A stretch of DNA of 64,000 nucleotides from an uncultured Planctomycetota bacterium (GTDB taxonomy: Bacteria; Planctomycetota; Planctomycetia; Isosphaerales; Isosphaeraceae). This document shows, one piece after another, positions 1 to 64,000 of the stretch. A program made the translations under genes and the position numbers. Numbering within the stretch: the first letter of the stretch is position 1; each line of letters begins with the position of its first letter. The notes beneath the pieces are model-generated. The model worked only from the letters and a program-made list of their open reading frames with translations. It was not told the origin of the DNA and made no database searches. The stretch is taken from positions 672,001 through 736,000 of the forward strand of contig CAWGMQ010000011.1 in NCBI GenBank assembly GCA_963823665.1. Reading direction: 5' to 3'.

Positions 1-89
1 CGAAGAAACCGAGGGGTCGCAAAGGAAGCTGAGTGGCCGGATAATGGATCTACCGTTTCTCGGACCTGCATTCGAAAGGGATCGCCCGG

Positions 90-1572
90 ATGTCGCCCTC
101 CGACTCACCGCGCCGCGATCCGATCGAAGGTGAGCTAGCCGAGCCGCCGCCGAGCGACCTTTCCGAGTACACCTGGGACAACTCGGACACGGAACGGGTC
201 GAGCCGCAGCAGGTTGAGTCGTACGGAGCGACCGCGCCGGCCCGCACGGAACCGGCGATCGGCGACGACATCGACCGGTTTGTCGAGGTCTTGATCAAGA
301 CGCGCTTGGTGGCGGAGCCCGAGATCCGTGCGCTGTCGGCGCGGTCTGGCGCCGGATTTACAAGGCCGGCGAGTGGACCCATTCGCCGCCGAGCTGATCC
401 GGCTCGGCAAGCTCACGCCTTATCAGGCCGCCGCCATACGGCAGGGTAAGACGAAGGGGTTGTCGATCGGCGAGTACATCGTGCTGGACAAGATCGGCTC
501 CGGGGGGATGGGGCTCGTTTTCAAGGCGCGGCACCGGCAGCTCGCGCGGATCGTTGCCCTCAAGTTACTACCCCCGTCCTTCAGCCGGGATCGAGCTGCC
601 GTGATCCGCTTTCGCCGTGAGGCGGCGGCGGCCGCCAAGTTCCGCCATCGCAATATCGTTGCCGCGATCGACGCAGGTGAAACGCACGGCTTGCTCTTTC
701 TGGTGATGGAGTTCGTCGAAGGGCGGGACCTGTCCCGGACCGTCAAAGAGAAGGGGCCGCTCTCGGTCGAGCAAGCAATCGATTGCATCATCCAGGCGAC
801 TCGGGGTCTGCAAGAAGCACATGATCACGGCATTGTGCATCGAGATATCAAGCCCGCGAATCTGCTGCTCGATCCGACGGGGACGGTCAAGGTGCTCGAC
901 CTCGGGCTGGCGCGGGTGAGCCAACAAGACCCGATCGCCGCCGCGGGCGGGTCCGAGCTCGATTTGACGGTCAGCGGGTCGTTTGTGGGGACGGTGGACT
1001 ACGTGTCGCCCGAGCAGGCGTATGACCCCCGGCTGGCCGACAACCGATCCGACATTTACTCGCTTGGCTGCACGCTGCACTATCTCCTGACCGGCAAGGC
1101 CCCGTTCGGCGGGCAGACCTTCATGGAGCGGTTGCTCGGCCATCGCGAGCGGCCGATCCCCTCGCTGTTTGCGTCGCGTCACGACGTTCCCGAAGCGCTT
1201 GATGCCGCATTTCGATCGCTCCTGGCGAAGTCGCCCGCAGATCGGCCGCAAACCATGGCGGCGGTCGCCGTGGCCCTTGAGGAATGCCGGAAATCCAGCC
1301 GGCGCAAGAAATCTCGACCACTGATGGTCTTCGACGATCGAGAGGAGGACACGAGAGAGAGAGAGGCAACTTATCAGATTGGACGATCGAAGGACGATTC
1401 AGCAGAACCGAGATCGGAGGTTCTCTCGAGCGTTTTTGTGAGGAGCCGTAGGCCAAGCGACGATCGCGAAGAGAGTATCGATGACGCATCTTCGCGGCAA
1501 ACCTGGCAGTTAGTGGCTGCGCTCCTGATCGTGGCGCTTGCACTGCTGGTCGGTTGGGTCTTCATCCGATAA
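90..1572 (+). CDS. Hanks-type Ser/Thr protein kinase with C-terminal TM helix (split by one frameshift near 330-345)
   Basis: IGSGGMG, VALK, HRDIKPAN, DLGLA and GTVDYVSPE motifs in ORF 328..1572; ORF 90..449 supplies a plausible N-terminus in another frame; hydrophobic C-terminus. Confidence 0.9.
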
Positions 1573-1578
1573 TCGGCG

Positions 1579-2550
1579 TTATTCCTCGACACGGGGTTTT
1601 CGTTCCGGCAGCTTCAACCCCATCTCTTTCATGAGCATCTGGAGATCTTCCCACACCTCTCGCTTTGCGTCGGGTTTTCGAAGCAGATAAGACGGGTGAT
1701 ATGTCACGATCGTGGGGATACCCTTGTAGTAGTACCATTTGCCGCGGGCCCGGCCCATCGATGAGTCGCTCTTCAAGAGCCCTTGAAGCGCCACTTTGCC
1801 GAGCAGACAGATAAACTCGGGCCGGATGATGGCGATCTGTTGTTCCAGGTATCCGATGCAATTGTCGCTTTCTTCCAGCGTGGGCGTGCGGTTTTCGGGC
1901 GGGCGACACTTGAGGACGTTGGCGATGAAGACGTCGTCGCGGGAGAGGCCCATGCCTTTGGTGATCATGTCGGTCAAGAGCTGGCCGGCACGCCCGACGA
2001 ACGGCTTGCCCTGACGATCCTCGTCGGCGCCCGGCGCCTCGCCGATGAACATCAGCCGCGTCTGGGCCGGGCCGGTGCCGAAGACCGTCTGTGTCCGGGT
2101 CTCCGCCAGGTACGCGCACTTGCGGCATCCCGCCACGACCGATGCCAGCGAAGCGAGCAAGGCCGGTCGGTCGGCAGGCGGGACGGGCGGAGTGTCGAAC
2201 CCCGGCTCCTTGAAGAGCGGGCCCAGCAGCGAGCTCGGGGGCGCGGCGGCTGGAAGCTGAGCCTCGCGAACCGGGCGAGCCGGGGCCACCGAGCTGTGCT
2301 CGGGAACGGCCGGAAGAACTGGTTCCCGAGAGGCGGGCGGCGGTGGCGGATCGGTGCGCTCGGCTCCGCGACCTTCCGCCGTGGCTGTTCTCGCGGCTCG
2401 GCGTTCGTCGCTTCCCGCAGCCGTGTCGGGCCTGCGAACCGGGCTTAATGGCTCTGTTCTGCCTGGAATGCGATCGATCCCAGCGCGAGCAAGCGATTCC
2501 AGTTCGAGGCGCACGGCTCGCGCCAGAGCTGCGCCGTTCCCGATCGTCAC
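1579..2550 (-). CDS. Uracil-DNA glycosylase family 4 (Fe-S) with Pro-rich N-terminal extension
   Basis: CRKC, GEAPG, GKPFVGRAG, NVLKCRPPENR, YHPSYLLR motifs. Confidence 0.93.
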   Translation of the reverse strand: MTIGNGAALARAVRLELESLARAGIDRIPGRTEPLSPVRRPDTAAGSDERRAARTATAEGRGAERTDPPPPPASREPVLPAVPEHSSVAPARPVREAQLPAAAPPSSLLGPLFKEPGFDTPPVPPADRPALLASLASVVAGCRKCAYLAETRTQTVFGTGPAQTRLMFIGEAPGADEDRQGKPFVGRAGQLLTDMITKGMGLSRDDVFIANVLKCRPPENRTPTLEESDNCIGYLEQQIAIIRPEFICLLGKVALQGLLKSDSSMGRARGKWYYYKGIPTIVTYHPSYLLRKPDAKREVWEDLQMLMKEMGLKLPERKPRVEE

Positions 2551-2641
2551 CGTGTGCGGGGTCAGTCAAAGTCGCGGTCTTGGGTCGGAGGAGCAGGCCG
2601 AATGAGCCGGTGGAAACACCCAGGGAGACAAGCCGGCTCGT

Positions 2642-4030
2642 TCAGGGCTGGGGAACTTTGCGCGACGCCTTGGTGGGAGTTGGATTGTATTCCCGACTCA
2701 TCCACTCGCGCCAGGCAGGGATGTTATAATCAAAATCCTGACCGGTCAGCTTTTGCAGCGCCGCGAGAACCTCCGTGTTCCGATAAGTGAAGGTGACCAC
2801 TCGCGGCTCGGGCTGGGTGTTGATCGGGGCACCAACATTAAACACCTGGCCAGGAATTGCGTACGCCGGTGTCGATACGGTGCCAAAGGCGACGACCCCC
2901 GGCGCGACGGCCGGCGGCGTCATGAACGCAGCGCCGCCGTTGTTCACACCGATCGGGACCAGTGGCGTGCCCCCGATGCCGGGGGCGTTATTGTTGTTTG
3001 GAGGGACCATGACGATCCGCTGCTCGTAGCTCAGAAGCGATCGAATCAGTGCGGGAACGGCTTCCTCGGCACCCAGGTTGTTCAGGGTCCAGGCGGCGCG
3101 ATTGACGACCATGATTTGGTCGGACCCCAGTGCCCGGACAAGCGACCGTACGACGGTCGAGTGATCGCGCTCCTTGAGTTTTTCGTAGATGATCGCACGC
3201 AGGGTCGGGATCGGTTCAGCCAGGATCTGCTTGACCAGTCCGAGGGTCGCCGCCTCTTCGGGAATGACCGAGAGCACCTGGGAAAGGAGTATTCGCATTG
3301 GCTCTTCGTCGTTACCGAGCACGTAAAGAAGCGCCGCGACCGCCTCAGCCTGGCGGATTGCCATCAACTGCGATTCGGCTTCCCGCCTGCGGTCGGTCGA
3401 GCTGCTCACGATGGACTGTCGGAGCATCTTGATTCGTTGCACCCACTCGTGCTTCGTGGCGAGCAGCTTGTCGTCGGCCTCGCGCTGGCTGCGCTCTTCG
3501 GCCGAGACCCAGCGGCCCTTGTACTTGACTAGGCCCTGGATTGCATTCAATTCGTCACGAGTAACCCAATAGCCGCCGTGATAAAAATGCCCGAGCTTCT
3601 TGTGGGCGGGCCCGAACGACTTGTCAATCGCGAGCGCCGCCTCGAAATGGAGCTTCGCCAGATCGGCGAGCTTGTTCTGCTCACACCAAATGCCCAGATC
3701 AAACTGACCCTGCGCGGTCTCTGCAGCCTTCTTTTTTTTGTCGAAGTACGAGTCGAGCGCTGTGGGTTTGGTAACGACCTCGAGGATTTGCACCTTCTTC
3801 ATCGAAAGTGGTTTGCGGCCCTTGAGCAGCCAAACCTGCACTTTATCCTTGTCCTTCGGGTCCGGCACCACCTTGCCCTCGACCTGCCCGCCGCCCCTGA
3901 GCGTGATTGTGTCTGCATGGAGCACACGCGGGATAAGACCCACGGCGATTGCCGAGGCCACCCCGATCACGAACGATCCGCAGACCAGGAAGCTCACAAT
4001 GCACCGCGAGGCCCTGCAGGCTGCGAGCAT
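2642..4030 (-). CDS. Secreted HEAT-repeat domain protein (planctomycete type)
   Basis: Signal-like N-terminus ending ADTITLRGGG; 'GLVKYKGRWVS' segment; helical repeats such as VVNRAAWTL..L and AVPALIRSL. Confidence 0.75.
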   Translation of the reverse strand: MLAACRASRCIVSFLVCGSFVIGVASAIAVGLIPRVLHADTITLRGGGQVEGKVVPDPKDKDKVQVWLLKGRKPLSMKKVQILEVVTKPTALDSYFDKKKKAAETAQGQFDLGIWCEQNKLADLAKLHFEAALAIDKSFGPAHKKLGHFYHGGYWVTRDELNAIQGLVKYKGRWVSAEERSQREADDKLLATKHEWVQRIKMLRQSIVSSSTDRRREAESQLMAIRQAEAVAALLYVLGNDEEPMRILLSQVLSVIPEEAATLGLVKQILAEPIPTLRAIIYEKLKERDHSTVVRSLVRALGSDQIMVVNRAAWTLNNLGAEEAVPALIRSLLSYEQRIVMVPPNNNNAPGIGGTPLVPIGVNNGGAAFMTPPAVAPGVVAFGTVSTPAYAIPGQVFNVGAPINTQPEPRVVTFTYRNTEVLAALQKLTGQDFDYNIPAWREWMSREYNPTPTKASRKVPQP

Positions 4031-4255
4031 GATACTTCTCCCAGGCCGCTTGCGCAGCCGGCATCAGGCAAGATGATTCGATTCGAGAAGTAGACGATTC
4101 TGCGACGCATCATCTTCGGCTGGATCAATACGACAACGCCTGTATTCTAAATGATCGGCGCTTCCGGCGACAATCGACTCGCCCATTTCTCTGCAAAATG
4201 TAAGACTGGGCAAAATGGATCGTCCTTGCGATTGAGGGTTTCGGGAGCAAGAACT

Positions 4256-4768
4256 GTGGGGCAATCTGTACTGGAGCATCGCGCGGCCGGCAGCGGTTCG
4301 TTGAATCTCGCTGTCTTGACCGTTTCTGATACGCGCACCCTGGAAACTGATGCCTCCGGAGCGTTGATCGCCGCTCTGGCCACGGAAGCTGGCCATCGCG
4401 TGGTCAGCCGGGAGATCGTGCGCGATGAGCCGGTGCAGATGACAGCGCAATTCCTCAATTTGCATGGCCGCGATGATCTCCACGCTGTGTTGGTCACGGG
4501 TGGGACGGGAATCAGCCCGCGAGATCAGACATTTGAAACCGTTTCGGCGCTGTTGACGAAGCCGCTGCCGGGCTACGGCGAACTATTCCGGATGCTGAGC
4601 TTCGCGGAAATCGGTCCGGCGTGCCTTCTCAGCCGGGCTCTGGGCGGTCTGATGGACAAACTTGTGATCCTGGTGATGCCTGGCTCGCGTGCGGCGGTGG
4701 AGTTGGCGATGCGGAAGATCATTCTTCCCGAGCTTCCTCACATCGTTCACGAGGCCCGCAAGGCGTGA
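4256..4768 (+). CDS. moaB: Molybdenum cofactor biosynthesis protein MoaB/Mog family
   Basis: LTVSDTR, TGGTG, RDQTFE, PGYGELFR, MPGS motifs; GTG at 4256 after GGGAG is the likelier start. Confidence 0.88.
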   Translation: MGQSVLEHRAAGSGSLNLAVLTVSDTRTLETDASGALIAALATEAGHRVVSREIVRDEPVQMTAQFLNLHGRDDLHAVLVTGGTGISPRDQTFETVSALLTKPLPGYGELFRMLSFAEIGPACLLSRALGGLMDKLVILVMPGSRAAVELAMRKIILPELPHIVHEARKA

Positions 4769-4910
4769 CATGCGCATTCTTGCGCAAACGTGGCGAGAAT
4801 GGTGCGATCGCGCGCTCGAAAGTACGCAGTCGGGCCGGAACCGGAACCATGGCGACGGCGATCTTCCGCGGCATGCCGGCTCCGCGCGGCCTCGACACCG
4901 GTCGACCGCC

Positions 4911-5858
4911 TTATTCCTTCTTCTTGAACAGGTCAAGAAAGCGGTCCTCGTACTCACGGTAGACTTCAAGGCGATCCAGTTCTCGCTTCAGCTCGTAGGC
5001 GCTCGAGCGATCCAGGATGGCTTGCTCGAACAGTCGCTCGATTCGTTCGCGATCCTCGCTGCTGGGCTCATCTCCCTCGGCAGCTTCCCGCCGGATTGCC
5101 TCGCTCGTCTCGTCTCTTTCTTCCTCGGCTTGCCCGCCCTGCCGCATGGCTTGCTGCATCTGTGAGAGCAGCTCGCCGAGCTTCTCGTTCATCTCGTTCG
5201 CTTGGGTCGCAAGCTCGGTCAGGTCGATATCGATCTGCGCGATAGCTCTGAACACAGTCAGCACAGCCAGCGACGCTTTGGGGTACGGGAGCTGGGCGAA
5301 GATGTGGGGCATCTCACCCAGCAGACATCCGCCCCGCAGCCCGTGCTCGGCCGCGACGCCCAGCAGGATTCCGTTGAGACCTCCGATGTTGCCGTCGTCC
5401 AGAACGTGGAGATCCACCTGCTTGAATTCGTTCAAGGTTTCGACGTCCGTGGCGGCGGCGAAGACCCGCGAATCCGCTTCATGCTCCATCTCGGTGGCCA
5501 TCGCTGCAAATGTATAAACCCGCGCGACGCCGATCTTTTTCGCAAACTCGATCAGCCTGTGGCAGAACGCGTAGCGACCCTTCGAGGGCTGCGCGTCACC
5601 GATGAACAGCACCACATCCCGCCGGCCCTTGGGGTCGGTCCAGACAAAGAACCGGCTCCGCGGCAGGCGTCCGGTGCTGATCAATCCATCCTTCACCTCG
5701 ACGTGCTCGACATCGAACAACTCGTGCGCCGGAAATTCCGTCAAGATGTGCATCTCGAGCTTCGTCATGAGGTAGTAGCCCGCGCTGATCGCGACATGTC
5801 CCATGCCGGGCCAGACCGCGACCATCCAGGGTTGGTTCAGTTTGAGTTCGGCCGCCAT
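4911..5858 (-). CDS. PAC2 (proteasome assembly chaperone-like) family protein
   Basis: WPGMGHVA, GDAQP, IGGLNGILLG, P.PKAS motifs. Confidence 0.8.
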   Translation of the reverse strand: MAAELKLNQPWMVAVWPGMGHVAISAGYYLMTKLEMHILTEFPAHELFDVEHVEVKDGLISTGRLPRSRFFVWTDPKGRRDVVLFIGDAQPSKGRYAFCHRLIEFAKKIGVARVYTFAAMATEMEHEADSRVFAAATDVETLNEFKQVDLHVLDDGNIGGLNGILLGVAAEHGLRGGCLLGEMPHIFAQLPYPKASLAVLTVFRAIAQIDIDLTELATQANEMNEKLGELLSQMQQAMRQGGQAEEERDETSEAIRREAAEGDEPSSEDRERIERLFEQAILDRSSAYELKRELDRLEVYREYEDRFLDLFKKKE

Positions 5859-5975
5859 CTGTCTGTCTCCCGTTCTTGAATGATTGCTTCCCAGGCGATC
5901 ATGTCAACCGCGGCTGTTGCCCGCAAGATGGAGCACGGGCACTTGAGCGCGGGACATGCGATCCGATCGACCAGG

Positions 5976-7445
5976 TCACGACCTGACACGGCCCCTCGCC
6001 CACGTGTAAAGCGCAATCGCGGCGGCGGTCGCGGCGTTGAGAGATTCGACACCGGGAGCGATCGGGATCCGCCGGCGCTTCAGTCGCCGCAATGCCTCAG
6101 GTAGCCCCGGACCCTCCGCGCCGGCGATCAGCCCAAACCGCTCGGGGAACGGCTCGCGTTCGAGCTCATCGCCGGTGAGGTCAAGGACGATGAGCGGCGC
6201 TCCCTCGACCCGGAGCTCCGCCAGCGCCGGCCCGGCTTCGAGCGTGACCTGAAAAATCGCGGGCCCTGCCGCCCGGCTCGCCCGTGGTAGGAAAGGGTGA
6301 GCTGCCTCACGGAGTAGAACCACTCGCGCGGCTCCAAAAGCCGCTGCCGAACGAATCACTGCTCCGACATTCTCCGGATCTTGAAACGGCACAAAAACGG
6401 TGCAGCCGGCTGGCCATGCCTCGTCGTCCGACCAGCGCGCGATCGTTGGCACTCTAACAAGGAGAAGTGCGTCATCGGTGCCAACCACGTCAATTTGTTT
6501 GAAGAGCGAACCGCCAAACCGGAGCCAGTCGATTGAATCATCCGGCGGGGGTGGTCCTTCGGGGCCGGTCAACCAGCCCAGCACCCGGTCTCGGAACCTG
6601 GCCAGCACCTCGGACCGGATCCGCGCTCCACTCAAGATTGCCTCACCGCGCTTGCGGATGCCCCGGCCGCCGAGAATCTCGCGACAATGCTGGAAAGTGG
6701 GGTTGGACGCGCTCTGGATTTCCCGTACGCGACCCGTGAACCCGCCCGGCGCCGCGCGAGCCGCCCGCTTCGGCTCTGGCAAGTCAGGTCCGTTCCCCTG
6801 CTCTCTTTCCGTACGCTCAAAGACCACCAACCGCCGGTCGTGGGTTGTGCCCGGTATTGTGTAAGCGTGGTTCGCCGCCAAGCGGAAGAATTCACCGTGC
6901 GAGCTCACCGCCTCGGCAACTTCCGGATCGCATCGCGGTCCCTTCATGAAAATCACCTTGCCGCCACCCGTCAGCCAACCGCCGACGCGATCGAGCGTCT
7001 CGGGTATCGGACCGACCGCACGGCTGATCACGCCGCCGGCAGTCTCGGGAAAATCAGGGCCAAGCTTGCGGCTGTACACTTCGATGCCAGGAAGGCCCAG
7101 TCGCTCGCAAACGTCACGCAGAAAGGCGACGCGTGCACCGCGTGGCTCCGCCAGGATCATCCGAACGCCAGGCCGGGCGATCTTCAGCGGAATCCCAGGC
7201 AAACCCGGCCCCGAGCCCATATCGATCAGCGGTTCCGGCAAGTCAACATAGCGCAGCACCAGCAGGCTATCGACGTAATGCTTCAGCACCATGTTCTCGA
7301 AATTGTGGATCCTCGTCAGATTTAACTCGGCGTTGGCCTGGCGAAGCATTCGGTGATATCGCCACAAACGCTCAACCCCAGCGGCGTCCAGCACGATGCC
7401 GCACCGCTTCAATATGCTCTCGAGCGCGTCCGGTCCGGGGGTCAC
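5976..7445 (-). CDS. rsmG: Fused 16S rRNA m7G527 methyltransferase RsmG + TrmH/SpoU-type (SPOUT) RNA methyltransferase
   Basis: N-half: NLTRI, HYVDSL, DMGSGPGLPGIPL, SRAV, MKG; C-half: IQSASNP, QDPENVGAVIRSA, GAEGPGL, VESLNAATA; single open frame; start uncertain (ORF track 7604). Confidence 0.87.
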   Translation of the reverse strand: MTPGPDALESILKRCGIVLDAAGVERLWRYHRMLRQANAELNLTRIHNFENMVLKHYVDSLLVLRYVDLPEPLIDMGSGPGLPGIPLKIARPGVRMILAEPRGARVAFLRDVCERLGLPGIEVYSRKLGPDFPETAGGVISRAVGPIPETLDRVGGWLTGGGKVIFMKGPRCDPEVAEAVSSHGEFFRLAANHAYTIPGTTHDRRLVVFERTEREQGNGPDLPEPKRAARAAPGGFTGRVREIQSASNPTFQHCREILGGRGIRKRGEAILSGARIRSEVLARFRDRVLGWLTGPEGPPPPDDSIDWLRFGGSLFKQIDVVGTDDALLLVRVPTIARWSDDEAWPAGCTVFVPFQDPENVGAVIRSAAAFGAARVVLLREAAHPFLPRASRAAGPAIFQVTLEAGPALAELRVEGAPLIVLDLTGDELEREPFPERFGLIAGAEGPGLPEALRRLKRRRIPIAPGVESLNAATAAAIALYTWARGRVRS

Positions 7446-7860
7446 GACGATATGCCTCGCCTTGGTTCGTGATGGCGCCCGACGAAAGCCACCCACATGC
7501 CCGCGACTCGCGGGACTCGAATTGAACCACTGCACCACATGAATCCTTCCCCGGTCTCGATCCGAAGCCGGAAACGGAAGCGTGACAACCATTTTAACCG
7601 ACAAGGAAAATCACTCCTACCCGCTGGCGTACGGCAATGACTGTGGTATGATCTACCCAACCAGAACCTTTCCAACGCGAACAGACACGAACGCGATCCT
7701 GCGTGGGTGGTCCTAAAGACCACGTGGCGAATGGCATCAGGCACCATGCGGTCGACCCCGCATCGGCCGTATCGGAATGCTCTGCGATCGCGCATGGCCG
7801 CGCATTCGAATAAGATCAGCGCTTCGGACGGCCCATGTGGTTCCGCACGAGGGCAACACC

Positions 7861-9639
7861 ATGAAACGACGCCATCGGACCGGATCGATTGCGGGGTGCT
7901 TCGTGGGAAGTGACCGAAGATCGGCCACGAGCGGCAGGCGACGGAATCGGCCCTGCCTTGACGGTCTCGAGCCGCGCTGCTTGCTCTCCGCGGTCAGTGA
8001 GTTTCGCGTCCCTAGCGGTACCGGCGCCTCTCCTGACGGGATGACTGCGGGTCCAGGAGATAGCATCTGGTTCACGGAGTTTGGCGCCGACAAGATAGGG
8101 ACGATCAACTCCGTAAGCCACGCGATTTCGGAATTCCCGATTCCCACTCCGAATGCCGAGCCTTTCCGGATTGCTCTTGGTCCCGACGGCAACTTGTGGT
8201 TCACCGAATTCAACGTCGGCCAGATCGGCATGATCAACCCGATCACCGACAAGATCACCGAGTATTCCCTTCCAAACGTGAACGCAATGCCGTTCGGAAT
8301 CGCAGCCGGTCCGGATGACACGGTCTGGTTCACCGAATGGTCCGGGAACCAGATCGGGTCGATCGACACCCAGTCCGGCAAAATTACCGAATACCCCATC
8401 CCGACCATGAACTCGGTCCCGGAGGGGATCACACTCGGCTCCGATGGCAACATCTGGTTCACGGAGAGCCAGGGCAACCAGATCGCGAGTTTCGATACGA
8501 CCAGTCACACGTTTGCGGAACACCCGCTGCCAACGGCCGCGGCGCAACCATACGGGATCACGACGGGCCCCGACGGCAACCTTTATTTCACCGAGTACTC
8601 CGGCAACCAGATCGGCGTTTATAGCGTGCATGATTCTGCTTTCTTGAATCCCATCATGATCCCCACGTCGAACACCGAGCCGACGGAGATCACATCTGAC
8701 GCTGTGGGCAACCTCTGGTTCACACAGAGCAAGACGAATCAGGTGGCGATGCTCGACCCCTCGACCGGGGCAATCACCGAATATGCCACGCCGGCCGCAG
8801 TGTCCGGTCCGCGTGGGATCGCCGCCGCGAGCGACGGATCGATCTGGTTCGCCGAGCTGAATTCCGGAAGAGTCGCCACGATTGCTCCCAGCCTGCAGAT
8901 CGTCGTGACCAGCTCTCCTCCGCTCGACATGAAGCTTGGCGATACCTTCGGCTTGACCGTCGCCGTCGAGTTTCTCTCGGGGGGCGGCGTTGATACCGGT
9001 TATGACGGCAGCGTCGACCTGGTGCTCCCCGGTGCACCAAGCACCGGCACACTCGTTGGAACGACCACCGTCACGGCCTCCAATGGCATCGCCTCGTTCA
9101 GTGGCCTTTCCTTCGCGCATCAAGGTAATTTCCAGATCCAGGTCGAGAGTGCAGGCGCCACACAGGCCACCATCGGTACGATCGATGTCACCGGTCCGAC
9201 AGGCTCGTCTCCCATCCACCCGCGTGCCGCGGCCCCCGCTGCGCCTGTCGTGCTCGGCGAGCAACTCGTGTTCGCCGGCAAGGGAAAGCAACGTTATGTC
9301 GCCGGCGTTGTGCTCACATTCAGCTCCGCACTTGACCCGGCGACGGCCGGCAATTCCTCCAATTACAGCGTGGTTCAGGCAAGCATGGCCGGCGGCCGGG
9401 CGAAGGCGATCAAACCCGTGCGGCTGCACGTCGCTTACAAGGCCGCGGCGCACGTCGTGAAGCTGACCTTCTCCGGCAAGCCGCGTTTCACGGCTGGCGG
9501 CCAGCTCGTGCTGATCGCCGCCGGGCCGACCGGCATCGCCAGCTCCTCCGGTGTGCCCCTGGATGGCAACACGGGAAACCAGCCCGGCGCGGATGCCGTC
9601 TACACAATTCTGCCAGGAGCTCAGGGGATCAGCGGTTGA
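7861..9639 (+). CDS. Extracellular Vgb/NHL-like beta-propeller protein with planctomycete LEPRxLLS N-terminus
   Basis: LEPRCLLS; seven repeats of P.GI..GPDGNLWFTE...NQIG; C-terminal beta-rich domain (LTFSSALD...LDGN). Confidence 0.85.
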   Translation: MKRRHRTGSIAGCFVGSDRRSATSGRRRNRPCLDGLEPRCLLSAVSEFRVPSGTGASPDGMTAGPGDSIWFTEFGADKIGTINSVSHAISEFPIPTPNAEPFRIALGPDGNLWFTEFNVGQIGMINPITDKITEYSLPNVNAMPFGIAAGPDDTVWFTEWSGNQIGSIDTQSGKITEYPIPTMNSVPEGITLGSDGNIWFTESQGNQIASFDTTSHTFAEHPLPTAAAQPYGITTGPDGNLYFTEYSGNQIGVYSVHDSAFLNPIMIPTSNTEPTEITSDAVGNLWFTQSKTNQVAMLDPSTGAITEYATPAAVSGPRGIAAASDGSIWFAELNSGRVATIAPSLQIVVTSSPPLDMKLGDTFGLTVAVEFLSGGGVDTGYDGSVDLVLPGAPSTGTLVGTTTVTASNGIASFSGLSFAHQGNFQIQVESAGATQATIGTIDVTGPTGSSPIHPRAAAPAAPVVLGEQLVFAGKGKQRYVAGVVLTFSSALDPATAGNSSNYSVVQASMAGGRAKAIKPVRLHVAYKAAAHVVKLTFSGKPRFTAGGQLVLIAAGPTGIASSSGVPLDGNTGNQPGADAVYTILPGAQGISG

Positions 9640-9649
9640 ATACGTTTGT

Positions 9650-10543
9650 TTAACTGCTCGCGCTCCGATAAGAACGAAGTGCATACTGAAAGAAGCGTCG
9701 GCTCAGCCAGAGCAACACGGCGGCCGCCGTGACCGTGACGCCCACGGCCCGACCGTCCAGCATCCGCACCATCGCGTTCGCCGGCACGTTGACGACCACC
9801 AGGATCGGCATGCAGTACGTGAAAAACGTCCCCAGGTCGGCCCAGCGCCCGGCAAATATCTCGCGCGGGTACCGCGCCACGCTGGAAAACAGCCACCACA
9901 TCTCCATCAAGCTCTGATTCCTGACCATCCATACCGAAACCGAAGTCAAGAACAACATGAAACTGTAGGCGATCGCCGTGCCACACGCGACCGTGAGCAG
10001 AAAGGTCAGCACGCGCAAGAGATCGAACGGCCAGCCCATCTGATAGAGCGCAATCCCCATCACGGCGCCCCCCATCAAGACGTTGGGTGCGGTTCCCCAA
10101 TCAATGCGGCGACATGTGATCAAAAACTGCTCATCGATCGGTTTGACCAGCAACCCGTCGAGATCGCCGGTTCGCACCAGCTCGGCGAACTCGTTGCAGT
10201 TATCCAGGAAAAACATCTCGATGATGCCGTTTATCGCAAAGAAACACCCGACGAAAAAGAAGTATTGCGGTTCGGTCCAGCCGGCAATCGTGTTCGTTCT
10301 CGCGAACACGGTCCGGTAGAATGCGACCATGATCGCCAGCCAGAGCACCTCGACCGACACCTTGACCAGGAAGTTCCCCCGAAACGCCATCTCGCGGTAA
10401 AGGGTGTACCGCCCCAGGCTCGCCAGCAGCCGCAGGTACCTTCCCAAAGGCAGCCAGATCCGCACTGCGCTAGCCTCCAAACGCGCTGTAACGTCGCAGG
10501 CCGAGCCGGTACAGAAACCGCGCCAGCAACATGAAGAAAACAA
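9650..10543 (-). CDS. ABC-2 family transporter permease
   Basis: GDLDGLLVKPID motif; six TM segments; downstream of second permease and ATPase. Confidence 0.85.
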   Translation of the reverse strand: MFSSCCWRGFCTGSACDVTARLEASAVRIWLPLGRYLRLLASLGRYTLYREMAFRGNFLVKVSVEVLWLAIMVAFYRTVFARTNTIAGWTEPQYFFFVGCFFAINGIIEMFFLDNCNEFAELVRTGDLDGLLVKPIDEQFLITCRRIDWGTAPNVLMGGAVMGIALYQMGWPFDLLRVLTFLLTVACGTAIAYSFMLFLTSVSVWMVRNQSLMEMWWLFSSVARYPREIFAGRWADLGTFFTYCMPILVVVNVPANAMVRMLDGRAVGVTVTAAAVLLWLSRRFFQYALRSYRSASS

Positions 10544-11392
10544 TCCAGGCCAGCTCGCCGGCGAGGAAATAAACCAGGTCCATTCCTTTGACCTTCCCCA
10601 GGAACACGACGGCCGGGAAGTAGGCCATGTAGTGAAAAGGAAGCAACATGAGCAAGTTGTACCACCACTTCGGCAGCAGATCGAGCGGCAGCATGTGCCC
10701 CGATATAAAAAAGTTCAAAGTCATGACGATATACAGAAGGGATGTGACTTCGAGGAACCAGAATCCGACCATCCCCACGCACGCCTCGAAGAAAAAGCCG
10801 ACCAGAAACGACAGCACGAGCGATACGGCGAAGGCTACGAGCGTCGGCAGGTCGGGAAACCGCTCGAAAAAGCCGCTGCACAGGTAGAAAAGCAGGAAGT
10901 AAGGCAGGAATGACGCGATGATATACGTCACCTTGTGGGCGACCCGATAGACAAGCAGGTAGCCGATCAGGTCGATCGGCTGGAGCATGTAACGCTTCAT
11001 CGTCCCTTCGCGAATCTCCCTGGCTATCCCCCCTGCCAGTCCCGGCATGCTCGAGAACATCCGGCTGATATTGGTCAGCAGCAGATACGCGATCATCTCG
11101 TGTTCGCCAAAGCCGGCCAGCTCGGTTTCTCCCGATCCCTTGTAGATCGCCTGCCACAGCAGGATGGTGGTCACCATCGGCAGGAAGCGGAGCAGAGTTC
11201 CCAGCAGAAAGTCGCCGCGGTAGGTCATTCGCTCGGCGAACGATACCCGGAAAATCGCCCAGTACTTGACCGCCCGCTGCCGCCGCGAGCGCGGCGCTGG
11301 CGCGTCATCGAACGAGACGGCGGCCTTTTCGGCGCACGTCCGTTCGGCAAACCCTCGCCGAGCTCGACCGCGAGCGATTCAGGCTGCGTCAT
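10470..11392 (-). CDS. ABC-2 family transporter permease (5' frameshift near 11335)
   Basis: YRGDFLLG, IREGTMKRYMLQP, RRYSAFGG; frame extends upstream of 11228 (RAVKYWAIFRVSFAERM); ATG at 11392 overlapping the ATPase end is in another frame. Confidence 0.82.
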
Positions 11393-12372
11393 GCGCGTTT
11401 CGCGCCTCCTCGAATACGCGGGAGATCACCTCTTCCAGCGGCGGCTCCTCCACGCTCACGTCCGCGACCGAATGCCGGTCGAGAATCGCGGCCAGCACAC
11501 GCGGCACCTCGCTGCGAGTCACCTTGATATCGGCCCACGGGCCTTCCCGCCGCACCAGCTCTCCAAAGACCTCCAGGCCCTCGGGCGCCGGCCCCTCAAA
11601 CTGAAGCTTGATCAGCTTCGTCGCGCTGAACTGCTCAACGATTCGAGCCAGCGGCCCATCGTACACGAGCGTGCCGTGCGTGATCACCAGCACCCGGTCG
11701 CACAGCGCCTCGACATCGCGCATGTAATGACTCGTAAGGAGGGTTGTCACTCCGCGCCGCTTGTGGTAGTCGCGCAGGCAGCGCTGAATCGTCCCCTGGG
11801 CCACCACATCCAGGCCGATCGTGGGCTCGTCGAGCAACAACAGACGCGGCCGGTGCAGTAGGGCCGCGATCAACTCCATCTTCATCCGCTCGCCTAGCGA
11901 AAGCTCACGCACCGCCTGCCGGGTGAGTTTCTCCACGCCCAGAAGCTCCGTCAGCTCTCCGAGCGTCGACTTGAACTGGTCCGGCGGAATCACGTAGATC
12001 TCGCGCAGCAGCTCGAAGCTGTCCGCCGCCGGCAGGTCCCACCAGAGCTGGTTCTTCTGGCCCATGACCAGCGCAAACTGCCGCCGGAACAGATCAGCCC
12101 GCTGCCACGGAACAAACCCGAGAACCTTCGCCTCGCCGCCGCTGGGATACACCAGCCCCGAGAGCATCTTGAGCGTCGTCGTCTTTCCCGCCCCGTTGGG
12201 ACCCAGGAACGCGACCATCTCGCCTGGCTCGATCGTGAAGCTGATCCCGTCGACAGCCCGCACCTCGCGATACTCGCGCCGAAAAAGCCCCGAGAGCGAG
12301 CCCCGGAAACCCGCTTTCTTCTGCGCCACCCGGTATGTCTTGGTGAGCCTCACCGCTTCAATCATCGCCATC
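11379..12372 (-). CDS. ABC transporter ATP-binding protein
   Basis: GPNGAGKTT Walker A, LSLGERMK signature, LLLLDEPT Walker B, TSH switch; start approximate. Confidence 0.93.
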
Positions 12373-12428
12373 AGTATACATGCATCCTTATCTTCGCTGA
12401 TCCACCTGATTCGACAGTCCGCGATCAA

Positions 12429-12450
12429 GTAGGTCAGGCTTTAGCCTGAC
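12429..12450 (+). repeat. GTAG-type REP-like hairpin
   Basis: GTAG followed by GTCAGGCT-TT-AGCCTGAC palindrome; near-identical copy at 23345. Confidence 0.7.
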
Positions 12451-12456
12451 ATTTCA

Positions 12457-14394
12457 TTATTGCTTCTTGCCGGCATCGTGCACCCGGATGTAATGATCGG
12501 TCAGGTCCCTGTGTAGCAGGGGCATCGGCACCTTCGGCATGTGGCACTCGAGACACTTCGTGGTCGGATTGACTGGGCACACCACGGGCTTCTTGCCCAC
12601 GATCCGGTCTCCACCGCGCGGCGCGGCGGTGAGCTTCTGCTCCGGCCCCGGCTTCGCGCCATGGCAGCTCAAACATTTCGCCTCGAAGAACGACGCAGAC
12701 CCTTGGTCGTCACGATGCGCGTCGTGGCAGGTCATGCAGCTCATCGCGCCGTCGCTGTCAGTGAAGCAGCGGCTGAACGAAAGCGTAACCCCCGGTGATC
12801 GAGCGTATCTTGGGTCGTCAGGTGCCTTCTTGATCTCCGCCTCCGATCCGACAACATGGCAGTCGGCACACGCCTTTCCGATCGCTTGCGCACCCCCCGC
12901 CCCGGGGTTCACGATCGCGGTCTCCCCGAAGTTGCCCTTGATCGCCCTCACGTGGTTGCCGCCGGGGCCATGACATCGCTCGCAACCGATCCCTCGGTCG
13001 GCCGCTGCCCGACCGAGAGGCTCCGGCGCCGGGTCTCGGAAGTCACGATAAAACGTGACGTGGCAGTAAAGGCACCGAACAGCCCCGTCGCGCACGTGAA
13101 TCGGCTCGCCTCGCGTGTTCTTGCCGAGATTCGGCACGTCACCGGCCGTGGGTCCCCATGCAACGCCGTCCGCCGTGTGATACGACGAGAGTCTCAAAGC
13201 TCGATACGTTCGCTCGTCATCTCGGCCGATCATCGTCACATACTGGTCGCTCGTCCCGAAGGCATACTCGACTATCAATCGATAGATCTTGTCGCCGGCA
13301 TGCGTCTCGACCTTGATCTTGTCGTTCTCGCGAACGACCGTGTGCGTGACTTTGGGGTCGTCCGGATCGGCCAGGGGCACTTTGGGAATCGGCAGATCCA
13401 GGAGACCCTTGCCATGATGAAACGTCCGAGCATGCCGGCTCCGCTCGTGGCCGCTCGCTTCCTCGCGATGGCAAGCCACACAGCTCGCCTCGCCCACGTA
13501 CGGCGTCGGTTCCGGTTCAAGCATATGCTCGCTCCGGTACGAGCCTGCCCGCGAGAGTGCAGCCGTCGCCTCCTTCAGGTTCCCCTCCTGCAGCCAGGCG
13601 CGACTGAGCAGCCACTCCGCTTGCGCGTCCGCGCCGTCGCCGCCGGCGCTCGCGCGCAAGGGTTTGATCGCCTCTCTCGCCTCCACCGGCTTCCCAAGCT
13701 GCAACAGGCTGCGAGCAAGCTGCTTCCGATAGTGAGAAAGCGGCAGCGGCGCGCCCACCGCAGCCGGATCGCGCTCCAGTGCGGCCCGGAAAGCGTCGAC
13801 GCTTCCCCTGGGATCCTCGAGCACTGCCAGGATGTCGCCCAGCAACAACAATCCGCGCGCTTCCCAGCCGGACTTCTGCGACAGACGCCTGGCCGCGTCC
13901 GCCGCCTCATCCAATCGCTGCAGCCGAAGCGACAATCGCGCCAGATTGTCGAAAACCTCGGCCTCGTCGTCCCCTTTCCGCGCAGCTTCCACCCACAGCT
14001 CGAGCGCAGTCTCGAACCGGCCGGCCCGCGCGTTCAAGAGCCCCAGCAGAAAAAGATCCTCGGGCTCCATCTGCGAGATACCCAGCCGGCCCGCATAGAT
14101 GGATGCGGCCGCTGTGTCGTGGTTCATCCGCGCCGATGCCCGGGCATAAAGTCGCAGCGCGTCGGGATTGTCGGTTCGGGATTTCAGCATCGGTCGTGTC
14201 AAGTCGGCCGTTCGCTGCCAGTCGTTCGCCCGGTATGCCGCCTCGGCCTCGGCGAGAACGGTCGACTCCGTTGTCACCCAATCCGCGACCCACCGTCGCA
14301 CCGGACCACCCCACGCCACCCAGATCACACCGAGCGCGGCTCCAATGGCCAGAACCAGGATCACCCAGCCGGCGCGGCCGCCCGATCGTTTCAT
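12457..14394 (-). CDS. Membrane-anchored TPR protein with multiheme cytochrome c domain (7 CxxCH)
   Basis: N-terminal TM, TPR-like helices, CVACH, CLYCH, CERCH, CADCH, CMTCH, CLSCH, CLECH, terminal TDHYI. Confidence 0.88.
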   Translation of the reverse strand: MKRSGGRAGWVILVLAIGAALGVIWVAWGGPVRRWVADWVTTESTVLAEAEAAYRANDWQRTADLTRPMLKSRTDNPDALRLYARASARMNHDTAAASIYAGRLGISQMEPEDLFLLGLLNARAGRFETALELWVEAARKGDDEAEVFDNLARLSLRLQRLDEAADAARRLSQKSGWEARGLLLLGDILAVLEDPRGSVDAFRAALERDPAAVGAPLPLSHYRKQLARSLLQLGKPVEAREAIKPLRASAGGDGADAQAEWLLSRAWLQEGNLKEATAALSRAGSYRSEHMLEPEPTPYVGEASCVACHREEASGHERSRHARTFHHGKGLLDLPIPKVPLADPDDPKVTHTVVRENDKIKVETHAGDKIYRLIVEYAFGTSDQYVTMIGRDDERTYRALRLSSYHTADGVAWGPTAGDVPNLGKNTRGEPIHVRDGAVRCLYCHVTFYRDFRDPAPEPLGRAAADRGIGCERCHGPGGNHVRAIKGNFGETAIVNPGAGGAQAIGKACADCHVVGSEAEIKKAPDDPRYARSPGVTLSFSRCFTDSDGAMSCMTCHDAHRDDQGSASFFEAKCLSCHGAKPGPEQKLTAAPRGGDRIVGKKPVVCPVNPTTKCLECHMPKVPMPLLHRDLTDHYIRVHDAGKKQ

Positions 14395-14429
14395 TCCGCC
14401 GCTCTGCCTCTCCGAGAGTTGCAACACAC

Positions 14430-16352
14430 TCAAATATCGATGTCCTTGGCAGTATACGCTTCCTCCATGATGAACTTGAAGCGCGCCTCGGGATCCTTGC
14501 CCATCAAATCGCTGACCGTGCGGTCCGTGTAAGGGCGATCGTCATCGGGGATGATCACCCGTAGCAGGCGCCGCCGCGCCGGGTCGAGCGTCGTTTCAAA
14601 AAGGAGCTGCGCCGGCATCTCGCCCAGCCCCTTGAACCTCGTGATGTTCGGCTTGGCGTTCGACGGCAGCTTCGCAAGCACCCGGTCCCTCGCCTGATCG
14701 TCCGATGCCCAGTGCGTCTCCTTGCCCCAACTGATCTTGTACAGCGGCGGGCATGCCAGGAAGACCCTGCCATCTGTAAAAAGCCCAGGCACATGCCGAT
14801 AAAAGAACGTGAGCAACAGCGTCGCGATGTGGTGGCCGTCGCTGTCGGCGTCGGTCAGAAGGATGATCTTGCCGTAGCGCAGCCGGCCGGGTTCGTACTG
14901 GTCGTCCATGCCGCACCCGATCGCGCTGATGATGTCCGTGAGCTCCTTGTTGTCGAGGACCTTCGCCTTGCCCGCCTGCTCGGCGTTCAATACCTTCCCC
15001 TTGAGCGGCAGAATCGCCTGGATGTCGCGGTCGCGCCCCTGCTTGGCCGAGCCGCCCGCCGAATCGCCCTCGACGATGAACAGCTCCGACTCATCCGGGT
15101 TGGTGCTGTCACAATCGTGCAGCTTGCCCGGAAGGTTCAGCCGCCCGCTGATCGCGGTCTTCCGCCGCACCTGCGAAGCAGCCGCCCGGCTCGCCTCCCG
15201 CGCCTTCGCGGATTGAATCACCCGGGCCGCGATCGCGTCACCCACACTCTTGTTCTTGAGCAGAAAATTCTCAAGTGCCGGCCGGGTCATCGACTCCACC
15301 TGCGCCTTGATCTCCGGGTTGTTCAGCCTTCCCTTGGTCTGCCCCTGGAACTGGGGCTCGTGCATGCACACCGCCAGCACCGCCGTCAGCCCCTCGCGGA
15401 TGTCCTCCCGCTTGATCTCCATTCCCTTCTTCACCAGGTCGTGCGTCTCCATGAAGCGCTGCACCGCCGTGCCCACCGCCGCCAGCATCCCCAGCTCATG
15501 CGTGCCGCCGTCTCGTGTCGGAATCGTATTCACGAATGATCGTACGTCTTCATCAGTCGCCTCGGTCCAGGTGAGCGCGAGGTAGCACCGCAGCCCGTTC
15601 TCCTCATCTTCCCGCTCGAGCACAAACGGCAGCGGAGCCACCCGCTGGTCGTTGCGCCCGCGATTGATCGCATCCAGAAAATCAACCACGCCGCCGTCAT
15701 GCCGGAACTCGACGTTCGTCCTGTTTTTCTGATCGACGAACTGGATCACCAGCCCCTTGTTCAGATAGCTCTTCACTTCCAGCCGTTCCGCGATCAGCAC
15801 CGGGTCATAAGTGTGGTCCGGGAAGATGTCGGGGTCCGGTGTGTAAGTCACCGTCGTTCCCGAGCCCCGCGACGCCTCACCCTTCTCGACCGGCCCCGCC
15901 GGCTTCCCGCGCCGATACTTCTGCGTGTACGTCTGCCCGTCCCGGCGCACCTCCGCAACCAGACTCTTCGACAGCGCGTTGACCACACTCGCACCAACTC
16001 CGTGCAGACCGCCGGCCACCTTGTAAGCATCGTTGTCAAACTTCCCGCCCGCGTGCAGCGTCGTGAAGATCACCTCGAGCGCGCTCTTCCCCGTCTTGGG
16101 GTGCGTATCCACCGGAATGCCCCGCCCGTTGTCCGAGACCGACATCGTCTTGCCGTCGGACTGGAGCGTCACCACGATCCGCGTCGCGTGGCCGTTCATC
16201 ACCTCGTCGACTGCGTTGTCGACGATCTCCCACAGCAGGTGATGAAAACCGGTCTTGTCGACCCCCCCGATATACATCCCGGGGCGTCGCCTGACCGCCT
16301 CGAGACCTTCAAGAACCGTGATCGACTTGGCTGTGTAAGATCCGGTAGACAT
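14430..16352 (-). CDS. parE: Type IIA DNA topoisomerase subunit B (ParE/GyrB family)
   Basis: GLEAVRRRPGMYIG, EIVDNAVDE, GGLHGVG, EGDSA, PLKGK, TDADSDG, RFKGLGEM; parE versus gyrB is inferred from the partner subunit. Confidence 0.85.
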   Translation of the reverse strand: MSTGSYTAKSITVLEGLEAVRRRPGMYIGGVDKTGFHHLLWEIVDNAVDEVMNGHATRIVVTLQSDGKTMSVSDNGRGIPVDTHPKTGKSALEVIFTTLHAGGKFDNDAYKVAGGLHGVGASVVNALSKSLVAEVRRDGQTYTQKYRRGKPAGPVEKGEASRGSGTTVTYTPDPDIFPDHTYDPVLIAERLEVKSYLNKGLVIQFVDQKNRTNVEFRHDGGVVDFLDAINRGRNDQRVAPLPFVLEREDEENGLRCYLALTWTEATDEDVRSFVNTIPTRDGGTHELGMLAAVGTAVQRFMETHDLVKKGMEIKREDIREGLTAVLAVCMHEPQFQGQTKGRLNNPEIKAQVESMTRPALENFLLKNKSVGDAIAARVIQSAKAREASRAAASQVRRKTAISGRLNLPGKLHDCDSTNPDESELFIVEGDSAGGSAKQGRDRDIQAILPLKGKVLNAEQAGKAKVLDNKELTDIISAIGCGMDDQYEPGRLRYGKIILLTDADSDGHHIATLLLTFFYRHVPGLFTDGRVFLACPPLYKISWGKETHWASDDQARDRVLAKLPSNAKPNITRFKGLGEMPAQLLFETTLDPARRRLLRVIIPDDDRPYTDRTVSDLMGKDPEARFKFIMEEAYTAKDIDI

Positions 16353-16389
16353 GGTCTTTTCCGTGACAAAATTGGTCTGCAATCAGAAT

Positions 16390-16767
16390 TCAAGATGAAA
16401 CAGAGGCTGGATGCGATTCTGGGGTCACGAGCGCCGGGATCTCGCTCCTCCGGCCAAGGATCCAGCCCGGAGCAAGATACTGAAGCCCATCGCCCTCAAG
16501 GGCCACTGATCCGGTCGCGCCTTGCCCCAACATTTTCAGAGACCTTTCGTAGGCGTGGATGCACACGACACGAATCGCAGCGGGCTTTTCCACTTCGCGG
16601 ACCGAGTCGTCTCCCAGCTCATCCGGCCAGCGTCGATGCTTATGGCGGTAGATGGCATCAAACATGTCGCCGACATGGATCGGAACTCCACCACATCGGC
16701 CGAGCGCGGTGAATTGTACGCCGTGGACGACCCCGACGACGATGAATTGCAGTTCATTTTTGATCAT
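16390..16767 (-). CDS. Hypothetical 125-aa protein resembling an isolated EF-Tu domain II beta-barrel; candidate immunity/antitoxin
   Basis: GRCGGVPIHVGD...VVCIHAYERSL..LGQGATGSVALEG....LAPGWIL parallels EF-Tu domain II spacing; ATG overlaps upstream stop (ATGA). Confidence 0.6.
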   Translation of the reverse strand: MIKNELQFIVVGVVHGVQFTALGRCGGVPIHVGDMFDAIYRHKHRRWPDELGDDSVREVEKPAAIRVVCIHAYERSLKMLGQGATGSVALEGDGLQYLAPGWILGRRSEIPALVTPESHPASVSS

Positions 16768-17225
16768 GACGTGCTCTCGAACATGCGAGTGTCGAAGAGT
16801 CTGATCTGTTCTACGCTCAAACGAAGTCCGGCGGCGTGAGATTCCCTGATCTCAATCTGAAGAGCGTCTTATCCAGCCAACCGAACGGAGATGTCTCGAA
16901 TCCCCGGTTCATGCAAGATTTCAATCGATCTCTCCACATCCAACTCGATCTCTGCCACCCTGGCGAATTCCGCTGGCCCAATCTGCAAGTCGACGGCAGC
17001 TTCAATCACTGAAAAATAATTCTGGGAATCGTGCAGCTCCCTGAATAATTCCCTTCGAGCCGCCAAGATCACCGCCCGACCGTGATTGCGACACTCGATG
17101 GCGAAGAAGGTGGCTACGAGTGGGTCGGTACTAGTGCATGTTATATTCTCGTCCTGTAACATCTTGCTGCCGGCCCAACCTACCGTCGTCCCTCGATACA
17201 AGTACCCCGGATTCGCCATCTCCAA
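16764..17225 (-). pseudogene. ADP-ribosyltransferase-like toxin domain with in-frame TAA at 16869-16871
   Basis: YLYRG, TSTDPLVATFFA, IEAAV; same frame continues 34 codons past TAA to TGA 16764-16766 overlapping the next ATG. Confidence 0.55.
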
Positions 17226-17376
17226 GCTCCAGATGCCTATTATAACTATATTGCCGATTCTGAATGCCGTCGTCTGTCGACGGACTGAGCTTGATATTCA
17301 TATTAGAATGATCGATAAATTAATAATAGTTTAGAATAAAATGCGTCTGTAAAAATGCAATCCCGGTCATCGCATA

Positions 17377-19935
<2,559 letters not shown>

Positions 19936-21179
19936 CTCTGCTCTCTTTCACCCCGCGCAGCCCGCATGATCGAACTATCCGCTAGAACACACAAAACCCG
20001 GAAATCTGGCAGCCTACAATGCCAGTTTCCAAAGATACTATATCTGCGTATACGGTAAACGCATCGGTGCCATCCTGCAATTGGGTTTTCGATAGGAGTA
20101 CCGCTCTTGATCTCGCGGCGAGTGGATCTCACTGGGTGAAGTCCACGTTCCGATCACCAGCCACCCACATCCTGCCTCGGCCGATCATACTCTTACTTTT
20201 AATCTTAATCTTAATCTTAATCGTGATCCGACTCCCGCCCTCCCCCTCTTCAACGGCCCACCCCGACCGACCACTTCGTTTTGTACATTCGTCGCGCGTC
20301 CTTACACCACAAGGATTACGGGAATCGCACCCGGCCGTGGCGGCCATGACGATCTGCGCTCCGTCGACGACCCTTGTCCCAAGCTGTGGCTCCTGAAATC
20401 CAATTTCAACTGCGACGCTCCTGCATTCCGCGCTCCGGCTCGCGAGACGTGTTCCGCACGTTCCAGATAAGCAGAAGTGGATGGGACAAAATGGGACGAA
20501 ATGGGACTCCTGAGCCCAAAAAAGTCCCATAATGCTCGCAGACCTGAGCCCCGTTCGGTGGCCAGCCTGAGCACCCTGACGTAGCACGTAAATACTGAGA
20601 GAAACAGAGGTTAACGCCACCAGTCCCGCTCCATGATTTCTCCGCCCAACGGCTGAAAACTCACCCTCTCGATTGTCCAGACCGGTCCCACGCGCGGCAC
20701 CACCCAGAATTCGGCGGGATTTCCTCGCGCACCGATCCCCTTTTTCGAGCGCAGTCCGGCCGCATTTTTCCGACCGCGCAGGCGTGGTCTGCTCGCGCTG
20801 AGATCCTCGAGCACGCGCTCGAGCAAACGAAGCAGTCATTCCCGGTTCCAGAGACATGGTTGGTGCCTCGCGCCGACTCCGGTGTCGGCGATCGAGACTC
20901 AGCTATGTATATTATGGGCCCACTTTCGCGATTCGGCCATTTCTTCGACCAGAAAACCTGGGATTTTCATCCGGCTTGCAACGGATGTAGCGACGAACTC
21001 GATCGAGACCCCCGGTTTGCGCGATGCGGCCAAAAAGTCGGCAAAAAACGCCTCACGCGATTCCCGAATCCAGATGGTCGGCTAGGTCTGTCCGGTTAAT
21101 TCTCGATCACCCCGCGCCGGCGCTCAAACTCCTGCCTCGCCATTTCCCGTTGCCGCCGCCGTCTCTCCCGCTTGGAAGC

Positions 21180-23293
21180 CTACTCCGGCACCCGAGGCGG
21201 CACATCACAACCCTCTTCGGACAAAGTTGGGGGAGGACCATCATCCGCGACCTCCTCCTGACAGCCGGCTTGACCCCCTTCCAGTTGCCCGGCCTCCCCA
21301 GCCGCGATCGGCGTGTCGCCCAATGTTTCACCTGGTTCGCCATCCAGGATTTCGTTTTGTATTTTCGTCGCGGTCCCTTGTCCTGTAAGGGTTAAGGGAA
21401 CGAAATCGCTCCGCTCGCGTTGTCCCAAATCCGCGGCCCCATCCCCGATTTCCGCCCCGGCCGCGGCGCCCTCCCAAGTTCGGCGCGGGTTTCGGGCACC
21501 CGAAGGGTCGCCGCCGTCCGTTGGACCGCAGGTCTCCTCTTTCCCCTCGCCGTCCCCACTCTCAGTTCGGCGCGGGTTCTGACCCCTCCGTCCGCGCGAC
21601 CGTAGGTCTCCTCTTGCCCCCAGCCGTCTGCACAAGCGCAGGTCCCGCCATCGTCCTCCCCAGTTCGCCCTGCCTCACGCGCACCCGACGCATCACCGCC
21701 GACCACGCCATCACCCGCCTCCTCCAGCACCCCATCGTCATCCATCCCCAGTCCGTCGATTTCGTTTTGTATATTCGTCGCGGGCCCATGTCCCGTAAGG
21801 ATTACGGGAACGAAATCGCTCACCCCAGCCTGCCCCGAATCCGCGGCCCCATCCCGCATTTCCGCCGCGGAGTCGGCGTCCTGATTCACCGCAACATCAT
21901 CGGCAACCGCATCCGGCCGGCGAGTCCCCGGCGCTCCCTGAGCATTGCCATTCCGCGCGGCCGTCTCGCACGCCCCATCGGTGATCGCTTCCGTTTGGCC
22001 CTGGATCTGCGAGTGTGCAGGCTTCGCGCTCACGTCATTCGGCGTGCCACCCGCATAGCTCCCGCCGCCAGCGCCAGGCGCACGGTAATACGGATCCTCA
22101 CAAGGTTGGGGCCCGCGCTCCGCCTTCCAGCGAGCCAGCCCCGCCTCGAGGTCGCCTTCATATCCCCAGGCATCGCGAACGGTCCCATGCTGGTCGAGCA
22201 CAAACCGCTGATCGAGCGGACGCCCGCGTCGCGCTTCCTCCTTTCTCCGTTCTCGATCCCGGCGAACCTTGTACCACCCTTCCTCTTCCCAGCGGTGCCA
22301 TCTCTTGATGGTGTCGAGGTTCCGAATCGCCAGCCGGTTCGAGCTCTCCAGATGGCGCTGAACCTGCGCGATGTGCTTCGCCTCCGCATCGCTCACCACG
22401 TTGGACCCGGTCAGCTCGAGAATCTCGTCGCCCTCCGCGTACTCGGCGTCGAGCTTCCACAGCCGCTCAATCGCCTGGTCAATGATCGCAAGCAGCACGT
22501 CCCGTGCGGCCGCCGCATTCGGCGGCGTGATCGCGCGTCGCTCCTTGCGCGAAAGCTGGCTCTCATGACGCTTGACGCGATCATAGTGGATCTCGCACCG
22601 AAGCTCATGGAAGGCCGACGGCAAGTCCCGCCGGATGGCGTAGCTCGCGAGGAACAGCCGGGCGACCTCTGAATCCCAAAGCGCATCAAGCGGCTGCTTG
22701 CCCAGCAACCGGATAGCTTTGAATTTCTCGCACGACACCCACCCCTCTCCCGAATCGATCGGCTCCCGCACTTCGCCCAGCCGCTCTCGCAGCCATTGCC
22801 GCCCGGCGCGAGTCGCCTCGAGCTGGCGGACCAAAATGACCGGCTTATCAGGGTCACCGGGCTCCCCCGACGACGAGTTTCGGGGCTCCTTGTGCTCATA
22901 GTCCCGCGACGGATAGAGTTGCGACGGCCCCCTGCGGTCAAAGAGCAAGCGGTCCCCGAGCGCCTCCGCGTCCGTTGTCTCGCGCACCGCCTCCGCCCGC
23001 GATCGCGCCACCATGGCGCCCGTCATGCGATTAACTTCGAGACGATTCGCCCGCATGGCCCGCCAGTAAGCCATCGCCGCCAGCGTGGCCAGATCCCCCT
23101 CGGCTTCAGTTCGAGTCTGCTGACCCGTTTTATACGCGTCGATCTTCGCCTGAAGCTCCGCCGGATCTTCACCAGGCAAGACCGGCGTCTTCGCCGTGAG
23201 CCCATGTTTAATCGCATTGTAGCGTGAGACATTGTAGCTCGAAGCCCGCTGATCATTCATTCCAGCAACCGCCGCACCCTGTTGCACACCCAT
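21180..23293 (-). CDS. Planctomycete-type hypothetical protein (NAIKHGLTA N-terminal motif), low-complexity repeated tail with probable frameshift
   Basis: 633-aa ORF 21392..23293; duplicated peptide SDFVP..LTG.G.AT.IQNEI recurs in ORF 21180..21635 in another frame. Confidence 0.65.
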
Positions 23294-23344
23294 CGCATCA
23301 CCTTGACCCTGTCTGTCGCGTGAAAGCCTGAAAGCTTCGCCAAA

Positions 23345-23366
23345 GTAGGTCAGGCTTCAGCCTGAC
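23345..23366 (+). repeat. GTAG-type REP-like hairpin
   Basis: GTAGGTCAGGCTTCAGCCTGAC, one mismatch from the 12429 copy. Confidence 0.7.
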
Positions 23367-24003
23367 GATTACACTGAACTCCATCGCGCGGAATCCCTAC
23401 CATCCCGACCGCGCTGGGACGACGACCCGACCTACCTGACGCTCCGGCACGAACACCCGCACCGAACAAAGCGCCATCCCGGATCATCCATCACGACGCC
23501 ACAGTATAGGTTGAGATTCCCATGTGAACAAAAAAATCCGGTTCCTAAAACTGCGGTTCCCAAGGAACCCGCATCGATTATGACGATTGGACAACGATCA
23601 GATGCGCCCGATTCGCAATCTCAAGGCATTGCCGCACAAGGCAAGACTCGCCGCGCTATGCTTATCCGGCATAATCCGGCCAACCAGGCCACGCTCGGTA
23701 GGGGTCGGAACGATCGATGGGTTTCGCCCCTCCTCCGATCCGTGTGGACGGGCGGTAATCCCGTATACGGCGCAACAGTCGGTAGCTTTCCCGCGAATAG
23801 GATTGATGGGGCCACCTCGCAGGCTGCTCATTGTCGCCCCTCGCTCCCGCAAAGGGTCATCCCCGTTCCCTGGTTTATCGCGCACGACGACGGCTGCGAG
23901 GACGGCCCACATTGACGACATCGCACAATCCCAGTGAATGAGAACTTCGCGTATCGATCGACTCACCCGCGCCGATTCACGCTCGCTCACGAGCTGGAGA
24001 ATT

Positions 24004-24093
24004 CCAGACACCCAACCAATTGTCACGGTTCCCCGCATCCATTCATTCGCGGCACGCAAGTTCGGTGCAAAACCATGGCCTCTGGTCAAGTCG
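24004..24093 (+). mobile_element. MITE/REPIN-like element copy A (left two-thirds)
   Basis: CCAGACACCCA left end plus CATTCATTCGCGGCACGCAAGTTCGG core; stops at a different hairpin repeat. Confidence 0.8.
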
Positions 24094-24096
24094 CAT

Positions 24097-24146
24097 GGAG
24101 ACCTTCGGTCTGGCGGAGGGCGGGGTCGTGAGACCCGCGCCCAACA
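24097..24146 (+). repeat. REP-like hairpin repeat replacing the right end of copy A
   Basis: GAGACC-TTC-GGTCT and GCGGGGTC-GTGA-GACCCGC stem-loops. Confidence 0.5.
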
Positions 24147-24276
24147 ACCCGCCAATCGAAGATTGACCATTCCCTAGGATACTTCTGCGGCCATCCTCCA
24201 CGGGTAATCCGGCGGCCGAGCCGGTGCTTTGAACCGACCTATTCGATGGCCGAGGCCGGTTCATTTGTCGCCCGGC

Positions 24277-24630
24277 TTAGCGATACTCATGGAACGGCAC
24301 GCCGAGCACGAATCGAGTTCCCGCGGTGATTGGGGCAGCGCCGTGCTTGACCGACTGCAATCCTACGAAGCCACCGGTGCGAACGAGACGGTCGCGAGTG
24401 CAGAACAGCACCGCGTCGCCCAAGCCCAGCACGACTTCCCGGCGGAGCGACTTTCTCCGTTCGGGAACATCGCAGAACAGGAACTCGCCTCCCTGGAAGC
24501 CTTCGGTCTCCGCGTCGTCTGGGTCAGTACGCGGGCTCAGCACCACAGCCAGTTGGATCGGGAAAAACAAGGCGCCACGCAAATCGCGGTGCAGAGCATT
24601 GAATCCGCCAGGGCCGTACTTAAGCAGAGG
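24277..24630 (-). pseudogene. 2OG-Fe(II) oxygenase, C-terminal half only
   Basis: LLKYGPGGFNALHRDL (HxD), FQGGEF, KHG, R-x-x-LGVPFH; 5' part replaced by repeat element B. Confidence 0.8.
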
Positions 24631-24805
24631 AGATCCCAGACACCCATCCTTTTGAGATCCCAGACACCCATCCTTTTGTGACGGTCCCCCGCGTTCCATT
24701 CATTCGCGGCTCGCACGTTCGGCGCACAACCACGGTCTCTGGTCATTTCCAGCACGCATCAGGCGAGTGTCCGACGCTCCGCAGACGGTGGGTGTCTGGC
24801 ATCCC
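24630..24805 (+). mobile_element. MITE/REPIN-like element copy B with 24-bp tandem duplication of the left end
   Basis: GAGATCCCAGACACCCATCCTTTT twice (24630-24653, 24654-24677); right end GGTGGGTGTCTGGCATCCC. Confidence 0.85.
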
Positions 24806-24917
24806 AATTCTCGGGCTCAGTCCTCATCCCGTCAGACGATTGACGAGGGCCAGCCCGTCTGCGACAATCGTCGTAGCGATGGCAATCGCCGGACGGACGG
24901 CATCTCAGGAGGTTCCG

Positions 24918-26288
24918 ATGGTGCACAGGATTCTCGCGGCCTCCATCGTGATCGCAACGAGTCCCTGCTTCACCCCGGCCAGGTCGGCGGACGAGCCGAC
25001 GGCAAAGCTACGCTATTCTCTCAAGCCCGGTCGGGAATTCTCCTACCACACTGAAGCAGCCTCGAAGAAAGGTGGAGGGAGAAAGTACATCGTCGATTGG
25101 AAGATCTGGTCCATCGCCCGCGAGCCGGACGGCTCCTGGCGTCTTGTCATCCGGTGTGATCTGTCCACGGAGGATGCATCCGGCCCCAAATCGACCGAAA
25201 AGGAATCAAAGGACACCCTCGTCTGGCATTGCCGGATGCTTGACGACGGGCGGCTCATCGGTGCGACCACGATGGGCACCGTCCGTGACCCCTTCCGTCT
25301 CTTCCCACGGCTCCCCGACGGGCCGAAAGACCTGGAATCCGGATGGGATTCTGCCGGACCGGAGGAGCAGAGTGTAGCCCTCCACCACCGACTGACGCCC
25401 GGAACCAAGGCGAGAAGCGATCTTGTGTCGATCTCGACGTCGGCCGAGGGGCCCGAAGACAAAGTGTACCTCTCGAGTCACTTAATCCGGGCCACTTTCG
25501 ACAAGAGACGAGGTGCAGTAACGCGAGTCGAGACCGAGGATAACAGCGAGCATCTCAGCCCGGGTGCCCTGACGAGGGGCGTCACCGAACTCGTCGCGAT
25601 CAAGGACAGGGGCGACGAATGGGCGGCGACGTTCGGCAAAGAGGCGGGCCGCTACTTTGCTGCCGTCGATGCCTACGACGAGGCGAACAGGAGCGCCATT
25701 CGCGACGCGGCACGATGCAAGAAGATCCTGGCCGACTCGAAGGCGGCACTCGAGGATGCCCGCAACGCGTTGACGACGCCTGTTCTCCGTGAGGCAGCTA
25801 GCCGTAAGCTCGACTCACACGACCGCTCGGCGGCTTACGTATCCGAGGAAACGAGTGCGCGAGCGGAGCGAATCGGCAAGGTGGCGACGGCGTGGGAGGC
25901 TAAGGATATCGACGGCAAGCCCACGAAACTGAGCGACTACCGGGGCAAGGTCGTCGTGATGGACTTCTGGTATCGCAACTGCGGCTGGTGCATTCACGCC
26001 ATGCCCCAGGTCGCCCGACTCTCGGAAGAGTTCCGAAATCAGCCGGTCGCCGTGCTCGGCATGTGCACCGACGAGAAGGAAGCCGACGCCCGGGCGGTGA
26101 TCGATGCGATGGGACTGAAATACCCCACGATCAAGGCAGCAGGCATCCCGGAAAAGTACGGGGTCCAAGGATTCCCGACTCTAATCGTGGTGGATCGGCG
26201 TGGCCTGATCCGCGAGATTCACGTTGGTTATTCTCCCCGCCTCTGCGAGGAACTGTCCGGGGTGATCCGAAAGCTTCTCGCCGAGTAA
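24918..26288 (+). CDS. Secreted TlpA/redoxin-domain protein
   Basis: AGGAGG RBS, signal peptide, C-terminal LSDYRGKVVVMDFWYRNCGWC and YGVQGFPT. Confidence 0.87.
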   Translation: MVHRILAASIVIATSPCFTPARSADEPTAKLRYSLKPGREFSYHTEAASKKGGGRKYIVDWKIWSIAREPDGSWRLVIRCDLSTEDASGPKSTEKESKDTLVWHCRMLDDGRLIGATTMGTVRDPFRLFPRLPDGPKDLESGWDSAGPEEQSVALHHRLTPGTKARSDLVSISTSAEGPEDKVYLSSHLIRATFDKRRGAVTRVETEDNSEHLSPGALTRGVTELVAIKDRGDEWAATFGKEAGRYFAAVDAYDEANRSAIRDAARCKKILADSKAALEDARNALTTPVLREAASRKLDSHDRSAAYVSEETSARAERIGKVATAWEAKDIDGKPTKLSDYRGKVVVMDFWYRNCGWCIHAMPQVARLSEEFRNQPVAVLGMCTDEKEADARAVIDAMGLKYPTIKAAGIPEKYGVQGFPTLIVVDRRGLIREIHVGYSPRLCEELSGVIRKLLAE

Positions 26289-26404
26289 CCGCCAGTTGGA
26301 GACGGCGCGCGAATGGGCCGCTGCGCGCCGTGAGAGAGCGGCAGAGTCGTAACGGTCTTGCGAACACCACTGTGACAAATCGCGGGCGAGCCCCGGGGTT
26401 TCCA

Positions 26405-26426
26405 GGTTTCCAGACACCCATCCTTC
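26405..26426 (+). repeat. Solo left end of the MITE-like element (copy C)
   Basis: TTTCCAGACACCCATCCTT. Confidence 0.65.
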
Positions 26427-26464
26427 AGGCAATGGCGCTTTCTCCGTCAGCCAATCACAAAGCG

Positions 26465-26836
26465 TCACACGATCGGTTTCAGGACCATCCGGCCGTACGC
26501 GATGAACGCCATGAGGAGGCCCAACACGGCGCTCAAGATGATGGGCGTGATCTCGCGGTACTTGACGTGCACCCCGATGAACACGAGGCTCTCGATCGCC
26601 AGGACCGTGGCGGCCACCACCGTGAGCGCCGGCCGCCAGCGCAAGGCGCCGGGCACGATCAGCCCGACGATACAGACGAGGCCGAGGATGCCGAGCGCCA
26701 TCCAGGCTTGCCGCGGCAACGCGCCAAATGACGGCACTCCCTCGCTGGCCTTGTCGAACATGAAGACCTTCATGACGCCCGACGCTCCGTACAGTAGCGC
26801 GGCGAGGACCTGTAGGACCCACAACAGGATGTTCAT
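26465..26836 (-). CDS. DoxX-like membrane protein
   Basis: MNILLWVLQVLAALLYGASGVMK, four TM helices, AFIAYGR end; GGAGG RBS. Confidence 0.82.
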   Translation of the reverse strand: MNILLWVLQVLAALLYGASGVMKVFMFDKASEGVPSFGALPRQAWMALGILGLVCIVGLIVPGALRWRPALTVVAATVLAIESLVFIGVHVKYREITPIILSAVLGLLMAFIAYGRMVLKPIV

Positions 26837-27210
26837 CGTGTGCCTCCGCCCGGTTTCCACATCTGATCGGCTACGTTTCATGGCCATGATGACACGTTGA
26901 AGCTCGAACTGACTAGGTCAGCATGCAGAGCAATTCCTCAATCTCTTGGTTACGGGCGTTGGCGAACGATCTTCCTTCGCTGATCCTCTCGAAGCCGCAG
27001 TTTTCGGGGAGGGAAACAAGGACGCGATTAGTTTATCTATGAATCTGACCCCGGATGGAATCCGCGTGATTAGCTTGTCAAGCCAATTCGTACCCCCGGC
27101 ACAGGCGTGGCGCTTCTCGCAATTTGCCAAAACGCCGACGGTCTAACTGAACCGATCGTTCCCACCCGCTCGTTTATGGTTTACTTGCTGCACCTGCAAC
27201 AAACGACGAG

Positions 27211-27483
27211 TTACGACGATAGCGCGAATCTGATGATGATTGTTTCGCGCGACTCGTGAATTTGGTAGAAAACCCGCAGGATATCCCAGTCCAGGTAACG
27301 AACAGGCGGACTGACTCCGTTTGTGATTGAAGCGCCTGCATGAGGATCTTGCTCGAGGATCGCTTCCACATCGAAAGCAGCATCCGTGTTCCGCTGCCGA
27401 TCACCTTGCGCCGCATCAATCCACAATCGTGCCAAGGCGTTCTCGGCGTTGCCTTCGCCATCGAACTCGACGCGCATGCTCAT
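27211..27483 (-). CDS. RelE/ParE-like toxin (putative)
   Basis: 90 aa, AENALARLW...ILEQDPHAG...RYL...LRVFYQI pattern; directly downstream of a small partner gene. Confidence 0.55.
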   Translation of the reverse strand: MSMRVEFDGEGNAENALARLWIDAAQGDRQRNTDAAFDVEAILEQDPHAGASITNGVSPPVRYLDWDILRVFYQIHESRETIIIRFALSS

Positions 27484-27490
27484 TCGCCTA

Positions 27491-27817
27491 TCACCGGATG
27501 AACGTCTTCACCGCATCAACGTCGCCCGCTCTCATTCGATCGAGAAGCTCGCGCGTGCTGCGTGTTGCCGACGGGTCCATCCGTCTCGCGAGTTCGTTCA
27601 CCAAGGCGATTTCCTGATCCGAGGGGGGCACCACTTTTCGCAGGTACCCAACAACGGTTCCGTCATCGGGACGCCGGACAGGAATTGGCCCCGACGACTG
27701 CTCGCCGGCAAGTTTGTCGGTCGCCAGGCGCCAGAGCAAGTACTCGCGCTTCTCGGCCGACATCTTCTCAAGCAGACTGTCCGTTTCTTTTTGGAGCGAG
27801 CTAGTCGTATCCGGCAT
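27491..27817 (-). CDS. Putative antitoxin
   Basis: 108 aa, 7 bp upstream of RelE/ParE-like gene on the same strand. Confidence 0.5.
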   Translation of the reverse strand: MPDTTSSLQKETDSLLEKMSAEKREYLLWRLATDKLAGEQSSGPIPVRRPDDGTVVGYLRKVVPPSDQEIALVNELARRMDPSATRSTRELLDRMRAGDVDAVKTFIR

Positions 27818-28071
27818 GTCATGTCTCCTGACTCAATCCCCCTCGGACGGCTTCCCATCACCACCGCCCGCGGCGACGTGCCCGATCGAAGAGTCCTTCT
27901 GAAATTGTAAGCAAACGACGAGGCGGACGCAGACTCAGAGGCGTCGGCAATCAACGTGAGGTCGAGCTCGGGGGACACCAACTCGTAGGCAAGGACATTA
28001 CGACGCCGATGTACGGCTGCGAAGGCCTCCGGCGACTTTCCGTCTAACCGTGTCGGGCTATGAGCCGTCAA

Positions 28072-28446
28072 TCACCACGGTTCGCCATTGCCGAATGACC
28101 AGTCCTCGCGGTCGACGAAGACCAGGCTGATGAAGACGTCCTCACGGCGCACGCCGAGCCGGCGGTTCAGTTCGTCGGCCATCTGCCGGAAGAAGGCACG
28201 CTTCTGCTCCTCGGTGTTTCCGACGGTGCTGGTCACCTGGATGTAGATGAGGTCAGGCGTTCGCTTGATGTCGAGAAAGTTCGGATCGAACACGAAATTC
28301 TCAGGTTTATGCTCGCCGATGATCATGAAGCGGTCGCCATCCGGCGCCTTCAGGATCCCGACAATCCCCTCGTACACGACGTCGGCCACAGTGGCGCGAT
28401 ACTCGGGGGGTTTTCCTTGAGCCAGATCGATGCGTGCAAACGGCAT
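28072..28446 (-). CDS. Tautomerase family protein
   Basis: N-terminal (M)PFARID, DRFMII, DWSFGNG; AGGAG RBS. Confidence 0.88.
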   Translation of the reverse strand: MPFARIDLAQGKPPEYRATVADVVYEGIVGILKAPDGDRFMIIGEHKPENFVFDPNFLDIKRTPDLIYIQVTSTVGNTEEQKRAFFRQMADELNRRLGVRREDVFISLVFVDREDWSFGNGEPW

Positions 28447-28456
28447 AACAATCTCC

Positions 28457-29182
28457 TTAGCTCGCCGTCATCCCATTGACGAAGCTCTTCACGAGCCTCG
28501 CCGCAATGGCCGGCGCGGTTTGAAGGAGCAGGTGCGGGCTTTCCACGTCTGCGACTTGTATATCAGGCCTTGACCGCAAAATCTCCTGTGACACCCGTGC
28601 TGGAACCAGGCGATCGCGGGTCGCGCGCTAGTAGAGCACGGGCACTCGAACGTCGGCGAGCCGCGCCGTCACGTCGACGTCAATGATCGAAGTCAAGCGA
28701 GCTCGAAACGCGTCGGCGGCGATTTGAGCGAGAACTTGAGCGATGGCGTTCTCGAGCCGCGGCGTCGAAAACCGCCCCAGCAGGAACCAGCAGGGAAGAG
28801 CGGCGGGGATGCGCGTCGGCACGAACGGCACGAGCCGACGTAACCACGAGAGCGCCGGTCGCGGGTTCCGCGCAAACGAGCAGCACAAGACCAGGCCGAT
28901 GAGCTCAGGCGGAGCGGACGCGGCGATCGAAATGGCGATCGGGCCGGAGTACGATTCGCCGAGAAGAACGAACGGCCGACCGATCGGCAGCCTCGTGCGG
29001 GCGACCGCCTCGTGGCCGGCGTAGTCCATCGGTCTATCGTTGGGATAAGTCACCACGATCGCCTCGAGCTCCGGGTCCAAAGCGGCCACGAAATCTGTGA
29101 GCTCGAGGCCGGTGCCGTCCATTCCGGGTAGGATTACGATGGTGACCACGTGCTTGAACGGAGAGCTGTTAGCAAGGGGCAC
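28457..29182 (-). pseudogene. Alpha/beta hydrolase with in-frame TAG at 28628-28630
   Basis: LPGMDGTG, GESYSG; the frame continues after TAG with RATRDRLVP and SPHLLLQ to TAA 28457. Confidence 0.82.
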
Positions 29183-29214
29183 AGCGATATCGCTCGATCG
29201 CGTTAGATGCCGTC

Positions 29215-29412
29215 TCAGCCTTTGATCAACTTGCCAAGGACATAGCCAGCGATCGCCCCGACGATGAGCCCACCGAGTATGTAGCCGACACCCTCTTGCA
29301 TTTGGGCAGTGACCGAGAAGTCATACTTTCGGGCTGCCATGAACCCGTTAAAAACGGCGCCGATCAGCGCCCCTATGCCAGCAAAAGCCTGCGCTTTGTT
29401 CTTCATGATCAC
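29215..29412 (-). CDS. Small two-TM Gly-rich membrane protein
   Basis: 65 aa, two hydrophobic glycine-zipper-like helices. Confidence 0.6.
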   Translation of the reverse strand: MIMKNKAQAFAGIGALIGAVFNGFMAARKYDFSVTAQMQEGVGYILGGLIVGAIAGYVLGKLIKG

Positions 29413-29568
29413 CCCGTCGCCGAAGGGTCACACTAGCCTGACGACCCGCTTAGAATCAGCAGTAATCATACTCGAAGCTATGCTACCCACAAGAACTACG
29501 AGCAGGGCGGCGTTGAAAACAGAGAAGCCAGACACCCAATCTCCGGTTCCGAGGAGGAGCCAGGAAAT

Positions 29569-29713
29569 CCAGACACCCATCCTTTGTCTCACGGCCCCCG
29601 CACCCATTCATTCGCGGCACGCAAGTTCGGCGCAAAACCACGGCCTCTGGTCATTTCGAACACGCAGAAGGCCAGTGCCCAACGCTCGGCAAACGGTGGG
29701 TGTCTGACATCTC
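29569..29713 (+). mobile_element. MITE/REPIN-like element copy D (complete), with extra solo left end at 29528
   Basis: CCAGACACCCATCC ... GGTGGGTGTCTGACATCTC. Confidence 0.85.
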
Positions 29714-30097
29714 CGAATCCGCAATTGCCCCCCGAACGCCGGCTGAGCTGGTTGGTCGAACTCTGGGACGTTCAGTCGAGCGGGGCTCTCGTCTCGCCGC
29801 CAAACTCGAATTGACATTGTGCAAGGCGCCGCGGCGCGATCGCGGTAATCGTCAGCCGCCATGCAACCTTCAAGGTTTATGTTGTAAACCCTACAAAATA
29901 AAGGGTTCTGAACCTTTTGATGCCAAGCCATGTATAGTTTCTTTAGACCGCCTGAAGCACCGATGCGATTGGTGCGGGTGGGCGGCGTTCCAGCGCGATG
30001 CGCGGTAGACGTCCCCGGATACGGTCCTTGGGGCGGTGTCACGGTGACGAATCGGGAATGAGCCGAGCGCGGCCATACCCAAGCTCTCCGCGCGGTC

Positions 30098-30685
30098 TTG
30101 AGAGGATACCAAGTGTTGCTCCGCGGGGCTCTTTTCTGTTCGATGGTCGTTGGCGTCATCGCAGCGACGCCGGCCAGAGCCGATTGGCTCAATTTCAACC
30201 CGTTTTACGACCTGAAGGTCGTCGCCGATGATGTCCTGGAAGGGCTAATCGATTTGGGCGGCCCCCATGCGCTGCCGCCCAACTTTAACAACGTGAACGA
30301 TTCGTCGTATATTCCCGACGTCGTAACGCCGTATATCGCGGCCGACGGCAGCGTGTGGGCGGGCTCCAATCCGCAGGGGAGCCAATTCATCGGTCTCGCC
30401 ACGGTTATTCATGCCCAGAATGGAATGGCCTGGTGGGCCTGGGGCTCACTGCGGCACCGAGCGCCGCAATTTGATTTGTCTGGGTATCTGCCGATAAAGA
30501 CGCAGATCATCGGCAATCTCCACGTGACCTTCGTGCGGACCGCGTCGGGGCAGTGGTGGGCCACGTGGAAAAACCCGTTCAACGGCTTCGTCGAGTACAC
30601 GCGTTTTCAGACTGTCTCGGTCACCTTCACGCACATCGTTCTGCGGGAGGTGGTGAACGGACAGTTTTTCACACTGCCCAATTAA
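30098..30685 (+). CDS. Secreted hypothetical protein (Trp-rich)
   Basis: Signal peptide ending TPARA; coding-like codon usage. Confidence 0.65.
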   Translation: MRGYQVLLRGALFCSMVVGVIAATPARADWLNFNPFYDLKVVADDVLEGLIDLGGPHALPPNFNNVNDSSYIPDVVTPYIAADGSVWAGSNPQGSQFIGLATVIHAQNGMAWWAWGSLRHRAPQFDLSGYLPIKTQIIGNLHVTFVRTASGQWWATWKNPFNGFVEYTRFQTVSVTFTHIVLREVVNGQFFTLPN

Positions 30686-30927
30686 GGCGTGACCCGACGG
30701 TGGACGCAGGACATTGCAAGGAATTCGACCTTTGAATGATCCTGCGTCTCCGCATCTCGTCGCCAAACGGAGGACGCCGGGAAAAACCCCGACCTCGTCA
30801 GATCGCCCTGGAAAACGTTTCTAGCGGCGAGATAGGGCAAAGTATGCAAGGACGCCAACGCTTCTGTAATGACCGTTTCCTGGGCAAATGACAATCGTGG
30901 TGTTTTTTACCTGTCCGGGACGGAAGA

Positions 30928-31029
30928 TCAGATGGCCTTTCGTCCTGTCAAACGAATCTGAATCTTCCTTGCCTCCACCTCGGCATCTTCCTCCCTGCGG
31001 ATGAAATACATTTCGGTCGTGTCGGGATC
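30928..31029 (-). pseudogene. C-terminal remnant of a tyrosine recombinase (putative)
   Basis: DPDTTEMYFIRREEDAEVEARKIQIR matches the (GH)xxxxTTxxY catalytic-Tyr tail; cut off at the element's left end. Confidence 0.5.
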
Positions 31030-31907
31030 TCAGACATTGCGCCAGGAAGCTCGGATTAGGAGGATCATCTCAAATGTGAAACTTTTTAGTGGAACCCTGC
31101 GGGTAACCAATCCCGCCCGGCAGAGCCGGGCCAGCAGCCGGAAGTGAGTCTTGCGTGGGGAGAGGCGACTCTCACTGCGAAGCGTAGACAGCGAGATCAA
31201 ACGCTGTGAGATTGAGCCTCGAAATTTCCCTCTTTGTTCTGAGCCCTCGTCCTTGTCTGACGCGGGGGCCGAGCCGGGCATTAGCGACACCTGGACCCAC
31301 TAGCGTGCCTGGTCAGACCGGGGTCGGAGAACATGGCGAATGATCAGTAGGGTTCCCCGGGAACTTGGGAGACCTTGTCGTCTCCATCGTGACGGCCGGC
31401 TGGAGCTCCGGCTTACCAACTCCAGGTTGATCCACAGCTCCATCCCGAGCTGGTGGGGACGAACGATGGTATCGCCAAGCGAAGGAAACGAAGCGCGGCG
31501 AAATGGACGGCAAGGAGTCGGAGTGCCCCATAGTAGTGTTGAAGCGGGGGAACGGCCCTCCGGACCCTGTGGAGCGAAGGGGGCACCGCGTTGTGGATGG
31601 GAAGTTGGAACCACGCTGAGGACACCGTGCCTCACCAGCGTGTCACCGCGAAACGACCTGGTCGTGTGAGGGACAGTGATTCCCCAACGTGACGAGCCGG
31701 ATGCCTCTTCGACGGGCAAGTCCGGATCTGTGGGGGGCCTGGGTGGAAGACCACCCAGGTCTACCCGGCCCCATCCTTTTGTCACGGTCCCCCGGATCCA
31801 TTCATTCGCGGCTCGCACGTTCCGCGCAAATCCACCGCCTCTGGTCAAATCGAATACGCACAAGGCGAGTGCCCGACGCTCGGCAAACGGTGGGTCTCTG
31901 ACATCTC
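31024..31907 (+). mobile_element. MITE/REPIN-like element copy E, interrupted by the group II intron
   Basis: GGGATCTCAGACA|intron|CCCATCCTTTTGTCACGGTCC...GGTGGGTCTCTGACATCTCC. Confidence 0.85.
31037..31769 (+). mobile_element. ORF-less group II intron (733 nt)
   Basis: 5' TTGCG; domain V GAGCCGGATGCC-TCTTCGACG-GGCAAGTCCGGATC (31694-31728, AGC triad); domain VI CCTGGGTGG-AAGA-CCACCCAGG with bulged A 31763; short domain IV without RT; excision restores the repeat's left end. Confidence 0.92.
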
Positions 31908-31993
31908 CTCGCTTGTTGCGACGAACTGAACCACCGCACGGCCCACTGCGTCAAGAAAGGGTGACGATAGTTCCAGCATAAATGGGAAGTACG

Positions 31994-32418
31994 ATGAGCT
32001 TCTTGAGCCGAGATCTCGGAGCTGAAGACGACCACGGTGGTCACGAGCCGCCTTCGATGCCGTGGGACCGACGCCCTTCCATCCTTGAGTTTGTGCCCAG
32101 GCTGCGAAGGCGCTTGGCATCAATACCTGGGATTTTCATTGGCGACGATTACAAGAGAAGCCTGCCGATATGGGCCGGTGGTATTACGTCATGGTCCTTT
32201 GTGATGATGTTCGCATCGGAAAGGTCATCGAATTTGCTGAAGCGAAGCTCGATCTGGCGGGAATTGCAACGGGCGCTGCCGATGAATTAGGGCTGGGCCG
32301 TGGCTTCGAGCAGCATTCCTGTCTGGATTACATCCTCTACGGGGGGATGATAGTAGCAGCGGAGTTTGCATTAGGCATCGATCTTCGGGGATCGGTTCCT
32401 GGTGAACCGGGAACCTGA
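31994..32418 (+). pseudogene. Fragmented hypothetical protein
   Basis: Two protein-like segments in different frames (PWDRRPSILEFV; ALGINTWDFHW...ATGAADELGLG...LDYIL). Confidence 0.4.
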
Positions 32419-32460
32419 AGCGAGCAGGCTCACCTGCCGCTTCGCTTCGATCACTCTTGG

Positions 32461-32679
32461 TCAGCTACAAGCAGCCTGGCGATTGATTGTCTGATCGATC
32501 CCGGACTCGAAAGTGTCACAAACCAGACCGGCTACCAGCCAACTTAGCGGGACGTGCCGCTGCTGAGCAACTCGACGAAGGTGGCAAAGAAGATCGTCGG
32601 ACAAGACCACGGTGATTTTGGGCTTCGCTTCCAAGACATTCGCTCCCGGATCATGGTTGTTGATGAACGGAGGCATCAT
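32461..32679 (-). CDS. Small ribbon-helix-helix (CopG-like) protein
   Basis: KITVVLSDDLLCHLRRVAQQRHVPLSWLV beta-helix-helix pattern; GAGG RBS. Confidence 0.55.
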   Translation of the reverse strand: MMPPFINNHDPGANVLEAKPKITVVLSDDLLCHLRRVAQQRHVPLSWLVAGLVCDTFESGIDQTINRQAACS

Positions 32680-32757
32680 GCCTCCTCGAGCCCCTCCTTC
32701 TACGATTAGAATAGTTCACAATTCCTGTGGCTGACAAATCCAGGCGGTGAACACCGC

Positions 32758-32958
32758 TTGGGATCTAGGAAAGCATTCTGGATCGGCTTCGCCCTGTTCG
32801 GCTGGATGTCTCTGGCGCTGGCGCTGATCCCGTCTGTCAGGATTGGGCACTCGCTGATTGCTTTGCTGTTCGGTTGGCTTGGTGGACAACTCTCTCGCCG
32901 TTTTTGCCGAGCTTCCAGAATGAATGAGTCATCGAGGGATTCCAGACACCCATCCTAG
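32758..32958 (+). pseudogene. Fragment of planctomycete membrane protein
   Basis: RKAFWIGFALFGW and IGHSLIALLFGWLGG; no good start; stop lies inside repeat copy F. Confidence 0.45.
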
Positions 32959-32997
32959 TGTCCGACGCTCCGCAAACGGTGGGTGTCTGACATCCCC
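32936..32997 (+). mobile_element. MITE/REPIN-like element copy F (internally deleted, ends only)
   Basis: GGGATTCCAGACACCCATCC joined to AGTGTCCGACGCTCCGCAAACGGTGGGTGTCTGACATCCC. Confidence 0.8.
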
Positions 32998-33311
32998 CGT
33001 TGCAGTCCTCCTTGTGGTAAAATGCCTGAAGCTGAAGGCGATAAGAAAGGGAGGCGAGAAATGCTTGAAATCAAATCATTCGATGCCGTAATCGCGGGTG
33101 GCCGAATTCATAACGAAGAGAATCTGCGTCGTTGGGAAGGAGAAGAAGTCCGAGTCACCGTGCACTTTCGCGCCCGTGAAATTGCAGGCGCCGCTCGCTG
33201 CGTCTGTAAGGTATGACCGGAGCAATCGGGCTCATCGGTCAGATCCCAAGTTCGCCCATTTTTCGCGTGTTGCACGGGACACCCCTCCGCCGCACGTGAG
33301 TAATCCGAGCA

Positions 33312-34265
33312 ATGAGAAACATTTTTCGGGTTGGCGTTATCGGCCTGGCACTGGCGGGCACCGCGGCCTTTCAGACCGTCAGCCGAGACCCGGCCCCACA
33401 ACCGAGTCCACCGACCGACCGAACTTATCCGGAGCTGGAAACCCGGTTGGCCCCTCTGGCGAGAAAACTCGGGCCGCCGCGTCCGGGAGAGTGGTTGTAC
33501 GAACAAAAGGAACTGGGCCAGACGTTCGCTGAATACGTCAGGGCCCAACCCGTGCGCCGCAGCCGGCGTTGGAAACGGATCTATCTTTGCCTGGTCGGCG
33601 AATTCAGCGACGAGCAGCGGCGCGTTCTGAACCGCACGTGCGAGTATTTGGAGCTATTCTTCGATACACCGGTCGTGGTACACGCCCACGTGAAGCTCGC
33701 GGACATCCCCGCTGAAGCCCAGCGGAAGCATCCGGCGTGGGGCGATGCCCAGATCTTGACGACCTACGTGCTGCATGAGCTGCTGAAGCCAAATCGTCCT
33801 GAAGACGCCTTGGCCTACCTGGCATTCACCGCCAGCGATTTGTGGCCGGGCGAGAACTGGAATTATGTGTTCGGCCAGGCAAGCCTGCACGAGAGAACCG
33901 GCGTCTGGTCGATTTATCGCAACGGCGATCCGGCGGCCGGCGCCGCTGCGTTTCAACTTTGCCTGAAGCGGACGCTGGGCACCGCCTCGCACGAGACGGC
34001 ACACATCCTCACGATGCAGCACTGCACAGCATTCGAATGCAGCATGAACGGTAGCAACAACCAGGTGGAATCGGATGACAAGCCACTTCGCCTGTGCCCG
34101 ACTTGCCTGCGCAAGTTGTGCTGGAATCTTCAAGTCGAACCGACTGCATACCTGCAGAGGCTCGAGCGGTTTTGCCGCAAGGCTGGATTTCTTGAAGACG
34201 CCGAATGGTACGCGCGGGCGATCCAGATCTTGTTCACCCCTCACCGACGCCAACCTCCGTCGTGA
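33312..34265 (+). CDS. Archaemetzincin-like Zn metalloprotease (peptidase M54)
   Basis: HETAHILTMQHC, CSMNGSN, LCPTC, NYVFGQAS; signal-like N-terminus. Confidence 0.9.
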   Translation: MRNIFRVGVIGLALAGTAAFQTVSRDPAPQPSPPTDRTYPELETRLAPLARKLGPPRPGEWLYEQKELGQTFAEYVRAQPVRRSRRWKRIYLCLVGEFSDEQRRVLNRTCEYLELFFDTPVVVHAHVKLADIPAEAQRKHPAWGDAQILTTYVLHELLKPNRPEDALAYLAFTASDLWPGENWNYVFGQASLHERTGVWSIYRNGDPAAGAAAFQLCLKRTLGTASHETAHILTMQHCTAFECSMNGSNNQVESDDKPLRLCPTCLRKLCWNLQVEPTAYLQRLERFCRKAGFLEDAEWYARAIQILFTPHRRQPPS

Positions 34266-34472
34266 ATTCCTAATGCACCCTAAGACCAGCCCGGCCGACG
34301 AGGTCGAGCGCTACCGCAGCGCGGGCGATCATCGGTTTACATAAACTGCTATAGCGAGTATACACTGCTTCGATCTTGCAGAGTTTGTCGACGAGCTGCA
34401 TCTGCCACGGCCTATGGTGCGGCCTAATAAAGCCGTTACGTCGGCCGGACGGATAGTCGGGGGGGCCGGATC

Positions 34473-35772
34473 ATGAACAAGAAACGCGGGGCGTCGCGAT
34501 CGGCGCGCGCCGGCACAGCGGCTCCGCCGAGCTCGGCGGCCGAGAGGCGTAGGGCACTGGATGTCGAGCGGGTTCTGCGCTGGGCCGATGCCCACCGCAC
34601 GGCGACCGGGCAATGGCCTGACCGGGGTTCCGGGTCGGTCAGCTCGGTGGACGACGAGAACCTGGTCAGCGATCGACACCGCCTTGAGGCGGGGCCGACG
34701 CGGGCAACCTGGGGGATCGTCGCTGGCCATACTGCTGGCCGAGGAGCGCGGAGTCACGCAAGGGGCTAACCCGGAGTCGCCGGTCGACCGGCTGCGAGCC
34801 TGGGAGGCCGAGCAGTTCCCGACACGGCGGCCACGGCGCCACCGCGCGGCGCGACCGCGCGCGACCACCCGCCTCACGATCGACTTGATCCTGGCCTGGG
34901 CCGACGCGCATCACGCGGCCAACGGCCGGTGGCCGACTGCGTGGTCGTCCGGTCCGGTCTCTGGCGTGCCCGTCGAGACCTGGCCGAGGCTCGACCGCGC
35001 TCTGCGGGTCGGCCGCCGCGGCCTGCGCGGCGGTATTACGCTGGCCCAGTTGCTTGCCGAGCACCGCCAGGCTCCTAACATCTACACGGAGCCATCGCTG
35101 ACGGCCGGGCAGATCATCGCCTGGGCCGAGGCGCACCGCGCCGCCACCGGCCGCTGGCCGTCATCGCGGTCCGGCCCGGTGCGCCACGCCGAGGGCGAGC
35201 ACTGGAACTCGATCGACAACGCCCTGCGCCAGGGCTACCGCGGCCTGCCCGGACGCGAGTCGCTCGGCCGCGTGATTCGCGCGCACGCCGGTCCGCACGC
35301 GTACCGGACCCGCCCCGCGCTCACGGTCGAGCAGCTCCTCGCCTGGGCCAGCGCCCACCGCGAGGCCACCGGCGAGTGGCCCGGCGAAGATTCCGGGTCG
35401 GTCCGCGGGGTACCTGGGGAGAACTGGAAGGCGATCAGCCTCGCGCTGTGCCGGGGCAGTCGCGGCCTGCCCGGCGGCTCGTCGCTCGCACAGCTACTGG
35501 CCCAGCACTGCGGCGCCCGCAACCAGCGGGACCTACCTCGTCTCTCGATCGCGCAGATCCTCGCCTGGGCCGACGCCCACCGCGCTGCGACCGGCCGCTG
35601 GCCATCGGCGATCTCCGACCCCGTGGCCAAGGGATCGGAGGAGACGTGGTCACTCGTCAATATGGCCCTGCACAAGGGCCACCGCGGCCTGCCCGGCCAC
35701 TCGTCGCTGGCCCGCCTGCTGGCGAAGCACCGGGCGCTGCGACCGCGGTGCGCGGCTCGGAGGCCGGCCTGA
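34473..35772 (+). CDS. Protein of five ~65-aa Trp-containing repeats (frameshift near 34660)
   Basis: L...IL.WADAH..ATG.WP...SG.V.....E.W..I..AL..G.RGLPGG.SLA.LL repeated five times across ORFs 34473 and 34561. Confidence 0.75.
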
Positions 35773-35828
35773 TCAGCTCCGGTCTGGCCGCCGCTGACGA
35801 TCTTGAACGAGGTCGGCTGGATGGTCAT
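35745..35828 (-). pseudogene. N-terminal fragment of SLOG/putative molybdenum-carrier family protein
   Basis: KIVSGGQTGADQAGLRAA motif; ATG coupled (TGATG) to upstream hydrolase stop. Confidence 0.65.
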
Positions 35829-36463
35829 CAAAGATGATTCAGGAAGTCACTGAGCGCTTGCGGATCAGCAGTCGGGCTCACTCCGTGCGGGCCTTCGTAA
35901 TAATACACGTGCTCGCCCGGGAAATCCTGATTGAAATACATGGTGCTCGGCCCGGCAACGACGTTGTGATCGCGCGACCCGAAGGCATCAATCTCATAAG
36001 CACTCGTGTTCCCCGGCCCGCTCAGCAGGCGGATGATGGCTGGGTTCAAATGGGCGTGTCCCGTCACAAAACGGTAATCGCGATCGCCATGGTGAAAAGC
36101 CAGATAATCTCTCAAGTCCGGCGGCCCGTAGAAAGCCGCAGCGGTCTTGACGTTCAACCCCGGTATCCCGACCAGGCGCAACGCCAGCGTGCCGCCGGCG
36201 CTGAAGCCGATTAACCCGATCGGCTGACCCTTGCTGAGCGAGCGAACCTCGCTCGCAACCTGGTAGAACGGGCCTGGCCCATTCATCGCAGGCATCGTCA
36301 ACTGGATCGCGCGGTCGCCGTGTGAGTCGAGCAGCGCGGCTGTGTTTTGCGTCAACTGATTCGGTGTGGCCTCACCAAAGCCGTTGCCGTTGAAAACGAA
36401 GACCAGGCTCGACAAGCTTCGAGCTTCCAGTTGCTCGATCGATAATGGGCGGCGTCGTTTCAT
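35828..36463 (-). CDS. Planctomycete extracellular alpha/beta-hydrolase-like protein
   Basis: EQLEARSLSS leader, GFSAGG, D (RDHNV), H (GPHG). Confidence 0.75.
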   Translation of the reverse strand: MKRRRPLSIEQLEARSLSSLVFVFNGNGFGEATPNQLTQNTAALLDSHGDRAIQLTMPAMNGPGPFYQVASEVRSLSKGQPIGLIGFSAGGTLALRLVGIPGLNVKTAAAFYGPPDLRDYLAFHHGDRDYRFVTGHAHLNPAIIRLLSGPGNTSAYEIDAFGSRDHNVVAGPSTMYFNQDFPGEHVYYYEGPHGVSPTADPQALSDFLNHL

Positions 36464-36584
36464 GGTGATCTCTCATCGATGCAGATGCGGCGACGGGCGG
36501 CGGGTGCCGGATTCTCCTTGGCTACATCGTCCCACTGGTCACCGGCCAGCGACAGGGTGACCGGCACACTCACGATCGCGTGGG

Positions 36585-37977
36585 TCAAGCGACGATTTCC
36601 AGAATAGGGCGGCCCCACGGAACCAGCGCAAACGGGCGCTCGAGTCGGTCGCGAAGCTCGAGGTCGGCAGGTATTCCCAGGCAATGGTAAATCGTCGCGA
36701 TGATTTCGGCAGGAATTACCGGAGAACTGTTGGGCCGTGCCCCGATCTTGTCGCTCGACCCGTGGACGTAGCCGGCCTTCACGCCGCCGCCGATGAGCAT
36801 GAGGCTGTAGCAATAGTTCCAGTGGTCGCGGCCGGCCGCCGCATTGACCTTGGGGCTGCGGCCGAACTCCCCCATGACCACGACCAAAGTGCGTTCAAGC
36901 ATTCCGCGCGAGCAGGTCCTCGATCAGTGTGCCGAGGGCCGCGTCGAGCCCGGGGAGGAGCTCGTTCTTGAGTTTGTTGAAATTGTCGCCGTGCGTATCC
37001 CAGGTGGCGTTGGCGTTGGGCGCCCACGAGATGCAGGCGACCCGCGTGCCGGCCTCGATGAGCCTGCGCGCCAGGAGCGTGCTTTGGCCGTAGATGTTGC
37101 GGCCATAGGAGTCGCGCAGGCGGGGATCCTCGCGGTCGAGTTCGAACGCGCGCCGGGCCTTCGCGGCGGTGAGCAGATCGAACGCACGGGCCTGGAAGCC
37201 GTCCATCTCCTGGAGCCGACGGTCGCGCGCGAGCGCCTCGGCCACATGCCCCACGCCGGCGAGGAGCCGCTTGCGATTGCTGAACCGAGCGAGCCCGACC
37301 CCTTCGGGGAGCCCAAGCTCCGGCATCCCGAAATCCGGCGCGTTGGGGTCGTTGAGTATAAACATGGGGTCGACATTTCGGCCCAGCCAGCCGCCGAAGA
37401 AACCCGGCTGCGGCGGACCGCCGGCCCCTTCGGCCGTGATGTACGGCATCGAAACATAAGGTGGAACCACCGCCCGGGGGGGACGGCAAAGGCTCACGAC
37501 CGAACCCATCGCCGGGTAATCGTTCGGGCCCGTGCCGATCGCCACCGTTGCGTCGCCGCGATCATGACCGGTCAGGCCGACGTAGACGGCCGCTGCGTGC
37601 GCATTGTTCACGCTGTGGTGGACCGACCGGATCAAGGTTGCGTGGTGCATGAACCGCGCCAGGCGGGGCAGGTGCTCGCAGACGGGGACGCCGGGGAAGC
37701 TCGAGTCAATCGGCCTGAACTCTCCGCGGATCTCCGCGGGTGCGTCCGGCTTCATGTCCCACATATCGAGGTGGCTCGGCCCGCCATCGAGGAACAGAAT
37801 GATGCAAGCGTCGGCACGCGGCGTCAGCCCGGTGCCGTTCGGTTGCGCCTCGGCCCGCAGCAGGCGGGGCAGGCTCAACCCCATACATGCCGCGCTCCCC
37901 ACCTGGAGCATCGTGCGGCGCGAGACTCGCGAAGGTCCAGGGCATCGAGGAAAGTCAATCAAGGCTGAACTCCTCAA
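36585..37977 (-). CDS. DUF1501 domain protein (frameshift near 36900)
   Basis: SRRTMLQVG, LDGGPSHLDMWDMKP, WDTH, MGEFGRSPKVN, GRDHW across two ORFs. Confidence 0.88.
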
Positions 37978-38327
37978 CTGCGGGCGTCCCGACGCGGCTC
38001 AATGGAGACCAAACCAGCCGTTTGTGACCCAGAGCGGCAGCGATCGATTGCCCTGCGTGCCTTCTTGAGCTGGGGATTTAGGATTCGAAGTTAGCTGCGA
38101 AGCGTTGAGGACATATTGGCCTGACGTTGCAAATACGTTGCTGCCCCTCCGGTTGCGTAAAAATCACATAGCAAACATATTGAACCAACATTGGGTTCAC
38201 ATGGGCAATATCTTCCCCTGTTTTTCCCCTGCGATTCTGACATCCCCCGTACCGTGAGCGGCTGACCTCCCGGTGTGCTAGCCCAAGTTTTCTATCAATC
38301 CTTTCCATTTCTTGTTATTCTTTAATC

Positions 38328-38483
38328 GGTTGGTCTGACGACTGAGTGGAACCGCTGGGTCTTCCCGATCTGGTCGATGCTTCTCCCTCGACTTATCCAC
38401 CAAATGGGCTTCAACCGAAGCCCCTTTCTTCTCGACCCTGAAAGCATCCCGAGGGTCGTCAGACTTTTGTTCGGAGTTCAATC
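38328..38483 (+). promoter_or_regulatory. Structured 5' leader of RRM gene 1 (candidate cis-regulatory RNA)
   Basis: Shares GGTTGGT..GACGACTGAGTG and CCCTTTCT..TCGACCC.GAAAGCA blocks with the leader of RRM gene 2; several stems. Confidence 0.55.
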
Positions 38484-38822
38484 GTGGGTAAGAAGCTGTA
38501 TGTGGGCAATCTGACTTACAACGTAGACGAGTCCGCCCTGGAGGCGTTGTTCACGCCGTTCGGGTCGGTCCAGAGCGCACAGGTCATCGTCGATCGGGAC
38601 ACCAACCGCTCGAAGGGGTTCGCATTCGTGGAGATGGGCTCTGACGCCGAGGCGCAGGCAGCCATCCAGGGTCTCAACGGTCACGACCACGACGGCCGGA
38701 ACCTGACGGTCAACGAGGCTAAACCACGGGAGGAACGTGGGGGCGGTGGCGGTGGTGGTCGGGGCGGCTACGGCGGCGGTGGTGGTTATGGAGGTGGAGG
38801 CGGTGGCGGTCGGCGTTATTGA
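38484..38822 (+). CDS. RRM RNA-binding protein with Gly-rich tail
   Basis: RNP2 LYVGNL, RNP1 KGFAFVEM, VNEAKPR, GGGGY repeats. Confidence 0.95.
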   Translation: MGKKLYVGNLTYNVDESALEALFTPFGSVQSAQVIVDRDTNRSKGFAFVEMGSDAEAQAAIQGLNGHDHDGRNLTVNEAKPREERGGGGGGGRGGYGGGGGYGGGGGGGRRY

Positions 38823-38842
38823 GCATTCGATACTGCCGCAGG

Positions 38843-38876
38843 GTCAAGGAGCTTCCTCAACGGGGGCTCCTTGATC
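38843..38876 (+). terminator. Hairpin downstream of RRM gene 1
   Basis: TCAAGGAGCTTCC-TCAAC-GGGGGCTCCTTGA stem; weak U-tract. Confidence 0.45.
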
Positions 38877-39197
38877 GACTTGATAATACAGTAATAACGA
38901 GAGATAAGCTGGCGGGCAGATTTTGACACCGGGATGCTGAATCGCCTGGTCCCTGTGCTCTGTACGATCCGCTCCTTCTCGCTTCCACCTCAGAAAGCAT
39001 CTCGGCTTGACGCCCCCCGGCGAACAGGGTGATGTATTGCCCTGCCTCCGTCCCGTCACACCCCTTTGCAATCGGTTGCCCTCTCTTGTTTGCAGAAATG
39101 CTCCCTCGTGTCCGAAATGCACACCGCTTCCTGGCGGTTCGATAGAGTTGACCGTTTAGTCATTTCTTTTTGTATTCAGATAAGTTATACTTCAAGT

Positions 39198-39357
39198 GGT
39201 TGGTTCGACGACTGAGTGCGCACTTTGGATTCCCATCGAATCGCTTTCTGTTTCCCCTCTCGCCTTTCCCACCTCCTGGGCTCCTGTGTGTGCCCCTTTC
39301 TCATCGACCCAGAAAGCAATCAAGGGATCGACAAATCTTTTAAACAAGGAGATTAGC
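39198..39357 (+). promoter_or_regulatory. Structured 5' leader of RRM gene 2
   Basis: Homologous blocks to 38328-38483; TATACT just upstream; AAGGAG RBS. Confidence 0.5.
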
Positions 39358-39666
39358 GTGGGGAAAAAATTGTATGTTGGAAATTTGACCGATGCGGTGA
39401 CTCACTCCGATCTGAAAAAATGGTTCATCCCGTTCGGGACGGTGCAGAGCGCTCAGGTGATCCAGGATCGTGAGATGGGAGGCAGCAGAGGGTTCGGTTT
39501 TGTCGAGATGGACACCGACGCCCAAGCTGAAGCTGCTATTCAGGGACTCAATGACCACGAACACGACGGGCGGCGGCTAGTGGTGAGCGAAGCCAAGCCA
39601 CGGCTAGCACAAACCTTCAGACTCGCCGGTGGCAGCGTTGGTGGTGGTGGTAATGGACGTCAGTGA
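39358..39666 (+). CDS. RRM RNA-binding protein (second paralog)
   Basis: GTG start after AAGGAG; LYVGNL, RGFGFVEM. Confidence 0.92.
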   Translation: MGKKLYVGNLTDAVTHSDLKKWFIPFGTVQSAQVIQDREMGGSRGFGFVEMDTDAQAEAAIQGLNDHEHDGRRLVVSEAKPRLAQTFRLAGGSVGGGGNGRQ

Positions 39667-39792
39667 TCCCTACGATGCCGCCGATCGGTCTAGTGACCAT
39701 CTTCGTGACCTCTGGCTTGCCGATCATTTGAATCGAAGGAATAGGGCTGACTCATCAAAGCTCCCATCAGCGTTCTCACAGACCAGGTACCC

Positions 39793-39996
39793 ATGATATT
39801 TCCCAAGTACCGCCACGCTCCGATCATTGATCCCGATCGGAAACGCTGCCCAGTTTGCCACCAAAGCGTTTATTCACTGGCAGGAATTCATCCTCAATGT
39901 GCGATCAAGCGAGCTGATGCTCTGGAATCATTGAGCAGGAAGGCGGCATCCAAAGCTGGTTCTCCAGTCGTTGTCGTCGCTCTTCGGACGGGGTAG
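39793..39996 (+). CDS. Small putative Zn-binding protein
   Basis: CPVC....YS..GIHPQC (C2HC spacing), 67 aa. Confidence 0.6.
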   Translation: MIFPKYRHAPIIDPDRKRCPVCHQSVYSLAGIHPQCAIKRADALESLSRKAASKAGSPVVVVALRTG

Positions 39997-40007
39997 GACC
40001 GATGGAT

Positions 40008-40071
40008 CAGAATGCCAGTGCCCGACGCTCGGCAAACGGTGGGCGTCTGACATCCCGGTGTCTGACATCCC
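40008..40071 (+). mobile_element. MITE/REPIN-like element copy G (right part, 15-bp tandem duplicated end)
   Basis: GCCAGTGCCCGACGCTCGGCAAACGGTG then GG(C/T)GTCTGACATCCC twice. Confidence 0.78.
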
Positions 40072-40089
40072 TTTCGGGCAGCTATCGCT

Positions 40090-43004
40090 TCACGGCGCAA
40101 ATGGGTTGGCCGGGAAGCCGCGGTCGAACAGCTCGGCCAGCAGGCGGCGGAAGTCGTCGCGACCGCGCAGTGGGGCGAGGTCGGGATCGCGGCTGGTCTT
40201 GGCGGCATCATTCCACCCGGCGGCGATGGCCTGCTTGAGCGTCTGGACCGCTTGGGCCGCCAAAGCCTGCTGTTGCTCTCCCCGCGCGAGCCGGACGCAG
40301 AGCGCGAGGGCAGCGCCCACGTTGTAAAAGTCGACAGGGTTGTGCTGCGCCAGCGCTGCCAGCTCCCGCGTTGTCTGGATCGCCTCGGCCGGCTGATTCA
40401 GCGCGCCGTGCACTTTCACGAGATTGACCATGTGGGCACGGAGAGCCCGTGGATAGACCGGATGACCGGGCATTGCCTTTAGCGCCGCCCGCTGAGACCC
40501 GATCGCCCGCTCCAGCCGCTCGAGCGCCTGCCTCCATCGGCCCTCGCTCATGTCGAACTCGGCGACATTATTCAGAGCGATGCCCAGACTGCTTTGATAG
40601 GAATGAACCGATGGATGGTCGCGCGCCAGCCGCTCGCAAATCTCCAGGGCCCGCCGGCACCAGTTCAGTGCCTCGGCCGCATGACCCGTGGCGTTCAAGA
40701 CAAAGCTGATGTTCATGCAGTCTTCGGCCAGTTCGCTCTGAAGCTGGGTGACGGAGGGGTTGTCGCGGGCAAGCTGCTCACGAACCTCGAGCGCCTTGCG
40801 GTGCCACTCGAGCGCCTCGGCCGGATCGCCCGCGTTGTACGCCAGGATGCCGATGTTGTAGTGGATCTTGGCGCGGTCGCTCTGGAACGCGATGTCGCCG
40901 GGATGGTCGTGCGCCAGCCGCTCGACTATCTCCAGCGCTTGCCGGCATGACTTCATCGCTTCAGCCGGCTGACCGACCAGGAAAAGCGTCGTGCCGAGGT
41001 TGTCGTAGGTACTCGCCAAATCGCTCTGGTACTCGGTTACGGCGGGATGGTCGCGGGCCAGCCGCTCGCGAATCGTCAGGGCATTCCGGTACGCCTCTAG
41101 CGCCGCCGCCGGATCGCCGGCCATGCGCAGCAGGTTGCCGATGTTGTTGTGGCTGTAGGCAAGATCTCGCTGATAGTTGGCGACCGTGGGATTACCACCA
41201 AAGAGCATCTCGCGGATCGCCAGCGCTCTTCGGTGCGACAAGAGCGCGGCGGCCGGATCGCCCGTGGCGATCAACAGGTTGCCGATGTTGTTGTGGCTTG
41301 CGGCCAGATCGCTCTGGTACTCGCTCTGGGTGGGGTGGTCGCGGGCCAGCCCTTCGAGGATGGCGAGCGCCTCGGTATAGGAGCGAATCGCGTCGGGGAT
41401 GGAGCCAATCTCCGCGGTCGTTCCGGCGAGTTCAAGTTTTGCCCCGGCGAGCCTCGCCAGGGATTCGGCACGGGTGCCGCGGTCGGCCTGGAGCTGATCG
41501 GTAAGCTTGCGGAAGAACTCGAGCGGCTCCCTGAGGAGGGCTTTGCGCAGGGGAGCCAGCTCGAGGTGGTTCTTCAACCCGGCATTGGCCGTGACAGCGT
41601 CGCGGAACTTCTTCACCGCGTCGATGGCCAGCTCCTCGCGCGCAGCGCCAGTTGCCGCTGCCGGCCCAGCTCCCGGTTGTTGGCGACCAGCTCGGCGTTC
41701 TTGCCCGCCAGGACTGTGGCGAAGCCGGCCAGGCCAAGCACGCTTAGAACCAGCACGGCGGCCGTGCTGATTACCAGCGTCCGCCGCCGCCGCAGCCAGC
41801 GCCGCGCCTGAAGCGCGATCGGCTCTGGGTAGGCCGTTACCGGCTCGTCGGCCAGCCACTTGATCATGTCATCGGCCAAGGCGCGCGCCGAGGCATAGCG
41901 GTCAATGGCGCGTGCCGCCAGTGCCTTCAAGCAGATCGCCTCCAGGGCCCGCGACAGCCGCGGATCGCGCTGGCGGGGCGGCACGATCGCCGCGTCACGC
42001 ACCGCGCCAAGCCGGTCGGGGCCGCGCAGGGTCGATTCGTCGAAGGCAGACTTCCCCGTCACAATTGCGTACAGGATCAGGCCCAGGCTGAAAATGTCGC
42101 CGGCGGGGACGGCCGGCTCGCCGCGGGCCTGCTCCGGGCTCATGTATCGTGGCGTGCCCAGGACCTCGCCCGTGGCCGTGATGTCTTCCGGCGACGGGCT
42201 GGGCGACGGGAGCTCGCTGTCCCCCTCGCTCGCTGGCTCGGCCGCGCCGAACGGCTTGGCCAGGCCCCAATCCATCACCAGTGTTTCACCGTAGGGGCCA
42301 AGCATGAGGTTCGACGGCTTCAGATCGCGATGCACGACCCCCTGGTCGTGGGCGTAGGCCACCGTGTTGCAGATCGCGATGAAGTGTTGAAGCAGCGCGC
42401 GGAGCCGCAGGCTCCGGTCGCCGGGATCGGGCGGAAATGGCTCCGGTCTGTGGAAGGCGTTGATCGCCTCCTGGAGCGTCCGGCCCTCGATCAAGGGCAT
42501 GGTGTAAAACGGCCCCCGGTCGTCCTGGCCCAAGCCGTAGATCGGCACGATGCCGGGGTGCTGGAGCCGAGCAGTCAGCACGGCTTCGCGCAGGAACCGC
42601 CGCCGCGCCACCTCGCGCAGCCGGTCGGGACGGATCCGCTTGAGGGCCACGGTGCGGTCGAGCTCTTCCTCGTGAGCGGTGACGACGACCCCCAGCCCAC
42701 CATGGCCATGATGCGAGCGAGGACGATACACCGCCGTGGCGCGCAAGACCTCGGGCAGATCATCAGATTCCCTGGCGGCGCGGCGGGCGCGGTCCGCGGC
42801 CGCTAGATTCGGTTGCCGCACTTCCGTGTCGAGGACCGAGTCGATGGCTTCCAGCGCCTCGATGCGGCGCCGCACCTCCGGTTCCAGCTCCGGGTGGGCG
42901 CAGCACAGCTCCTCGATCGTTGCGGGGGTACCGTGCTCCCGCATCACTTCCCAGCGGTCGACCAGCTCATCGACGTTTGTCTTCGTTTCCATGGGTGCCG
43001 TCAC
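40090..43004 (-). CDS. Ser/Thr kinase with TM and TPR array (frameshift near 41640)
   Basis: GHGGLG, HRDLKPSN, DWGLA, GTPRYMSPE; TPRs LA.SHNNIG.L; end DPDLAPLRGRDDF. Confidence 0.9.
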
Positions 43005-43023
43005 CTCGCGATTCGAGCGATCA

Positions 43024-43644
43024 TCAGCGGGGCAATCGGCCTTCCAACCGCTCGTGGAGCTTGAGCCGGGCCGACCGCCAGCGATACCTCACGACTCGCT
43101 CGGTGACGCCCAGCAGGGTGGCCGCCTCGGCATGGGGCAGGCCTTGATACCACAGGAGATCAAAGATCTCCTTCTCATCGCCGGGCAGTGCCTCGATCTG
43201 GTCGTGGAACTCGGTCCAGTCCGCCAGCCGGGCGGGGTCGTCGGTGTCGGTGCCCGGGTCAGCCGGGACAGGCGGGTGCCCCGCCTCATCCCGTCTGCTC
43301 GCGCGGGCCTGACGGCGACCCAGGCCCTCCGGGCCGTCGTAATGCCGCGCCAGATCGATCAGCTCCCGGCGGATCTGCAACGCGGCCAGGTTGATGAAGC
43401 TGCGCACCGACGCGGGCTTGACCTCCTCGAGCGATCGGCAGAGCCGCAGCGCGGCGTTTTGCACCACGTCGTCGGTCTGCTCCCAGCGCCGGACGCCGGG
43501 GTAACTCCGGAGCATCTTGCGGGCCAGCCGGCTGAGCCGGTCGCAGGCGATCATCAAGAGCTCGTCCCGCGCCGTCGCGTCGCCAGCCCGCAGGCGGTCG
43601 AGCCGGAGCTGGATCTGGGTCGACGAGTGTGATGCATCGTCCAT
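43024..43644 (-). CDS. ECF sigma factor, kinase-associated
   Basis: RAGD..ARDELL, QTDDVVQ, RRELIDLAR, sigma4 EAATLLGVTERVVRYRW. Confidence 0.9.
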   Translation of the reverse strand: MDDASHSSTQIQLRLDRLRAGDATARDELLMIACDRLSRLARKMLRSYPGVRRWEQTDDVVQNAALRLCRSLEEVKPASVRSFINLAALQIRRELIDLARHYDGPEGLGRRQARASRRDEAGHPPVPADPGTDTDDPARLADWTEFHDQIEALPGDEKEIFDLLWYQGLPHAEAATLLGVTERVVRYRWRSARLKLHERLEGRLPR

Positions 43645-43995
43645 GGAAGCAGTCCGTCTATCGGGCGATTGCCGCCTGAGGAGCTCCGCCCGCGCGCTCG
43701 ATATGGCGAGATCAATGCTTCCACTCTATGCGCGCCGGTGAAAAAAAACACGCGGATTCTCGAACTGCCGTCGTCGCTGATCACGGCGGCTTCCGCTCTC
43801 CTAGGGTAGAAACTCGTTGCGGGTCGAGGGGACTCGGGCCCGCGAGCAATCAGTCGGTCGGAGCCCCGCGCCTCGCGGTGGCCTCGCCATCGTACCTGGC
43901 GAAGGTGGAATGCAAGGCCACATCGCGGGGTGATAGCCTCGGCGCGTCGCGGTGACCGCCGGGTGGGATCGCAGTCCACCTTTCGGAGGAACACA

Positions 43996-44855
43996 ATGAA
44001 TTCTCTCTTTTCGCGCAGTTTTGCCTGTGCGGTCGTTTTGATGGCACTTGGTGCGACGAATCAGGCCCGCGCCGGCGGACTTCTGAGCGTTTCCGATGCC
44101 TCGGAAATGATTCAGTCAACCGCTACGGACAACGACGTGGCGTTACTCACCTCGTTGTTCGGGTATCAACCGCAAACTTTCAGTTACAGCTCGACGTCTA
44201 CGCCAACTGCGTGGGCGGGGCGCTTTCGGGCACGTACCTTGGGTCAGGTCTCAACGTCGCGTATTTGGGTGATCTTTCCAGCTACTTGTCCACGGGCGTG
44301 GTGACGTGGACGAGCGCAGGCACTTACGGGACCCAGAGCTGGAGCGGCTCCGGCAGCGCCACGATCGCAGATTCCTCGGCAACGACGTTTACGGTGACCC
44401 TTACGGAGTCCCTTGCCATCGGTACCAGCACGGCTTCGATGAACTATGTCATCCCCGGCACGGTGCTCGCGAACGGAACGGAAATGTTCGGGAGCCAGCA
44501 GAATCAAGAGGCTGGAACGGGAACAGTGACCCTGAACGGCGTCGCATTCCTGAACATACTAGCTGACTCATGGTATAAGACTGGAAAGTGGCTTCCCGAT
44601 ATACCCTCTGATTACTATGATTCCAAGGGGGTCCCTCAGTACTACCCTCCTTTCGTCGGCGGAGACAACTACTTCAAGGCGTCGCCGGCTCCGCCTCCTT
44701 CCAACGGTTCTTTTAGCCTGACGGGCGTTATTACCGTTAACTCCGTTCCGGAGCCCTCCGGTTCCCTCTTGCTGAGCTTCGGCCTTTTCGGAGTGCTGGG
44801 CTTCTTGCATATCGGCACGAAAAGGATCAATCGGGGGTCAGTAAAGGGGTATTGA
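43996..44855 (+). CDS. PEP-CTERM sorted secreted protein (frameshift near 44220)
   Basis: GGAGG RBS, signal peptide NQARA, Ser/Thr-rich body, VPEPS + TM + basic tail. Confidence 0.8.
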
Positions 44856-44861
44856 GCACTT

Positions 44862-45017
44862 TTAGTGGCCGGAATTGATCGTGTAATTCCACTCGCCGTG
44901 GAATTTAGCACGTTTGATGCGGAGATGCGCGAGTTCTTCGTCGCTGACCGTGACGCCGGTATCGTATTCGTTGGAGTCAATGGCTGCTCGGACGACGAGG
45001 CCAGTCTTGGATGTGGA
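44862..45017 (-). pseudogene. ISAzo13-family transposase C-terminal remnant
   Basis: Manual translation STSKTGLVVRAAIDSNEYDTGVTVSDEELAHLRIKRAKFHGEWNYTI. Confidence 0.8.
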
Positions 45018-45453
45018 CTGGGACCTCGACACAGCGTTTACCGTGCGGGGCAGCCCGCGAGGTTGGCCACGTGGTGGACGCCCGGGCGCACGGCGAATTC
45101 TCGCAGGCGCACGGCTGGCGGCGAAGAAACGGCCGAATGGGTGAGCGCCTCAGTGTGATCGACGGGAGTTACCTGAATCGCCGGTGGTTGTCGAGAATGC
45201 GATGCGTGTCCTTGTTCTTCACCGTGACCCCTTTCTTTCATTCGTGGGATTCGTCAGATTCGTGGTACCTCTTCCCCGCTCCGGGCCACCCAACACGACG
45301 ATCCGACAGAGTCGCACGCTTCGATTGCCCGGACTAAGACGCAATAAGAGGCCCTGACAAGTACTTCCCGCACACCTCGCCGACGATTTCTCGGAACTCC
45401 CGTACGGCTGGCTGAACGTCGCGTGTGACCGCAGGTCGCCTACGGCACTGAAT

Positions 45454-45598
45454 CCGGACACCCACCCTTTTTGTCGCGGCCCCGCATCCATGCATTCGCG
45501 GTACGCAAGTTCGGTACAAAACCACGGCCTCTGGTCAAGTCGAACACGCAGAAGGCCAGTGCCCGACGCTCGGCAAAAGGCGGGTGTCTGACATCCCC
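45454..45598 (+). mobile_element. MITE/REPIN-like element copy H (complete)
   Basis: CCGGACACCCACCC ... GGCGGGTGTCTGACATCCCC with conserved core. Confidence 0.85.
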
Positions 45599-45779
45599 GA
45601 TCGTAGTTGAAATGTGAGCCAGCTCCCCACCGACATTTTCACGCCGCGCCGGGTTGATATCCAGTCCCCGGCTCTCGGATCGACGGAGGAACGATCCACG
45701 CCGTCCGACGACATCCCGCGTCGCGGATGCAAAGGCATGGCGGACCTGCGATAATCGCCCGGACGGTACGCGATTCCCG

Positions 45780-45872
45780 GGGCGTCGCGGAAAAGGTGTC
45801 AGGAACCGTTTGTGCGAAGCACCCCACGGGCCGTCCCGGCAAACGGTTCCTGACACCTTTTCCGCGACGCCC
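45780..45872. repeat. Perfect 33-bp inverted repeat (REPIN-like palindrome)
   Basis: GGGCGTCGCGGAAAAGGTGTCAGGAACCGTTTG and its exact reverse complement, 27-nt spacer. Confidence 0.9.
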
Positions 45873-45901
45873 GATCGACCGACCATGATCGGAGCCACGC
45901 C

Positions 45902-48900
45902 ATGACCGCCGCCGCCGACCGCCATCTCCTCTTCGGACTGCTGGCCCTGCAGACCGGCTTCATCCAACAGGCGCAGCTCGTGGCCGCGTTCCATGCCTGG
46001 AGCTGCGACAAGTCGCGGACCCTGGCCGAGCACCTGATCGCGCTGGGGCATCTCAATCCCGCCCGGCGCGCCGCCGTCGAGGCCCTGGCCGCCTTGCACG
46101 TGGAGGCGCAGGGCGGCGACGTGGAGAAGAGCCTGGCGGCCGTCCCCGCCAACCACTCCACCCGCGCCAGCCTGGCGGCGCTGGGCGAGCCCGAGATCGA
46201 GGCGACGCTCGCCCGGGTCACACGGGACAACCATGGCCAGGCCACCGATCGGGACGATGACCTCGACCGCACTTCGACCCTGGCGGTCGGCGGGTCCAGC
46301 GGCGATGGCCGGCGGTTCCGCTTGCTCCGGCCTCATGCGCGCGGCGGGCTGGGCGAGGTGTTCGTCGCCCTGGATGCCGAGCTGCACCGCGAGGTGGCGC
46401 TCAAGCAGATCCTGGAGAAGCACGCCGACGACCCGGTCAGCCGCCAGCGGTTCGTCGCCGAGGCCGAGATCACCGGGGGACTGGAGCACCCGGGCATCGT
46501 GCCGGTCTATGGCCTGGGCACCTACGGCGGCGGGCGGCCCTATTACGCCATGCGGTTCATCAAGGGGGACAGCCTCAAGGAGGCGATCGACGCGTTCCAC
46601 GGTAGCGCGGGCCATGCCCACCGGGGGCACTCCGACGGTCACGCGGCGGTGGGCAAAGCCCACCCGACGGGGACCGGCACGCGCGCGCTGGAATTGCGCA
46701 AGCTGCTCCGCCGCTTCCTCGATGTCTGCAACGCCATCGATTACGCCCACTCCCGCGGCGTGATCCATCGGGATTTGAAGCCGGCCAACATCATCCTGGG
46801 CCGGCACGGCGAGACGCTGGTGGTCGACTGGGGGCTGGCCAAGGCCGTGGGCCGGGCCGACCCGTCGGTCGGCGAGCAGACCATCGCCCCGTCGTCGAGC
46901 GGGTCGTCGGAGACCATGCCCGGCAGTGCCATGGGCACGCCGGCCTACATGAGCCCCGAGCAGTCCTGTGGCGATCTCGACCGGCTGGGTCCTCGTTCCG
47001 ACGTCTACTCGCTGGGTGCCACCCTGTACTGTCTGTTGACCGGCAGGCCGCCATTCGAGGGCGAGGACATCGGCGAGATCCTCCGCAAGGTGCAGGCCGG
47101 CGACTTCCGCGCACCGCGGGAGGTCGATCCCGCACTGGACAAGGCCCTCGACGCCATCTGCCGGACGGCGATGGCGACGAAGCCGCCCGATCGCTACGCC
47201 GGTGGCAAAGCGCTGGCCGAGGACGTCGAGCGGTGGATGGCCGACGAGCCGGTGACGGCCTATCCCGAGCCCTGGACCCGGACTTTGGTCCGCTGGCTGA
47301 CGCGGCACCGGACCGGGGTGACCGGCGTCGCGGCGGCGGTGCTGGCCGGCGTGGTCGGGCTGGTCACCGTGCTCGCGGTGCAATCGACGGCCAACGCCCG
47401 GCTCTCGGCCGCCCTGGCCAGCGAACGGAAGGCCAAAAACGACCTGGCGGCGGCCAACAGCGAGCTGAGCCGCTCGCGCGCCGCGGTGCAGGCTCGCTAC
47501 GACCTGGTGGTCGACGCGATCAAGACGTTCCACACCGGCGTCAGCGAGGACTTCCTGCTCAAGCAGGACCAGTTCAAGGAGCTGCGCGACCGGCTATTGA
47601 GATCGGCGGCGGACTTCTACGGCAAGCTGGGCGCGCTGCTGGGCCAGGAGACGGACGCGGCCGCGCGGCGGGCGCTGGCGCAATCGAACTTCGAGCTGGC
47701 CGAGCTGACGGCCAAGGTCGGCGACGAAGGGGCGGCGCTGGCGGCGCACCGGTCGGTGCTGGCGGCGCGGGAGGCGCTGGCGGCGGAGCCCGGGGCCGAG
47801 GCCGGGCTCGCGGTCGACGTCGTCCGGAGCCTCACCGCCGTGGCGGGGCTGCTGGGGACCGAGGAGGCGCTGGCGGCCTATCGGCGGTCGGAGTCGCTGC
47901 TGGCGGGCCTGACGGGTTCGGATCCGGCGGCGCGAGCCGCGCTGGCGGCCAGCCGGACGTCGCTCGGATGGTTCCTGTGGGGGATGGGACGGCAGGCCGA
48001 GGCGCTGGCGGTCTTCAAGCTGGCGCGGGCCGACCTGGAGGCGCTGGCCGCCGCCTCCGGGGCCTCGAACGACGCCCGGCGCGACCTGGGAGGCACGATC
48101 GTTGGCATCGGCTCCCTACTGTGGCAAACAGGCAAGCCGGCGGAGGCCCAGGCCGAATACCGCACGGCGCTGGCGCTGCTCCAGAAGCTGGCCGATGACA
48201 ACCCCGCCGTCACCGACTTCCGCAACGTGCTGGCCGGCAACCACAACTCCCTCGGCTTCCTGCTTGGGAATACGGGCAAGCTGGCGGAGGCGGAGGCCGA
48301 ATACCGCGCGGCGGTGGCGCTGCTCCAGAAGCTGGCCGACGACTACCCCGCCGTCACCGAATTCCGCAGGCGCGCGGCGGTCTGCCACAACAACCTCGGC
48401 ATCCTGCTTGGGAATACGGGCAAGCCGGCGGAGGGGGAGGCCGAGCACCGCAAGGCGCTGGCGATCTACCAGAAGCTGGCCGACGACAACCCCACCGCCA
48501 CCGGATATCGCGACTCCCTGGCGAACAGCCACAGGGAGCTCGGTCGACTGCTCGCCCGGGAGAAGCGATTCCCCGAGGCGTTCACCGCTCTGGAGACCGG
48601 CCTGGCCCTTTGTCAGAAGCTGGTCGACGCCGATCCCAAGCACAACTGGTACGCAACGGCTCTCGGCGAGAGTTACGCCTTCCGCGGCGGGGCCCGAGTC
48701 CGTGCCGGTCAACCCGCCGACGCCGCCGCCGACCTGCGGCGGTGCGTCGAGGTGTGGGCCGGGGTACCGAAGCTGCCGATCGATGCGAGGTTCGAGCGGG
48801 TCCGGGTGCTGGCGCTCTTGGCCGGGCTGGGTAAGGACCCGAAGTCCGGCGTGACCGCCGCCGAGGCCGCCAGCTTCGCCGACCGGTCGGTCGCCGACCT

Positions 48901-49045
48901 CCGCGACGCCATCAACGCCGGCTGGGCGGTACGCCAGGAGTTGAAGGCGGAGGAATTCGACCCGCTCCGCGGCCGGGAGGACTTCAAGAAGCTGGTGGCG
49001 GAGCTGGAGGCCAAGTCGCGGCCGGAAGCCAAGCCAAAAGACTGA
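45902..49045 (+). CDS. Ser/Thr kinase with TM and TPR array (1047 aa)
   Basis: HARGGLG, HRDLKPAN, DWGLA, GTPAYMSPE; TPRs; end FDPLRGREDF. Confidence 0.93.
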   Translation: MTAAADRHLLFGLLALQTGFIQQAQLVAAFHAWSCDKSRTLAEHLIALGHLNPARRAAVEALAALHVEAQGGDVEKSLAAVPANHSTRASLAALGEPEIEATLARVTRDNHGQATDRDDDLDRTSTLAVGGSSGDGRRFRLLRPHARGGLGEVFVALDAELHREVALKQILEKHADDPVSRQRFVAEAEITGGLEHPGIVPVYGLGTYGGGRPYYAMRFIKGDSLKEAIDAFHGSAGHAHRGHSDGHAAVGKAHPTGTGTRALELRKLLRRFLDVCNAIDYAHSRGVIHRDLKPANIILGRHGETLVVDWGLAKAVGRADPSVGEQTIAPSSSGSSETMPGSAMGTPAYMSPEQSCGDLDRLGPRSDVYSLGATLYCLLTGRPPFEGEDIGEILRKVQAGDFRAPREVDPALDKALDAICRTAMATKPPDRYAGGKALAEDVERWMADEPVTAYPEPWTRTLVRWLTRHRTGVTGVAAAVLAGVVGLVTVLAVQSTANARLSAALASERKAKNDLAAANSELSRSRAAVQARYDLVVDAIKTFHTGVSEDFLLKQDQFKELRDRLLRSAADFYGKLGALLGQETDAAARRALAQSNFELAELTAKVGDEGAALAAHRSVLAAREALAAEPGAEAGLAVDVVRSLTAVAGLLGTEEALAAYRRSESLLAGLTGSDPAARAALAASRTSLGWFLWGMGRQAEALAVFKLARADLEALAAASGASNDARRDLGGTIVGIGSLLWQTGKPAEAQAEYRTALALLQKLADDNPAVTDFRNVLAGNHNSLGFLLGNTGKLAEAEAEYRAAVALLQKLADDYPAVTEFRRRAAVCHNNLGILLGNTGKPAEGEAEHRKALAIYQKLADDNPTATGYRDSLANSHRELGRLLAREKRFPEAFTALETGLALCQKLVDADPKHNWYATALGESYAFRGGARVRAGQPADAAADLRRCVEVWAGVPKLPIDARFERVRVLALLAGLGKDPKSGVTAAEAASFADRSVADLRDAINAGWAVRQELKAEEFDPLRGREDFKKLVAELEAKSRPEAKPKD

Positions 49046-49714
49046 TCGCCCCTCACGCGGCGACTTCAGGCCCACGATCGGGCGAGGGTCCGGGCGCATC
49101 GGGACGGAAACCGGGACGCAGCTAGTATTGACACCGGGGGACGGAAACGGGGGTGCGCCGTGTAGAAGGTGTTGGTCTTCAGTGGGTGTAACTCCCCGGC
49201 AACTGGACGGAAACGGGGACGCGATTCATTGTTGTCCGCAGTCAACCGCCTGCTGCGCTGAAAACTCGGTGCGTCCGGGCTTCGTTCCATTTGACGTACG
49301 TTCCCGCTTAATCGCGCGACTCGCCCGACGGATTGCGCCGGGGCGTCAGGTCCGCTTTGGGTCATCAAAGTACAAAAGTCCCGGTGGCACAGCGGCGCAG
49401 CATTCGACCAAAACTGACGCTGCCCGTCAGATCGAATGCCTGCCAGGACAGCTCCTTACCCTAGATTTACCTTTTCGAGGGGTTGGGCATTAATAGCCAT
49501 GCCCGGCGCGAAAACCGACGGTCGCGAGCAACCGCATGAACCACGCGTCACCCACGGTACGCGCCGTGTTCTCTTCCGCGCTCGTCGATCACATTCTTCC
49601 CGATGCGGGCTTGTACACCGCGCCATCGACCAACCGCGCATCGCATACCGCACTCACCCCGCCATTTCTCAGAACCCCGTTCCCACGCTCCCGCGTCGGA
49701 ACGACGCGCATGGC

Positions 49715-49966
49715 TCAAAACCCGTCCCCGGAATCATTCCTCTCGTCGCCGCTTCCGGACCCCGAGCCCCGCTGGATATTCTTGAAGAACCGCTCCATCA
49801 CGAACCCCAGCCCCGCCCCGACGCACACCCCGCCCAGCAACATCAAGAGCGGATGAAACCCGTACGGCCGCCCCACGGCGAACACAAACATGATGCCCAG
49901 AAACAGGCCCGAGTAATAGACGAGGTCATTGACCGTATAACCTGACCCGCCTTTGAGCCAATTCAT
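49715..49966 (-). CDS. Small two-TM membrane protein (83 aa)
   Basis: MNWLKGG..., two hydrophobic helices; last gene of the minus-strand operon. Confidence 0.65.
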   Translation of the reverse strand: MNWLKGGSGYTVNDLVYYSGLFLGIMFVFAVGRPYGFHPLLMLLGGVCVGAGLGFVMERFFKNIQRGSGSGSGDERNDSGDGF

Positions 49967-49998
49967 GGCATTTGTCCCTGTGTCGTGCTCAGTGCGAT

Positions 49999-50859
49999 TC
50001 AGAGCAGATTGCTCGCCAGCAACCCTCGCACCGTATCCAGGAAGAAGAACTTGACGATGCCGTCGATCAGGAGAAAACCCAGACCGGCCGACCACCTCGC
50101 CACCCGCCGCCGGCGGTTGCTCAGGCGCATGCCAGTAACGTGCTCGAACGACAAGCTCGCGATCTCGTAGGTCAAGAACAGATAACCGATGCCTCGACAA
50201 ACCGACCACGGATGCCACCCGAGCGCGACCGCCAGCCACGGGTTCTGCGAGTGCGTGATCAGTTGCCCGACGTAGAAGTTCATCAGGTCAACTTCATACG
50301 AGCCCTGGCAAAGCGTCACCAGCCCGAGTGAAGAATAGGTGAAGACGATCATCGAGGCCAGAAGCTGAAAATGCGCCGGCACCCACCAGCGCAGATCGTA
50401 CTCGGGACTGAACCCCGTCACGATCCACTCATGGCTCTGGCGCCAGTAAGCTTCGCCTCCCAGCATGATCTTCGCCATCCCGTCGGGGTCGCGGGAGACC
50501 AGCGCGATCGCCACCGCGTTGTGCGCCAGGAACACGGCCGCCAGCATCCCGACCCCGCGAGCCACGGAATCCGAGGCAACCGCCGCCAGCAAGAGCACCG
50601 TCGCCATCACCGCCGTCGTCACCCAGGCCGTCGGCCATTGCAGAAAATAATCGACCAGCACCGGGAGGCCCCCGACCGCTGCTCCCAGCACGATCCAGAC
50701 AGGGACCGGTCCCAGCCGGCTACCCAGCCGCTCCACGGATCGAAAGACCGGGCTCGCGACCCACGCGGGGAATCGCCACACCCCGAACCAGGCCGGCCTG
50801 CGGGCTCCGGCCTGTACGGGTGATAAAATCGAGATCGACACGGACGCATCACTCCTCAA
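49999..50859 (-). CDS. Polytopic membrane protein, unknown function
   Basis: About seven TM segments; YEVDLMNFYVG and GWHPWS polar motifs. Confidence 0.72.
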   Translation of the reverse strand: MRSDASVSISILSPVQAGARRPAWFGVWRFPAWVASPVFRSVERLGSRLGPVPVWIVLGAAVGGLPVLVDYFLQWPTAWVTTAVMATVLLLAAVASDSVARGVGMLAAVFLAHNAVAIALVSRDPDGMAKIMLGGEAYWRQSHEWIVTGFSPEYDLRWWVPAHFQLLASMIVFTYSSLGLVTLCQGSYEVDLMNFYVGQLITHSQNPWLAVALGWHPWSVCRGIGYLFLTYEIASLSFEHVTGMRLSNRRRRVARWSAGLGFLLIDGIVKFFFLDTVRGLLASNLL

Positions 50860-50868
50860 GACCAGCCG

Positions 50869-50994
50869 TTAGCGCCGAGGAATCGGAATCAAGAAGATGC
50901 CCGTCGTGCTATACAGGATCAAATTCCCAACCCCGAAGATCAGAATGAAGATGACCCAGCCCGCGATTCCGCTGCTCTGTTGTTGGTCACTCAT
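50869..50994 (-). CDS. Unannotated 41-aa hydrophobic peptide
   Basis: MSDQQQSSGIAGWVIFILIFGVGNLILYSTTGIFLIPIPRR; GAGGAG RBS; fills the gap within an operon. Confidence 0.7.
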   Translation of the reverse strand: MSDQQQSSGIAGWVIFILIFGVGNLILYSTTGIFLIPIPRR

Positions 50995-51015
50995 CGCTCA
51001 CTCCTCTGAAAATGA

Positions 51016-51576
51016 TTACGACGTCGATGAAATTCGCCCCAAGACGTGATTGGCCTCCTCGACCAAGGCCCATTCTCCTCGCCGTCGGGCGCGTGCGGCA
51101 AGGAATCGACACAATGCAATCGCTTCGTCGCGAGCCTCCGGCCTCGCGTATGATAACAACTCCAGGGCTCGCCGTCGCTGCGCAAGATTCCCGGCCACGG
51201 CCGTGATCCGTAGCCGGCGCAAGATTTCATCAGGATCTCTCCACAAAACCCGAACCGCGGTCTGTCCCGTCGGGTCGATCGCCGGATCACTCATCCACGC
51301 GCCATAGACTGCTTCGCGTTCATCGGCGCTCAAACGATCGAGCGTTTCCGCATCCTCGGACCCGGAACGTAGCCCCCCTCGTTCAATCATCGCCATCAAT
51401 CTTGCAGACGGCTCAGGATACCGCTCGCGAACGTGGTATTCAAAGAAGCTGCTGCGGAAAAACAACGTCACCACCGCCAGGCCGATTGCACCGATGTAGG
51501 TCAAACCCAGAAGCGTAAGCTGCCCCCGGATCGAGCGAATGAAATCCCGGTTCACGAGCGCGAGCAAGTCCGTCAT
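51016..51576 (-). CDS. Single-TM hypothetical protein with helical C-terminal domain
   Basis: ATG overlaps permease stop (ATGA 51573-51576); MTDLLALVNRDF... Confidence 0.68.
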   Translation of the reverse strand: MTDLLALVNRDFIRSIRGQLTLLGLTYIGAIGLAVVTLFFRSSFFEYHVRERYPEPSARLMAMIERGGLRSGSEDAETLDRLSADEREAVYGAWMSDPAIDPTGQTAVRVLWRDPDEILRRLRITAVAGNLAQRRRALELLSYARPEARDEAIALCRFLAARARRRGEWALVEEANHVLGRISSTS

Positions 51577-53217
51577 GCTTGCGACTCCATCAGTCGGGCC
51601 ATCCGCGCCGCCGCCAGTCGCCGCAGCGGCCAGTCGACGGCGACGCACAACCCGCCCGCAATCAGCCAGAAAAGTGGCGAGGCCGCAAACCGGCAGTGCA
51701 AGGCCACCGCCACCATTGCACCCGCAGAGAGTCCCGCCATCGGCAGCGCAAGTGGCCCGATCGAGCCCCCCAGCACAGGCCGGACACGAAAGCGGCGGCT
51801 CGCGCACGATCAACACGAGCGCGAGCAAACCCATCAGCCACGATAACCCGGCGGCCAGGAGCGCATGAAGCACCGCCGAGGTGACGTCACGCCACACGAG
51901 AACCGCCACGAACGCCCACAACAAGCAGAGCGGCACGGCAACCCTGAGCACCACCGCCTTGCAAACCCCAAGCGCCAGGCCCGCCGGCCGCTCCATCGGG
52001 GCGGTCAGCAGCACCCACGCCGCACCAAAGCTACGGCTGAACGACAGGTTGTACAGCATCGGAGGCACCGCGAGGGCGATCAGGTACACCGACAGCACCG
52101 GCAGCACAATAAGCCGCGTCTCGTCATTCCGCAATGGGTCAGCGAACTGGCCCGCCGCCAGCCCCACGATCACGATTGCCACCGCCATGTTCATCGGCAG
52201 CAGACACCGGATTGTCAGTTCCGAATCGCGCGCCAGCATGGTCTTGCCCAGCCAGTACCCCGCCCGCTCCTCCGATCCTCGGATCCAGAGCCGGCCCAGC
52301 GGCACCGCCAGCCCGCCCACTTGATCGGCACGCATCGGCCGACTCTTTACCCCGCGCGATGTTCCCTGCATTCCCTTATAAAGCCGCAGCAGCCGCCAGA
52401 GAGTCACCCCCACGGCCGCCCCGGTTATAGCCAGAAGCACCGGCCCCACCCCCAGCAGCCCGGGACCACTTGCGTCCGCCACGAACCGCGCCAGCCACGC
52501 CGGCGGCAAAAGATCCAGCCACCACGGCGGAAACGCGGCCCAAACCTCCAGCGCGTGCCCGCGATCCCGAAACATCAACTGAGCACCGTACCCGGCCACC
52601 AGGATGAGCACGATCTGAGTCCACGCCAGAAACTCCTTGAGCGACTTGAGACTCTGCGTGCTCGACCCCAGCGAGAGCACGACGATCACGACGGCGACCA
52701 CGACCGCATTACCCGCCAGTGCGGCAAGCAGATACGCCGGCGCATAATAAAGGCTCGCGTCGCGCAACCCCGCGCCCAGAATCATCGGAAACAAGTTGAG
52801 CGCCACGAACATCAAGACCAGGTAGAAAAGCAGGTTGGCAAACCTCGCCGCAACATAAGTGGCCGGCGTGACGGGCCTGGTCCCGATCAGCTCCAGGTCG
52901 CGCGGGTCGAGCACGATCTCCTGATACTCCACCACCACCGTCGCCGCCAGGACCAGCATCGACGTCGCCAACCCGGTGAGTGCGTAAAAGAAGCAATCCA
53001 CTCGCATGAAGAACACCACGCTGGTCACCGCCGAGACCGTCAGACACTGCCCCACCACCCAGAAGAGCGGTGTGATCCAGTGCGAGGGCTTGGTGGCCGT
53101 GGCTCTGGTATACGCCTGGTTCCGCAGGTCCATCACCAGCATGGCGCGTACGAGCGCAATGAACTTCGCGGGCTCGATCCCCAGTCGTTCCGCCAGCGAG
53201 TAGACGAATCTGGACAT
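51573..53217 (-). CDS. ABC transporter permease, multi-TM (frameshift near 51775)
   Basis: DPRDLELIGTRPV motif; true TM C-terminus lies in ORF 51573..51776. Confidence 0.78.
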
Positions 53218-53234
53218 CGGCCGCGTTCCGCCGT

Positions 53235-54047
53235 TCAGTGAGATTTCCGCTTGCCCGGCGGCGTGCCCGTCTTTTCCCGTGCGCGAGAGTCATCCGTCCC
53301 GCGTAGCGCAAGCGATTCCGGGGCCTTGGCATCGAGGCGGGTCAGCGACCGGAAAACCGCCTCGAGCGTTCCCTCGGGCCGGCGTGCCAGCAGGTTGGCG
53401 GTCGTGTCATCCGCCACGATTCGCCCGTCGTCGATCACCACGACCCGCGCACACGTCCGCTCGATGACATCAAGGATATGCGAACAGTAAAGGACGGTTC
53501 TCCCCCGCGCGAGCATCGAATCGATGATCTTCCGGAACGTCAGAACACTCGCGACGTCCAGCCCGTTGAGCGGCTCGTCGAGCAGCAGAACCTCGGGGTC
53601 GTGCACGAACGCCGCACTCAGCAGCACCTTCTGGCGCATCCCTTTTGAAAGCGATTCAATACTCTGGTTAGCGGCCTCGCGGAGCCCAAAGCTCCCGAGC
53701 AGCTCACCGATCCGCCGGGCGGCTTCGCGCCGTTCGAGTCCATGCAGCTCGGCCATCAGCGAAAGGTGCTCATTCGGGGTCAGCGTGTCGTAAAGCGCCG
53801 CACTCTCGGGCACATACCCGATGCGCCGCTTGACCTCGAGCGGCGAGGCAGTTACATCGAACCCACAAACGCGGATCTCGCCCTGAGTGGGCCGGACCAG
53901 CCCCGCGATCATCTTGATGGTCGTCGTCTTACCCGCCCCGTTGGGTCCCAGGTACCCCGTCGCTTCGCCAGGCCGCGCGCTGAAACTCACCCCGCGAACG
54001 GCCTCCTTGGATCCATAAGACTTGCCAACGTCCACCAGCTCGATCAC
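53235..54047 (-). CDS. ABC transporter ATP-binding protein
   Basis: GPNGAGKTT, LSKGMRQK, LLLDEP, SHIL. Confidence 0.93.
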   Translation of the reverse strand: MIELVDVGKSYGSKEAVRGVSFSARPGEATGYLGPNGAGKTTTIKMIAGLVRPTQGEIRVCGFDVTASPLEVKRRIGYVPESAALYDTLTPNEHLSLMAELHGLERREAARRIGELLGSFGLREAANQSIESLSKGMRQKVLLSAAFVHDPEVLLLDEPLNGLDVASVLTFRKIIDSMLARGRTVLYCSHILDVIERTCARVVVIDDGRIVADDTTANLLARRPEGTLEAVFRSLTRLDAKAPESLALRGTDDSRAREKTGTPPGKRKSH

Positions 54048-54827
54048 GCCCCGCCCCCGGTAAACGCAACGAACTCGATCGCAGCGTCACCGCGACCGCG
54101 CGAGCGCTCGGAAGTTCCCACCCTGAAAGGGCCCAACAACAAGGCCCGAGGCACCGCTCTGGCTTGTCCGACGCACCGACCTGTGTTTCCGGCAAATCGC
54201 CCCGCGAGTCTGAATCTACCCGCAGAAGCCGTTGAAGTGAAGAGACCCGCCAAGGAAATGACTCATCTGGCGTCGAATGACCGGCAGCGGCCTCGACGGT
54301 GCACGTTCAAGTTCCAGGCCCCCCGACTGGCCCCAGCAATCCGCACCGTCCTCCACCACTCCCCTTGTGGGAGAGGGGTCGTGCCATCGCCGTCGCCCGC
54401 CTACTTCCCAAGAGACCAAAGACGTGGGCGTCGATCCCTCGGCGAATGCTGAGCGAGCCGAAGAGGTAAGGCACCGGCCGGCCTCGCACCACCCACACCA
54501 ACCCGAAGCGTAAGCGAGGCGACCACGGTCGACAGGATTCACACAAAGTTCAGCTCACGCGAAGCCGCACAGAAAACGCCGTGAAAACCGAGACATCGAT
54601 CGAACAAAGCGCCGGCTGTGTACTGATAATAATCCACATCTCAGCATATCTGACTCGCGCCTTTGCGACTCCGCGTGAGACTCAAGAAACTACCGATCCT
54701 GATATAGTAGTGTTTTATCCGTGTTTGATCCGCGGCTAAACTCTGCGATCCTCTTCGCGTTCACACCGTTCCAGATCCTCCGATTGCTTCCCCGACTCAT
54801 CAATCCCGCAGGTCGGAAAACTCCGCA

Positions 54828-55732
54828 TCACTCGGCGTAGACACTCTTCACGAAGTTTGTTAGGTCCTTGATCGGCCAGTCTGGGTACTTCTCCTTGAAC
54901 TCAGCGGTAAGCACCCGGCCGGCCTCTTCGACGGCAACCCCCTCTTGCTTGAGGCCGACGGCGCGGGTCCGCAGATCGACGATGAAGGCCTTCTCGTTGG
55001 CAACCAGCGAACCGTCGCCCGCGGGGCTGTGGGTCGGCAGCACGTGCTCGGCCCCGAGCTTTTCCACCTGGTCGAGCACCGCGATCCAGCTCGAAGGCGT
55101 GCCGCCGTCGCCGTAGATGTTCGGCACGACCTTGTTCTGCACGACGTCGCCGGAGATCAGGGTCTTGTCGGGCAAGACGAAGGTCAGTTCATCGCCCTTG
55201 GTGTGGGCGCCGCCGAACCACAGAAGTCGAGCCTTCACGTCGCCTCCGAGATCCAGTTCCAGTTCTCTGTCAAAGGTCTTGTCCGGGGCGCGAAGTTTGG
55301 CGTCGGCGAGCAGCTCCTTCCACTTGGGGTTCATGCCCGAGAACCGCTGGATCATCTCCACGCCATGCTTGTCCATCTCGTCCTGCTGCACCTTGGGGCG
55401 AATCAGGATAGTTCCCTCCGGGAAACCGGCCACGCCCCCGGCATGCTCGGGGTGGAAGTGCGTCGTCGTCAGATAGAGTTTGTTGCCGGGCGCGAATCGT
55501 TTCGCCACTCTCGCGACCGTCGCACCATTGCGGGCCCGAGGCCGGTGTCGACGACCAGCGTCGCCTTCTCACCCACGACGATCCCGATGTTCGGCCAGCC
55601 AACAATCTGCCAAACGTGATCCGACACCTTCACAGTGTCTTCGCCCAGGGGTTTGTCTCGGTCCGCATCGGTCTGCGCGTGCGCCGTGGCTGCCACGAAG
55701 CACAGCAAGCCCAGGGAGAGGATGGTCTTCAT
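54828..55732 (-). CDS. Secreted MBL-fold metallo-hydrolase (frameshift near 55525)
   Basis: Signal peptide, VVDTGLG, THFHPEH, AHTKGD, SGDVV, PTH. Confidence 0.85.
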
Positions 55733-55984
55733 GTTGCCGATCTCCAAGGTCCTTGGCCGCCGCGTTCTTGAGGGCGGCGATCCTCGCCGGTGCCGGGTAA
55801 GTCGCGGCAGAATTCTACGGCGGATCGACCCACGCGACTAAGTGAACGGGGGTTTAGGCCTCCGCCGGCTTCCGGATGAACGGCTGTGCTCGACCGCCGC
55901 TTCCCGGCCACCTTTCGTGGCTTGTGGCGGTTGTGGACGGCCAGGACCCCGTTCAGCTCCATAGCGAAGCCCATCGATGAGCAG

Positions 55985-56503
55985 GTCGACCTCAACAACG
56001 CGGCTATCTCGAATACGAGCAAGCTCCCCGGCATGTCCATCGGGGAGTACGCTAAGTTGACCCGCCCGAGCAATGTATCGCTCGATGAAGTGCGCACGGT
56101 GTGGGAAACCAACGTGTTCGGCCCCCTCGCCGTCTACCAGGCGATGCCGCCGCTCCTGCGCGAGGCGCCGCAAGCCCGCATCGTCAATGTGTCGAGCGGC
56201 GTTGGCTCGCTGACGATGAATTCGGCCCCGGCCTACCCCTACCGCTCGATCTTCGGCCCCGTCTACCCCGCTTCCAAGACGGCTCTCAACGCGATGACGC
56301 TCGCCATGGCCATCGAGCTGGAGTCGACCGGGATCAAAGTCAACGCCGCCTCCCCGGGCTTCACCAAGACGAACCTCAACAACTATGCGGGCACGGAGAC
56401 CGTCGAGGAAGGCGCCCGCGAGGCCGTGCGCCTCGCCCTGCTCGGCCCGGACGGCCCGACAGGTACGTACTCGCACGCGAAGCTCGGACAGCTCCCGTGG
56501 TAA
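55985..56503 (+). pseudogene. SDR oxidoreductase lacking its N-terminal Rossmann motif
   Basis: NNAA, TNVFG, IVNVSS, YPASK, PGFTKT; no TGxxxGIG upstream. Confidence 0.78.
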
Positions 56504-56617
56504 TCGAACTCGGTGTTGTCGGACCGCCGCGCGCGAGGTTACGATTCGTTGCCTCCCGATCTCGCTACCTGTTTCCTCGTTGCGCCCGCATCCGGGCGCC
56601 GGAAGGATTCGGTCCTC

Positions 56618-57583
56618 ATGACCCGCCGAGAGTTCCTAGCGTTGGCCAGCGCGGCCCCGTTCGCGCGGATGATTCCGTTGCGGCTGGATTCGCCTGCCCG
56701 GCCACTTCGCCTCGGAGTGATCGCTGACCTGCACCATGGCCTCGCCCCCGACGCGCTTTCACGCTTACAGGCTTTCGTGGACGCGGCCCAGAGGCGGCCA
56801 GGGATCGACGCAGTACTTCAGCTCGGCGATTTCAACTATTCGCAGTTGACTTCAAAGGAGTGTGTCGACCTTTTCAACCAGCTAGATCACCCCAAGCTGC
56901 ACGTGCTCGGCAATCACGACATGGACAAATGCGACAAGACCGCCGCCATGAACTTCTGGGGCATGAACACGCGCTACGGTGCGCTATCGATGCACGGATA
57001 CCGGTTCATTGTGCTCGACCTGAACCATTTCAAGAAGGACGGCAAGCTTTACGAGTATGCGAATGGCAACTATTTCGCGGCGGGCGCGAGCTGCAACTGG
57101 GCAGATCCTCAGCAGCTCGACTGGTTAACCCAGGAGCTGCACAAGAGCAAGGAGCCCGTGATCCTGCTCTCCCATCAGCCGCTCGGATTCGCCGAGCCGA
57201 ACCAGCCGATCCCGCCGGAGCAACAGCAGGTTCTGAAGATCGTCGACGAGGCTGCAAAGGCCAACCCACGCGGCGCCGTCGCGGTCAGCATGTTCGGCCA
57301 CCTCCACGTCGACCGCCTGGAGCGCGTTTCGGGCGTGCCCTATTACTGCATGAACTCGGCGAGTTACTTCTGGTACAAAGGGATGCGGGCCTACACCAAG
57401 CCGCTCTTCGCGTTCATGGAGCTGGGGACGGACGGGGTGTTGAAGGTCGAGGGCATGGCCGGCGAATTCGCCGAGCCACCGCCAAGGGAATCCGACACCG
57501 TGCTGGGACGTTCGGCATCGATCCAGCCCCGCGAGATTGAGATGCGAACAGCGGACCCCGGCCACGGGCGGCAGTCGCTTTGA
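56618..57583 (+). CDS. Metallophosphoesterase with Tat-like signal
   Basis: MTRREFL, DLHH, LGDF, GNHD, SHQP, FGHLH. Confidence 0.88.
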   Translation: MTRREFLALASAAPFARMIPLRLDSPARPLRLGVIADLHHGLAPDALSRLQAFVDAAQRRPGIDAVLQLGDFNYSQLTSKECVDLFNQLDHPKLHVLGNHDMDKCDKTAAMNFWGMNTRYGALSMHGYRFIVLDLNHFKKDGKLYEYANGNYFAAGASCNWADPQQLDWLTQELHKSKEPVILLSHQPLGFAEPNQPIPPEQQQVLKIVDEAAKANPRGAVAVSMFGHLHVDRLERVSGVPYYCMNSASYFWYKGMRAYTKPLFAFMELGTDGVLKVEGMAGEFAEPPPRESDTVLGRSASIQPREIEMRTADPGHGRQSL

Positions 57584-57697
57584 TTTCGAAGCTGGGCAGC
57601 ACGTGGCACGGTCCGCGGTGCCTTTTCGTTCGACCCGGCGGCGATTCTCGCCAGGCCTCATCCGGCGTACCCACAATGCAGTGCTTTGTCAATTGTA

Positions 57698-58482
57698 TGT
57701 TCAGATTGCGCCGCGTCGCTGCTCCCGCCCTCCGACGGCTCCTTCGGGTCCAAAGCCATCGCACGATCGCCCTGCCCGATCGCAACCGCCGCCGCTTGGC
57801 GGGCGGCGCCCGGAGCCGCACTCTTCCGAACGTGGAGCTTGCTGCTCATCCGGCAAATTGCGCTCGGCTCGTGATCATCTACCCGGGGCTGAACGCCACT
57901 CTGGACGGAGAAAGCCGCCAGTTCACCCAGGCCCATCCGTTCCGCTATCGTCGCCTCGCTGAACGACTCCAAGCCGAGCGGATTGCTGCCGTCGTTCGGC
58001 TCGCCAACCCACCGTGTGGGTATTATGGGGATGGGCAGGTCGCCGTCGATCGATTGGCCCGGGCCATTGATTACGCCTTGGCTCACTCCCGGGCCCTGTG
58101 CGGCCATCGCCGTCCCGAACTCTGTCTGCTGGGGTTCTCAGCAGGGGCAGGCGCGGTCGCCGCCCTGGCCGGCGCCTACCAACCGAAGCGACTGCTGCTC
58201 GTCGCTCCCTCCGGGGATGTCGGCCCCCGACGCATTGTCGCTGGCCTCAGGGAGTACGCGGGCCAGCTCGTCCTCCTGGTCGGGGAACAGGACGAGGTCG
58301 TCGGCCGCGATGCGGCCTGCCTGTTCGATGAGCTCTCGCCGGCCGCGTGCCCCAAGGAGGTTCGTTTCGTGCCGGGTTGTGACCATTTTTTCACCAGGCC
58401 CGATCATGACCAACTTTTGGAAGAGACGAGCTTGAGGGTATTCGCTGGATCGGACGAGGCTCCATCCGGAGCACCAATCTGA
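57698..58482 (+). CDS. Alpha/beta hydrolase
   Basis: GFSAG, GEQDEVV, CDHFF triad motifs; start uncertain. Confidence 0.78.
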
Positions 58483-58523
58483 AAGTCATGCAGGGTGTCC
58501 CGTGCACCCGAGCCCCGCGGCCG

Positions 58524-58889
58524 TCATGCCTTGAGATCCTTCGGGGCTTGGCACCGCCAGGCGTCTTTGATAAGTGGCTCGAGCTCGCGGACGGTCATCG
58601 TGGGCAGATTCACAAGAATGGCGGGAAACTCATTGTAATGTGGTTCCGTGAAGAACTTTGTCGGATCCAGGTCGAGTAAGCGGTCCTTCTCCGCGAGGCT
58701 CGCCACCCGAACCGCGATGACGTCCGGTTGCGGCACTCGAGCCTTCTTCGGCTCGACCCGCTCCATCCACACCCACACAAATCCCTTCAGTTTTCCCTTG
58801 TTGCGAACGGAAAAGGCGAAACGGTCAACAGCCTCCTCGGTCTCGGGCAGCGATAGGGCAATCCGGCGAACGTCAGCCTGAGTTGCCAT
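58524..58889 (-). CDS. MmcQ/YjbR family protein
   Basis: DVRRIALSLPE, FFTEPHY...PAILV, DAWR..AP. Confidence 0.82.
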   Translation of the reverse strand: MATQADVRRIALSLPETEEAVDRFAFSVRNKGKLKGFVWVWMERVEPKKARVPQPDVIAVRVASLAEKDRLLDLDPTKFFTEPHYNEFPAILVNLPTMTVRELEPLIKDAWRCQAPKDLKA

Positions 58890-59018
58890 TGGAGTCGCCT
58901 TCAGTCCACTTGGCCCGTTTTGATTGCGGATCGCTCCCCGACGCCATCAATAGGGTCCATGCAGCCGGCCCGCTGCATCGAGTCGACCCTTATGCCGATC
59001 TCTGCCATGGATAGCGCG

Positions 59019-60212
59019 CTACTTCAATTGCGCCAATCGATCGCGTAAGGCGATCGTGGCTGCTTCAAAAACCCTCGATTGTTCCCGATTCCACCGTTGT
59101 GAGTCGATCGCCTCGAGCGCTTGCTGAACCTCGTCTTTGTCAAGGCAAGCGGCAAGGTCGCTTAACGCATCCGCAGCGTAGTTCCTCAAAATCACCATAC
59201 CGGAACCGGCATCGCGCCAAAAACGTTTGTCAGACACTCCTCCAATCGCTAGCTGAACCGCGTTGCGCCGCTGCGCGGCCGGCAACCGCGACGCGAGTGC
59301 TGCGATGCTCGCCACCGCCTGCAAATCGAGCGTCTCATCGACCAATCCGCTCGTCAAGAATTCATAGGCCCTCATGGCCTGGGCCTTATCCAGTATAAAT
59401 CTACAGTTGTACAACAGAGCTTTGAGGGCTTGATTCTGAAATCGCTGTTTCGCCGTGCCTTGCTCAGAAAGTTCCCGCTGCCATTCATCCCATTTCTGAT
59501 CGTGGGAGCGTTGCCAGTCCTCGGCGATTCCGAGCAGTTGGTCGATGGCCTGTTTCTCTCTCGCGTTCTCGAGGTCCAATCGCCTCATCAAGCTGCCTAA
59601 AAGATTGACGCCCCTTCGCCGATCTTCGAAGTCGTTCGACCGTAGACTGGCCACGGCTTTGTCGCAAGATTTGGCAACTTGGTCCGGTGTCAAGACCTTC
59701 GTATCTCTCGCGAGCGCTGCAATCGCCCGAAAAGCAAACTCGGCAAGCTCCCGGTTCTTGGCATCGGCGGCATCAAGCAAGCGCGGAAAGCTCCGATCGA
59801 CGTACGCTTGATTCAGCCGGATTTGCGCCAGGCGCGCCGCGCCTGCGTACTCTGGATCAGTCCCGGTGTAGCCCTGCGTGCAGCAGAGTTTCTCGACGGC
59901 CAGACACGCCCACCCCCGACCTTTGGTATAGCGAGCATTCAGTGCCTTTGCGACAAGCGAGAAATCCTCGTCTTGCAAATCCACCCGGACTCCGCTGCCC
60001 AGCTCGCTCAGTCTCGCGCATTCCGCGTCAGTGAGAATTGTACTTCCGTTGATGGAGACGGCCGCGTTGCCACCCTTCGCATGCGGGCTACCGCTGGTGC
60101 CGCCACCCGCTCTCCCCGATTCGCCGGCGGCGTGCCAAACCGCTCCCAGTACGGTTCCCACCGCGGCGAGCGACAGAAGCCCGGCGACAAACGATACATC
60201 GGACTTTCTCAT
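59019..60212 (-). CDS. Exported HEAT-like helical hypothetical protein
   Basis: N-terminal hydrophobic segment; helical repeats; lower GC. Confidence 0.65.
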   Translation of the reverse strand: MRKSDVSFVAGLLSLAAVGTVLGAVWHAAGESGRAGGGTSGSPHAKGGNAAVSINGSTILTDAECARLSELGSGVRVDLQDEDFSLVAKALNARYTKGRGWACLAVEKLCCTQGYTGTDPEYAGAARLAQIRLNQAYVDRSFPRLLDAADAKNRELAEFAFRAIAALARDTKVLTPDQVAKSCDKAVASLRSNDFEDRRRGVNLLGSLMRRLDLENAREKQAIDQLLGIAEDWQRSHDQKWDEWQRELSEQGTAKQRFQNQALKALLYNCRFILDKAQAMRAYEFLTSGLVDETLDLQAVASIAALASRLPAAQRRNAVQLAIGGVSDKRFWRDAGSGMVILRNYAADALSDLAACLDKDEVQQALEAIDSQRWNREQSRVFEAATIALRDRLAQLK

Positions 60213-60578
60213 TTCAAATCTCTTGTCGATAGCACGGCCATTTTGTTGGCCTACCCAGTTTTGATAGCCTAAGTTCGCGCGGGATGAATCGCAAGCGCGG
60301 AAAGTTTACGCGCGTCGGCCACATCGACTTCGAGTGGAGAGTCCGGGGAATCGAAAAGGACATCGCGTCAGGGAAAATGTGCTGACCAGTTCAAATCCAC
60401 CTGAACCGAGGCATTGGGGCCAGGCAGGCTATATACTCGTTGTCTGACCCCGTGAAACCGAAAGCGACCTGGAAGCTCATCCAAGTGAGACGGGAACGGA
60501 AAGGAAAGATACCAGAGCTCCCTGAAGGAACTCGGCGCGTAGTTTCCGCTGGGATTCGCCTGTCGAATGGAACCGTCG

Positions 60579-61154
60579 ATGAATGAGGTGACTCGCATCC
60601 TGGACGCCATCGGGGAAGGTGACGCCGTGGCCGCGGCCCAGCTCTTGCCGCTGGTCTACGACGAGCTCCGGCGGCTCGCGGCCCTGAGGATGGCGCAGGA
60701 GAAACCGGGCCAGACGCTTCAGCCGACGGCCCTGGTCCACGAGGCTTACCTGCGCCTGGTCGGCCCTGGCGAGGAGCGGCGATGGGACAACCGTGGCCAC
60801 TTCTTCGTCGCCGCCGCCGAGGCCATGCGGCGGATCCTGGTCGAGAACGCCCGCCGCAAGCGCAGCTTCAAACGCGGTGGCGACCGCCAGCGCCTCGATC
60901 TCAATGTGGAACAACCGGTCGAGATGGAGAGGAGCGCCCCGCTCCTGGCGCTCGACGAGGCCCTCGTTCGGCTCGAAGCTCGCGACGCCGCCAAGGCACA
61001 GCTCGTGAAGCTGCGCTACTTCGCCGGCATGACGATCGAGCAGGCGGCCGAAACGCTGGGCATCTCGGTCACGACCGCGAACCGCTGGTGGAACTTTGCC
61101 CGCGCCTGGCTGCACGAAGAGATCCGCCGCGACCCGGATATCACAGTCGCTTGA
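60579..61154 (+). CDS. ECF sigma factor, TIGR02999-like
   Basis: LLPLVYDELRRLA, QTLQPTALVHEAYLRL, AMRRILVENARRK, W.FARAWL. Confidence 0.92.
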   Translation: MNEVTRILDAIGEGDAVAAAQLLPLVYDELRRLAALRMAQEKPGQTLQPTALVHEAYLRLVGPGEERRWDNRGHFFVAAAEAMRRILVENARRKRSFKRGGDRQRLDLNVEQPVEMERSAPLLALDEALVRLEARDAAKAQLVKLRYFAGMTIEQAAETLGISVTTANRWWNFARAWLHEEIRRDPDITVA

Positions 61155-61271
61155 GACTGCTGAAGTCACGCCCGCCATCCGGTCTGGAAATTTTTTTCGA
61201 TTTGAGTGGAACGATTTCGCGCTGGATTGCGCATGGAGGTACAGGAACAGACCTGTTAGAGGAGAGCCGTC

Positions 61272-64000
61272 ATGCCGACCACCGATCGAGAAGAAGCTCT
61301 TTTCGCCGCGATTCTGGAAAAACCGACCCGGGCCGAACGCGCGGCCTACCTGGAGGGCGCCTGCGGCGCCGACCACCCGCTGCGGGAACGCATCGAGGCC
61401 CTGCTGGCTGCCCACGACGCCTCGAACGGCGTCCTGGATGCTCCGCCTCCTGTGCCAACCACGACACCCCCTCCCCTCACGGAAAAGCCCGGCACGGTCA
61501 TCGGCCCGTACAAGCTGCTCCAGCAGATCGGCGAGGGGGGCATGGGCGTCGTCTACATGGCCGAGCAGCTCGAGCCAGTCCGCCGCAAGGTCGCACTCAA
61601 GATCATCAAGCCCGGCATGGACAGCCGCCAGGTGATCGCCCGGTTCGAGGCCGAGCGCCAGGCCCTGGCGATGATGGACCACCAGAACATCGCCCGCGTC
61701 CTCGACGCCGCCACAACGGAAAGTGGTCGGCCCTATTTCGTCATGGAGCTGGTCCACGGCGTGCCGATCACCCGGTTCTGCGACGACAACAAGCTGACAA
61801 CCCGCGAGCGGCTGGCGTTGTTCGTGCCCGTCTGCCAGGCGATCCAGCATGCCCACCAGAAGGGCGTCATCCACCGCGACGTCAAGCCGTCCAACGTCCT
61901 GGTGACCATGTACGACGACAAGCCGGTGCCCAAGGTGATCGATTTCGGCGTGGCCAAGGCGATCGAGCAACGACTCACGGAAAAGACGATGTTCACCCAT
62001 TACGGCGCCTTGGTCGGCACCTTCGAGTACATGAGCCCCGAGCAGGCGGAGATGAACGCCTTCGGCGTGGACACGCGCAGCGACATCTACTCGCTTGGCG
62101 TGTTGCTCTACGAGCTCTTGACCGGGACGACGCCGCTGGAGCGCACTCGGCTGCGCGAGGCGGCGCTCGACGAGATGGTGCGGTTGATCCGGGAGGAGGA
62201 AGCGCCGCGGCCGAGCCTCCGGCTCAGTAGCTCGGGCGACCTGCCCAGGATCGCCGCCGCGCGCAAGACCGAGCCGGCGCGGTTGTCGAAGCTCGTCCGT
62301 GGCGATATCGACTGGATCGTGATGAAGTGCCTGGAAAAGGACCGGTCGCGGCGCTACGAGACGGCCAACGGCGTGGCCCGCGATCTGGAGCGCTACCTCG
62401 CGGACGAGCCCGTGGAGGCGTGTCCGCCGAGCTCGAGTTACCGGCTGCGCAAATTTACCCGCAAGCACAAGAAGGCAATCGCGACCACGGCGGCGTTTGC
62501 GGCTCTTTTGGTGGCAGGCGTGGTGATGAGCACGTTGATGGCGGTGTGGGCTAACCGGCAACGGATGGCCTCGGAGGTGGCGAGGCAAGAGGCGAACCAG
62601 CAGCGAAGGGCCGCGGAGGCGGCGAAGCAACAGGCCTTGGATGCCAGAGCTGAGGCAGACAGACAGCGCGACGAGGCACGTCTTACCGCCTATGCGTCCG
62701 GGATGGGGCTGGCCCAGCGTGCCTGGGAAGAGAGTAATGTCGTCCGCGCCCGCGAATTGCTCGAAGAGGTGCCCCGGGAGGCGACTGGCAGAACTCTGCG
62801 TGGGTTCGAGTGGTTCTATCTGTCCCGCTTGTGCCATCCCGACGAGCTGACCCTCTCAGGCCATTCCGGGTTGGTCATGAGCGTGGCGTTCAGCGGGGAC
62901 GGTCAGCGCGTGGCTTCGGGGAGCACGGATCACACCGTGAAGATCTGGGATAGCGCCACCGGCAAGGAGCTATTCGACCTCAAGGGGCATTCTGGTGCGG
63001 TCTGGAGCGTGGCGTTTAGCGGGGATGGCCAGCGCGTGGCTTCGGGGAGCACGGATCAGACGGTGAGGATCTGGGATAGCGCCACTGGCAAGGAGCTCTT
63101 CGCCCTCAAAGGCCATACCGGTGAGGTCCCGAGCGTCGCGTTCAGCCCGGACGGCCAGCGCGTGGCTTCGGCGAGCCGGGACCAGACGGCGAAGATCTGG
63201 GACATCGCCACCGGCAAGGAGCTCTTCGCCCTCAAGGGCCATGTCCATTGGGTTTTGAGCGTGGCGTTCAGTCCTGACGGCCAGCGCCTGGCGTCGACAA
63301 GCTCTGACAAGACGGTGAAGATCTGGGATAGCGCGACCGGCAAGGAGCTGTTCACCCTCGAGGGCGATGCAGTTTGGCTCGGGAGCGTGGCATTCAGCCC
63401 AGACGGCCAGCGTCTTGCGTCGACGGGCCCTGACCCGACGGTGAAGATCTGGGACAGCGCGACCGGCAAGGAGCTATTGGCCCTCAAGGGCCATGCCGGT
63501 AGCGTCACGAGCGTGGCGTTCAGCCCGGACGGCCAGCGCGTGGCTTCGGGGAGCATGGATCAGTCGGTGAGGATCTGGGATAACGCCACGGGCAAGGAGC
63601 TATTCGCCCTCAAAGGCCATGCCGGTTGGGTCAGGAGCGTGGCGTTCTCTCCGGACGGCCAGCGCCTGGCTTCGGGGAGCGATGACCAGACGGTGAAGAT
63701 CTGGGACTGCGCGACCGGCAGGGAGTTCTTCGCCGTCAAGGGCCATCCACGTTGGGTCGCGAGCGTGGCGTTCAGCCCGGATGGCCAGCGCCTGGCGTCG
63801 GCGAGCCACGACCGGACCGTGAAGATCTGGGATTGTGCGACCGGCGATGAGCTGGTCGCCCTCAGGGGCCATGACTCTGATGTCACGAGCGTGGCGTTCA
63901 GCCCGGACGGCCAGCGCCTGGCGTCGGGGAGCTGGGACAAGACGTTGAGGATTTGGGACAGCGCGACCGGCAAGGAGCGGTTCGCCCTCAAGGGCCATGC
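61272..64000 (+). CDS. Ser/Thr kinase with TM and WD40 repeats (runs off window end; absent from the ORF track)
   Basis: ATG 61272 after GGAG; IGEGGMG, HRDVKPSN, DFGVA, YMSPEQ; WD40 repeats from 62859. Confidence 0.93.
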   Translation, partial: MPTTDREEALFAAILEKPTRAERAAYLEGACGADHPLRERIEALLAAHDASNGVLDAPPPVPTTTPPPLTEKPGTVIGPYKLLQQIGEGGMGVVYMAEQLEPVRRKVALKIIKPGMDSRQVIARFEAERQALAMMDHQNIARVLDAATTESGRPYFVMELVHGVPITRFCDDNKLTTRERLALFVPVCQAIQHAHQKGVIHRDVKPSNVLVTMYDDKPVPKVIDFGVAKAIEQRLTEKTMFTHYGALVGTFEYMSPEQAEMNAFGVDTRSDIYSLGVLLYELLTGTTPLERTRLREAALDEMVRLIREEEAPRPSLRLSSSGDLPRIAAARKTEPARLSKLVRGDIDWIVMKCLEKDRSRRYETANGVARDLERYLADEPVEACPPSSSYRLRKFTRKHKKAIATTAAFAALLVAGVVMSTLMAVWANRQRMASEVARQEANQQRRAAEAAKQQALDARAEADRQRDEARLTAYASGMGLAQRAWEESNVVRARELLEEVPREATGRTLRGFEWFYLSRLCHPDELTLSGHSGLVMSVAFSGDGQRVASGSTDHTVKIWDSATGKELFDLKGHSGAVWSVAFSGDGQRVASGSTDQTVRIWDSATGKELFALKGHTGEVPSVAFSPDGQRVASASRDQTAKIWDIATGKELFALKGHVHWVLSVAFSPDGQRLASTSSDKTVKIWDSATGKELFTLEGDAVWLGSVAFSPDGQRLASTGPDPTVKIWDSATGKELLALKGHAGSVTSVAFSPDGQRVASGSMDQSVRIWDNATGKELFALKGHAGWVRSVAFSPDGQRLASGSDDQTVKIWDCATGREFFAVKGHPRWVASVAFSPDGQRLASASHDRTVKIWDCATGDELVALRGHDSDVTSVAFSPDGQRLASGSWDKTLRIWDSATGKERFALKGH
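62859..64000 (+). repeat. Tandem 126-bp WD40-coding repeats (9 complete plus start of a 10th)
   Basis: GH/GD codons at 62859, 62985, 63111 ... 63993, exact 126-bp period. Confidence 0.9.

Follow-up and report, generated by a model that had tools for sequence, protein, structure and literature searches.

The locus examined here raises the question of how an intron that carries no gene for a reverse transcriptase (RT) came to lie inside the terminal repeat of a miniature element that, in turn, carries no transposase. It was found in a stretch of 64,000 nt, hereafter the window, from an uncultured planctomycete of the Isosphaeraceae. With a probability of about 0.8, we consider it to be a retrohomed, non-autonomous intron of the RF02005 lineage, guided to its site by EBS1 and copied by an RT acting in trans, likely that of a sister family of introns.

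The intron and its host element

Comparison with Rfam revealed that a single family, RF02005 (group-II-D1D4-6), reaches its gathering score anywhere in the 64-kb window, with 108.5 bits (E 8.9e-30; gathering score 49) over positions 31107–31333 (Table 1). In a local search, RF00029 (domains V/VI) matched positions 31692–31769 with 32.4 bits (E 2.8e-4), short of the gathering threshold of 40, and the match ends on the very base, 31769, that a preliminary description of the window had proposed as the last of the intron. That description postulated a 733-nt intron with a domain V, a domain VI with a bulged A and no RT ORF, and both Rfam models agree with it, as does the result that none of the three ORFs within the intron (109, 187, and 86 aa) matches Pfam at E ≤ 0.01. 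The bulged A is 7 nt from the 3′ end of the intron, in a domain VI helix that covaries; likewise, in a consensus fold of nine ORF-less introns from five genomes, 66 of the 213 predicted pairs are retained through changes on both sides. The ribozyme anatomy is thus directly supported, and at the level of sequence 31037–31769 is a group II intron.

The ends of the intron, UUGCG...GC, depart from the group II consensus, GUGYG...AY, and its boundaries were fixed by the empty site; no other placement of them is possible, since the four junction positions carry different bases. Although unusual, the UUGCG start is typical of the lineage, since all 24 relatives compared start with TTGCG or TCGCG. Splicing would join position 31036 to 31770. 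Soil sequencing runs (two of DNA and two of RNA, with contigs at 85% likeness) returned fragments, mostly from relatives, and this joint was not among them; each of the runs sampled for RNA evidence contained at most 29% of the sampled words. One soil DNA contig of 156 nt crosses the 3′ junction of the intron without differences. A search of the sister species (G001) for an orthologue of the unique flanks of the locus found none, the hits being to repeats apart from one 250-nt match at 70%.

Removal of the intron in silico yields an inverted-repeat unit of ~156 nt that aligns end to end with the three uninterrupted copies in the window, with identities of 85.3% (24652–24812), 89.4% (29562–29718), and 84.3% (45447–45602). 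The preliminary description had noted that this removal restores a left end nearly like that of its copy B (the first of the three), and indeed 23 of the 25 junction columns are identical in the alignment with this copy, which is gap-free within 10 nt of the junction. The terminal inverted repeats span ~19 bp (GGGAT..CAGACACCCAYC) and form a stem when the uninterrupted copies are folded; the short form of the element also folds as a hairpin (−17.7 kcal/mol, z −4.24). A repeat finder run on the window assigned the flanks of the intron to repeat families D3 and D8. In the host genome, the 13-nt core of the repeat occurs 64 times, vs. 0 for a reversed control, and the scoring of 40 among 102 candidates for a 139-nt query, comprising the interior and right end of copy B, gave at least 43 matches.

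Therefore, the element has the form of a MITE: it is small (~156 nt), multicopy, and bounded by terminal inverted repeats. We use this name to describe its shape only, because no target-site duplication was evident at the four element copies of the window and no transposase-bearing partner was found, there being no inverted pair of exact motifs 0.5–5 kb apart among the 64 repeat-core hits. We also considered, and dropped, a host element of the REP/RAYT type; a supposed transposase, the 248-aa ORF beside the RT-bearing intron L021, gave no match in Pfam.

Table 1. Positions in the window of the intron, its structural parts, its exons, and the copies of the host element
Feature	Position	Strand	Basis or remark
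ORF-less group II intron (family 1), 733 nt	31037..31769	+	Rfam match, consensus fold, no Pfam match
Domain I core	31107..31333	+	RF02005, full model 1–225
'EBS2' hairpin of the preliminary description, CAGCG/CGCTG, loop AGATC at 31194–31198	31189..31207	+	Unsupported as hairpin
Predicted long-range helix that would close the distal domain I arm: 31195–31199/31341–31345 and 31202–31208/31332–31338	31195..31345	+	
Domain I hairpin, 9-nt loop at 31252–31260, EBS1 UGUCUG at 31254–31259	31243..31269	+	Rfam structure line
Domain IV remnant in place of the ~1.4-kb RT ORF; stem and degenerate ORF start retained	31523..31691	+	
Domain V: AGC triad (31695–31697), bulge, 8-nt loop	31694..31728	+	RF00029 alignment; pairs invariant or compensated
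Domain VI, A bulged at 31763; 3′ tail GGC at 31767–31769	31732..31766	+	RF00029; covarying helix
5′ exon: outer 13 nt of the left terminal inverted repeat of the element (GGGATCTCAGACA), ending in CAGACA = IBS1	31024..31036	+	
3′ exon: inner left repeat CCCATCC, interior, right inverted repeat to ~31908	31770..31908	+	Repeat families D3/D8
Element copy, uninterrupted (copy B)	24654..24812	+	
24-nt tandem duplicate of the left end of copy B, directly before copy B	24630..24653		
Element copy, uninterrupted	29564..29716	+	
Element copy, uninterrupted	45449..45602	+	
Short element form, 62 nt: two repeat ends and a 20-nt spacer	32937..32998	+	

Recognition of the exon

The sequence TGTCTG, which the preliminary description had read as EBS1-like, lies in a hairpin loop of the Rfam structure, and the corresponding UGUCUG complements the CAGACA of the 5′ exon at six of six positions. 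Comparison of introns from the host genome and from ten others uncovered seven EBS1/exon combinations, all of them at the same six alignment columns: UGUCUG/CAGACA, GGACGC/GCGUCC, UGCCUG/CAGGCA, CGUUUU/AAAGCG, GGUCAG/CUGACC, UGUCAG/CUGACA, and AGACAC/GUGUCU. This covariation proves the assignment of EBS1, and the seven natural combinations amount to evolution's own retargeting experiment on a single ribozyme scaffold.

The introns of the host genome form two families, family 1, to which the window intron belongs, and a sister family designated family 2. Among 16 introns of family 1 and related to it, EBS1 pairs with its exon at 6/6 positions in 11, at 5/6 in three, at 4/6 in one, and at 2/6 in another, while in the sister family 19 of 20 copies pair at 6/6. 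These data support the EBS1-IBS1 rule directly. Family-1 intron L003 has a different flank and an altered EBS1 loop that pairs at 6/6 with its own exon; hence it is a retargeted variant, the exception that proves the rule. The copy with two pairs, L002, also from family 1, follows TGCCATCC and is an unexplained exception. Six base pairs alone do not explain the specificity of insertion.

The preliminary description further proposed an EBS2-like loop, AGATC, closed by a CAGCG/CGCTG hairpin. The letters are present, but they pair no better than in shuffled alignments: among nine related introns, 73.3% of the cells are paired vs. 71.9% in the shuffles, of which 170 of 500 scored as high. Instead, these bases belong to a covarying long-range helix that would close the distal arm of domain I, with 95% of the cells paired vs. 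81.5% in the shuffles (0 of 500 as high) and 21–43% in slid controls, and with changes on both sides in 5 of its 12 pairs; this helix was predicted with RNAalifold on the same alignment that was used to score it. A second candidate for EBS2, the internal loop at 31222–31239, is likewise unsupported: it can form 7 bp in the sister family and in one relative, but it pairs with its own exon no better than with those of others. Across 12 lineages, the two candidate EBS2 loops gave mean pairings of 4.33 with their own exons vs. 4.18 with those of other lineages, and of 3.5 vs. 3.45, respectively.

Copies, insertion sites, and the probable source of a reverse transcriptase

The assembly of the host genome comprises 16.46 Mb in 12 contigs and is 92% complete. 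A search of it in which 40 of 76 candidates were scored gave at least 45 intron matches; this scope and the incompleteness of the assembly make all counts given here lower bounds. Members of family 1 share 89–100% identity with the window intron, which is the only uninterrupted full-length copy of its family among the candidates scored; the others, 89–96% identical, are either interrupted in domain VI by a further intron (two copies), shortened, or internally deleted. Because the window copy is the only intact full one and the others are broken and divergent, family 1 looks old and may be extinct, and the window copy may no longer be active. A third intron family (RF02012) was found inside domain VI of five copies of families 1 and 2.

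Insertion of family 1 occurs 13 nt inside the repeat. In 13 distinct 5′ junctions from the host genome, the intron follows exactly CAGACA in eight, a sequence with up to two mismatches in three, and other sequences in two, and the motif is mostly preceded by GGGA or GGA, as in the repeat; the one full family-1 copy of the sister species follows GGATTCCAGACA. The other copies of family 1 do not, then, sit in unrelated flanks, a distribution that the preliminary description had taken as contrary to its proposal of an intron lineage specialized on the inverted repeat of the element. The core of this proposal stands, supported by the eight junctions at CAGACA and by the expansion of the repeat only in the genus of the host, whereas the part that relied on EBS2 is not supported.

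Family 2 is 72% identical to family 1 and comprises at least 14 ORF-less (~732 nt) and at least six RT-bearing (~2 kb) copies. All of the 20 copies follow GGGTGTC(T/C) and precede GACATCC-like bases, which restore the repeat; thus, the target of family 2 is the repeat used by family 1, read on the opposite strand, with an insertion point 5 nt away. Its sites include right and left ends of the element, tandemly duplicated ends, and solitary motifs. The suggestion in the preliminary description that every element offers up to two sites is upheld by the presence of the sister family at both ends, and insertion at a fixed position of the repeat has occurred repeatedly. This family is very uniform, with a mean identity of 98.9% among 13 ORF-less introns (78 pairs). 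In four copies lodged in right ends of the element, the introns are 98.1% identical and the adjoining element sequence 91.2%; because similarity is higher among the introns than among their flanks, and because the outer flanks are unrelated, these copies are best explained as separate insertions into elements that had already diverged.

These observations bear directly on the possibility that the introns multiplied passively, duplicated along with the host element or its surroundings and with no retrohoming. Some features of the genome are of the kind expected from such a process: locus L016 consists of tandem units of exon stub, intron, and exon stub; the repeat end is often duplicated in tandem; and introns and elements are clustered in a few genome regions. 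Nevertheless, duplication would not account for the covariation of EBS1 with the exon in seven combinations, for introns more similar than their flanks, or for insertions at both ends, in short derivatives of the element and in solitary motifs, amid unrelated outer flanks. We therefore hold passive multiplication to be very improbable, and repeated site-specific insertion is directly supported.

Of the 41 genomes searched, including that of the host, 17 contain the intron lineage, which is present in 13 of the 24 other genomes of the taxonomic family of the host. The repeat core has a much narrower distribution, with 64 occurrences in the host genome, 45 in the sister species, and 0–3 in each of 39 other relatives (control, 0–1); that is, it is expanded only in the genus of the host. 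Relatives of the intron in other genera carry other EBS1 sequences, mostly UGUCAG following CUGACA, and the full-length ORF-less form, with a covarying domain IV remnant, is present in at least five genomes from four genera. The two strands of the repeat core differ in their central base (TGTC-T-GACA vs. TGTC-A-GACA), and consequently one change in the loop would suffice to switch strands. A broader scenario, which we offer tentatively and consider rather doubtful, is that the ORF-less form, far from being a transient product of decay, constitutes a long-lived, structurally constrained, SINE-like partner of RT-bearing 'driver' introns, a lineage with a conserved domain IV that would have endured in several genera and would re-aim itself by single-base changes in EBS1; families 1 and 2 would have captured a newly expanded, quasi-palindromic core (TGTC-T/A-GACA) in the genus of the host, with the change from UGUCAG to UGUCUG switching the strand.

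Domain IV indicates what was lost from the window intron, where it spans ~170 nt vs. ~1.4 kb in RT-bearing relatives. RT-bearing copies match the window intron only at nt 42–544 and 651–733, with ~1.4 kb in between, and the ORF-less and RT-bearing introns of family 2 are near-identical over their first ~485 nt and divergent thereafter. The ORF-less domain IV, which is common to families 1 and 2, retains the basal stem and the region of the ORF start of the RT-bearing form, with compensatory changes. The ORFs of the RT-bearing introns of family 2 encode 450 aa, with a YADD motif, in two of the six copies, and end at 419, 375, 375, and 284 aa in the others. The 450-aa protein matches TIGR04416 (NCBIfam group II RT/maturase) with 330 bits vs. 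a cutoff of 300, so that intact related RT genes do exist in this genome; in Pfam it matches RVT_1 alone, with no nuclease domain.

No RT-bearing copy of family 1 was found among the 40 of 76 candidates scored in the host genome, nor by tblastn in the sister species (three loci, four family-1 copies). The preliminary description had proposed looking for an RT-bearing sibling with the same EBS1, and those present in the host genome turned out to carry AGACAC and to target the other strand. Since there is no RT-bearing copy of family 1 among those found and the RTs of the clade are close to one another across genera (the RT of family 2 shares 81% and 65% identity with its counterparts from two other genera), mobilization in trans by the RT of family 2 would be the most economical reading. 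It draws on the conserved remnant of domain IV and on the precedent of Thermosynechococcus, as described in PMC2882425. Mobilization across families would span 72% RNA identity.

The main rival is a cognate family-1 RT, since lost or lying in the unassembled 8% of the genome, that mobilized the window intron and left it as a stranded fossil, capable at most of splicing. RT-bearing introns with a first 41 nt and a domain I like those of family 1 (72–79% identity from nt 1) do occur in other genera (G008, G014, G015, and G022), and the contrast between a diverged (89–96%), mostly broken family 1 and a family 2 that is 98.9% uniform would fit a dead and a living family. However, the closeness of the RTs of the clade, the domain IV remnant shared by both ORF-less families, and the ability of some Thermosynechococcus RTs to mobilize diverged ORF-less families, documented in PMC2882425, make us regard this explanation as unlikely, albeit the most serious of those considered.

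A different solution to the lack of an RT would be an ORF-less RNA that needs none, either a protein-free, DNA-targeting ribozyme (HYER-like) or an RNA domesticated for a host function. The maintenance of full-length ORF-less forms with a covarying domain IV remnant across genera might be seen in this light, and protein-free DNA hydrolysis or integration has been published for some group II ribozymes (PMC11754743). Yet RT-bearing relatives are present in every genome examined in detail, the 733 nt of the intron and its large domain I are unlike class IIC, nothing connects the copies to host genes, and they decay, shorten, and are invaded by other introns, as is the case with selfish DNA. We consider a self-sufficient or domesticated RNA to be extremely improbable.

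Under retrohoming with an RT in trans, the excised intron RNA would pair through the UGUCUG of its EBS1 loop with CAGACA in the repeat end of the ~156-nt element and would reverse-splice between CAGACA and CCCATCC, after which an RT supplied in trans would copy the inserted intron into DNA. The likeliest supplier would be the sister family in the same genome (72% identical), with its RT/maturase of 450 aa. Because this RT lacks an endonuclease domain, DNA synthesis would probably be primed from the replication fork, a route established for other introns with endonuclease-less RTs. Were this sequence of events correct, the locus would be a well-resolved natural case of how a bacterial group II intron can survive by shedding its RT gene, borrowing that of a relative, and using harmless targets that multiply by themselves.

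Comparison with known systems

In the literature that we found, group II introns were linked to MITE or REP sequences only in a table for Pseudomonas putida, in which two of nine group II introns adjoin REPs (PMC1525189). The non-canonical 5′-UUGCG start has a parallel in UHB.I2, an intron of subgroup IIB1 from a soda-lake metagenome; it differs from the window intron, according to PMC7923331, in that it encodes an RT, adjoins an integron attC site, and ends in GU, not in GC. Class IIC introns and HYER ribozymes are similar in having ORF-less forms and in inserting in or beside DNA motifs that form hairpins. As described in PMC4424553 and PMC11754743, class IIC introns are ~400–600 nt in length, have no EBS2, and integrate after the hairpin, whereas the window intron has RF02005 as its best Rfam family, is 733 nt long, and lies within the stem, where a 6-bp pairing of EBS1 determines its position; we thus discarded its membership in class IIC or HYER. 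The nested introns of Methanosarcina acetivorans home into other introns and so exploit self-renewing, harmless sites (PMC4424553), as might the RF02012 introns found here in domain VI; they differ from the window intron, the primary target of which is a repeat that is not an intron.

Closer similarities exist with the TeI3/TeI4 introns of Thermosynechococcus elongatus, where a single ORF deletion gave rise to 17 ORF-less introns, which outnumber the eight that bear an RT, the families are split by their EBS/IBS sequences, one family occupies a conserved site in an IS and another lies inside other introns, and 'driver' RTs mobilize the ORF-less copies (Mohr, Ghanem and Lambowitz 2010; PMC2882425). 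Both systems have more ORF-less than RT-bearing copies, a deletion of the ORF in domain IV, diverged EBS/IBS pairs, and twintrons. Mobilization in trans was demonstrated by assay in that work and is presumed here; in addition, the ORF-less introns of T. elongatus are recent relatives within one genome, whereas the ORF-less domain IV remnant described here crosses genera, and the target is the repeat end of a miniature element. With its four Rfam types of domain I, its twintrons and tandem arrays, and an excess of ORF-less over RT-bearing copies, the host genome could become a model for intron proliferation beyond cyanobacteria. A review considers bacterial ORF-less introns to be rare and short-lived, with related RTs almost always present alongside them (PMC4424553); the conservation of the ORF-less form across genera suggests that such introns have been under-counted.

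The closest parallel is RmInt2 of Sinorhizobium meliloti GR4, which sits in the inverted repeats of ISRm17, a location that, according to its authors, provides twice as many sites and ensures that one of them is on the lagging strand (PMC4615759). That a group II intron can home into inverted repeats belonging to a mobile element, and thereby double its sites, is therefore already published, and the known mechanism of group II introns is left unchanged by the present case. As portrayed in PMC4615759, RmInt2 shares with the introns of the host genome the use of another mobile element's terminal inverted repeats as a target, with two sites per element on opposite strands, as well as an endonuclease-less RT, head-to-tail intron copies, and a sister intron of 72% identity that resides in the same genome and has a different target. 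The two systems differ in that RmInt2 has its own RT and an autonomous IS as host, whereas the window copy is ORF-less and lies in a ~156-nt element without transposase; moreover, the sister families described here use opposite strands of one repeat core, 5 nt apart, and the lineage of the ribozyme may also be different. What distinguishes the present system is, hence, the combination of a miniature, transposase-less host, two sister families on opposite strands of one core, and an ORF-less form found across genera.

Nested and adjoining introns, and pieces of family 1

The host genome contains twintrons, in which a third group II intron family, matching Rfam RF02012 and encoding a reverse transcriptase (RT) with RVT_N and RVT_1, sits within introns of family 1 (the ORF-less intron of the window and its close copies) or of its sister family 2. 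These insertions occupy a single spot in domain VI, 3′ of CTGTGGGA, in five host introns from both families, two of the five being RT-bearing. A further type, RF02003, with a strong match to the domain V/VI model RF00029 (63.4 bits), adjoins or sits within broken family-1 copies and brings the Rfam domain I types of this genome to four or more.

Introns also occur in head-to-tail arrays, including two family-2 introns with a 24-nt spacer in which the exon stubs recur, and an RT-bearing family-2 intron that ends 34 nt upstream of a family-1 copy. Family-1 pieces breaking off at intron nt ~112 recur, and there are also internally deleted mini-forms, with nt 1–112 joined to 581–688 or followed by 428–607 (together L029, L027 and five matches of nt 1–112 in L031–L034). 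These forms suggest either that breaks tend to fall at one common point or that the intron has been miniaturised further. At another locus, an RT-bearing intron is preceded, at a distance of 230 nt, by a 248-aa ORF; a Y1-type transposase was a guess for its product, which had no Pfam match at E ≤ 0.01.

Features in the window and the host genome (L, loci with intron matches; C, contigs)
Feature	Location	Strand	Detail
RF02012-type twintron insertions	L002:2200-3707, L003, L019, L025, L026		e.g. C6:913.7 kb
RF02003-type intron	L028:1787-2047 (C8:1395.9 kb) and L038:582-725 (C5:1041.2 kb)
Head-to-tail intron arrays	L016:1455-2944 (C10:1458.5-1460.0 kb); also L008, L024/L002
248-aa ORF	L021:483-1229	-	HLHLV-type motif
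Tandem duplicates of repeat end, window	24630-24677; 40040-40070
Tandem duplicates of repeat end, host genome	C11:556416-556559, C6:1648631-1648743, C10:2567910-2567988
Long tandem arrays, window	62848-63999; 40560-41370 and 48108-48552; 34565-35710		periods 126, 144, 222 nt

Element ends and tandem arrays

The repeat end of the target element is also duplicated alone in tandem, with a period of ~24–29 nt and others, sometimes immediately 5′ of an intron (L010, L026); such duplicates may have arisen through unequal exchange or through repair associated with introns. About 480 nt before the full copy at 24654 lies a left half of the element (window 24005–24149; 61% gapless identity to the reference copy of the repeat finder), which after ~100 nt gives way to GC-rich sequence unrelated to it.

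The long tandem arrays of the window look like coding repeats, and codon-like spacing is conserved in the 222-nt unit; the 144-nt arrays also make a distant inverted pair (I1).

Intron-like fragments in soil metatranscriptomes

Contigs from two soil metatranscriptomes (runs X13 and X15) contain pieces 85–99% like the intron, over window 31072–31774. One example, of 98 nt, has two differences from it. The fragments of these runs may reflect DNA carry-over, and they may derive from relatives.
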